A stretch of 64,000 nt of DNA, taken from assembly GCF_009914755.1 (NCBI RefSeq), contig NC_060930.1, one strand, 5' to 3'. The notes beneath the pieces are model-generated. The model saw only the letters and a program-made list of their open reading frames with translations, made no database searches and was not told the origin of the DNA. The stretch's first letter is position 1. Every line of letters begins with the position of its first letter. Source of the DNA: the human T2T-CHM13v2.0 reference genome, Homo sapiens. The position numbers and the translations under genes are program-made. Below, in pieces: positions 1 through 64,000 of the stretch.

Positions 1-1362
1 ACTAGTTCTTTCTCATCCTAGGGAGCTATCATGTCTTATTTTTGAAATTGCTAAAGTTGTGACGAGGCTTTTCTAAATTCTTTTTTGAGGGTATTACTGT
101 AGTTTATGTTGTGGATGATCATTTGGCTTTGTTTCTGGGTGCTTTCAGGGGACAAAGGCTCTGTATGGATTCTTTGGTTGTGGATAGGTCCTATGTGGTA
201 GCTTTCTCAGATGCTGCTTGTCGTAGTGATGTATTTTTGTTGGTGGTGCAGTTCAGGCTGAAGTCCAGTAGATGGTGCTTAAGAGTAAGAGCTTGCAGGT
301 AGACTGCTGCCTAGAGGACACACCCACCCTGACAGGCCTTGCAGGAAGAGATTATAATGTGTTAAGCTTTAGTCTCTGGGGAAAGGGGCTAAGTGTGGGT
401 ACCAGTTCCTCATCCTTCCCCAACAGAAACATAATCCGCTTCCCTTTACTCACCTGGTTTATGACATGTTTACAAAGGCTTCATCCTTTGGTTCCCTGAT
501 GCACTGTAGCTGTGGGACATGGATCTGTCTCTCTGACAGCTAATGCTAGAATGTGAGTTGGGGCACTCTCTAACCCCAGTGCATGGCAGGCAACTCCACG
601 TTCTGTCCTCTGTTGCCAGGGTGCTGCTGCTCTGTATAGGAAGGGGTGCTTTACCCCACTCTTCGTGAAAGCCCAAGCAGGTGCAGGTTCACTTTCAGTT
701 TGGTAGAGACACTGGGAATGCATAAAAAGCCAGTTTCATTCAGTGCATGTTGACTTTCAGTGTGGGTGGAGCTGCCAGAAAAGCACAAAATGCACCTTAT
801 TTCAGTGAATGCTCACCAGGTCTTGCTGGAGGAAATGCTGTGTCGGCAATAATGTATGGGGCAGAAGGGCCAGGAGATGAACCCTTTGCCATTTGCAGTA
901 CCTTCAGCAGCTGACACCGTGTCCATGTTTCCATTGTTCCAAGGGGAGCTTTGTCAGGCTGTGCTTCCCCCTCCCTTTGGGGCAATCCATACCAAGGGTT
1001 AGGTCTCCAGAGGACACACAACTTCCCAGGGACCTGCTGGTCCCCTGTGCTTGCCAAAGTCAGAACAGGTTGTGTGGTATTTTTGCAAATGATCTGGTGT
1101 TGCACTTTCTTAAGGGCAGAGCATCCCTGGGCAGGGCAGTGGCACCACAGGGACACAACCAGTATGGCACAACCAGTATGTTTCTGAGGGGAGTGTGGGC
1201 ATGGCTGCAAGAGTGGGCCATCCAGTTCTCTGTTCCCAGAAAGTTCTTCTGGGCAATAATGTTGCCCTGGGTTGTGAGGATAGAGGGGCTTCCCAACAGT
1301 TGAGCAGTAAGCAGGTTGTCAGATGAGTGAGAAGAGCAGAGAAGCACTCCCACCTATCCTTT
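1..1362 (-). mobile_element. Old L1 (L1M/L1PB-type) 5' region, antisense, continuing off the left edge
   Basis: Resembles antisense L1 5'UTR sequence (similar in style to 25430-25740). Abuts plus-strand L1 ORF2 sequence at about 1363. Confidence 0.55.
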
Positions 1363-2773
1363 CCACTGGGGAAAGGACAGTTTCTTCAATAAATGCTGCT
1401 GGGAAAAACTGAATATCCATGTGCAGAAAAATGAATGCAGACCCCTATTTATTACCACAAACAAAAATCTAATCAAAATGAATAAAAGACTTAAATATAA
1501 GACCTGAAACTGTAAAAAAAAAAATAAGTAAGTAAACATTGGCACTGGTGAAATGCTGCAGGACATTGTTCTGGGTGAAGATATTTTTGTGCATGACTTC
1601 AAAAGCACAGGCAACGAAAGCAAAAATAGACAAGTGAGATTACATCAAGCTAAAAAAGCTTATGCCCCAAAAAGGAAACAATCAACAAAGTGAAGAGACA
1701 ACCTACAGAATAGGATAAAATATTTACAAACTATTGATCTAATAAAGGATTGATAACCAGAATATAGAAGGAGCTCAAACAACTCATGAGCAAAGTATCT
1801 AATAATCAATTTAAAAATAAACAAAAGATCTGAATAGACATTTCTCAAAAGAAGACATAGAAATGGTCAGCAGGTATATGAAAAATGTTCAACATCACTA
1901 ACTGTCAAAGAAATGCAAATCAAAATCACAAAGAGATACTATCTTGCCGAGGTAAAATGGCTTTTATCCAAAGGACAGGTGATAAATAATGCTGGAGTGG
2001 ATGCAGAGAAAGTGAATCCTCATACACTTTTCATGGGAATGTAAATTAGTGCAGCCACTATGGAGAACAGTATAGAGATTCCTCAAAAACTACCAAAAAT
2101 AGAACTACCATATGATCCAACAATTCCATTATTTGGAATTTACCTGAAAGAAAGAAAATCATTATATTAAAGATATCTGCACCCTCATGTTTATTGCAGC
2201 ACTACTCACAATAACCAAGATATGGAATCAACCTATGTGTCCAAAAAAAAACCTGAGTGGATAAAGAAAATGTGGTATATAAACAAAGTGGTATATTATT
2301 CAGCCATGAAAAAGAAGGAAATCCTGTCATTTGCAGCACCATGGATAGAACTAGAGGCCACTGTGTTTGCTGAAATAAGCCGGGCACAGAAAGACAAATA
2401 TTCCAGGTTCTCACTTATATGTGGGAACTAAAAACTTGGATCTCATAAAGACAAAGTGTAGACTGATGGTTACCAGAGACTGGGGATGGTAGTAGGGAGG
2501 GAGGGAGGGATAAAGAAATAAGACCTAGCATTTGATAGATTAGTAGGGTGGCTAGAGTTAACATTAATCTAGTGTATATTTCAAAATATCTAAAAGAATA
2601 TTTCAAATGTTCCTAATATTTAAAAAGATAAATATTTAAGATGATAGATGTCCCAGTTACTCTGATTTCATCTTTACACATTATATAAATGTATCAAATT
2701 ATCCTAGTATCCCCAAAATATGTGATTCTATTATGCAGTAATAAAAATATGTAGCAATACTACAATTAAAAAA
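1363..2773 (+). mobile_element. L1MA 3' end (ORF2 C-terminus + 3'UTR)
   Basis: ggggaaaggacagtttcttcaataaatgctgctggga; degenerate ORF2 C-terminal peptide WIKKMWYI...YYSAMKKKEILSFA in ORF 2222-2431; L1MA-type 3'UTR ending in an A-rich tail. Confidence 0.9.
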
Positions 2774-3426
2774 TCTTCCCCAAAATAGATTTTGTTTTCT
2801 GAGTAGACTTAGGAAAGAGTTTGTTGGTGGACAAACACTCATTAATTTTTGAGTGGCGTGGAAGAGGGGAGAAGCAGCATCTTTCCAGTATCTCTGAGTT
2901 TTGTTACTCCAGGTTCCAAGCCAAAGACTGAGATATGTGCATAACAAATTATTTATATCCTGAAAACAAGGTCACCCATGTCTATAGTTACCAGCTACTT
3001 CGGTATTAAAAAGGTAAGAAAGGGCAGAATGAAAAACCGACACATTAAAGTTCATTTTAAATAAATCGTAGGGAGAAAGAGGAAGCCAACACTTAAAAAT
3101 CTGCTTTAAAACTAATGTGATTTTTTGTGTGTGTGAGGCAAGGCTGAGTAACCCATTATTTCTATAGTTTTTAATACAAAGATTAATTTTCATCACAGTT
3201 AACAATATGACCTAGGAACTCTATCCGTGTCTAGATTATGTAAAATTACGAACTAGACAAGACTTTTTCTCACATTTTTATTCATCATCTTCACTCTTCA
3301 TCTGAGTTCTCATTTTTACTTCCTTTACCAAAGTTCAGTTTCATGTTTAATAAACAAGTTACCTAAAATTTAAGTTACCTGAAATATTTCTTAAAAGCTT
3401 TGAATCAAGTAACAGCTATCAGATCC

Positions 3427-4070
3427 TGTCTTAGGTCAAGTTCATTAGAAGAGCCTGAGACTGAGATTCTTAACAACTGTGATTTATTAAGGGAGTATTC
3501 TCTGGAGAAACCTGTAAGACAGTGAGTGGAGTGGCAGAAGAAAAGGGGAGAGCAAATAAAAATGCAGTTTCAGGTGAGGTCCAGCCTCAGCCCGATCATA
3601 CCTAGTGCTCTAGAGCAGGAGTCCCCAGCCCCGGGCGGCAGATCCTATAGGTCTGTGGCGAGCCTGGCCGCACAGCAGGAGGTGAGCAACAGGCCAGCCA
3701 TTACCGCCTGAGCTTCGCCTCCTGTCGGATCAGCGGGACATTTGATTCTCATAGCAGCGTGAACCCTACTGTGAACTGCCCATTTGTGAACTGCGCATGA
3801 GCGATCATGCGCTCCCCACCCCACCCCCGCCCCACATGAAAAAAAAACATTGTCTTCCACAAAACCAGTTCCTGGTGCCAAAGTTACAGTCTGTCTCCCA
3901 GGAGGCAAGGGCTTTTGTGCTCCAGCACCAGTCAGTCATCTTCTGGTCTCATGAGTGCAGCAGTTCCACAGCCCAAGGCAGTCCTCCAGGAGAGGTTGAA
4001 AAAGGGTGTCCATAGCTGAAGATAAAAGGGATTTCCAGGAATTCATTTGAGACACCAACAGTGTCTGCTA
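3427..4070. mobile_element. Old ERVL/MaLR-class LTR, interrupted by MER1
   Basis: Starts tgtcttaggtcaagttc...agagcctgagactgagattct...gtgatttattaagggag, typical of old ERVL/MaLR LTR ends. Confidence 0.5.
3616..3883 (+). mobile_element. MER1B-like hAT-Charlie DNA transposon
   Basis: caggagtccccagcccc...gccgcacagcaggaggtgagc...cattaccgcctgagcttcgcctcctgtcggatcagcgg...ttgtcttccacaaaaccagttcctggtgccaaa matches the recalled MER1 consensus. The right terminus is truncated. Confidence 0.85.
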
Positions 4071-4847
4071 GAGCCTTATCAAAATGTTTATTTCTCTAAA
4101 ACATTAAATCTTTTTTGAGTGGCTTGCACCGGAGAAGGACATGAGGGAGGGAGAAGCAATGTCTTTTCAGTCTTTTCAGAGATTTGAGGTTGTTATTTCA
4201 GCTTCCAAACATGATTTTTCACAAATCTGACTTAATAATGCTTGCTACACATTAAACAAACAAAGAGAAACAGTTTCCCCTACAAACTTTCTGATCCGTG
4301 TGGTCTTTTTCTCTGCAAAGTGCTTTTCAGGTCTTTTCATGTAAATACAGATATTAAATCTGTAACAATGTAGATATTTTTCTTGAATCTCCTAATGATC
4401 CTGAGATGTAAGTGGAACAAGTATTTATTGTCATTTTGTAAATAAGCAAACCAAGACCTAGAAACTCCATAGACTAATGGTATTCACACAATTCTTAAGT
4501 GCTACTTCAGAAAACCTAATTCAGTGTTCTTTTCACTTTGCTACAATCTCTGTTTCAAATAATGTTTAAACTTCCCAAACTATGTTTTTATTTAACATTT
4601 CAAAATTGCATCATTCTAGATAGGACTTTATTTCAAAGATTCTACCTAGAGGCAAAGCACCTAGAATAGCATGAACAATATTTAAGAACTACATTCATCA
4701 CTTATTATCTACGTGACCATAGGCAACTCATGCTAAACTTTAGTTTTCTCCACTGAAAAACAACAAGTGGAAATAATACCTTTGTACCAAGGTGATTTGG
4801 ACTATATTTACAAGAGATAAAAGATTTGCACATTATAAAATCCATTA

Positions 4848-4903
4848 ATATATTATTATTATTATTATCATCATCATCATCAACAGCAGCAGCAGCAGCA
4901 GCA
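4848..4903. repeat. Compound (TAT)n(CAT)n(CAG)n microsatellite at the end of a MIR fragment
   Basis: Seen directly: tattattatt...atcatcatc...cagcagcagcagcag. Confidence 0.9.
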
Positions 4904-6203
4904 TCTGGGAAAGATCAGATAATATAGCATCAGGTCCAGTTTTTGTTGGTTATTTTTTTTTCAAGATAACCATTACATCACACCTTTAAATCTTCTATTA
5001 TCCAGAAGGTTTTAAGAGTCAAAGGTAATAGGACTCTAGACTTGGCTTTATCACCAGATAGTATCTTGTCCATCCTAGTGACAGCAAAACTTGACTCTTC
5101 TTCTATTGTATGGGACTCAATTCCACGTGGATGCCAGACAACCTGTTGAGGCCCAAAGGATGTGTTGACATTCTTGATGAATTTTCCTCCATTTTTCATA
5201 TAGGTACATAATTTGCTGCCTCGGTAACATAGTTTGGCAGTGCCATTTTCATCTACTCTTTTTTAAGGAAATCTTTACACTGTACTGTTTCACTTCAATT
5301 CAAATTTTAAATAGAATTTATAACCACAGTTTTGGGTCATAAAATATGGATATATATATATAAGAATTTTTCTTTAAAAATAAAAAAGTAAATTCTGAGG
5401 TTTAAAAATGTATAAAACTACCATAATCACAATGCACAATTACTATGAATTATTTTTCATCCTGGACAGTGAGTGAGAGATAAAGGATGTTATAAGAACT
5501 ATATTAAAATAAGCAACATCTCCAGCCTTATAATCTTTCCATTAGAAGGTCTGGAGATTACCGAATAGTTACTCCAGCATTCTGAACTATGCTAATTATT
5601 ATCACAAGCCATATGGACCCTAAAGTTTCTTAAGTGTGTTAATATATTCAAAATAGAATAATATGTTTTTGGCAAATTTTCACATTCATGAGATATGAAT
5701 TCAAACAGAGCATTGTATTAAAAAGCAGTTTAAAGCAACCATATCTCAAATTATTTTATCAAAATAAAATGGATTTTTGACTTAAAGAAAATACCTATAC
5801 AACAGTCAAATATCTGCATATAATATAGTTAGTAGAAGAAAAAATTTTTCTTGCATACATATAGCAATTAGCATTCAAAACATAATTTTCCTTCTGTTTT
5901 CCTAGCTGGCTGAATTGTACCCAGGAGTAGGTGACTGTGTGATAATGTAAATGACTCAATATATCCTAAATATTTACCATCTAATTTTTAAGATCAGTGA
6001 TTGAAATTGCAGTACAGCACATAACTCAGCTGAAAGAAAGAGACAGAAAGGAAGGGAAGAAGGAGGAAAGGTTGTTTTGGCAACCATGTAATTTTATGTC
6101 AGCATGTGATTTTTCTAAATGTATAGAAATATTTAGTGTATAATTGGTTTTGTGCTTATATTTTTAGTTTACATAAAGGCTAGTTCTTTATATAGCTTGA
6201 TTC

Positions 6204-6430
6204 AGAAAGAAAAAAAGAAAGATAAAGAGAGAGAGAAAGAAGAAAGAGAGAAAGAAAGGAAAAAGAAAAAGAAGGAAGGAAAGAAAGAAAGAGAAAGAAA
6301 GAAAAGGGGAGGGGAGGGAAGGGGAGGGAAGGGGAGGAGGGGAGGAGGAAGGGCGGAAGGAAGGAAGAAAAGAGAGAGAAAAGGAAGGAAGGAAGGAGGG
6401 AGGGACGGAGGGAGGAAGGAAGGAAGGAAG
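6204..6430 (+). repeat. GA-rich polypurine simple repeat (GAAA/GGAA/GGGA)
   Basis: About 225 nt of almost pure purine on the + strand. Confidence 0.95.
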
Positions 6431-6777
6431 GCTGGTTGATTTCGGTGAGATCAGATAATCATTTTGCCACATTTTAGTGACTTAAATTCCCCTGGACTAA
6501 TCCCGAATACTGCAGCAAACTGACTAATTCTGCAGAATACAATAATTTTACAATGACTTAAAAATATATAAAGGTTGATGCCCTTCTGTATTTTTCAAAG
6601 AAATGGTTCTTCTAGATCAAGCATTTTCTTTAGGCTTTAATATAATCTTAAATATAAACAAATATATATCTAAAATGGGAAGCACTGGTTTCACTAACTG
6701 TAGCTCTTCAGAAATTAGCCTTTTTCTGCCTTCCATATTTATGCAGAAAATAAAGGCTTTAAGAATTCATTTATATC

Positions 6778-7081
<304 letters not shown>

Positions 7082-8539
7082 TTAAATCTTAAAAGACAAC
7101 ACAAAGATGTCTCGATGATCGTAGAACCTCCTTTTCCTGCTGTTAGTTTTTCAGACCTCCAGTGATCATTCTAGCTCTAGGGGAGAATAGTACTGCTCAT
7201 ACAACCTGACCCAAATCCTTTGGTTTAGTTCAAAATCGGTGAGCACAAAACAACAGGAATTCTATATTAAATTGAGCTTATACTTGTGTCGTGGTACATT
7301 TTTTAAAGTTTCATGTCAAACTGTGGGATAGAAAAATAGTGCATTAGGTCATCCAGAGGATTTTCACCTCTATCCAATTATTTTCAGCACGGGCTCTATC
7401 AACCTATTTATAGATAATTAGTTAATTATTTATTTTTGTTTTTCTAACATACCATAGTCACACAGTTGAGTGTATATTGGTCTTACTATACTTAAGTCCA
7501 AATTGAAACTTAATAAGGGCAGCATTCTAGAAAAACTATTTGATGATGTAGTTGATTCCATCACCAAGACATACTTCAAACCTAGAAAATCTCTAGTGAA
7601 TATTTTTATGGGCTTTCAGTTCTAAAATGAATATCATTATATGTTTTGATGATTTCCATAAATGAGGGTAAAAAAGTTCCAAATAATGTGACAACTATTA
7701 ACTCCTTCAGATGTCAGGAAATAATTTTTTTAATTATTATAAATTAAAATCTAAATGAATATGATAGCATCTGAGGTGGACTACATGGATAGGAAGAAAT
7801 AAGCTGCTCAATACTCTGTGATGAAAGAACAATTATTTTATCTTTGCCCAAGAAATTATTAATATAATTCCCCTATAATATTCTCCTTAAGTCAGTGTTC
7901 ATTTAATAAGGAAAAAAAAAATCTTACCTATTAGTAGAAATGTTATAGACATGCATTGTGCCCTTGGTAAAGAAATAATAATACCACTCAATTATATGGT
8001 ACATAAAAGTTTAAAAACATTTCACCTACAGGCCGCTCAGCAAGAACATGCATCCCCACTTGGATCAGACTTCCTTTTACAGAAATAAACTTTCATATTA
8101 ATCACAGATCCATGGTTTATCTTTCTATGGGAGACCAATTTAAAACCTACAATTGGTAATTGTATCTCAGTCAGCATCTGGGCAGTGCATTCTCCAGCAT
8201 ATAAATTTTGGAGATTTCTATTTCATATGTGGGACATGTAATTATTAAAAAAAAAATAGGTTAAAAGTTTTCTGACAGATCATGTCTTGGTTAACAATTC
8301 TGCCATGAAGAATATCTCTTAATTCCTCTTTTATTGATTTCATTCTATTTTATAAAAGCTATCAAATAGTTACCTATTCACACTCATTTAATTTGAAAAT
8401 TATTTATGACATATGTTGTTATTGAAACTTCAGAGGAGCCCTCTCTTATTTGGTGGTTCTGGATCAACCATTAGGGTTCAATGTGAGCCAACAGAGTTGT
8501 AGTGGGGGGGGTTTCATTATTGTTTTCACCTTTCTTATT

Positions 8540-9350
8540 TTATTTCTTTATTCCTTCTTTACCCACCTCCAACCTGCCTGCATAGGCAACCATTTAATCC
8601 TTTGTAAGCATGTAATCTTATTAAATGTATATCATTATTTTTTATGCTTGTGTTTTTAATTTTCACAAAGACTGGTGCATTATATAGCTAATTCTCTTTC
8701 TTGGATTTTTTTACTGAGCACAGTTTTTTAAAGATTTGCCTATGTCACCATGTGGACCTTGAGTCAGTGGCATCTAACTGCCATACAACATGGCGAGTAT
8801 ACTTCTTCACTCCCCTGTAATGAACATCCAGAATGCTTCTAACTTCTTACCTCCACAAATAATTCCCTACAAGGAATATACACATGTATAAGCCCCTGTG
8901 GATCTGTACAAAAATTACTATGGGACTTATATTCAGTAGAATAATTGATGTCTAAGAAGTTGCATGCTTTTCTCCAGAACAGCTCTGCAATCCCACCAGA
9001 GGGGCCTGAGCATTCCTAAATCCCATACAGCCGTCAGTGCTTTGCACTTTAAGTCAAGCTAAGATTGGTATAGTGAAATCAAATGGTGGTTTTCATTTGC
9101 ATTTATATAATTATAAGCAATTTGAAAATCTCTTTATGTGAAGAGACTGTGGTCTTTTTCAATGCACAGAAGTCCTCAATTTTTGCTTAATCACAATGAT
9201 AGACTTTTTGCCCTATGGTGTGCACTTTCCAAATTTTTTAATACTTCCCCATAACGTGATCACAGAGCTATTTTACTGACTTTTCTTCTGTTAACTTTAC
9301 AGCTTTATATTGCACATGTAGATCTTTATGCCACCTAGATACCTCCTTTG
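8540..9350 (-). mobile_element. Ancient L1ME-type fragment
   Basis: Degenerate antisense L1 3' motifs (e.g. tggtggttttcatttgcattt, agaagtcctcaatttt). Confidence 0.55.
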
Positions 9351-11161
9351 CCTGAATAACTTAGCATATATTGTGAACAATAGTCTCAGAAGAGCAGATA
9401 GGTATAAATGTGGGAATGCAGCATTAAGAAAGTATAAGAGCAAGTTGTAATAACTGACAAGAAAATATATTATGTCAGGAAAAACAAATTGGTGAGAATT
9501 ATTTTTAACAAATTCACCTTTTCAATGAGTCTATTTTCAGATTTGTGCTTGTGTATTATAAAAGGAACCCAAAGGTAAAGGCATTTTGCAAATAACTATA
9601 TATGAATTCAAACAGATTTCTGCAGGTATTGTGATGGCAATATTATATTGAAAGTGGACTTATTATTATAACAACATATATATTTCTTCATATGAACCAA
9701 AACCTTATATTTCTCCACTCCACTATGCTTTTCCTCTCTCCTTTTAACTGACATACACATTTAGTATAAATTAGAAATTAATAAACTACACAATTTTTCC
9801 ATGCCAATTTGCTTTTAAGCTTTACTCCTAATAGTAAAATAAGATAGATATTTAAAGGAATGTTAAGTACCAAGTCTGTCATTATTTAAGCTTTGAAATA
9901 ATGTGTGAATATTTTATTTTTGAAAAGTAAAATACTGAATATTTTGTCAGATCAAACTTTCAGCATTGATACTTAATTGATAATGGCACTTAAAATTCTA
10001 TGTGAAAAATAAGATAATTATTGGCTGGATTGGCTGTATATATAAAAATTAATTAAAGGAATTATGTGGAATATAAGAAATATGCCTATTATTAAATATA
10101 TTAAAATAAATTTATTAAAATATTTTTAAATATTTGTAAGTGTTAATACACTGACATATTCACATACCCTCAAATTTTTCCTTTATCTTACTTTCATTTA
10201 TGTATATAGAATGAGAACATTGATAATAACTATGACTGTTGAAAGTTACAAAAAAGTTTAAATAACTTTAGCAGAAACTATTTCAAAAGTAAATTAAATA
10301 CAAAAAGTTAAATTAAATTTGAACATTGTGAAAACATTTCAGAGCAAATTCTAATAACTGGGCATATGGTTTTCTCTGCTATTATGTTTGTTTCTTAACG
10401 TAGAAGGAAAGATTAAGACAGTTTCAGAGGCACATGAAATATAAAAGATTTACTTTAGGAATGAAATATTGCTTTAAAATAATTGAACTTGCAATTTCAT
10501 TTCCTTAAATTTCTAGCTCCCAACTAAATATTTTAATTTATTAGTTGTTTATCTTTAATCATAACTTTATCCTTATATACCAGACATTTAGAATTTTTTA
10601 ATGATTTTACACTTTTTTAATATGGGGGGATTTTATTTTATATACCAAGAAAAGTGCTAATTAAGTAAGTCTGGTTTTTAGGTTTCTGTGAGCACAAGTA
10701 TCCCATAGTTGTGTGTGTATGTACATGTACCTGTGGTGTTTCTCCTTGTTTGTATGTAATCTTTAAATCCAACTTCTGGTTAGCTTTGAAATGAATGAAG
10801 AGGTATACTATATACTAATCTGTTCCTTTTTACAAGCCCAAAGCACAGCTGCTGTTGTGGAAGTAAAAGCTCTCACTGTGAGATCGGTGTGTCCAGGACG
10901 TGACTCCTACTGGGTAGCAGGGTTAGTTGGTTGATGATGTGTGTGAGAGATTTTCCCCTTCTGCCAACAGAGCTTCACATGGATTTCTTTTTTCTAAAAC
11001 TAAACATATTATCAAAGACAATGACCTTCACAGATGGAGACAGACTTGCTTTTCAGTAAGGGACTGACAGCAGTGATAATTCCCTGACAGAATTTGTAAG
11101 CAAACTTATGAAAAATATGCCTGTGTTGGCAATCCAATAAAATAAAATTAACCAATTAACC

Positions 11162-11730
11162 TGTTATTTTGTTCACTATTGCTGCTTTAACATGTTACTA
11201 CAAACATTGATGTGTTAAACAACACAAGCTTATTATATCACAGTTCTGGAGGTCAGAAGTCTGACACAAGTCTCACCGAGCTAAAATCAAGTCATCATTG
11301 GGCTTCAACAGAGCTCTGTTCCTCTGTAGAAGTACTGGATAGATCTCTTTCTTTGCCTTTCCCAGCTTCTAGAGGATGCCTGCATTCCTAGGCTTGTAGT
11401 CCCCCTTCCTCCATCTTCAAAGCTAACAAAATGTAATCTAGCCCTTTCCACATCGTTTCGCTTGGCACTCTTCCATAGGCATATCTCTGCTAACTCTTCT
11501 GCTGCCCTCTTCTGTGTCCTTTCCATCTTCCACTCCTAAGATCTTCTCTCTCTAATACATTGGGCCCACCTTAATAACCCAGACTAATCTCCCTGTCCCA
11601 TGGTTAGCTGATTGGCATCTGTAATTTCACTTGTAACCTCAATTCCACTGTGCAGTGTCACTTAACATATTCAAAGCTGGGGATTGGTACATGAATATCT
11701 TCAGGGTGCCATTATTCTGCCTCTGCTATG
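11162..11730 (-). mobile_element. MLT1 (MaLR) solo LTR
   Basis: cacagttctggaggtcagaagtctgacac...ctaaaatcaag...cccagcttctagagg...cattattctgcct. Confidence 0.8.
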
Positions 11731-12737
11731 TAGCAGAAACTGATATTTCAGGAGACGTATAATACCTGCTCAAAAAAAGTTAATCTTCATCAATATTTAA
11801 TTATTGTATTTACTTGTTAATTAATCAAATTTTATTTTAGAATCTTAACTGGAGGGTAACTGATATGCAGTACAAAGAAAATAAGCGTGTGATTTCCTCA
11901 CTCTCTTAAGATCTACTGCCTACAGCAAGTTCCTACCAAAACAAAATAAAACAAAAAGAAATTCTATAAATGATTGCTATGTATCTTTACGTTTAATTTT
12001 GGAAAAATGATATGAAGTTTATAACTGATAAATGCTATTAAAATATTTCCTGATGTATTCATCAAATTTTGCTAGAATTTTACAAGGACCTTGTATCCTT
12101 CCCCCTACCACTACTGTCTCTCATATTCCAACTTCCACACTGCTCATGAAATTATTTTCTTAAAAAGAAAATTCTATCATGCCACCTTTTTTTCTTACAT
12201 TTGCCTTTTACTGCTGGATTTCTCAACTTGCCCTAATAGAGCCCAATGGAGAAAGAAACATGTGCTAATAACATATTCTCAAGGTAAGCTTATAAAGGTG
12301 TTTCTCTTTCAAACACTTCCATTCACTGAAAGCAAACAGCTTATAATGAATCTGTAAGTTGATAAATACCCATCTCGTTCTTTATTACAGTAATTAGCAT
12401 GGCATGTAAGATCGGCAGAATGAATCACTTTTCTGTTTTAAATTATAAATATCTCCTAACATATCTGTGTCCCTTTCAAGGCAAAGGGTGAATTGGAGTA
12501 GACACTGTTATCTGACTCTGGTATGTATTTCCGCACCTGTCATTAAAACATGGCATATAGCATGATGCCTCAGCTTGGGAATAAGAATACCTGAATTTTA
12601 GTTAAGGTTCTGCCACTACCTATTTCTGTAATGATAAACAAATTGCTAACTTGTTCTTATTTATATAATAGGAATAATAATAGCACTCACCTCATAAGGT
12701 TCTATTCATAAGTAAAATAACATTTGCAAGATATAAA

Positions 12738-13058
12738 GTGAAGGGAAGTGGGGAGGGGGGATAAAGTAGGGATGATTAATGCGTACAAGAATGTAGTTAG
12801 ATAGACCGAATACAATCCAGTATTTGACAGTACAACATGGTAGCTATAGTCAACAATAAGTTATTTTATATTTTAAAACAACTGTAAGAGTGGTATTGGA
12901 CTGTCCCTAACACAAAAGAATAATAAATGCTTGAGGGGATGTATACCCCAATTACCCTAATGTGCTTATTATATATTTGTATGCTTATATCAAAACATGA
13001 CATATACTCCATATATATATATATACACATATATATATACACCTATTATGCACCTATA
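12738..13058 (+). mobile_element. L1MA 3'UTR fragment
   Basis: gatgattaatgcgtacaagaatgtagttagatag...aatgcttgaggggatgtataccccaattaccc. Confidence 0.75.
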
Positions 13059-13483
13059 TGATATAGTTTGTATATGTGTCCCTGCCAAAATCTCATGTTA
13101 AATTGTAATCCTCAGTATTGGAGGTGTGGCCTGGTGGGAGGTGATTGGAGCATGGGGTGGATTTCTTATAGATGGTTTAGCACTATTCCCTTGGAACTGT
13201 CCTTAGTGAGTGAGTTTTTGCAAGATCTGGTCATTTCAAAGTGTGTGGTCCTCCTCCCCACTCTCTCTCACTTGCTCCTGCTTTCCCCATGTGATGTGCC
13301 TATTGCCCCTTCACCTTCCATCATAATTGTAAAGTTTCCTAAGGCCTCCTTAGAAGCTGAGCAGGTGCCAGCACCATGCTTTCTGTAAAGCCTGCAGAAC
13401 TGTGAGCCAATTAAACCTCTTTTTAAAATGAATGGCCCAATCTCAAGTATTTATTTATAGCGATGCAAGAATGGCCTTATACA
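13059..13483 (+). mobile_element. MST (MaLR) solo LTR
   Basis: tgatatagtttgtatatgtgtccctgccaaaatctcatg...cctgcagaactgtgagccaattaaacctct...atggccttataca with TG...CA termini. Confidence 0.9.
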
Positions 13484-13500
13484 GCACAATAAAAATGTAA

Positions 13501-13531
<31 letters not shown>

Positions 13532-13540
13532 TACAGTGCC

Positions 13541-13972
<432 letters not shown>

Positions 13973-14039
13973 ATAGTGCCTTTATCAAGGATTTTTTTTC
14001 GAGTTTCATGGATGAACCAACAAACAAATTAATACATGA

Positions 14040-15662
14040 TGAAATGAACAATATTGACAAACTTTTAGCTAGATTACTAAAAAAAGAGACAAGACTCAAA
14101 TAAATAAAATCAGAAATGAAAAAGAAGATATAACAACTAAGACAACAGAAATACAAAGAGACTGTTATAAAAAATTACTTGCAAACAAATTCGATAAGCT
14201 ACATGAAATGGCTACATTCCTAGACACATACAACCTACCAAGCCTGAATCATAAAGAAATGGAAAACCCAAACAGATCAATAATGAGAAAGGAGATTGAA
14301 TCAGTAAGAAAAATCTCCCATCAAAGAAAAGCCTAGACCTTATTTCTTCACTACTGAATTTTATCAACTTAGAGAATACTCAATCTAATAAAAATTATTC
14401 TCACCTCCTTCCAAAAAAGTGAAAAGAATGCTTCCAAACTCATTTTAGGAGGCCAACATCACCCTGATACCAAAGCCAGAAAAGGGTACTACAAAAAAAG
14501 AAAATTACAGACCAAATTCCCTTATGAATATAGATGCAAAAACATAACAAGATACTAACAAACTTAATTCAACAGCACATTGAAAGAATCATTCACCACA
14601 TTAAAGTGGGATTAATTCCAAGGATGCAATGATTGGTCAACCTGTGCAAATATATAAATGTGATATACCACATTAACATAATGAAGGACAAAATGTATGA
14701 CAATTTAAATGGATACCGATAAAACATTTAAGCATTTAACAAAATTCAACATATTTTATGATAATAACTCTCAGAAAGGTATGTATAAAAAGAATGTACC
14801 TCAACATAATGTTATATATGACAAACCCACAGCTAACATCACACTCAGTGGTAAAAAGTTGAAACCATTTTTTTCTAAGATCAAGACAAGGATGCTCACT
14901 CTTGCCACATCTAATCAACATAATATTGGAGGTCTTAGCTATAACAATGAAGTGAGAGAAAAAATAAAAGGCACGAGGAAGTTAAATTGTTGCTGTTCAC
15001 AGAATTCACCAAAAAACAATTAAAACTAATAAATGAATTGAGTAAAGTTTCAGGATGTGAAAATGAGTAGCATTTCTATACCTAAGAGTGAACTATATTA
15101 AAAAAAGAAATTTAAAAATTACATTTACAATGGCTTCAAAAAATGATATAATTATGAATAGATTGCAATCTAAAAATCTTTAGCATAATAAAGAAAATGA
15201 TCAACAAAGTGGAAACACAACTTACAGAATGAGAGTAAAGTTTACAAACTATACATCTGATGAGGGCTAATACCCAAATTACATAAGGAACTTAAATAGC
15301 TCAATAGCCAGGAAATAACCCTATTAAGAAATGGGCAAAGGACTTGAAAAGACTTTTGTCAAAAATATACGCAAATAGCAAGCAGATATATGAAAAAAAC
15401 GCTTAACATCATTAATCATCAGGAAAATGCTAACAAAAAGCATAATGAGATATTACCTCACATTTGTGAAAATGGTTTTTATCAAAAAAACAAAAGATAA
15501 CAAGTGTTGGTAAGAATGTAGAGAAAACAGAACACTGCTCTGTTTTCAATGCATTGTTGGTAATAATATTAGTATGGCCATTGTGAAAAAGCAATATAAA
15601 GGTTTTCTCAAAAAAAAAAAATAGGATTACCATGTGATCCAGCAATGCCACTACTAGATATA
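14040..15662 (+). mobile_element. L1MA ORF2 (left part, internally deleted); resumes at 26242
   Basis: Degenerate ORF2 peptides ([28 protein letters not shown]). Ends gatccagcaatgccactactagatata at the MER2 insertion. Confidence 0.88.
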
Positions 15663-15944
15663 CAGTCATCCCTCAGTATCTGTGGATATTTGATTCTGAG
15701 ATCCCCATGGATACTAAAATATACAGATATTCAAGTCCCTTATAAACATGATATAATATTTGCATATAACCTGAACACATATTTTCACATACTTTAATGA
15801 TCTCTAGATTACTTATAATACCTAACACAATGTAAATGTTATGTAAATAGTTGTTATACTCTATTGTTTAGGGAATAATGACAAGAAAGAAACGTCTGTA
15901 TGAATTTAGTGCAGACACAATTATCTTTTTTTCTGAATATTTTC
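15663..15944 (+). mobile_element. MER2 (TcMar-Tigger), left part
   Basis: TA-cagtcatccctcagtatc...tctctagattacttataatacctaacacaatgtaaatg...gggaataatgacaagaaa...ttctgaatattttc. Confidence 0.9.
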
Positions 15945-17209
15945 TTTTTTTCCAACCTTTATTGTAGGTTCCTGGGTGGAAGTGCAGGTTTGTTATATGG
16001 GTAAGTTGCAGGTCATGGGGATCTGTTGTACAGATAATTTTATCACCCAGGTAATAAGCATAGTGCCTGATCGGTAGCTTTTTGATCCTCACCTTCCTCC
16101 CACCCTCCACCCACAACTAGGCCGCAGTGTCTATTATTTCTTTCTTTGTGTGAATGTGTACTCAATGTTTAGCTCCCACTAATAAGTGAGAGCATGTAGT
16201 ATTTGGTTTTATGTTCCTGTGTTAATTTGGTTAGGATAATGGCCTCCAGTTTCATTCATGTTTCTGCACAGGACATCGTCTCATTCTTTTTTTATGGTTG
16301 TATAGTAATCCATGGTGTATATATATCAGGTTTTCTTTATCCAGTTCACCATTGATGGGCAATTACATTGATTCCATGTCTTTGCTGTAATGAATAGCAC
16401 TGCAGTGAACATTTGTGTACATGTGTCTTCATGGTAGAATGATTTGTATTCCACTGAAAATAAATCCCAGTAATGGGATTTATGGGTCAAATGGAAATTC
16501 TGTTTTAAGTTCTTTGAGAACCGTCCAATGTGCTTTCCACAGTGGCTGAACTAGTTTACATTCTACCAGCAGTATATAAATATTTCCTTTTCTAGACAAC
16601 CTCGTCAGCATTTTTTTTCTGTTTTGACTTTTTAATAATAGCCATTCTGACTAGTATGAGATGGTATCTCATTGTGATCTTGATTTGCATTCTTTTAATG
16701 ATTAGTGATGTTGAGTATCACTTTATATGCATTTTGGCCATACGTATGTCTTCTTTTAAGCGGTATTTGTTCATGTCTTTTGCCCATTTTTTAATAGAAT
16801 TGTTTGTTTGTTGCTTGTTGATTTGTTTAAGTTTCTTATAGATTCTGGATATTAGATCTTTGTTGGATGCATACTTTGAAAATATTTTTTCCATTCTGTA
16901 GCTTGTCTGCTTACTCTGTTGATAGTTTCTTTTGCTGTGCAGAAGCTCTTTAGTCATTAAAGTCCCATTTGTCAATGTTTGTTTTTGTGACAATTGTTTT
17001 TGGTGTTTTTGTCATGAAATTATTGCCAAGGCATATGCCCAAAATGGTATTCCCTAGGTTTACTTCTAGGATTCTTACAGTTTTAGACTATATATTTAAG
17101 TCTTTAATCAATCTTGAGTTGATTTTTGTATATGGTAAAAGGAAAGAGCCTGGTTTCAATCATTTGCATATGGTTAGCCAGTTTTCCCAGCAACATTTAA
17201 TAAGGAATC

Positions 17210-19515
17210 TGTATTAGTCCATTCTCATGCTGCTGTGAAGAAATACCTGAGACTGGGTAATTTACGAAGGAAATGGGTTTAATTGACTCATAAATCCACA
17301 GGCCTGGAGAGGCCTCAGGAAACGTACAATCATGGCGGAAGGGGAGTCAAACATCATTTTTCACATGGCAGCAGCGGAAGTGCCAAACACAAGGGGGAAA
17401 AGCCATCATATCTTGTGAGAGGTCACTCACTATCACAAGCACAGCATGAGAGTTACCACCCCCACGATTAAATTACCTCCCACCAAGTCCCTCCCATGAC
17501 ATGTGGAGATTGTGGTAACCACAATTCAAGATGAGATTTGGGTGGAGACACAGCCAAACCAAACTATTTCACCCTTGGCCCTTCCCAAATCTCATGTCCT
17601 CACATTTCAAACATAATCATGCCCTTCCAACAGTCCCCCAAAGTCTTAACTCATTCGATCATTAACTCAAAAGTCCAAGTCCAAAGTCTCATCTGACACA
17701 AGGCAAGTCCCTTCCACTTATGAGCCTGTAAAATCACAAGCAAGTTAGTTACTTCCTAGATACAAAGGGGTACAGACATTGGGTAAATACACCCATTCCA
17801 AATGGGAGAAATTGACCAAAACAAAGGCCATGCAACTCCAAAATCCAATAGGGAAGTCACTAAACCTTAAAGTTCCAAAATTATTTCCTTTGATTCCATG
17901 TCACACATCCAGATCACACAGATGCAAGAGGTGGGGTCGCACAGCCTTGGGCAGCTCTGCCCCTGTGGCTTTGCAGGGTAAAGCTCCCCTCCTGGCTGCT
18001 TTCGCAGCCTGGTGTTGAGTGTCTGTGGCTTTTCCAGGTGCACAGTGCAAGCTGTTGGTGGATCTACCATTCTGGGGTCTGGAGGATGGTGGCCTTCTTC
18101 TCACAGCTCCAGTAGGCAGTGCCCCAGTAGGGACTCTGTGCGGGGGCTTGGACCCCACATTTCCCTCCTGCACTCCCCTAGCAGAGGTTCTTAATGAGGG
18201 CTCTGCCCCTGCAGCAAACTTCTGCTTGGACCTCTGGGCATTTCCACACATCTTCTGAAATCTAGGTGGAGGTTCCCAAACATCAATTCTTGACTTCTGT
18301 GTACACACAGGCCCAACAACACATGTAAACCACCAAGGCTTGGGTCTTGCACCCTCTGAAGCAATAGCCTAAGCTGTACTTGGCCCCTTTTAGCCACGGC
18401 TGGATCTGAAGCAGCTGAGACACAAGGCACCATGTCCCAAGGCTGCGTAGAGAAAGGGGGCCTTGGGTCCTGTCCATGAAGCCATTTTTCCCCACAGGCC
18501 TTCAGGCCTGTGATGGGAGGGACTTCTGTGAAAACCCCCAACATTCCCTGGAGACATTTTTCCCATTGTCTTGGTGATTAACGTTCAGCTCATCATTACT
18601 TATGCAAATTTCTGCAGCCAGCTTAAATTTCTGTCTAGAAAATGGGGTTTTATTTTCTGTCATATTGTCAGACTGCAAATTTTTCAATCATTATGCTCTG
18701 CCTCCTCTCGAATGATTTGCCACTTAGAAATTTCTCCTGCCAGATACCCCAAATCATCTCTCTGACGTTCAAAGTTAGATCTCTAGGGCAGGGGCAAAAT
18801 GCTGCCAGTCTCTTCACATAGCAAGAGTGACCTTTATTCCAGTTCAAGAAAAGTTCCTCATCTTCATCTGAGACCACCTCAGCCTGGACATCTTTGTCCA
18901 CATCATTATCTGCATTTTGGTCAAAGCCATTCAACAAGTCTCTAGGAATTTCCAAACTTTCCCACATCTTCCTGTCTTCTAAGCCTTCCAAGTCTCTAGT
19001 AAGTTCCAAACTTTCCCAGATTTGCCTGTCTTCTTCTGAGCCCTCCAAATGGTTCCAACCTCTGCCTGTTACACAGTTCCCAAATTATTTCCACATTTTC
19101 AAGTATCTTTACAGCTGTGCCCCACTCTGTGGTACAAATTTATGGTATTAGTTTGTTCTCATACTATGAAGAAATACCTGAGACTGGGTAATTTATAAAG
19201 GAAAGAGGTTTAATTGACTCACAGTTCCACAGTACTGGGGAGGCCTCAGGAAACTTACAATCATAGTGGAAGGGGAAGCAAACACATTCTTCTTTGCATG
19301 GTGACAGCAAGGAAAAATGTTGAGTAAAATGGGAGAAAGCCACTTATAAAACCATGGGATCTTGTGAGAATTCACTCACTATCATGAGAACAGCATGAGA
19401 GTAACCACCCCCATGATTAAATTACCTCCAACCAAGTCCTTCCCATGACACATGGGGATTATGGGAACTATTACTCAGTATGAGATTTGGGTAGAAACAT
19501 GACCAAACTGTATCA
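17210..19515 (-). mobile_element. Complete THE1 (C/D-like) MaLR element: LTR-internal-LTR
   Basis: LTRs at about 17210-17565 and 19145-19515 (aagaaatacctgagactgggtaattt in both), THE1 internal sequence between them, and a perfect 5-bp TSD GAATC (17205-17209, 19516-19520). Confidence 0.93.
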
Positions 19516-22189
19516 GAATCCATTCCCCATTGCTTGTTTTTGTGACTTGGTTGAAGATTAAATGGCTGTAGGTTAGTGGCTTTATTTCTGTGTTCTATAA
19601 TCTGTTTCATTAGTCTGTTTGATTTTGCATGAATCCATACTCTTTTGTTTACTGTAGCCTTGTAGTGTAGTTTGAAGTCAGATAGTGTAATAGCTTTGTC
19701 TTTTGTTTGTTTGCTTTGGATTTTGTTTTTTGTTTTTGATTTTGATATTTGTTTTTGTTTTTGCTTAGAAGTGCTTTGGCCATTTAGGCTCTTTTTTGGT
19801 TCAGTATGAATTCGAGACTAGTTTTTTTTTTTCTAATTCTGTGAAAAACTGGGAGTTTGATAGGAATAGCATTGAATCTTTAAATTCTTTGGGGCAGTAT
19901 GGCCATTGTAACAATATTGATTCTTCCTGTCCATGTGCATGGGATGTTTTTCTATTTGTTTGTGGTATATCTGATTTCTTTCATCAGTGGTTTTTAAATC
20001 TAGTTGTGGTGATCTTTCAGCTCCCTTGTTAGTACTCTAGGTATTTTATTCTATTTTTTTGTGGCTATCATAAGTGGGACTGTGTTCTTGACATGGCTCT
20101 CAGCTTGGATGCTGTTGGTGTATAGAAATGCTACTGATTTTTGTACACTGATTTTGTATCCTGAAACTTTCCTGAAGTTTTTTTCAAATCTAGGGGCTTT
20201 TGGGCAGAGACTGGGGTTTTGTAGGCATAAAATTATGTCCTTGGCAAAGAGAGATAGGTTGACTTCCTCTCTTCCTATTCGGATGCCTTTTATATTTTAT
20301 CTTGCCTGATTGCTCTGTCTAGGACTTCCAGTACTATGTTAAATAGAATAGACAAGTGGGCATCCTTGTCTTATTCCAGTTCTTAAGGGGAATGTTTCCA
20401 GCTTTTCCCCGTTCAGTATAATGTTGGCTGTGGGTTTCTCATAGATGGCTCTTATTATTTTGAGGTATGTTCCTTCAATGCCTAGTTTCTTGAGGGTTTT
20501 TAATGTAAAGGGATATTTAATTTAATCAAACTCTTTCATGCATCTGTAGAGAAAATCATGTGGTTTTTATTTTTAGTTCTGTTTATGTGATGAATTACAT
20601 TTATTGATTTGCATATGTTGAGCCAACCATGCATTCCAGGTATAAAGCCTACTTGATTGTACTGAATTAGCTTTTTGATGTGCTGTTGGATTCAGTTTGC
20701 TAGTATTCTGTTAAGAAATTTTGCATATATGTTTCTCAGGAATACTGGCCTGAAGTTTTCCTTTTTGGTTGTGACTTTGCCAGGTTTTGGTATCAGAATA
20801 ATGCTGCTTACATAGAATGAGTTAGGGAGGAGTTCCCCTTTCTTAATTTTTGGAATAATTTCAGTAGGCTTAGTACCAGTTATTTTTTATATGTCTGGTA
20901 GAGTTTGGCTCTGAATCCATATGTCCCAGGGATTTTCTGGTTCATCACTAATTCAATTTTAGAACTAGTTATTAGTCCATACAGGGTTTTAATTTCTCAT
21001 TTTTGTAAATTGATTTTGTATCCTGAAACATTACTGAAGTTATTTATCAGATCTATGAGCTTTTAGGAAGAAACTAAGGAGTTTTATAGCTATAAAATCA
21101 TATATTTGGCAAAGATAGATAGTTTAACTTCCTCTCAATCTTGGAAGGTTTAATCTTGGGATTGAATCTTGATTCAGTCTTGAGAGGTTGCATGTTTCCA
21201 GGAATTTATTCATTTCTTCTAGGTTTTCTAGTTTCTGTTCAAAGAAGTGTTTGTAATAGCCTCTGAGGATTTTTTTGTTTTTATTTTTGTTTTTGGTATT
21301 TTTGTGATGATGTCACCTTTATCAATTCTAATTGTTTTTATTTGGATCTTCTTTTTTTTCTTTATCAATTTAGCTAGCAATTTATCAAACTTATTTATTC
21401 TTTGGGAGAAACAACTTTTGGTTTTCTTGATCCGTTATATGTTTTTTCTCATCTTAATTTGATTCAGTTCAGCTCAGCTCTGATTTCAGTTATTCACTTT
21501 TTTCTGATAGCTGTGAAGTACTTTGGTTTGACTTATTTTTCTAGTTCCTCTAGGTGAGATATTAGATTCTTAATTTGAGATACTTCTTAACTTTTTGATA
21601 TGGGCACTTAACACTATAAACTTTCCTCTTAACACTGCCTTAGCTGGGTCCCAGAGATTCTGATATCTTGTATCTTTGTTTTCATTAGTTTCAAATAATT
21701 TATTGATTTCAGACTTAATTTTATTATTTACACAGAAATCATTCAGGAGCTGGTTTTGTAATTTCCATGTAATCCTATGGTTTTGAGTATCTTCTTAGTA
21801 TTGATTTTTATTTTTATTGCACTGTGGTCCAAGACTGTAGTTGGTATAATTTTATTTTTTTTAATTTGTTGAGAACTGTTTTATGGCTGATCATGTGGTT
21901 GATTTTAGGTTATGTGTCACATGCAGAAGACAAGAATATGTATTGTTGTTGTTGGGTGGAGTGTTCTGTAGGTATCTGTTAGGACCATTTGGTCAAGTGT
22001 CAAGTTCATGTCCTAAATATCTTTGTTAGATTTCTGCCTTGATGATCTGTCTAGTATTGTCAGCATGGTGTTGAAGTCTTCTACTATTATTGTGTGGTTA
22101 TCTAAATACCTTTGTAGGTCTCTAAGAACTTGCTTTATGAATCTGGTGCTCCTGTGTTGGGTGCATATACATTTAGGATTGTTAAGTCT

Positions 22190-24047
<1,858 letters not shown>

Positions 24048-25761
24048 TGTTAAGTCTTTTTACATTGAACCCTTTATCATTATGTAATGTCCTTCTTTGT
24101 CTTTTTTGATCATTGTTGTTTCAAAGTCTGTTTTGTTTGAAATTAGTATAGAAACACCTGCTCTTTTTTGTTTTCCATTTGCCAGGTAGATTTTTCTCCA
24201 TCCCTTTAGTTTGAGTCTATGGGCTTCATTGCATGTGACATGAGTCTCTTGAAGACAACATAGAGTTGGGTCTTGGTTCGTTATCCAGCTTGCGACTCTG
24301 TGACTTTTAAGTGGGGCATTTAGCCCATTAATGTTCAAAGTTGGTGTGGATTTGGCCCTGTCATTATTTTTTTAGCTGGTTATTTTGCAGACTTGATTGT
24401 ATATTTGCTTTATGGGGTCAATGGCTTATGTACTTAAGTGTGTTTTTGTGGTAGCTAACAGTGGTCTTTCATTTCCATGTTTAGCACTCCATTATGGACC
24501 TCTTATAAGGCATGTCCAGTGGTAATAAATTTCCTTAGCATTTCTTTGTCTGAAAAAGGTCTGATTTCTCCTTCACTTTTGAAGATTAGTTTGGCTGGAT
24601 GTGAAATTCTTGGTTGGAATTTCTCTTTTTTAAGAATGTTGACTATAGACCCTCAATCTCTTCTAGTTTGTGCTGTTTTTGGTGAAAGGTACACTGTTAG
24701 TCTAATGGAATTCTGTTTGTAGGTGATGTGCCTCTTCTCTCTAACAGCTTTTAATACATTTTTTCTTTAACATGGACCTTGGAGATGACCATGTGTCTTG
24801 AAGATGGTCATCTTGTATAGTATCTCTGCATTTCCTGAATTTGAAAGTCAGCCTCTTTATTGAGGTTGGGGAAATTTTTGTGGACAGTATCCTCAAATAT
24901 GTTTTACAAGTTTCTTGCTTTTTGTTCCTCTATTTCAGGAACATCAATGAGTCCTAAGTTTGGTCTCTTTACATAAACTCACATTTCTTGGAGGTTTTGT
25001 TCATTCTTTTTAATTCTTTGCTTTTTATTCTGACTCGGTTCATTAAAAGAACTGGACTTCAAGCTCTGAGATTCTTTCCTCAACATGTTCTATTCTGTTG
25101 TTAATCCTTCTGATTGTCTAATGAAATTCTTGTAGTGAGCTTTCAATGTATCAGTTCAGTCTGGTTCTTTCTTAAAATTACTATTTAATCTTTCGGCTTT
25201 TGTACTGTTTTACTGGATTTCTTAAATCCCTTGGATTGAGTTTTGAAATTCTCCTGAATCTCGATGATCTTCCTTCTTATTTATATTCTAAATTCTACAC
25301 ATGTTTTTTCAGCCATTTCTGTCTGGTTAAAAACCATTGCTGGGGAAATAGTATGGTCACTTGTAGGTAAGAAGACACTCTGGCTTTTTGAGTTGTCAGC
25401 ATTATTATCTTGTTTCTTTCTTATTGTGGGGTGTGGGGGAGTGGGGCTGATGTTATTTTAATCTTTGAAGTAGCTGTTCTTTCTATAGGGTTTTTGATTT
25501 TATATTTTTTCACGACCTTGATGGGTTAACTGTGTTATAAGGTGGGTTCAGATGACAGGCTTCATTTCTGGAAGAGTGCAGGAGTCCAAGGCTCGGTTCA
25601 GCACTCCTGGGTTACATATTCTAATCCTACAGGGCTGGTACTATGCCCACGGCTTTGTTCTCCGGACACTTGTGGTTAAACACCTGCTGCCCTATAGTGG
25701 CTAGTGTTTTTCTGTTCCACTGGCAACAACATTCCAATAGGGAGGTGTTCCCACTTTTTGC

Positions 25762-26130
25762 TTTAGATTTCTTCCAAGATTATTGAAATGACCTTCAACA
25801 TTCTGGTCTTCTCATTCATTTCTTATAGAAACCATGTTCCTGAAGTTTTTCTGCATCACATCTCTATAGAGAATCTTCTGAGAAAAATTAATCAAATACT
25901 AGTCCTCCTCACCAAAGTTCACTGCCGCAACTTCAAAGTCCACTGAGTCCTCAATGTCCTTGCAGAAGTTCCAGAAATTAGGATCCCTGGGAACCATTTT
26001 GGCAAGTCCCTCCCATGCTTCCTCTGCAAAGAACTGCAGGGCACAGGGCAATGGAGGCTGTGGCAGAACCACTTGGGCCTCCCAAACTGAAGAAGAAGAA
26101 GGAGCAGTGGAAACTGACCAAGCAATAGAA
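25762..26130 (-). pseudogene. Processed (spliced) 5' fragment of a KRAB zinc-finger gene: exon-1 leader + KRAB-A + KRAB-C, fused to L1
   Basis: Minus-strand translation from ATG 25997: MVPRDPNFWNFCKDIE-DSVDFEVAAVNFGEED*YLINFSQKILYRDVMQKNFRNMVSI-RNE*EDQNVEGHFNNLGRNL. This aligns with the KRAB A+C pattern [62 protein letters not shown]. No introns are present. Confidence 0.9.
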
Positions 26131-26241
26131 TTCTGAATATTTTCAATCTGCAATTGGTTGAAACCATAGATGTGGAAACCACAATCTGCAATTGGTTGAA
26201 AAAACAGATATGGAAATCATGGTTACAGAGGGCCAACTCTA
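26131..26241 (+). mobile_element. MER2, right part
   Basis: ttctgaatattttcaatctgcaattggttgaa...acagagggccaactc-ta continues MER2 to its terminus. Confidence 0.85.
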
Positions 26242-26890
26242 CCAAAAGGATATCAGTATGTCAAAGAAATGTCTCCTTTTATATGTTCATTGCAACATTA
26301 TTCACAATAGCCAAGGTATGGAAATAACCAAGGCTCCCATCAAGGATGAATAAATGTAAAACTGTGGCATTTATGTGCAATGTAAAGAACATTAAATTAG
26401 CCTTTAAAAAGAGTAAAATTCTGTCATTTCCAACAACATGGATGAACCTGAAGGACATTATATTAAGGTAAATATACAGTGTGCAGAAAGACAAGTACTG
26501 CATGATCTCACTTGTCTGTGAAATCTTAAAATGTTGAGTCATGAAAGTATAAAGTAGAATAGTAGTTAACAGAAGTGGTGATGGGGAGTGAATGGAAGGC
26601 ACAGACAGAGAAAGGGGGCAAAGGTTCAGTTAGAAGAAAAAATTTCTAGTGATCTATTGCATAGCTGGTGACTATAGTTAATAATAATATATTACATATT
26701 TTAAACTTGTGAAAAGAGTAGATTGTAAATATTCTCACCACAAAAAACGATGGATATTTGAGGTGACAGATATGTTAATTCACCTAACTTGATCAATCTA
26801 CAATGTATGTGTTATTTCAATATCACATTGTACCCCATAAATATATATAATTATTATCTGTCAAATAAAATCAAGCAATTAAAAAAAAAA
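26242..26890 (+). mobile_element. L1MA 3' end (continuation of 14040-15662)
   Basis: ccaaaagga...atgttcattgcaacattattcacaatagcc...3'UTR and poly(A) at 26881-26890. Confidence 0.88.
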
Positions 26891-26999
26891 GAAGCCAGAG
26901 GAAATGAATACATATATTGGCATAGTTCAGAACCAAGGCTCTCTATGTGAGAGAAAGACATAGATAAGGGATGTAGGAAAGAAAGAAGCCTGTGAATGG

Positions 27000-27800
27000 T
27001 TTTGGACTTTGAAATTCCAACATGAATACAAGGCTTTCTTAGCTCTGATCACTGAAAGGGCCTAGAAGCAATACCAATGAACATTCAGTGCCCATGTTTT
27101 GGTTACCTATCACTAAACAGGAGGACAAGAGGAAAATTACTTGAGAAATGGTAGAGTCCCGGACTGGTTTCTGAAAAGTGCAAGTTAAAGTAAGCCCGGA
27201 ATACATTTTGGGCATGTAGTAGCAAGGAAATACTCTAAACCTGAAGAGGAAATATCACAGGACCAGAAGACAGCTTAAAGGAGTTTCTTCTGATGGCCCA
27301 ATCTAAAGCATCAAAAATAATAATTATATCAATGAAATATTACAAACTGAATGTGTGTGTATGTACATGCTTATATGCAGACATTTGTGCAAGTGCTTGT
27401 GTGTGTGTGTGTTTTAGGAAAAGCTGTTTTTCTAAAAAAGAATCATGTATAATTAATGTAGAAGGAATGATGGATTAAAAATTATCTCTTGGAAATCACA
27501 GAAGTAATCATTGATGTAGAAAGAAATCATCAGCTGATGCAAAAACTAATTGTTGGGAAACAAGATATTCACATAGTCTCCATGATTTCTTATTAATATA
27601 TTATTTATTAAAAATACAAAAAGATATGTCAACAATCAAGAAATCTGCCAGATGCCTCATTCAAGCCTTCGAAATTAAAAACTTCCAATATTAGAACACA
27701 TCGACACTTTCTGCTGCCTCCAATGACACTGAGAAAGACACATCACCTGTTTAATTTTATTCCCCAAAATATTTAACTTGATATGATAATAAAATGTAAT
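27000..27800 (+). mobile_element. L1MC/L1MD-type 3'UTR fragment (appears to resume at about 37295)
   Basis: gggcctagaagcaat...cttgagaaatgg...tgtagaaggaatgatgga; similar sequence resumes after the provirus. Confidence 0.5.
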
Positions 27801-27888
27801 GACGAGGTACTATGATGGTTAATATTGAGTGTCAACTAGATTGGATTGAAGAATGCAAAGTATTGAGTGAGTCTGTAAGGGTGTTTTC

Positions 27889-30601
<2,713 letters not shown>

Positions 30602-32343
30602 TGAGGGTGTTTTCAAAGGTGATTAACATTTCCGTCAATGGGCTGGGAAGGCAGATCCATCCTTAACTTGGGTGGGCACTATCTAATCAGCTGCTAGTGA
30701 GGCCAGGATACAAAGCAGGCAGAAAAAAAAATGTAAAAGCCGCAGTCTAGGAGGCTAGACTGGCTTAGCCTCCTAGCTTACATCTTGCTCCCGTGCTGGA
30801 TGCTTCCTGCCCTCAAACACCAGACTCCAAGTTCTTCAGCTTTGGGACTGAGACTGGATTCCTTGCTCTTCAGTTTGCAGACAGCCTGTTGTGGCACCTT
30901 TTAATCATGTGAGTTAATACTGCTTAATAAATTCCGCTTGAAACTGTATATGTGTGTGTATATATATGTATACATACCATATATACAGAGGAAATATATA
31001 TAAAGGATAAATATGATATATAAAGGATAAATATGATATATATATCCTATTAGTTCTGTTCCTCTAGAGAACCCTCACTAATACAGATTTTGGGAGCAGG
31101 AGTGGTTCTAGAGGAACAGAATATTAAGGATGGAGTATTTTCATTGGTTTTGGGGTTTCTGGAGTTGGCTGCTTAATATGATTAGACCCAAAAAAAGCTA
31201 AGGACTCTACTTCCAATAGCATGGAGAACACTGATAGTCCTTGGCATGAACTGTTTAAAGAGTTATGCAAAATAAATGCATTTGACAGTCTTGATTCACT
31301 GCTCATGAGAGGCAAGGAGTTTTGTGACTCTATACATAATACCTTTGACTTTACGTGGAAAGCCAAGGAACATAATGAAGTTGGTTGGTTGCTCCTAAGT
31401 TCACTGGACAAAGTGAGGAAAGAAAATTATGAACTCAGGGATTCTATCTCCTGGCTTCAGAAGCAGATACTGAGCCTCAAATCTGCTAAGATTGCCCTGA
31501 GGGAAAGTCTTATCACCTGTAGAGAAAGAGCTGAAATTGTGAAAAAAAAAAACAGACACAAGCTCTTATCGTGTGAGTGGCTAACCTGCAAGAAAAGGTG
31601 CATGCTCAGCCTCATCAGTTGTCTACTATTAAAGTGAAGGCATTGATTGGAAAAGAATGGGACCCTGCAACTTGGAATGGGGATGTGTGGGAGGGCCCTG
31701 ATGAAGCTGTGGACACTGAGCTTGTAAATTCTGATGAAACTTATTTTTGCCAGAAGAAACAGCTTTCCCATGCCTAGTAGTAGCAACCACCCCTCCCAGA
31801 CCTATGCTGCCATCAGCTTTTCCACCTTTGTCTGAGGGTATAAACCCTGTGCTGCCCGAGACAACAGTGGTGGCCTCCCCTGAGGCAGTTGCCAGGCAAG
31901 ACAATGTTGATTCTCCACAGGACCCACCCCCAACAGCCCTGTTTGCTTCTAGACCTATAACTAGACTAAAGTCCCAAATTTAATGTTGCAGCTTGAGGAG
32001 TTAAAAAAATGTCCTAATAGTTTATTTGCTTGTCTAGCTGAAATATGGATTAAATGGTGTCTCACTGCGAGTGAGCTTAAAATGCCTGATTTCCCTTGCT
32101 TTAATGTAGAGAAAGGGATGCAAAGGCTTAGGGATGTTGGGACATTGGAGTGGATTAGTCACTTTAGACCTATTCATCCCAGCTGGGAGGGTCCAGATGA
32201 TATACCCTTGACCAGTGCTTTGCAAAATAGATTTGTGAGGGCAACACCTGCATTTTTGAAGAGCCCTGTAATTGCTTTTATCTGTGCGTCAGATCCAACC
32301 ATGGGGACCACGGTCACACAACTACAAAATTTAAATACAATGG

Positions 32344-32635
32344 GGCTGGTCAAGGTAGCTTATGCCTATAATCTCAGCAGTTTGGGAGGATGAGGTGGGC
32401 AGATCATTTAAGATCAGGAGTTTGAGACCAGCCTGGCAATATGGTGAAACCTCATTTCTACTAAAAATACAAAAATTAGCCAGCCATGGTGGTGGGTGCC
32501 TATAATCCCAGCTACTTGGGAGGCTGAGGCAGGAGAATCACTTGAACCTGGGAGATGGAGTGCAAGTTGCAGTGATCCGAGATCACACCACTCCACTCAA
32601 GCCTGGGTGACAGATTGAGACTTTGTCTCAAAAAC

Positions 32636-32675
<40 letters not shown>
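32344..32675 (+). mobile_element. AluS inserted in HERV-L gag
   Basis: Alu dimer, (AAT)n tail, TSD atacaatggg. Confidence 0.92.
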
Positions 32676-32678
<3 letters not shown>

Positions 32679-35600
32679 ATACAATGGGAATAATTGGATT
32701 CCTAGGTGGCAGGGGCCAAGTGGCGTCACTCAACAGTCAACGGCAAGGTGGTTGTAGCTACCATAATGGACAGCATAGGCAAAGCAGCAATCAGAATGGT
32801 TTGACTCTTGTAGAGCTCTGGCATTGACTAATTAATCATGGTGTTCCTAGAAGTGAAATTGATAGGATGCCTGTTGCATTTCTACTTAATTTATATAAGC
32901 AGAAAACTTTCAGGTTGAATGGAAAAAAAGACTAATTTGAATTATAAAACAGAGTATAATGGCCTCTCAGTCAGTTTCCAGACTTTAGCCAGTTTACAGA
33001 CCCAGAACCCCTTGAATGAAGGGGAGGCCGGGGTCCTCTTGAGGAAGGACCCCCTATAGTACCGACAATTTATGCTGTTAATCTTTCTTCCTTCCCCAAG
33101 AAGACCTCCAGCCTTTTACCAGGGTAACTGTGCACTGGGAAAAGGGAAATGATCAGACATTATGGGGACTGCCATACACTGGCTATGAGCTGACATTGAT
33201 TTCAAGGGACCCAAAACATCACTGTGGTCCTCCAGTTAAAATTGGGCTTATGGAGGTCAGGTAATTAATGGAGTTTTAGCTCAGGTCCAACTTACAGTGG
33301 GTCCAGTGGGTCCCAGACTCATCTTATGGTCATTTCCTCAGTGCCAGAATGCATAATTAGCATAGAAATACTTAGCAGGTGGCAGAACCCCCACATTGAC
33401 CCCTTGACTGGTAGAGTGAGGGCTATTATGGTGGGAAAGGCCAAATAGAAGCCATCAGAGCTGCCTCTACCTGGAAAACTAGTAAATCAAAAGCAAGATT
33501 GCATCCCTGGAGGGATTGTGGAGATTAGTGCCACCATCAACGACTTTAAAGACACAAGGGTGGTGAGTTCAACCACATCCCCATTCAACTCTCCTATTTG
33601 GCCTGTACAGAAGAGAGATGGATCTTGGAGAATGTCAGAGGACTATCATAAGCTTAACCAAGTTGTGACTCCAACTGCAGCTGCTATATGAGATGTGGTT
33701 TCATTGCTTGAGCAAATTAACACATTTCCTGGTACCTGGTATGCAGCCATTGACTTAACAAATGCCTTTTCCTCCATTCCTGACCATAAGGCCTGCCAGA
33801 AGCAATTTGCCTTCTGCTAGCAAGGCCAGCAATGTACCTTTACTGTCCTACCTCAGGGGTGTATCAACTCTCCAGCTTTGTGTCACAATCTTATTCAGAG
33901 AGGCCTTGGTTGCTTTTCACTTCCGCAAGATATCAAGCTGATCCATTACATTGATGACATTATGCTGACTGGATCATTGAGCAAGAAGTAGCAAACACAC
34001 TGGACTGACTGGTGAGACATTTGTGTGCCAGAGGATAGGAAATAAATTTGACTAAAATTCAGGGACCCTCTACTTCAGCAAAATTTTTAGGGGTCCAGTG
34101 GTGTAGGGCCTGTTAAGAGATTTCTTCTAAGGTGAAGGATAAGTTGCTGCATTTGGTCCCTCCTACAACCAAGAAAAAGGTACAATGCCTACTGGGCCTA
34201 TTTGGTTTTTGGAGGCAACATACTCCTCATTTGGTTGTGTTACTCTAGCCTGTTTATCAAGTGAACTGAAAGGCTTCCAGTTTTGAATGGGGTCCAGAAT
34301 GAGAGAAGGCTCCACCACATGTCCAGGCTGCTATGCAAGCTGCTCTGTCACTGGGGTCATATGACCCAGCAGATCCAATGGTGTGTGAGGTGTCAGTGGC
34401 AGATAAGGATGCTGTTTGGAGCCTTTGGCAGGCCCCCCATAGGTGAATCACAGCGGCGGCCTCTAGGATTTTGAAGCATGGCCCTGCCATCTTCTGCAGA
34501 TAACTACTCTGCTTTTGAAAGACAGCTCCCGGCCTGTTACTGGGCTTTGATTGAAACTGAATATTTGAATATGGGTCATCAAGCCACCTGAACTGCCTAT
34601 CATGAACTGGGTGCTTTCTGACCAATGTAGCCATAAAGTGGGTCATGCACAGCAGCGTTCCATCATCAAATGGAAGTGGTATATACGTGATTGGGCTCGA
34701 GCAGGTCCTGAGGGCACAAGTAAGTTACATGAGGAAGTGGCTCAAATGCCCCTGGTCTCTGCGCCTGTTACCCTGCCTTCTCTTCCCCAGTCTTCACCAA
34801 TGGTCTCATAGGGAGTTCCCTATGATCAGAAGGCAGAGAAAGAGAATGCTAGAGCCTGATTCACAGATGGTTCTGCACAATATGCAGGCACCACCTGAAA
34901 GTAGACAGCTGCAGCACTACAGTCCCTTTCTAGGACATCCCTGAAGGAGAGCAGTGAAGGGAAGTCTTCCCAGTGGGCAGAATGTCGAGCAGCACACTTT
35001 GCATGGGAGGAGAAATGGCCAGATGTGTGATTATACACTGATTAATGGGCTTTAGCCAATGGTTTGACTGGATGGTTAGGGACTTGGAAGAAGCATGATT
35101 GGAAAATTGATAACAAAGAAATTTGGGGAAGAGGTATGAGGATGAACTTCTCTGAGTGGTCAAAAACTATGAAGATATTCATATCCCAAGTGAGTGCTCA
35201 CCAACGGGTGACCTCAGCAGAGGAGGATTTTAATAATCAAGTGGATAGGATAACTGGATCTGTGGATACCACTCAGCCTCTTTCCCCAACTACCCCTGCC
35301 ATTGCCTAATGGGCCCATGAACAAAGCGGCCATAGTGGCAACTGTGGAGGTTATGCATGGGCTCAGCAACATGGACTTCCACTCACCAAGCTGAACCAGC
35401 TACGGCCACTGCTGAGTTTGCCAATTTGCTCAATTTGCCAGCACCAGAGACCAACATTGAGCCCTCGATATGACACCATTCCTTGGGGTGGTCAGCCAGC
35501 TACTTAGTGGCAGGTTGATTATATTGAACCTCTTCCATCATGGAAAGGGCAGAGGTTTGTCCTCTCTGGAATAGACACTTACTCTGGATATGAGTTTGCC

Positions 35601-36040
35601 TATCCTACACAAAATGCTTCTGCTAAGACTACCATCTGTGGACTCATGGGATGCCTTATCCACCATTATGGTATTCCACACAGCATTGCCTCTGACCAAG
35701 GCACTCATTTTACAGCTAAAGAAGTACAACAGTGAGCTCATGCTCATGGAATTCACTGGTCTTACCATGTTCCTCATCCTTCTGAAGAAGCTGGATAGTT
35801 AGAGCAGTGGAATAGCCTTTTGAAGTCACAATTGCAATGCCAACTAGGCGACAATACTTTGCAGGACTGGGGCAAAGTTCTCCAGAAGGCCATGTATGCT
35901 CTGAATCAACCTCCAATATATGATACTGTATCTCCCATAGCCAGGATTCACAGGTCCAGGAATCAAGGGATGAAAGTGGAAGTGGCACCATTCATGATCA
36001 CCCCTAGTGATCCACTAGCAAATTTTTGCTTCCTGTTTCC

Positions 36041-36511
36041 ATGAAATTATGTTCTACTGGCCTAGAGGTTGTAGTATCAGATGGAGGAAGGCTGCTACCA
36101 GGAGACACAACAATCATTCCATTAAACTGGAAGTTAAGATTGCCACCTGGACACTTTGGGCTCCTTCTACCTTTAAGTCAACAGGCTGAGAAAGGAATTA
36201 CAGTGTTGGCTGCGGTGATTGACCCAGGCTATCAAGATGAAATCAGTCTACTACTCCACAGTGGAGGTAAGGAAGAGTACTCATGGAATACAGGAGATCC
36301 CTTAGGGTTGCTCTTAGTATTACCATGCCCTGTGATTAAGGTCAATGGGAAACTACAACAGCCCAATCTAGGCAGGGCTACAAATGACCCAGACCCTTCA
36401 GGAATGAAGATTTGGGTCACTCCACCAGGAAAAAAAAACCACAACCTGCTTGCTAAAGGCAAAGGGAATACAGAACAGGTGGTAGAAGGTAGTAATCAAT
36501 ACCAGCTATGA
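36041..36511 (+). pseudogene. HERV-L dUTPase reading frame (open)
   Basis: ORF 36026-36511: LPGDTTIIPLNWKLRLPPGHFGLLLPLS...KGITVLAAVIDPGYQDEISLLLH, trimeric dUTPase-like motifs located after integrase as in HERV-L. Confidence 0.85.
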
Positions 36512-37760
36512 CCACGTGACCAGCTGCAGAAACGAGGATTATAAATGTCATGAGTATTTCCTCCTTCTTTTGTTAAAAACATGTTTGTGCATGTATACAC
36601 TTGTACTTAAAACAGCTTCATTTTATTTTCTTCTTCCTTTATCATGTGACATAAGATTTATTTATTTCACTTCAGCACTTAAGTATTGTTAACTTTATGG
36701 AATAGCATTTGATTGGGGATTGGTGCATTTCTGGTTGTACAAAGGAGAGTTGTATTAAGTTTGATGTAATTATGACATTATTGTCTTTATTTGAAGGTGA
36801 TGTATGATCTCTGGAGATGTGCATGGGTTCAAGTTGACAAGAGGCAGACTTGTAATGGTTAATACTGAGTGTCAACTTGATTGGATTGAAGGATGCAAAG
36901 TATTGATCCTGACTGTGTCTGTGAGGGTACTGTCAAAGGTGATTAACATTTTAGTCAGTGGGCTGGGGGAGGCTGACCCATCCTTAAATCTGCACGGGAA
37001 CCATCTAATCAGCTGCCAGTGAGGCTAGGATATAAAGCAGGCAAAAAAAAAAAAAAAATGTGAAAAGGCTAGACTGGCTTAGCCTCCCAGCCTACATCTT
37101 TCTCCTGTGCTGGATGCTTCCTGCCCTTGAACATCAGTCTCCAAGTTCCTCAGCTTTGGGACTCGAACTGGCTTCCTTGCTCCTTAGCTTGTAGACAGCC
37201 TATTGTGGGAATTTGTGATCGTTTGAATTAATAATACTTAATAAATTCCTTTATATCCTATTAGTTCTTTCCCTCTAGAGAAGCCTAATACAGGTCGTAT
37301 TCAGACAAATTCAAGTATCAGACAAATGGTCTGAAATTTTTGAAAAATATCAACACCAACATCATGAAAGGCATAAATGGAAGGGAGTGGCTCTTCCAGA
37401 TAAAAGGAGACTACACCTAAATTCTATGCTTTATATATCACTGAAGTCTGAATGTTTTATAAAAGTTATGAAGAACATTATTAGGAAATTTAATTTTTTC
37501 TCAAAATAAACTATATCTTACTGTATTATTATTAATTTCTTTTGGTTATTGTGGTGGAGTTATAGGACTACATTTCTCACCACTACTAAGTATTTTATGT
37601 TGTGTTTGTGAATTATTACAGTTCTGTCATTTTCTCAATGTGATCAATAAGCAAGCATTTATTTAGGGCCACAAGGGGATTCTGGGGCTTAATGACAAAT
37701 CACAATAATTCAGAATTATATACCAAAAAATGGCAAATTCTATGGTATGACAAGTGCTTT

Positions 37761-37793
37761 TATATATATATACACACATATGCATGTCACTGG

Positions 37794-37836
<43 letters not shown>
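37761..37836. repeat. (TA)n(CA)n...(TG)n microsatellite next to a MER5-like fragment
   Basis: Seen directly; followed by gcagattctgatttggtggg...gagtctgcat. Confidence 0.85.
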
Positions 37837-37837
<1 letters not shown>

Positions 37838-39059
37838 CTCACTGGAGATTCTATTAAAAGGCAGATTCTGATTTGGTGGGTTAGCAGTGGAGCCTGAGAG
37901 TCTGCATAATGTACTATGGGCCCTTGGATCGCCAGTTTAATAGCAAGGAGTACAGACTGAAAGAGCTCTAACATAAATAAATTATAAAGAATTGGAGTAG
38001 TTAAGAAAGCCTTCATAGAATAAAAGAATCTTGATATTTTTACTTTTTTCAAAAATGAAGGGGCAAGGTGTAAGACAGAAAGTTATAATAACTGTTCATT
38101 TCTTCATTCTTTACCTCGTGTATCTTCTCAGCAGCTGGCATGTAAAAGACACTATGTGCAACAGTGAGGGCAGTGTTTTGATTCATTTTAGTGTCTCTCA
38201 CAGTGTTTTATATAAAAGATGAGTTCAGTGAATATATTTATTGAACCCAATTTAATTTATGGCTAGGGAATAACCTGGAAAGGGAATTAGAGAGAGAAAT
38301 TATCATGATGCATTTGTGGGTTGGTAAAATAAATAGTTCCAACTCCAGAGAAGCTTAATGTGCCTGGAAGGAGAGGGTGAAAAAAGATTATGAAACGTCT
38401 TGAAACAATAACAGAGAAGTGCGCATTTTGTGTAGTTGAAGTTTTCTAAATTGCGAAATAAGATTCTAAAAATAATGTTATAGGACATTTATTCTGGCAA
38501 CAAAAAACAGTCTTGATTGGAGAGGTGCAAAGTAGCCAATGGGAACCTGCAGCATAATCCAGAGCACCTGGCTCTCCTAATTTACCAGTCTTCTGGCTTC
38601 AATCATTTCCTTTGCCATTTTCTTTTTGGTCTATATCAAAGATTGAGGAAACTAAGTGTCTTCTAATTCCAGGACACTAGGTCATTAGTAAAGATGAGAC
38701 CTTGGTCATCTTTTTTCTTTGTCCATATCAAAGCTCTTATATGCATAGCTGATATATTTTTAACCTTTTACAACTATCTTTTAAAATCAACTTCTTGTCT
38801 GAATTGTTGATAAAAATTCAAGCTGGGCAATTATTGAGGCTAGCCTTTTAGTTACAAACATTTAAAATCCTCCATGGGTTACATTTAAACCTGTTAGTAA
38901 ATATTCACATGCAGATTGTGAATAATTTCTTCCTCTCCATGTTTGCATTTTCCTTTTCTGAACATTGTCTTTTGATGAACCAAATTGTTTTTAAGAATAA
39001 TTTATCCACTTTTTATCCATACCCAATAAAATATTGGAAATTGTCTAGAGACTTTGGAA

Positions 39060-39222
39060 AGGAAAATACAGATCCTTCCCTAACAACCCTCAGAAGGAAC
39101 CAACCTTGCCAACACCTTGATTTGAATTTGTATGCTTCAGAACTGTGAGATGATAAAGTTCTGTCTGTAAGCCACCTAGTTTGTTTTCCTTTGTTACTGC
39201 AGCCCTAGCAAACAATAAAATA
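39060..39222 (+). mobile_element. MLT1 LTR 3' fragment
   Basis: cagaaggaaccaaccttgccaacaccttgatttg...cagaactgtgaga...gcagccctagcaaacaataaaataca. Confidence 0.75.
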
Positions 39223-41279
39223 CAATTTGTGTGCATAAAAGAAAATAATGACCTAGAGAGATTAATTAACTCATCCAGGGGAATACATCCAATGATATCA
39301 GAACTTGTTCTCAAACTCATTTATCTCTGATTGTGAAGGCCTTGCCCTTAACCACTGTACTACATTGAAGAAGTGTAAATAGTTAATAAACACATGAAAA
39401 TAAGTTAATCCTCACTAAATGATATTTTAAGAAATGATTTGTCTTAATTTCATATCAATAGAAAACTATTTAAATACTAACTACTGCTTGGTAGATGGTT
39501 TATTAAATTGATCACTATCTCTTATTGTTATTTGGAGTAGAAATTAACACAGACTCATTTATGGCATTTGATAAGTTGGCAATATAAATATATGAAAGTC
39601 CTTAGACATGTTTATCATTTTCACTCAGAAAGGACTTATTTTTAAATATCAGTAGAACTGGGTAAAAAGTTTATCACTGCAATATGGTTACTAGTACCAA
39701 AGTACTGAAAACATTCAAAATGATCACACATAGCGGAAGGTTTAAACAGATTATAGCACATTCATATGATGGAATTTTATGTGGCCATTAAAATGAAGAT
39801 GTAGAAAAAAGTTTTTAAAGAAATACCAAATATATATATTTTTAAATGTTATTGGTAGAAAGTTTTAATTTTCATGAAAGAAGTGAGAAATATATAGTAA
39901 GATTTAACAGATGTTAAATTTTACAGTTTGAAATTTTCTAAATTGGGGAATAAGATTTTAAAAGTAATGTTTTAGGACAATTATTTATTTATTATTTAGT
40001 CTCAAAGATTATTATATCAAAAAATAACACTCAACGGATAGCTTTAAGAACATTCACACCACTCTCCTTTTTTCTGTCCTCCTTTTCTGGTGGTAAACCC
40101 TATCTTGAAACTGTTATGTTTGTTTTCTGTGTTGTATATATAAAATAATTTTGAATTTTAGGATTACATAAATGGTTTCATACTCTAGTATCAGCTTTTC
40201 TATTCAATTGCTTTCAAGTTGAAAGGCAAAATATATCACTTCAATGAAGCATTTAAATTTTCTTTTCCACTTAAGAAAGTATGTTACAAAATATATACAG
40301 GATGATACAACTGTGTACATATATTCTCATGTATTTATGCATAGGCAACAATATGAATAATTGTAAACAAAAATCTTATTTTGTTTAGTTCTGAATATTT
40401 TCTTCTTCAAACTATGAACTGTTCATATTTTTTAAAAACAAACATTCCTTGTGAAATTATATATATACATATATATGTAATTTCTGTTCACAACTCTAAA
40501 GAATCTCATTCATAAATCAAGAAATATGCAACATGAAGAAATTATTCACCCATTACTATTCTGTAGAAGAAAGTGATGCCTAAATTTTAGTCTCCAAAAT
40601 AAACTTTAATTTATAAGCTGAAGTGATTTAAACATATATGAAACCTGTATCACCATATATCATCATAATTTATTTGTGGAAATAAGTTAAAAATGGGACA
40701 CATTAGTCCACTAAAGAAATAGTTATAAAGAGAAACAAAATGTTCAAGTAAATATAAGGAAAGTATGGGCAAACCTAAAAAGTAATGTATAGTTAAGAGA
40801 AAATGACATTAAACATCTGACTTTATTAATAAGATAGTAAAATGTTTCAAAAGTGTCAACCCATGAACAGAGACTTGGAATAAGAAAATAAAATGATTTT
40901 AATTATCATGGTGTTTATTGAAATAAGATAGTGAGTTATCTGATAAATCCCAGAAACCTCTCATTTGTGTGGTAAAATGTAACACAATGGCCTGAGAAGA
41001 GCCTGCAACAGCTCAAGGAGTCTAGACGGCAGCTTTTAGGGCACAGAGCACAGTGGTGCCCTGGAGGACAAGGACAGTTTTTTTGTTTGTTTGGAAGCTC
41101 AGTGTTGGGCCACATAGTTCTCTCTGACTGTATCTTCCATCAACTCCCCTTTTCGTTCAAACTTTCTTGTACCAAAAACACAGTAAGCAAATGTCTATCT
41201 AGCTCATGCCTTGGCACTTATTATCTCTACCATTTCAAATACCTCTGGCTTCAGATACAAGACGGATTGAATTCCTTAT

Positions 41280-41765
41280 GGTGAAGCAGGTTCACTGTGC
41301 CCCAGTATCAATTCCAGAGGAGGACTGTAAACACCTCACCAATACCATGGACTGGTTTTAATTCACTTGTGTGAGTTCAGTGGAACAGCACTCATACAAA
41401 CAAGTTAAGTGAAGCAACTTCTCACTCACAGAGAAGTAGTAGGGGACAGTAAAAGCCTAAGACTAATGGCCAGCTGTTCAGGAAGGCTGTCCAGGGCAGA
41501 TGGAGTCTTTTCTGCATGTGTCTCACATTGTGCTGCAGGTGAGAGACCCTGAAAACATTCCTCGCTGGGTTTTACACCCCAGAGTACCTTATGCATTGGG
41601 CTAAATTGTTCTGGGGGTACAGGAACAGAGCTTGGGCTCTTCCAGCCACTTCCCCTTATCTCAGGATGTTGCATCCACAGCATATTCTACAGTTATTCTA
41701 CCAACTTCAAGGAAGAAAAAGGGTGGGGAGCCTGGTCAGCCAAGGTCACACAGAAACTGTCCTGC
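41280..41765 (-). mobile_element. Solo ERV LTR (LTR47-like; subfamily uncertain)
   Basis: gtgaagcaggttcactgtgc...aacaagttaagtgaagc...acagaaactgtcctgca. Confidence 0.55.
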
Positions 41766-41769
41766 ACTC

Positions 41770-42020
41770 ACTACTTTGGGTCTCTTCTCAAAGACCACAG
41801 AGGCCTTTCTTGACCACTTGTAAAAAACAGCTGACCCCACCTTCTCCGTCACTCTCTACTCCTCTACGTGGGTTTACTCATAATCATAGCACTTAGCACC
41901 ACATGGCATATGCATCTAGAGATCTGAGAACTTTTCTATTCTGTTCATTGCTGTATCACAGGACCTAAAATAATGCTTGGAACATAATGGATGCTAAACA
42001 AATATTATCAAATCAGTGGT
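41770..42020. mobile_element. L2 3' fragment
   Basis: gaggcctttcttgaccac...tgttcattgctgtatcacaggacctaaaataatgcttggaacataatggatgctaaacaaatatt. Confidence 0.65.
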
Positions 42021-42769
42021 GAATGTATAGGGTATAATAAAGGGAATGGAATTCTAAGTTAGATTTCAGTCTATTTGGAGCCTATCCATAGATCCCATGC
42101 TAAAGTGTCTCTTTTCCGAAAACAGGTATATTCTTTCCTATTAAAACATTGTATTTGGAATTTTTAATTATCTAGTAAAATAAAACAATTTAAAACATTT
42201 AAAATTTCGTATGTCTTCCAATGATCTCTAAACTATAAAAATGCAATTTGCATTTTATATTTTCAAGAGGATTTATAAATAGGACACATTTTTCCTAGTG
42301 TTAAATTACAAATTTATGAAAATATTAAATTAAGAATAATGTAGAGTCAGTGTTTATAAGAATTAGAATGTGGACAAAAACTAGCGAATGGACTGTAGTA
42401 ACAGAAAAGGATGAATGACCTGGTTTACCTTCCTCAAAAGTAAATGCTATTTCAAATTATCTTATAAAAGACTTTATTATGGTATATTTTACAAATCAGT
42501 CTAAAGGACTTGTCAGCAGGAACAGGAATAATGAGTTTTCTTCAGATTACAATGAAAATATACCTAATGGAATTTACTATCTGAGGGGTCAAATAAACAT
42601 AAGTTGTCAGGAGAGAAGGAAAAGGAAAGAAAGTCTCTATGTGCTATCTCTATCATGTCCATCTCAGACATTTGGCTAAAAGACAGAGTAACTTAGGCAT
42701 ATGTGGAACACTTGCTTGGTGATGAAATTAGGCTTCAGATTTCCAACAGTGTTGGATTCAGTGTGCTAG

Positions 42770-42972
42770 TTTCCAGCCTACTCTGCCTGCAGAATTTTCC
42801 ATGTAAGGCTTTGTGGACCCTATAGCTTCTGTCACAAGTACTTAACTCTGGCTTGTAGCTCCAAAACAGCCATAAATAACATATAAGTGACTGGGCATGG
42901 CTGTGATCTGCTACAGTTATTTACACAAATATGTTGCTGGTCAGATTTGGCCCAAGTTTGCTAATTCCTAAT
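42770..42972. mobile_element. MER58-like hAT DNA transposon
   Basis: ggctttgtggacc...tctgtcacaagtacttaactctg...aaaacagccataaataac...gggcatggctgtg...cagatttggccc. Confidence 0.7.
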
Positions 42973-44217
42973 CTATAAACCGGGAATAATAATGCTGTTC
43001 TTGTTTGTTTGTTTGTTTGTGTTTCACAGAGTTGATATAAGTGATCAAATACATGTGAAACGACTACTTCATAAACTATAAATTGTGAAACTCTAACATG
43101 ATGTTCATTAGTATAAATGATGTTGTAACCTTAGACTTCATTACATGAGATATTTTTATGTTGAAACAATATTATGCTTCAGTACCACAGAAAATAACTT
43201 GACTTGCTTTCATGAGATCCCTGATTCTAAAATCTGTTCTATAATATCAGAATACAGAAATCTGGACTTCTAAATTTATCTTTGAGTAAAACTTTGATGC
43301 TTCAGTTATGGAGAGTATATGAAACAAACACATCACTGTATTTTATTTGGTTAATGAAAATCAATAAAAATGTAGGATTAAATTATAAGGAAAATAAAAT
43401 TGATGACATAAAATTAATGATGTAAAGGATGACATACTTTTTTACTGTGCTACCTTAAGGAGATAGAATGTTCTGAAATGAATTTCCATCAAGTACTAAG
43501 AGATGATGCTATCCATTTAAATAGATTTTAATTCATTCTAAATTATAATTGAAATACAAAGCACACAAGATGACCACATTAAAGAGTCATTGTTGAGCAA
43601 GATGGAGCTTGATGGCAGTTTTGCTGTCTGCTTGGGAATGCTGAGCAGAGACAATGGCATTTCTGCTAGAAAATCTGGGAGAGCACATTTTATGGACATC
43701 TCTGAGGAGCAATTAAACTAACTGAATTCAATTAAAAATTGGCTTTAAACCAAGAGGATATGAACTTAGCCAGGAGAATAGAGTGATGTATTAAAAAAAA
43801 AATGAAAAACCCTAGACTTGGAGGCAAGATGTAGAGGATTGCACTGATTCTTTCAGATGCTATCTACAATAAGATTGTGTTATTGCTATAATAGCAAATC
43901 ATTTTAATAAGCAAAGACCTTTAGGAATAATTTCCAGATCACTGCTTCAAGAGCTGAACTAAGGAGATGAGTATGAACGTAGCCAAAGTATTTAGTTTTG
44001 GAAATGGCTTTTGCACCATTTAAGTTATTCTCTCTTTCTGGTTACAATTTCTTTAACAGATGCTAGATATGCCTTAATCTTTCTATATAATACATAGAAA
44101 ACTACCTATAGTTTTCTAAGTTAATTATTTTGATTCAGTTTAATACCATAATTAATGTTTTCCTTGTCTGACTGCTCTTTGCATTAGCCTTGTCAAGATA
44201 CACATAGTATAAATATG

Positions 44218-44575
44218 CAGTTGACCTGTGATCAACATGGGTTTGAACTGTGCAGATCCGTTTATATGCAGATGTTTTTTCAATAAATATATCGAAAGAA
44301 TTTTTGGAGATTTGTGACAATTTGAAAAAAACTCAGATGAACCATGCAGTCTAGAAATACCAAAAACAGTAAGAAAAACGTATGTCATTAATGCATAAAA
44401 TATATGTAAATACTAGTCTATATGTTAATCAAGTGTGTATGTAATCTGTAAAGATTCTAGTCAACAGTAGGTTATATTAGTAGTTAAGATTTGGGGCATC
44501 AAAAGTAATGTATGGATTTTTCACTGCTCTTGTGTCAGTGCCCCTAACCTGCACATTGTTTAGGGGTCCAATTGT
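44218..44575 (+). mobile_element. Tigger2a/MER28-like TcMar DNA transposon
   Basis: cagttgacc...caacatgggtttgaactg...tttttggagatttgtgacaatttgaaaaaactc...gtcaacagtagg...ttgtttaggggtccaattg. Confidence 0.8.
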
Positions 44576-47500
44576 ATAAGAAACAGTAATCTATGAAGAC
44601 TATCCCCAGAAGACTGTCCTCCTATTATAAACATTTAGATGCATGAGTAACAAGAATTACAAATTATCTTCTTTTTATGTGAAATTTACTACTAAATAAT
44701 GGTTTGGACATCTAAAACCATGAAATGGAGAGTGTGTGTTTCTTACTAGATATTTTTAATTTATCTATTAAATAAATGCTAATGCTTGAGTTTGAACATG
44801 TGGACCCAGTAGAAATGCTTGTTTCTAGGATGGTTAATAATAAACTATCTGGTTTCATATTATTTGTAAAAATATTATTAAAATAATATAAATAATTATT
44901 TGTTAGAATTAATTGCTAGATATATTAAAGAGATACTGTGTATAGAAAAATGGTGTTACCACCGTTTATTGCTAATTGTAGTAGCAATAAAATATATTAC
45001 TCACTAATGTGAACCATGAATTGTGTTAGCATTTTAGTTGCATTTTTTTCACTTATACATCATAATAAGTTTAGGAAGTAGGTGGTATTATTATTTCCAT
45101 TTTATATTTAAGGAAACTGACTATGATTGGCTGGGATGGTAATCAGTACTAATACTCCTTACGATTAATTCCACAACAACTGTCCAATGTGAGGACTATT
45201 TATCCCACTCCACCTTACTGTTGAAGAAATCAAGTTTCAATAAAAGTTAAAAACCTTAAATGAGTAAGTGGTAATACTACAAATTAAACCCAGGATTCTA
45301 ATTTCGGAATTAACCCTCTTAGCCAAGATGATACGCAAAATATAATCAGCAATATCAATACCAATGTTGATATTGATTTATTTATGCAGTATTTAAATTA
45401 ATTATAGCTGGCGCCATAACGTTTCTCAGGGAGGAAATAAATATCTTTGGAAAAATGCATTAGTGGGTTGCTTGGCAGTGTGATTTGATGACAGAGGTAC
45501 AAGGATTACAAGAGAAGATAAAATAAATTTTTGCTCATTTTTTCCTGGAGGAAATGAGAAGAAATTGGAGAAAAGAATATGGAAAAGAAAAAGGGCTATA
45601 ATTAAAGAAAATTTTAGGAACATGAATGTCTAATGTGCAATGTCAAATTGTGTGTTGAGGGGTTTGTAATTTCCACAAGTATGAAATTGGGTTTTTTAAG
45701 CATTCTTATTAAGATATCAGGAGACATAGAGGACTCCTATTAATATCATTATCTATCTATCTATCTATCAACATCATCATCTAGATAGAAATGGAATGCT
45801 TATGTTAAAAAGAAAGAGTAAATTAAAGTGTCAAATTTGTCAAATGGATGATATAGGAATTTGATCAAAATTTAGGTTTGTTAAACCTAGAATCTGGTTC
45901 CATTTCACATTCCAACAGACATGAGGAAAATATACAAGTTGGAAAGAAACCTCTTTTGATATATTATTCCAGATCTTATATGCTGTTTAGGTATCAACAT
46001 CAATTTTCTTTACCTAACAGGAGAGCTGATCTGATTCTAAAATTTCTATTGAATTCTAATGGAATTTCACAATTTTTTATGAACTCCATGGGCATAGATG
46101 TGAGAATTTGATGTCTTTGCTACATAGTGATTATTTACAGAGACTCAGAAGAATAAGATGTATTTGTCCCACAACATGTATAATCTTCTCTCCCAAAGTT
46201 TCCAGTCCTGTTTTCTTTTTGCATTAAAGTAATTGACAGAATCCACAAATTTTAGGAAATGAAAATACTGGTAGTTGTAACAAATTAACTCTTACACATA
46301 ATAACTGCCTAGAAAGAATGTTGCAATTTAGTAACACATAGTAATGATCCTAGAACACCACTTAACACATTTTGAAACTTCAGTGCCTAATAACAGCTAT
46401 AGAGTTTAACCTTAAATTTTAATTTTTATGATCTAAGTTTTTAATGATGATTACAATCTGCTCTTTACTGTAAGCACATGACAGAAATTTAATTTTCTAA
46501 TTACTTGAGACTTACTACAGAAACACTCAATTATACTGCCAAAGTCATATGCTGTAAGTGTTTTTCAGAAGGTTAAAAGTAGTCTGACATTAGCTAGAAA
46601 TGTTCACCTCAGAATAAAACTTTACATTCAATGCCTCTTTCAGCAAACTTTTAATCATGTAGATTGAAATAAACATGAAATTGTTATAGTTAACACATGT
46701 CTTGACTCCATTATTTTGCCACTCTTGAGAATTAAGGTGATTACTATTAAATAATCAAGAATGAAAAGTAGGTTTACAGATTCCAGTACTACTTTCTCAT
46801 TTCTGTGAGTACTTTGATATTTAATAGATATTTTGAGTTTATTATTTCTATTTTCACAGAAAGAAATCAAATTTTGAATTTAAAATTCTAACATTTTTCC
46901 TGAATTATGGGCTAATTTTTCATTACCCAAGTTTGATTAAATAAAATTCTTTGACATAATTCGGGATATATCTGAATGCTGGTTTTATATGTCACTTATA
47001 ACTAGGCATTATATTCAGAAATAAGGACAGATTTGTGTTTTAAATGTTACTTGTAAAATCATAAATCAACCCTATCATATACATAATATCTTTGAAATCA
47101 ATTTAAACATGTTCAGAACTTACAGATAACCAGTCAGACTCCTGGTTATCTCTAAGTTCTGAAAAGTTCTCATAAAAGTTAGTGCCTCAAGACAACTGCT
47201 TAATGCATATATATATATATGCTCTTTTTAACTTTGCTGAGTGCTTGATATATTTGATAAGGCAAGTAGTGTCTAGGCTAAATGAAATGAAATGAAGTAG
47301 TGTCTAGACCATTGTTACTATGTGAAATATAGAACCATTTTCTTTCACTCCGCTCAGTGCTATCTCCAATATTTCAGATCAAAACTTTCCTTTGCCTTAA
47401 GAACAGGAGCTTTTCGTATTTGTCTTTACTTCCTCTGTGTTTAACCCAGAGTCATACGATATGCTTGTCAACAGCACTAATAGTTACCACTTCTTAAAGT

Positions 47501-49514
47501 TCCTTTGACTTCTGCCACTGTATTTGGCATTTCCTATGTTATTCTTAATCTTTATATTAATAATATAAAATAAGCAGTATTATCCTAATAATTCTTTTTT
47601 AAAAAATACTAAAATTTGGTGTAAAATGATTTGTCCAAGTCTACAAAGTCATAGGAGGCTGGGTCAGAATTCAAACTTTGGTCTGTCTCAAAAGCGATAC
47701 TGCTTCACTACTGTGTTTTGGTTGTCTTTGCACTGTGGGCCATGATAATCTCCTTTGAGATTTCACATATGGCATATGTGCTGCTGGAACAAAAGCATAA
47801 CACATATTCTTCTTAAATGAATGCATTAATAACATTTTATTAGTTCTATGAATAGCTCTTTCACTTCCATGAAGTCCATTTATAATTTTAATTAATTAAT
47901 TTCAAAGGAATTAGATTGCCTCCCTGAGTATTCAATTGTACTCATCAACACTTCCAGTGGTTATAAGATGTTTGATCAACTCTCTATCTGGGCCAAGATA
48001 AGACAAGGTAATCAGAGTGGCTTCATATCAATTGAAGGGTGCCTACTATAAGCAGTTCTAATGCAAGTCCCAGGAAATAATGCCTATATCTTAACAAATA
48101 AGAAAAGATAATACAGCATAAATTTGTTCAAGTAATCTAATATAATGATTAAAAAAAGTACTCCAGAGAAAAAAATAAATAATTATCTCACTTAGGAATT
48201 TAAAGAAAAATATATCAAATATAAATGGTTTTGAAAATGTGAAAAAGTAACAGACCATCAAAACCTGGATTCTCATTTCAACTTGGTCATTACCTCTCTG
48301 GGTAATCCTGGGCTGTTCACTCTTGGTGACTTGTGTCTCAGTTTCCTTATCTATAAACCAAGGACCTGAAAGCATATCATTTCTCAAACTTGTCTGATCA
48401 TAGGAATCACATGTGGTTATAGTTAAAAATATAAGCCTAAAAAGCCGAAAGAATCAGAATCCTCGTGGAAGGATGTCAGGGTGTGCATATTTTAGTAAAC
48501 ACACCAGTTTACACTGATGATGGAACAAGTTCAAGAAACACAGCAGTAAATTGTTGCTATAGAATGATAGAGAGTGGATAAATGGAATGATTCATCATTG
48601 CCAATATTTGGGCTTAATTTAGATTATTTTTCCTAATTTATAAGTTAGTTTTGAAAAAATTGGCTTGGTATATATTTCGTTGTTACCAAGGGCCCTGAAA
48701 TGAGGACAGCATGCAAAATGAAATTCTGAGTCAAATTAAAATACAGTTGCATGTGTGAAACATGAAATTCTTCCTCTTTTATGCCTCCAGTTATTCAGAA
48801 GGTAGCATTTGTTCAATGAGGATACTTCATTCGTAGCCTATGGGGAAACTGAATAAACTGATCTGGAGCTGCATTTTCTTATCTTAATGACAGATTAAAG
48901 TGAAGGTTTTATTATTTCTAATTCAGTTTGATTCAAGAGAGGCACAAAGGGAAAAGGATTAATAAAATGCATGTTGAATCCCTTTCCCTTTCCTATAACA
49001 AAGATGTGAAGATGCATTCAGATAATTGATATCAAATTACCAGTTTGTTTTTCTTTTTAAGTCACTGAGTAATTGCTTTATAGTTAATGTCCTAAGGATT
49101 AAGATGTCACCTGAGTGTTATGCCCGCAATCCGGGCAGCATCAACTTCGCAATAATACTTAATGGGCTCTAGGACATAAAGAAATTATTTCAGATGTTGA
49201 CATTGAAAGAGCCAATTAAGTAGGTCAGATGGCTTTAAAATAAAGAACTTTTTGAGAAGCTATTTACCAATTTTCCCCTTAGGAAAAGCAATTAAGATCA
49301 TAGAAAGACAGTGTTAATATAGAAATGACGAATCTGCTTGAGATTTAATCTTCAATAGTAAAATCAAAGAAAAACCTACTATAAAATTGTCTTCTCCATA
49401 ATTGAGACTGTCAAATTCTCCATAGTATTAAAAATTAGGCATATATAAAAAGGACTTTGGTAAACAAATTTCCCCCCAAAAGGCTTGAAATTTTTGATAA
49501 AACATTTTATCTTA

Positions 49515-49795
49515 GGCCAGGCACGGTCTCTCATGCCTGTATTCCCAGCAATTTGGAAGGCCAAGGCAGGTGGATCACGAGGTCAGGAGTTCAAGCCCAG
49601 CCTGGCCAAGATAGTGAAGCCCCGTCTCTACTAAAAATACAAAAATTAGCCAGGCGTGTTGGCGGGCACCTGTAATCCCAGCTACTCAGGAGGCTGAGGC
49701 AGAGAATTGCTCGAACCTGGGAGGCGGAGGTTGCAGTGAGCCGAGATCACTCCACTGCACTCCATCCTGGCCCACAGGGTAAGACTCTGTCTCAG

Positions 49796-49824
<29 letters not shown>
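49515..49824 (+). mobile_element. AluS
   Basis: Full Alu dimer with poly(A) tail. Confidence 0.95.
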
Positions 49825-49826
<2 letters not shown>

Positions 49827-51049
49827 TCAAGAAATTTTGTTTAAATATTAAAAGAAAATAAATTTCTGAAAATGCATAATATATATAAATCTTATTAATT
49901 ATGATGAAAATAATACAAGTCATTTGTATCAGTAGAAACCCTTATTCTAAGATTTTTTAAAAAAAGGATATTAGAATGAGAGAAGCCCACATAAAGAAGG
50001 ATAAAACAAGTAAAAAATTTCAAATGTGTAAAAATAACAGGAAGTGTGAAAAAAGTTCTGCCTTCATGGCACAGAATGTTTAATGATATAAGAAAACAGG
50101 AGGAAACATAACTCAGTTCCTGCTTTGATTCCATCTTCAATCAAAAAAGAATTATTTTTCACTTTGAAAGCATGGACCAACAATGTTTAAAAGTAAAATA
50201 ATACCCAAGAAATCAAGAAAATGAAAGAATCCTTAGGTATGTTATCATTTTTTCAAATGTCCTGGTCTAGAAAAATTACATCACAGTATACTTAAAGAAA
50301 GTATAAGTGTTCTTATTAAAGTATTTCCAACTACGTTTGAAAAATCTTGGAAAATAGGTGGACACAGGAAACAAATAGTAGTAGGTGATAAATACGGGCT
50401 TTATTTTAAATGGGAAAAGGGGCTGAATTCTAGAAATCGTGCTTTATTAAATTTAATAAACTTTAAATTTAATAGTGGTCTCTGTAAAAATTATGGAATA
50501 TGTTACAGAATAGGTGGTTTGTGAATTTATAGAAAACAAAATGGGGATAAATAGAAACCAGCCTGGCTATACTAAGAAATAATACTATTAATCTAACAAC
50601 TACTGCTAGGGATGTCACAGAGCAGAATGTTGTAAGCATAGTACATATGCTTCTTCTTCTTACAAGGTATTTGAAATAATCTCTCATGTTCCTGAAGAAA
50701 GGAAAGATAAATATGGATTGTTTGATTAAATAACATTCTATAACAACTAAAAGGATCTCAATTAGTGAGCTAGAAAAACAATATTTATCAAGTGCTGTCC
50801 AAAGGCTGATATTATGGGATAAGATAATATTCCTGCCCTCTAGAAGTTTGCATTATAATGGAGAAATGTTTCTAGTTGTATGTCACTGACACTATGTTGA
50901 AACAGTGGCCACTGACTTGGAAATCACTTCAGATATGCAGATGTCATTGATTATGGAATAATACCTAACATATTGAATGATAGAATCCAGCAAGAAGATG
51001 TCAATGAACAGAGTGTACACCACATATCACACATTCTTTAATATTCCTT

Positions 51050-51550
51050 TCATTGAGAATGGTGACTACATTAAGAACTAGTGATTTTTCAGCTCTCTCC
51101 CTCCCAGCCCAGCCCCCCTCCACCAGCACCTTGAAGCTGAACAAGCTTAGTGACTGTTTGACTAAGAATAATGTCAGACATGAATCTGTACCAATTTACA
51201 GACCTAGGTCTTAAGACACTGACAGATTTCTTTTCCTACATTTTCGAACACTGACTTATGAAAGACAGCTGCAATGCTGTGTGGAAGAGCAAGCAGCCCT
51301 ATAGAATGGCCTGTGTAAAGAGGTACTACATCCCCTGTGTTACGGCTCCTACTGAGCCCCCAGCCAATAGCTAGTGCCAAATGCCAGTCACAGGTGGAGC
51401 TATCTTGGACATGGACCCTTCACACCCAGTTTATTCAAGATGACCCTGAAAGACAGTGTCAAAAGACAAGCTATTCCAACAGAAAAGGACTCCCCAGATT
51501 GCATATTTGTGAGACAAATAAATTGTTATTTTCTGTCGCCATGTTTTGTG
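51050..51550 (+). mobile_element. MLT1 LTR followed by (TG)(TC)(CA) microsatellites (to about 51632)
   Basis: gcagccctatagaatggcctgtgt...ccccagattgcatatttgtgagacaaataaattgttatt. Confidence 0.6.
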
Positions 51551-52052
51551 TGTGTCTCTCTGTGTGTGTCTCTCTCTCCCTTCTCTCTCTCTCTTGCACA
51601 CTGTCTCTCAAGCACACACACACACACACACATTTAAGATCACAAATTCAATTGTATAAAGTAATAAACACTTAATTCTAAATATAAATAAATATCTAGA
51701 TCAACGTATTTTAACTAACTGTCACTTGAATATGAACCAGCAGTGCATACAGCAGATTCACTAACAGAGACTCTTATCCAGATCCAGTCATTCTCCTTAT
51801 ACCTAACCATTGACACATTCTATTAATTTTGCCTCCAAAGGTCTCTTGGACACTTCTCTTCTTCATCCATACTGATGCCACCATTTTCACTTATGTAACA
51901 GTTTCCTGACTTGAATCTTCACATTCACTCTTACCTCTCTCAAATCGCTCCTCCGACTGAAATGAAAATTAGTTGTTAAAATGTGTAAATCTGAGTTAGT
52001 CTCTGTTTACAATCCTTTCAATCATATTATTATTATTACAAAGACTCACTGA

Positions 52053-52352
<300 letters not shown>

Positions 52353-53408
52353 AAGACTCACTGATTTTTATCCTAATATTTAGCAAACAATTTATCAGAA
52401 ATGTTGTCAATTGCCACTGACCTCTTTGTCCTTTTTATTCCCTCACCTTAACTTTCTTTACCTAGAATGTGTTCCACTTCCTTCTGCCTCAATTTTTTTG
52501 TACACTCTGTTCCCTTTGATGAGCATGACTAAATTTCATTAGTATCCTTCGAATTGCTGGTCAACCGTTACGTATTCAGGTAAATAAATGTTCTCTGCCC
52601 TTCCATACTAGGTCATCCCCTCTGTTCCCACAAACAAGACTCCACACCTCTCACAACTTCCTTTGTCTCTTCTCTGAGACATTTGACACACTTGCCATTA
52701 ATAATTATCTGGTGGCTTGCTGTTCATTGGCTCTCACTACAAATACAAGGCATTCATCAGAAGGGCAGGGACTCTGTGTTGTCGTTTCAGTTTCCCAAAC
52801 ACCTTACAACTATCTTATATGGTGTAAGTGCTTATTAATTATGTGTTAAATATGTAAATGATCAGTTGACTTCAGGGATTTGAAAGCCTTATTCTCCTCA
52901 TATGAGACATTCATCATTATAAATTCACAGTTTGGCTACATAGATGCTCCCTGTTTATTTCTCTGGATTGAAGAAATAAGGGTATTACAACCATGCTGAG
53001 CAGCTGAAATCTGGAGTATTTTGTTTAATTGTGGCATCAAAGAACTGTGACAAGCTAAGATCAATTGAAAACAGTCATAAAGATGAAAAGTCTGGAGACC
53101 ATGTCACCTGAGAAATTTCTCAGGAAATCAGGAATTTGGTACAGGGAAGAGAGAACTCTAGCTGAGTTGTTATGCAGGAATACGTGAGCTGTTGGAATAG
53201 ATATTTCTCCAATGGACACAACTAATACCCATATATAAGATTTACCATGTTGTTCAACCCATTTATTCACTAAAGACCTAGGAAGCACTCACCATGTGTC
53301 TTGCACTACTTTAGGCAGGAGTTTGTAATGATGGAGCTAACACACTCATAAAAAACAAAAAGATGAAGACCAATTAAATAAAAATTGGTAACTAGTATAA
53401 AACAGATA

Positions 53409-53575
53409 GGCCCCAGTGTGTGATGTTACCATCCCTGTGTCCATGTGTTCTCCTTGTTCAACTCCCACTTATGAGTGAGAACATGCACACGTATATATCT
53501 ATGTAACAAACCTGCACGTTTGCACATGTATCCCAGAACTTAAAGTATATACCTGAGTAAAAAAACAAAACAAAG
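53409..53575 (+). mobile_element. Very short 5'-inverted L1PA 3'-end insertion
   Basis: Antisense L1PA 3'UTR 53409-53486, then sense terminal L1PA 53487-53549 and an A-rich tail; approximate TSD aaa(a/g)cagata. Confidence 0.8.
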
Positions 53576-53579
53576 CAGA

Positions 53580-55450
53580 TAAGTACCTTGAAAGAGAACA
53601 TAAGGAGAGATCACCATAGATTGGGTGGTTAAAAAAAAAAATTAAAAAGCTCCAAAAAGGGAATTTTCAAGATGAAATCTGAGGCATGAGAAGCGGGCAG
53701 GTCAGGCCTATAAAGTTTCTCCTAGCAGTAGAAAAGGGGAAGTGTATTCCAGGTAGAATAATTCTGACATTGGAAGATTGTAAGGAGATAAAAATGTAGC
53801 GTCCTCGTGACTTAGAAAAAGGTGAATGTAGCTTGGGCATTATATGTAAGCAGAAGTGTGACACAAGATGAAGTTAGAGAGAGGAGCGAGAATCAGATGA
53901 GGTAGGGCACTGTCGGTCACGATTAAAAGTTTGGATTTTATTATTTGTGCTACGTGAGAAGTACCTGGAATTAAAATGTTTTTCCATTTGATTTTAAAGG
54001 GATACGTTTTTGAAGTATAACTTATTAGAGATAGATTAACAAAGAATATTGAATGCCAGGTAGAATAGACTAAGCAAAAACTACGTACATCACACACACA
54101 CACACACAAAAGATAACAGTGAAAAAAGAAACAACTGGTTAGGTTTGAGATCTATGTATTGCAGTTATATCATGAGCTGAATTGTGCCCATCTCTGCACA
54201 CCCCAACCCCATTTGAAGAGGCAGCAAGATGGCAGCCATGTGCAAGCCAGAGAAAGAGGCCCCAGAGGAACCAATCCAATATGGACCTTGATTTTAGACA
54301 TCTAGCCTCCAAAACTGAAAAAAAATAAATTTCTGTTGCTTAAACCACCCACATTGTGGAATTTTATTATGGCAGCCCTAGGAAACTTCTACAAAGTGGA
54401 ACAGGCAATATTTGTCAAGGGATTAGATGTAGAGTGATAGAAAATTAGCAGCAGGTATCATTCCCATGTTTGCCAATGGAATAACTAGGTGGATAGGGAT
54501 GCCATTTCCTGAAACAGAAAGACTGAGGGAAGAGCACATTTCTTTGGAGTAATCAGGAATTTTTCTTCAATTACCCCAAATCTGAGATGACTGTGAGGCA
54601 TATTTAGTAGAGATATAAATCACGGCAGCTGATTATTTAAAAATCTAGAGCTCAGAGGAGATATCTTTGTTAAAGGAATATACATGGGGTGTCTATTCAT
54701 ATATGTGTATGCATGTATGTACATATACATACTCATTAGGGAGTGGATTATTCACTCCCTATTATTCAATATTAGGGAGTGGATTAGATCACCGAAGGGG
54801 AGGTGGTAGAGAAATAAGGGAAGTACATCCAACACTTATCTCTAAAGCAGTCAGCATTTCAAGTTAATGTGGAAGAAGAACAAGCAAAAGACACTGAGAA
54901 GTGTCTCAGTGTCTTCACAGTGATCAGTGATGTAAAAGTACATCTGGGAGAGTATGATAAAACAGAAACAAAAATAGAAGTGGTTTCCAAAAGGAGGGCA
55001 TTGCATTTAAAATGCTGCTGAAAGTTAGAGTAAGATGAGAAAAACATTTATCCCTTTAACTTGGCATCATGAAGGTCTTTAGTGATTTTTGACAAGATTT
55101 TTTTCAGTGGAATTGTGGGGGTGGAAGCCAGAATGGATTGAGATGAGAAATGAGAGGGAGTCAGGAAGTGAACTGAATGTGATTGCTTTTTAAAAAAAGA
55201 TTCATTATGAAGTGTATCTGAGAAACAGGTTGTTGATCAGAAGTTTTTAGACAGGTAGTATTGCTATAAAATATGTATGCTGATGGAAGTGGTCCAGGAG
55301 AGAGGGAGAGATTATTGGTGTGAGAGCCAATAGAAGTAATATCCAAGTTACCTGTGGAGGGGATGGCTCTTAGATAAGAGCAGTATCTCCCTGGAGATAG
55401 GAAGACAGGAGAAAATGGGTGAAGGTACAATCAGTTTAATGAATATAAGG
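53580..55450. mobile_element. Long degenerate L2 region with an MLT1 insertion (about 54155-54392)
   Basis: L2 motifs (ggattagatgtagagtgatag, gatgccatttcctga, tggcatcatgaaggtctttagtga) and an MLT1 3' end (tagcctccaaaactg...ggcagccctagga). Confidence 0.6.
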
Positions 55451-55828
55451 TATTTTCCATCTAATCACATCTGTTTTATAAATAATGAATGAAAAAAGGT
55501 TATCACTTATCATTCAAGAGTTGAGGAGAAGCATTTTTAATAATCAGAGAAAAGTTACAAAATATTCATAGGGTGTAATAAGAGAGGGAGCTTATAAGTA
55601 ACAGTCTGTGTGGTGAGATCATGAGAACCTGGTGACTATAACTTTACAGGGACATCTAACTGCCTGAGGGTGTGAATTTCTTCAGTAATGCTCTGCTGCA
55701 TGGGTCCTGGATCAGGAAGGGCAGTTGTTCATCACAGTAAACGTGGTGATCCAGCCAGAAAAATGTTAAATAGCTGAAGACTGTTGTAAGTAAATTATTA
55801 TAACAATGGGCGTGGAATCCATGGGATA

Positions 55829-56343
55829 TACATTAGTTACCTATATTTGCATAACAAATTATCCCCAAATTTAGCAGTTGGAAGCCAAACATTCCTGATT
55901 TATAGTGTCTGTAGGTCAGGAATCCAGAAGCAGCTTAGCTGCTTGATTCTGGCTCAAGCCTGTCATGTAGTGGCAACCAGGATGTTGGCTGGGCTGCAGT
56001 CCTCTCAAGACTTGAATGAGGAAGCTTCCACTTCTGAGCTCACTCATGTGTCTTTTGACAGGCCTCAGAAGGCCAAACTCACATGGACTTCTCTATTTAG
56101 GGCTGTATGACAACATGGCACCTGGCTTACTGGCAAACAAATGCTCTAAGGAAGAGTAAAGGAGCTCCCAAGATGGAAAACACAGTCATTTTATATCTTA
56201 ACATCCCATTGCTACTACCATATTCTGTTTGATAAAAGCAAATTTCTAAATCTAGCCCACATTCAAGAGAGAGACAATTACACAAGGACACACATATCAG
56301 GAAGTAGGGATCATTTGGGTCCATGTTAGAGGCTGCTTACCAC
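55829..56343 (-). mobile_element. MLT1 solo LTR
   Basis: ataacaaattatccccaaatttagcag...gtcaggaatccagaagcagcttagctg...aggctgcttaccaca. Confidence 0.75.
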
Positions 56344-56564
56344 AGGGTATAAGGAGGAAAGTGAAGATAAGAGCAGAAATTGGTGGGAATCACTAATAAT
56401 AAAAAAAAGACCTGAATTTTGTGAAAGACTTGATTCCATGTGGTTACTTAGGAGGTGAGTTTATAAAAGCAGAAGGTTGTAATTGGAGAATTGAAACATT
56501 AAATTTTAAATACTGGAAGCAGTTTAGTCACTGGTTAGACTTTTTAGTTAAAGACCATAGGGAA

Positions 56565-57694
<1,130 letters not shown>

Positions 57695-59307
57695 CTAAAA
57701 GATTCCATGAATGGAAACTATAACCTGGAGGAAGAGGTAAAGCTGCAAAGGCAGATGCCTTGGTCTCTACAGAAAGGTGAGCATGAAACTGAAATAAGGA
57801 GTACATATTTGAAACCAAAGGGGAGACTAAGGATACTGATTCTGCCACTGACCCATTTAATCAGGGTATGGAAGCAGCAGACATATAAATTGCATCTGTT
57901 TGACACGGTTGGAAGAGATGCCATGTCTTCATAAAAGAGCAGGCTTCAGTCAAGGAAGTGGGTAGAGAATATTCTTCCTCTTGTTTGTTGGTATAAAAAA
58001 GCATGGAGATCCAGAAGGCAAAATGAGAGAATCTGCCAGGAAGAGAAATGGTAGAGATAAGTGGATCAGAATTGGTAGAAACAGGACTGAACATGAATAA
58101 ATGTTCAGAAATAATAGGTAGTCCATAGACTTCAATACCTGGTGTTGATAAAGCTCAGCAGATGTGCTGTTCCTGGCAGCCTTAGTTATTGTCATCATTA
58201 ATGATAAAGTGGGACTTCTGTCAAAGAAAAAAATTATCAGAGTGGGAGAGGAATAAAAATGGAAAGGACTGTCTGTACCTCAGAAGATGATAGCAAGGGA
58301 GAAAGGCAAAGCTAGTAAAACTATGGAGGTTTTCAAAATTGTGATAGAATAGAGAGGCATTTCCAACCTGTGAGTGGGAAAATTGTGATTCTTTCTAGTC
58401 TAGGATTTAATTGCATTTTTCTCTCACTGCTTCCATTTCTTGTGAGACACCTTCTGTTATTTAGACTATGTCAGGAAGAGCCTTAGACATTATTCAATCA
58501 AGCTCTTTTCTGTGAGATAACTGAAGTCCAGAGAATTCATAGCTTCTTGTCCTTAATGAGGTATATACTTAGTGTCAGTTTCGTGAGTAAAAATGAAGAA
58601 TCTTGATTTCTAGTATAATTGAAATTTCAGGGATTAAAGATAATGGTGTAAGTATAGTAACTTTATATGAGAAAATAACTAGCTGAAAAAGGTCAAATTT
58701 GGGGGTGAATGTATGTTCGATTGCAAACCCATATTTTGAGGTTTTAAAGTCCATATTTTCCAAGATACTTCTACAGCACACAAATATGACATTATGTGTT
58801 ACCTACTTACAGCATTTCCTTAATATCACCAATGAAATCTTGAAAATTGATGGCCAAAAGTATTTACCGACTTTTTTTTAACTTGTATCGTTGTATAGGG
58901 AAATAATGATAAAAAATGGAAACCTGATGCAACTGGGATTTTTGTAACCTTGACTTTGCCTAGCATGGAATAGGACTACACTTGAACTAACCCAGGATAG
59001 CTGTTCTATGACATCTCCCTTAACCCCAAGTCTATCCCTTTATTTTTTAGTACTTCAATGTACTTTCTATTCTGGGATGTCCAAGTAGAAAATGACCAAT
59101 TTGTTTTTTTACATAGAGACTAGAGGATATACAGCTTGGTTTCTGAGAGACTTCCTTTTTTAATAATAATAAAATAATGATAATAAACAGGAGACAGAGG
59201 AGAAGAAGTTGTTTAACTTTATAGTAAATATGCTAATATTAAGGATAAGTTCTCATAACAATGTAATCTTGTAATATTTTGATCATTTAATTAACATTCC
59301 AAAGCTT

Positions 59308-59452
59308 TGTGTATGTGTGTGTATATATATGTGTGTGTATATATGTATGTGTGTACATATATATGTGTATATATATATGTGTGCATATATATATATGGGA
59401 GATACTAAATACTAAATACTAAAAACTAAATACTAATACTAAATACTAAAAA
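59308..59452. repeat. (TG/TA)n microsatellite followed by (TACTAAA)n
   Basis: Seen directly. Confidence 0.85.
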
Positions 59453-62059
59453 ATTAAGGCATATTTAACAAGAAATAACCTACAAACCTATCCATGCTTC
59501 TTAAAGCCTTACTGAAAATAACAAGTCACAGAGTTTAGAATGTGGTAATACAGTAATATCAGAAAAACTATGACAGAAAGAAGGAAAGAGAAAATACTTT
59601 CTAAAATTGAGTAAACATATTCTAGAAACATTCTTATTTGAGTATGAGAATTCTGCAAATGATACTGAATTTTAAGCAATGATCCTGGATTATAGGGTTA
59701 TTCTCAAAGTGGAGGGACTAAACTTAGCACATACAGACAAAAAGATGAAACAGAAATAAATCACACTTATAACCTCATCATTCCAAAGTAATCTTAATAA
59801 AATAATAGCAGGAGAGATAAATTTGAAAGGCTTTAATATTAGATACCTGGGTCAATTTAAAATGCCATACCAGACTATATTTTGATGTGCTAACACTGAC
59901 CTCTCAATAGTTCTTCTGTAAATCATCAAGGAAACTTATGTAATAATCAATTTATACAATTAATGTGGTAGTTTTGGAATTAAATGCATTACCTTATAAA
60001 AGAGAAATACAAAGCAATGTAGTGAAACTTCCCAAGCAAATATATGTGTATCAACTGAAATACACATATACATATCATATACATATATATACACACACGT
60101 GTATGTGTACTTACAAATAATGCGTGCATACATATACATATGTATGTATAAAATATGTGTATATGTGTTTATATATGTAAACATAAATATAGACATAGAC
60201 TTGTGAAAGAGACCAATGAAAGCAGATAATTATAATTTGAAATGGTGATTTTAATATGTATTCAGTCATAAAAGTGGACCAACATCAATAGAAAGGAAAG
60301 GACAGAGAGCTGAGGGTGTGTAAACTGCTGCTCTCTTTTTGCTGTTGGGTCAACATGTCAGCAATGCTTTCATATGGAGCAGCTTGCAGACATGAAACAA
60401 GGTGGTTCCTCCTTTCTTTGCCTTTGGATTGTGCTGTTGTTAGTGTCCAGAGACCAGACTGTCCATATAGGGTTCTTTTTGTGATTCTTTATTATAATCC
60501 CCTGAGGAAGTCAGACGAGCCTGGGGTTACTGGAGACAGTGTCTTGCTTGGCGTAGTTATCATCCACAAATCATCTGCTATAAATATATCTCAGAAGGAT
60601 CATCATCAGGCCAGCTCAGTAGCCTGCAATTTATGAAGGTTATGAGAAACAATGTGAAGGGTGAAGCGCTTTATTAAGGGTGGCTTTCTTTTCTGACCCT
60701 GCCCTGACTTCTACTTGAATATAAATGATCCTGGGAGTAAGTGAACCTTTCCATTTAGGATTTAGGCTTTTAAATTGTCCCTTTCAGCTGTTATTCTTAT
60801 GCCACTGTGTCATGACTTTAAGAATTTCTAAGAAACATCAAAATCAGTGTTACAAGATAATATGAGAAATCACTAGATGCAAAATAGAGGTATAACTGAA
60901 CCTCACATTACATTCTTTCCTTTTTATGTATAAACCATCCAAAGCATTTTTTCCTCCGTTTTTATTCCACATCTGTCATGCTTTTTTTTCCTCTGGATAA
61001 AGTAACAGAACTGACCAAATTGCCTTGCGAAAATCATAATTACGATCTCTAGGGAAGTTGAAATAAATAAAATGTTTTTCTCCTTTGTGTTGCTCAATGT
61101 TCTTTGTTTTTAAAAGAAAATGTGTTGCTTAAACGGTGTTTCAAAATTTGTTCTGGACATAAACCCTAATTATTTCCTTTTAACATTTCCTTAAATGAAT
61201 AAAAAATATTGTAAAGAACCAAAATGACACAAAACCAAAATGCCACCCAGGCTGCTCTCTTGCCGGTGATTTGTTACTGGGAAAATAGTTAAAGCCTGCT
61301 GGGGAATTATTAACTGTTTCCCCTTACAGTGTTTATCCCAGGCATTCGTTTAAGACGGGAAAGCCTTGAAGAGGGTCACTCTATTAATATGCATTAAGAA
61401 GTAAAGGACCAATTTTAATATTTCAAACAACTCCAGTGGATAACAGACCATAAACTTCCTGTTTTCACTATCAATCTCTTTTAAAATGGTGTTCTTGGCT
61501 ATCCATAATCGCCCCAGGGGAGAGAAACAAGCGGAGGAAAAAAATGCAAGAGTGAGGGGAACAAATGATGGAAAATTGCTTTATTCAACTTCACCTGCCG
61601 CTCGAGAAACTCACCCTTACGAAGATTCCAGCACTTTATATGAATTACCCATTATGGTTTCCTCCCACCACATCACTGCACTATTTTAGCACTTGTTTTG
61701 CAAACCACCAACTGCGTTTACAAGTAGAAACATAATCAGGAGGCGAATGACCTTTTGTAGCATGTATCTGAAGCTGGTTTATCAGACACTTCGTCAGCCA
61801 ACTGTCCAGGAGGCAAAATGACTATCTATGATGATAGATAGACAGACAGATAGATAGTTAGATTAAAAGGTGGGGAAACATCCCTTTTCCCTTTTTCCTT
61901 TCTATATAATCTGGTTTTTTCTCTTCACCCCTTTTCTCGCTTCTTCCCACCCCGTCCCCAAACCTGTTACTAGGGAAACTTGAAAAAGAATCAGATACAT
62001 TAAGACTACAAAACGAAACAAAAGTTTAGACCCCGAAACCATGATTCCATTGCCAAGCA

Positions 62060-63150
62060 CAAAGCAATGCAAGAGCCCAACGTCGGTCGCCGCACCGCGA
62101 TCCTGACAAAGCCTGTATGGAGCCAGAACAAATAAGATGTTAATTGCAGCCTCGCAGAGAAAAAAATACTATTGTTCCAGCCAGAGACACTCAGCAGCTC
62201 GGTAGCTGGGATGTGCCCCCTCCGCTGCGGACTGGATCAATTCTGAATCCCGGTACTGAAATGACAGCTCTCTGGCTGCGACAGGTCTGCGCTGAAAGAA
62301 AGAGAAAGACGATCAAGTCCAGCATTCACTTCCCACCCTTCAGAGTCGCCTTCCCATCCTCCGCACCCCCCTGCCTCGCCTCCCAGTGAGTTTCTCTTAC
62401 AGTTGGTCGCCGCCAGCCCCAGCGGTGGGAACTGAGGATGCAAAAACCTCCCAGACGCAGAAAATACCGCTTTCGGGACGTGCTTGGGTTTGAGTAGCCG
62501 TGACGTGCAGGCGAACCGCGGCCCTGGCTGGAGCTCCGTGGAGCCCCCCTCCCGCCAGCCTCTCCCCCGCCCTCCCGCCGGGACTCCCTCCTCTCCCACC
62601 CCGCGGCTCCCTTCGCCTTCTCTCTCACACACCCGCCCGCGCCCCCGGCAGGCAGAACTCCAGGAAGTCGCAGCGGCCGCGCCGCGCGAGCCGAGCCTCT
62701 GGCGGGCGGCGGGGCGCACCGCAGCTGTGCATAAGAGGGGCGCGCGGCACCCGGGACGCGCGCGCACACGAGCACGCGGGAGGCCGCCGCGCGGACGCGC
62801 TCCCGGGACACGCGCACCCCCCGCGCGCGCGCCCAAGGGAGAGCGAGCACTGCGCGCCGGCGCGCACACCCGAGACAGAGCTTTACTATCTCGCTCCCTC
62901 TCGCGCCTCCCTCCTCGCTGGGCATTCAAACAGCTTTCCGACATCACCAGCCAAGGATTTTTTTCCCCGCTCTCCTTAGTCGCCGTCCGTCCATCAGTAC
63001 CTGCAGGGGGGAGGAGGAGGAGGGAGGAAAGCGGAAAGAGGAAAAAGCATAAGCTTGAGCCTTCCGATCCGACCACGAATACTCCTGTAATAAACCCACC
63101 GCCCCAACAAATCTGCCATAGCAGCCGCCGCCGCCGCCGGTCACTTCTCG
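62060..63150 (+). promoter_or_regulatory. ADGRB3: CpG-island promoter, probably of ADGRB3 (BAI3)
   Basis: Abrupt CpG/GC-rich island with GC boxes (ccccgccctccc), TGACGTG at 62501 and alternating CG tracts, followed by a non-coding exon. Gene identity is from recalled 5'UTR sequence. Confidence 0.75.
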
Positions 63151-63567
63151 TCTCAGCGCTTTCTTTGCTTCTTGGTTTGTTGGGGGTAGCTTTTATGAAA
63201 CAAATCTTTGCTATTAAGCCACTTACATTTTGGGGGGTTCCTTAGAGTCTCCCTTGGGGGGGCTTCTCCCTCCCTTTAGCCCCCCTCGGTTTGGAGGTTG
63301 GATTCAGTTGGATACGGCGCAAGGTTCTGGGCTCCTGCTGGCTTTTTTTTCCTCTCTCTCATCGACCCCCCTTTGGTTCCCACCCCCCACCTTTTGCTTT
63401 TCGTATGTATGCATTTTTAAAAATAAATCCTGATTTTGGAAGCTGAGCCGGGGAAAATGGGCAACGGTGATTGGGACCGAAGGGGAGTCTCTCCGTCACT
63501 GTTGCTGGGACGCGTGCCTGTGCTGGTGTCTTAGAGCAAGAGCCTCCCTGAGCTTTCGGAGTGGAAG
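62870..63567 (+). other. ADGRB3: Non-coding first exon (5'UTR), probably of ADGRB3; TSS position uncertain
   Basis: Ends in the strong donor GGAAG|GTAAGG (63567/63568). The sequence gcagccgccgccgcc...gagctttcggagtggaag matches my recollection of the ADGRB3/BAI3 mRNA leader. The main CDS is not in this window. Confidence 0.7.
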
Positions 63568-64000
63568 GTAAGGAAGGGGGTCCAGGGGTCACCTTTTCTC
63601 TGCCGGGGGTCGCCACCGTGGAGCTTTGGGCTTAATGTTTGAGAAGGGAGGAAAATGAAAGGAAAGGCTGTTGCTGGCGGATGGGGAGGCTGTGAGCAGA
63701 TCCGACTGTCTGCATTTACTTAAACGCCGCAGTTGAAAAGTTAGAGAAGTCTGGTTTTCAAGAGATGTGCTGGGTCAGAAGGAATAAGCGGAGAGACCTA
63801 GAAAATCTGGCAGTTTTGTGTGATTGGGGTAATTTTATGAGGGGAAAATTTTAGGTTAAAAGGAAGTTAAGAGAAGGCAGTGGGTCTTCTATTGGGGGGA
63901 AAAATCTGTGGAGTGATGGCGCCGTCTATGTTCGACTAAACTAAAGTGTCACCCAGAAAATCAGTTTTGAGAATAGCTAAACTCAATGCTGGTTTGCTTC

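What the first reader, a model, noticed from the sequence alone, without database searches (positions are those of the whole stretch)
15931..26144. KRAB-ZNF/L1 chimeric retroelement: spliced KRAB exons fused to a near full-length L1 and mobilised as one unit
Seen: a perfect 14-bp TSD (ttctgaatattttc, 15931-15944 and 26131-26144) encloses a minus-strand insertion. It comprises a 181-nt leader (26130-25950, in-frame AAAATGG at 25997), a KRAB-A segment of exactly 127 nt (25949-25823), and a KRAB-C segment of 61 nt (25822-25762, ending AGAAATCTAAA). L1 5'UTR, ORF1, ORF2 and poly(A) follow immediately. Established: KRAB A+C genes (ZNF14/20/124/669/670-type) encode these boxes in 127- and 61-nt exons upstream of the zinc-finger exon, so KRAB similarity stops at an exon boundary. 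Inference: a sense L1 in the last intron of a KRAB-ZNF gene was transcribed from the ZNF promoter. Exons 1-3 spliced into the L1 5'UTR in place of the finger exon, and the hybrid RNA retrotransposed (spliced 5' transduction). An L1 would thus have captured the promoter and repressor domain of the family that silences it. The KRAB frame coincides with the L1 ORF1 start frame (25424), but stops now intervene, so a KRAB-ORF1 fusion is unproven.
Basis: partly seen in the sequence, partly recalled or inferred. Interest (0 to 1): 0.9.

Follow-up and report, generated by a model that had tools for sequence, protein, structure and literature searches.

The report
Zinc-finger exons fused to old L1
An ancient L1 jumping-gene copy carried the first three spliced exons of a KRAB zinc-finger gene with it when it inserted, which is a rare but already described kind of event, and this copy left no descendants.

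Summary
A perfect 14-bp target-site duplication (26144-26131 and 15944-15931) brackets one minus-strand insertion of 10,186 bp. Related copies of the older repeat that was hit carry that 14-mer once, so the duplication is real.

The 5' 369 nt are spliced exons of a KRAB zinc-finger gene of the 19p13.2/1q44 type. They comprise an exon-1-like leader, a 127-nt KRAB-A exon (Pfam KRAB, 1.4e-11) and the 61-nt exon that follows it.

After 14 nt of unassigned sequence comes an old L1. It lacks at least 900 nt of its family's 5'UTR but keeps ORF1, ORF2, the 3'UTR, AATAAA and a short A tail. About 4.2 kb of the 10.2 kb are later nested insertions.

The zinc-finger homology stops at the exon-3 donor, within 1 nt. 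That favours a spliced gene/L1 hybrid RNA that retrotransposed once. This class is in print: Law and Burns 2026 list 17 human cases, including ZNF681/L1. This locus is not among them.

I found no parent gene, no donor L1 and no sibling copy. The acceptor is not shown to lie inside the L1. Nothing supports capture of a promoter or a working KRAB-ORF1 fusion. Verdict: a new member of a known kind, of modest interest.

The parts
26131..26144 (-). 5' target-site duplication (gaaaatattcagaa), preceded by tt: cleavage site TT/GAAA
   Evidence: Identical to 15931-15944. Single copy in 7 of 7 paralogous repeat copies.
25950..26130 (-). Zinc-finger gene leader (exon-1-like 5'UTR, 181 nt). It has an ATG at 25997 in the KRAB frame. 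The family's usual start codion position just before the KRAB-A exon is not an ATG here.
   Evidence: Homology to the 5' ends of processed pseudogenes at C5:164.39M and C2:203.54M and to C15:74423061 (81% over 96 nt).
25823..25949 (-). KRAB-A exon, 127 nt, with one in-frame stop
   Evidence: Pfam KRAB 1.4e-11. PDB KRAB domain 1v65, E 2.6e-5. 18 of 19 family loci have ag|127|gt; ours is ungapped at 85-96 of 127 identical.
25762..25822 (-). It is joined to KRAB-A without an intron and ends at the donor position.
   Evidence: Genome hits to this exon stop at 25763/25764.
25748..25761 (-). 14 nt of unassigned junction sequence (GCAAAAAGTGGGAA)
   Evidence: Not significantly like exon-4 starts (862/1000 shuffles) or the L1 sequence upstream of the break (101/1000). 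9 of 14 match the TSD (19/1000, post hoc).
25425..25747 (-). Last ~320 nt of the L1 5'UTR. The L1 is cut off inside its 5'UTR.
   Evidence: All 11 relatives align from 25734-25751 onward. Relatives share 900-1,000 nt more upstream. Alignment with 31 relatives.
24400..25424 (-). L1 ORF1 remnant. The start codon position is ATA at 25424-25422. Frameshifts and stops are present. The 3' limit is approximate.
   Evidence: Pfam Transposase_22 2.3e-13 and Tnp_22_dsRBD 2.4e-22. ATG in 6 of 9 relatives at the start column.
24055..24371 (-). L1 ORF2, endonuclease part
   Evidence: Pfam Exo_endo_phos 3.5e-8. Limits.
22198..24054 (-). Later nested insertion: a younger L1 3' piece that itself carries an Alu-like insert. 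Not part of the original chimera.
   Evidence: 86-89% identity to another L1 copy versus 70-75% for the host L1. Alu-type ORF strings.
19516..22197 (-). L1 ORF2, end of endonuclease and reverse transcriptase
   Evidence: 20886-20536 matches human LINE-1 ORF2p structures (8uw3, 8c8j and others) at E 8e-46, residues 496-601. Limits.
17204..19515 (.). Later nested LTR-type element, ~2.3 kb, with direct terminal repeats at 17233-17559 and 19164-19508. Not part of the original chimera.
   Evidence: 82-87% ungapped. (61 mismatches in 368 aligned columns).
15952..17203 (-). L1 ORF2 3' end and 3'UTR, with AATAAA at 15963-15958
15945..15951 (-). Remnant poly(A) tail (A7)
15931..15944 (-). 3' target-site duplication

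Best explanation
A hybrid RNA was reverse-transcribed into an older repeat in a single L1 target-primed event. The RNA began in exon 1 of a KRAB zinc-finger gene of the 19p13.2/1q44 family. It ran through correctly spliced exons 2 (KRAB-A) and 3, then, instead of the zinc-finger exon, continued into an L1 that had lost most of its 5'UTR.

The hybrid RNA most likely arose by splicing from the exon-3 donor. The splice could have been in cis, to an acceptor in or just upstream of a sense L1 in the gene, or in trans to an L1 transcript. The L1 proteins translated from that RNA then copied it in cis.

Shown: one insertion, a real TSD, spliced exons, the end of zinc-finger homology at the donor, an L1 cut inside its 5'UTR, and an L1 of full coding length. 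Inferred: that the join was made by splicing, where the acceptor lay, and that the zinc-finger promoter drove the RNA.

The copy is roughly 60 million years old. It is now riddled with stops and has no descendants in this genome.
For: - Single event: a perfect 14-bp TSD sits at the outer ends. The 14-mer is single in 7 of 7 paralogous copies of the target repeat, and 4 of 7 run straight across both flanks. The site has TT/GAAA, AATAAA and an A tail.
- Spliced exons: Pfam KRAB 1.4e-11. The 127-nt and 61-nt exons are joined exactly where 18 of 19 and 7 of 9 intron-containing family loci have ag|...|gt.
- End at the donor: genome hits to exon 3 end at 25763/25764. Processed pseudogenes of the family on C2 and C5 continue at that point into zinc fingers, whereas ours does not. 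The next 14 nt are not exon-4-like.
- L1: all 11 relatives align from 25734-25751 through ORF1 into ORF2, and their 5'UTR goes on 900-1,000 nt further upstream. ORF1, EN and RT are identified.
- AG dinucleotides lie just upstream of the break in the alignment of 31 relatives: GAAG|TGC, and CCAG|CACC in copies where a CpG has decayed.
- Precedent: Law and Burns 2026 (PMC13174262; passages, Table S5 read in full) describe 17 such insertions. 15 are in sense orientation, most have an L1 longer than 5 kb, and 6 end exactly at splice donors. In 4, short unassigned sequence at the junction left the donor undetermined. One source L1 has its acceptor 15 bp upstream of the L1.
Against: - The 14 nt between exon 3 and the first clear L1 base are unexplained, so no acceptor can be named.
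- No parent gene was found. The best matches to the KRAB exons are 75-81% identical and are spread over many family members.
- None of the 19 family loci examined has a sense L1 between exon 3 and exon 4. One has an antisense L1 after exon 3 and one has a sense L1 piece beyond the start of exon 4.
- A perfect 14/14 TSD is somewhat lucky for a copy whose L1 differs by about 23% from its relatives.
- Whether the two parts arrived together at the orthologous site in other species could not be checked here.
Confidence: 0.68

Rival explanations
1. Template switch during reverse transcription. The L1 reverse transcriptase was copying an L1 RNA at the target. It left that template about 320 nt before ORF1, added or copied a few stray bases (the 14 nt), jumped onto a zinc-finger mRNA, and ran to its 5' end. 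This is how U6/L1 and other chimeric retrocopies are thought to form.
For: There are 14 unassigned nt at the junction, and no acceptor can be named. No donor L1 was found in 19 family loci. No parent gene was found. Chimeras made by template switching are well documented (search listing; Law and Burns passages).
Against: The zinc-finger part ends at the exon-3 donor within 1 nt. A random landing point on an mRNA of a few kb would do that about once in a thousand. The L1 keeps its full coding length and the partner is in sense orientation starting in exon 1. [quoted passage not shown]
Confidence: 0.2
2. Two separate events. A 5'-truncated L1 inserted first, and a zinc-finger gene fragment later landed exactly at its 5' edge (or the reverse order).
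For: The 14 nt between the two parts match the TSD at 9 of 14 positions (19 of 1000 shuffles reach this, post hoc, one of three comparisons tried). That could be read as a decayed inner TSD.
Against: The perfect TSD pair encloses both parts. The zinc-finger piece has no poly(A) at its 3' end and lacks the 3' part of its mRNA, the opposite of what retrocopies keep. An inner TSD with 5 of 14 changes next to two outer copies with none is unlikely.
Confidence: 0.04
3. Founder or member of an L1 lineage that adopted zinc-finger exons as a new 5'UTR and spread.
For: L1 families are known to swap 5'UTRs. Law and Burns speculate that chimeric insertions drive this (section 22).
Against: No other place in the T2T genome spans the junction. 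One search gave 37 other hits, of which 26 were zinc-finger-only ending by query base 372 and 11 were L1-only starting at base 380 or later. One search gave 2 other hits, both exon 3 only. The two loci that looked like siblings (C5:164.39M, C2:203.54M) are ordinary processed pseudogenes that continue into zinc fingers.
Confidence: 0.02

Closest known systems
mRNA/LINE-1 chimeric insertions by 5' transduction (Law and Burns, Cell Genomics 2026, PMC13174262): 17 human cases including ZNF681/L1, CREM/L1PB1, MAP3K13/L1PA5, FHIT/L1PA4 and RAP1GDS1/L1PA2
   Same: The TSD encloses both parts, with an endonuclease-type site and an A tail. The first exons of a gene lie in sense orientation to an L1 of coding length, and the gene part ends at a splice donor. 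Some listed cases also have short unassigned sequence at the junction. As for 15 of their 17 cases, no donor L1 is found in the gene. One of their cases also involves a KRAB zinc-finger gene (ZNF681, exon 1 only).
   Different: This locus is not in their Table S5 (all 17 rows read). It carries three exons including protein-coding KRAB sequence. The L1 is broken about 320 nt before ORF1 rather than near its 5' end. The event appears older, with L1 copies about 23% apart, and no parent gene can be assigned.
SVA_F1 / MAST2-SVA: a gene's first exon spliced into an SVA and spread as a subfamily (papers seen only as search listing; the details are recalled)
   Same: A host exon is joined by splicing to a retroelement and is mobilised with it.
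   Different: SVA is non-autonomous and the MAST2 form multiplied. Here the element is an L1 and there is a single copy.
U6/L1 and other template-switch chimeric retrocopies (search listing)
   Same: There are two RNA-derived parts inside one TSD.
   Different: In those chimeras the partner is usually a small RNA and the L1 is strongly truncated. Here the partner ends at a splice donor and the L1 keeps both ORFs.
Spliced integrated retrotransposed elements, SpIREs (PMC5860796; abstract start only)
   Same: Splicing that involves the L1 5'UTR is recorded in a retrotransposed copy.
   Different: SpIREs are spliced within the L1. Here the donor belongs to a host gene.

Membership tests
mRNA/LINE-1 5'-transduction chimera (Law and Burns 2026) | One TSD encloses the non-L1 part and the L1 | tested here: met
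   14 of 14 identical at the outer ends. Single copy in paralogous empty sites.
mRNA/LINE-1 5'-transduction chimera (Law and Burns 2026) | L1 endonuclease-type cleavage site and poly(A) tail | tested here: met
   TT/GAAA, the same site as two rows of their Table S5. AATAAA plus A7.
mRNA/LINE-1 5'-transduction chimera (Law and Burns 2026) | The non-L1 part maps to the first exons of a gene, in sense orientation to the L1 | tested here: met
   Met by homology to a gene family, not to one parent gene: leader, KRAB-A and the 61-nt exon.
mRNA/LINE-1 5'-transduction chimera (Law and Burns 2026) | The gene part ends at a splice donor | tested here: met
   It ends at the exon-3 donor position, within 1 nt. 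The next 14 nt are not exon-4-like.
mRNA/LINE-1 5'-transduction chimera (Law and Burns 2026) | Splice acceptor at the L1 side of the junction | tested here: inconclusive
   AG dinucleotides occur in relatives just upstream of the break, but 14 unassigned nt intervene.
mRNA/LINE-1 5'-transduction chimera (Law and Burns 2026) | Both parts arrive at the same time in a multi-species alignment | not testable with these tools
   Only the human genome is held.
KRAB domain (Pfam PF01352) | Score above the curated cut-off | tested here: met
   44.3 bits against 20.4, profile positions 1-41 of 42.
Template-switch chimeric retrocopy (U6/L1 type) | Junction at an arbitrary point of the partner RNA or at its 3' end; L1 usually strongly truncated | tested here: not met
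   The junction is at an exon-intron boundary, and the L1 keeps ORF1 and ORF2.
Propagating L1 subfamily with a captured 5' end | Several copies with the same junction and different TSDs | tested here: not met
   0 of 37 other hits and 0 of 2 other hits span the junction.

The most novel reading that the evidence does not exclude
This would be a fossil of an attempted 5'UTR replacement. An L1 that had lost its own promoter was rescued about 60 million years ago by the promoter-proximal exons of a KRAB zinc-finger gene, a member of the gene class that represses retroelements. When new, it could have encoded a KRAB-tagged product or carried zinc-finger-gene regulatory sites. That would make it direct evidence that exon capture feeds L1 5'UTR turnover.
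Probability: 0.05. Interest if true: 0.6.

Novelty: new member of a known kind. Interest (0 to 1): 0.3.

Why it matters
It adds an uncatalogued and apparently older example to the short list of L1 copies that carried spliced host exons at their 5' end. Three features set it apart. The L1 had lost most of its own 5'UTR, so an outside promoter was probably needed for it to move. The captured piece includes coding exons. The host gene belongs to the KRAB zinc-finger class. It shows that this route operated before the L1PA era. It does not show that L1 gained a lasting new 5' end this way, because the copy has no descendants.

Tried and rejected
- Sibling copies: C5:164.39M looked like one, with the zinc-finger part followed by a same-sense L1 2.8 kb downstream. 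The alignment showed that the zinc-finger part continues into finger repeats and that the L1 is a separate truncated insertion. C2:203.54M is likewise a processed pseudogene.
- Exon-4 origin of the 14 nt: by eye there was some likeness to the C1 gene's exon-4 start. An anchored alignment against 17 distinct exon-4 starts scored no better than 862 of 1000 shuffles. My choice of acceptor was ambiguous in a few loci.
- L1 origin of the 14 nt: 101 of 1000 shuffles reached the score. A micro-inversion of a near-palindromic L1 octamer would fit, but this is over-fitting and I do not claim it.
- Donor L1 in family introns: none in sense orientation between exon 3 and exon 4 in 19 loci.
- Pfam on long read-through translations of ORF2 and on six short ORF2 pieces gave nothing at E 0.01 or lower. 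The RT was instead confirmed against solved ORF2p structures.
- Naming the L1 subfamily: no repeat library is on hand. 'L1PB/L1MA-like' rests on my recollection of 3'-end sequences and on the divergence, not on a test.
- Earlier findings of this scan were not open to the session.
- timed out and was rerun with fewer shuffles.
- One search's exon-3 script failed on 5 of 9 loci.
Full report
**What is there**

On the minus strand the window reads ...cagatt gaaaatattcagaa | ttctattgcttgg... at 26144-26131/26130. At the far end it reads ...acaataaaggttggaaaaaaa | gaaaatattcagaa aaaaagataa... at 15945/15944-15931. The 14-mer is identical at both ends and is preceded by tt, giving a TT/GAAA site. Law and Burns list the same site type for two of their L1 chimeras.

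I tested the duplication without relying on chance arguments. The flanks belong to an older interspersed repeat (40 matches scored of 85 candidates). I fetched seven paralogous copies. All seven carry the 14-mer, or a close version, once. Four of them (L062-L065) align to both of our flanks as one continuous sequence. The 10,186 bp from 26130 to 15945 are therefore an insertion, and the 14-mer was duplicated when it went in.

**The zinc-finger part**

Translation of 25949-25762 gives DSVDFEVAAVNFGEED*YLINFSQKILYRDVMQKNFRNMVSIRNE*EDQNVEGHFNNLGRNL. With X at the two stops it matches Pfam KRAB at 1.4e-11, 44.3 bits against a cut-off of 20.4. It also matches a solved KRAB domain (1v65, 2.6e-5).

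A search of the whole T2T genome with 26130-25650 gave 38 matches:
- the locus itself;
- 26 matches to the zinc-finger part only. Most are KRAB-A exons in the chromosome 19 cluster at 11.9-12.7 Mb and a gene at C1:246.47 Mb, at 70-79% identity. The rest include two contiguous (intron-less) copies on C2 and C5 and leader-only pieces on C15 and C10;
- 11 matches to the L1 part only.

In 18 of 19 intron-containing loci the KRAB-A exon is ag|127 nt|gt. Ours aligns to them without a gap, with 85-96 of 127 bases identical. The next exon is ag|61 nt|gt in 7 of the 9 loci where I could find it. One locus has 49 nt and one lacks the GT (read after shifting the printed bars by 1 nt). The script confirmed only 4 because it failed on the others.

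In our sequence the two exons abut exactly at 25823/25822. The second ends at 25762, or at 25761 if one A is an insertion.

The 181-nt leader aligns with the 5' ends of the C5 and C2 copies and with a fragment on C15, 81% over 96 nt. Those copies extend some 20 nt further 5'. Our RNA therefore began inside exon 1, as expected for a transcript from a zinc-finger gene promoter.

**Not siblings**

The C5 and C2 loci at first looked like further copies of the chimera. Both continue past the 61-nt exon into ordinary zinc-finger repeats, so they are processed pseudogenes of related genes.

A second, junction-centred search (25835-25690) found only the locus itself and two exon-3 hits that stop at the exon end. 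No hit bridges query bases 372-380. The chimera is a single copy in this genome.

**The L1 part**

Eleven relatives fetched from the genome all align with ours from 25734-25751 onward, at 65-75% identity, through ORF1 into ORF2. Among themselves they share a further 900-1,000 nt upstream (1,061-nt and ~750-nt alignments). Our L1 is therefore cut inside its 5'UTR, about 320 nt before ORF1.

Evidence for the L1 coding regions:
- ORF1: Pfam Transposase_22 (2.3e-13) and its dsRBD-like domain (2.4e-22).
- Endonuclease: Exo_endo_phos, 3.5e-8.
- Reverse transcriptase: 20886-20536 matches solved human ORF2p at 8e-46.
- ORF1 start: ATG in 6 of 9 relatives, ATA in ours at 25424-25422.

Two stretches are later insertions:
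- A younger L1 3' piece with an Alu-like insert at about 22198-24054. It is 86-89% identical to another copy, against 70-75% for the host L1.
- A 2.3-kb element with terminal direct repeats at 17233-17559 and 19164-19508.

Without them and the 383 nt of zinc-finger exons plus filler, the L1 is about 5.6 kb.

**The junction**

Between the end of exon 3 and the first base that clearly aligns with 31 L1 relatives (25747, CACC...) lie 14 nt, GCAAAAAGTGGGAA. I compared them with three candidates:
- the first 24 nt of exon 4 in 17 distinct family sequences: 862 of 1000 shuffles did as well;
- the L1 sequence just upstream of the break in 31 relatives: 101 of 1000;
- the TSD: 9 of 14 identical, reached by 19 of 1000 shuffles.

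None of these stands after allowing for three post hoc tries. The origin of the 14 nt is open.

In the relatives the L1 just upstream of the break reads ...GAAG TGCTTTTGC(C/T)(A/G)G CACC... There is an AG 16-17 nt upstream of the break. In copies where a CpG has decayed there is also a pyrimidine-rich CCAG directly at the break. This is suggestive but no more than that.

**How it most likely arose**

The zinc-finger part starts in exon 1, is correctly spliced twice, and stops at the next donor. The L1 is in sense orientation and has full coding length. A reverse transcriptase jumping at random onto an mRNA of a few kb would land within a base of that donor about once in a thousand.

I therefore favour a spliced hybrid RNA (0.68). 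It could have formed by cis-splicing to an acceptor in or just upstream of a sense L1 in the gene, or by trans-splicing. It was then copied in cis by its own L1 proteins.

The 14 nt could be intron sequence between a cryptic acceptor and a 5'-truncated source L1. Law and Burns document exactly that layout for RAP1GDS1, where the acceptor lies 15 bp upstream of the L1. For our locus this is inference.

A template switch remains possible (0.2). Two separate insertions (0.04) or a spreading lineage (0.02) are unlikely.

Against the cis model, none of the 19 family loci examined has a sense L1 between exons 3 and 4, and no parent gene stands out. Law and Burns likewise found no intronic L1 for 15 of their 17 cases.

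**Age**

Over about 1.6 kb, ours differs from 10 relatives by 23.2% on average (range 20-26%). The relatives differ from each other by 22.2% (45 pairs). The Jukes-Cantor distance is 0.28, or about 0.14 per lineage. At 2.2e-9 per site per year (a recalled rate) that is roughly 60 million years. The figure is inflated to an unknown degree by subfamily differences and CpG decay.

The nested LTR element's two repeats differ at 61 of 368 aligned columns. That gives roughly 40 million years as a lower bound for the host.

**Claims that do not hold**

- Promoter capture: only transcribed exons were carried, so nothing shows capture of the promoter.
- KRAB-ORF1 fusion: the KRAB frame and the ORF1 start are in the same frame today (525 nt apart). 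But there are 2 stops in the KRAB exons and 6 between the junction and ORF1. Each of 9 relatives also has 1-14 in-frame stops in the 110 codons before ORF1. The frame match is a one-in-three coincidence in a sequence that has had indels for tens of millions of years.

**Comparison with what is in print**

Law and Burns (Cell Genomics 2026, PMC13174262) describe 17 human L1 insertions with 5' exons of mRNAs or lncRNAs. I read the outline, the passages found by term search, sections 22 and 23, and all three parts of Table S5 with long cells cut. Their other tables I checked only by term search, and their PDF supplements not at all.

The 17 cases include ZNF681 exon 1 with an L1 at hg38 chr3:94.44M and CREM with an L1PB1. 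None of the 17 rows is at our locus; the two chr6 rows are at 10.2 and 105.2 Mb.

Searches of the paper library with KRAB, LINE-1, chimeric, transduction and splice donor, and with chimeric retrogenes, turned up no report of this locus. Subscription journals are not covered by that library.

The finding is therefore a new member of a known kind.

Noticed in passing
window 17204-19515: A ~2.3-kb element with terminal direct repeats (17233-17559 and 19164-19508; 61 mismatches in 368 aligned columns) is nested in the L1's ORF2. From recall it looks like a MaLR (THE1/MST-type) LTR element. That name was not tested.
   Followed up: partly
window 22198-24054: A younger L1 3' fragment lies in the same orientation as the host L1 and itself carries an Alu-like insert (about 22864-23160). 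It is nested just after the endonuclease domain.
   Followed up: partly
window 26131-26290 and 15800-15930: The target is an older interspersed repeat with dozens of copies in the genome (Tigger-like from recall, not tested). Just upstream of the insertion, the motif caaccaattgcagatt occurs twice, 37 bases apart.
   Followed up: partly
window 25748-25761: The 14 unassigned junction bases match the TSD at 9 of 14 positions (19 of 1000 shuffles). No mechanism I know predicts a TSD-like filler between a transduced part and the L1.
   Followed up: partly
L010 (C2:203535000-203544999), about 9030-8300 minus strand; L009 (C5:164383000-164392999), about 8940-7300 minus strand: Two decayed processed pseudogenes of the same zinc-finger gene family, each with leader, KRAB-A, the 61-nt exon and zinc fingers in one piece.
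   Followed up: yes
L008 (C15:74421561-74424653), 1501-1593: An isolated piece 81% identical to the first 96 nt of the leader ends at ...CCTGCAG|GT and is followed by an Alu. It may be a stranded exon 1 or a pseudogene stump.
   Followed up: no
L025 (C19:12129033-12137463), 4128-8363: One chromosome 19 family locus has a 49-nt version of the 61-nt exon. It also has a long antisense L1 of a similar family downstream of that exon. No exon 4 was found within 8.4 kb.
   Followed up: no
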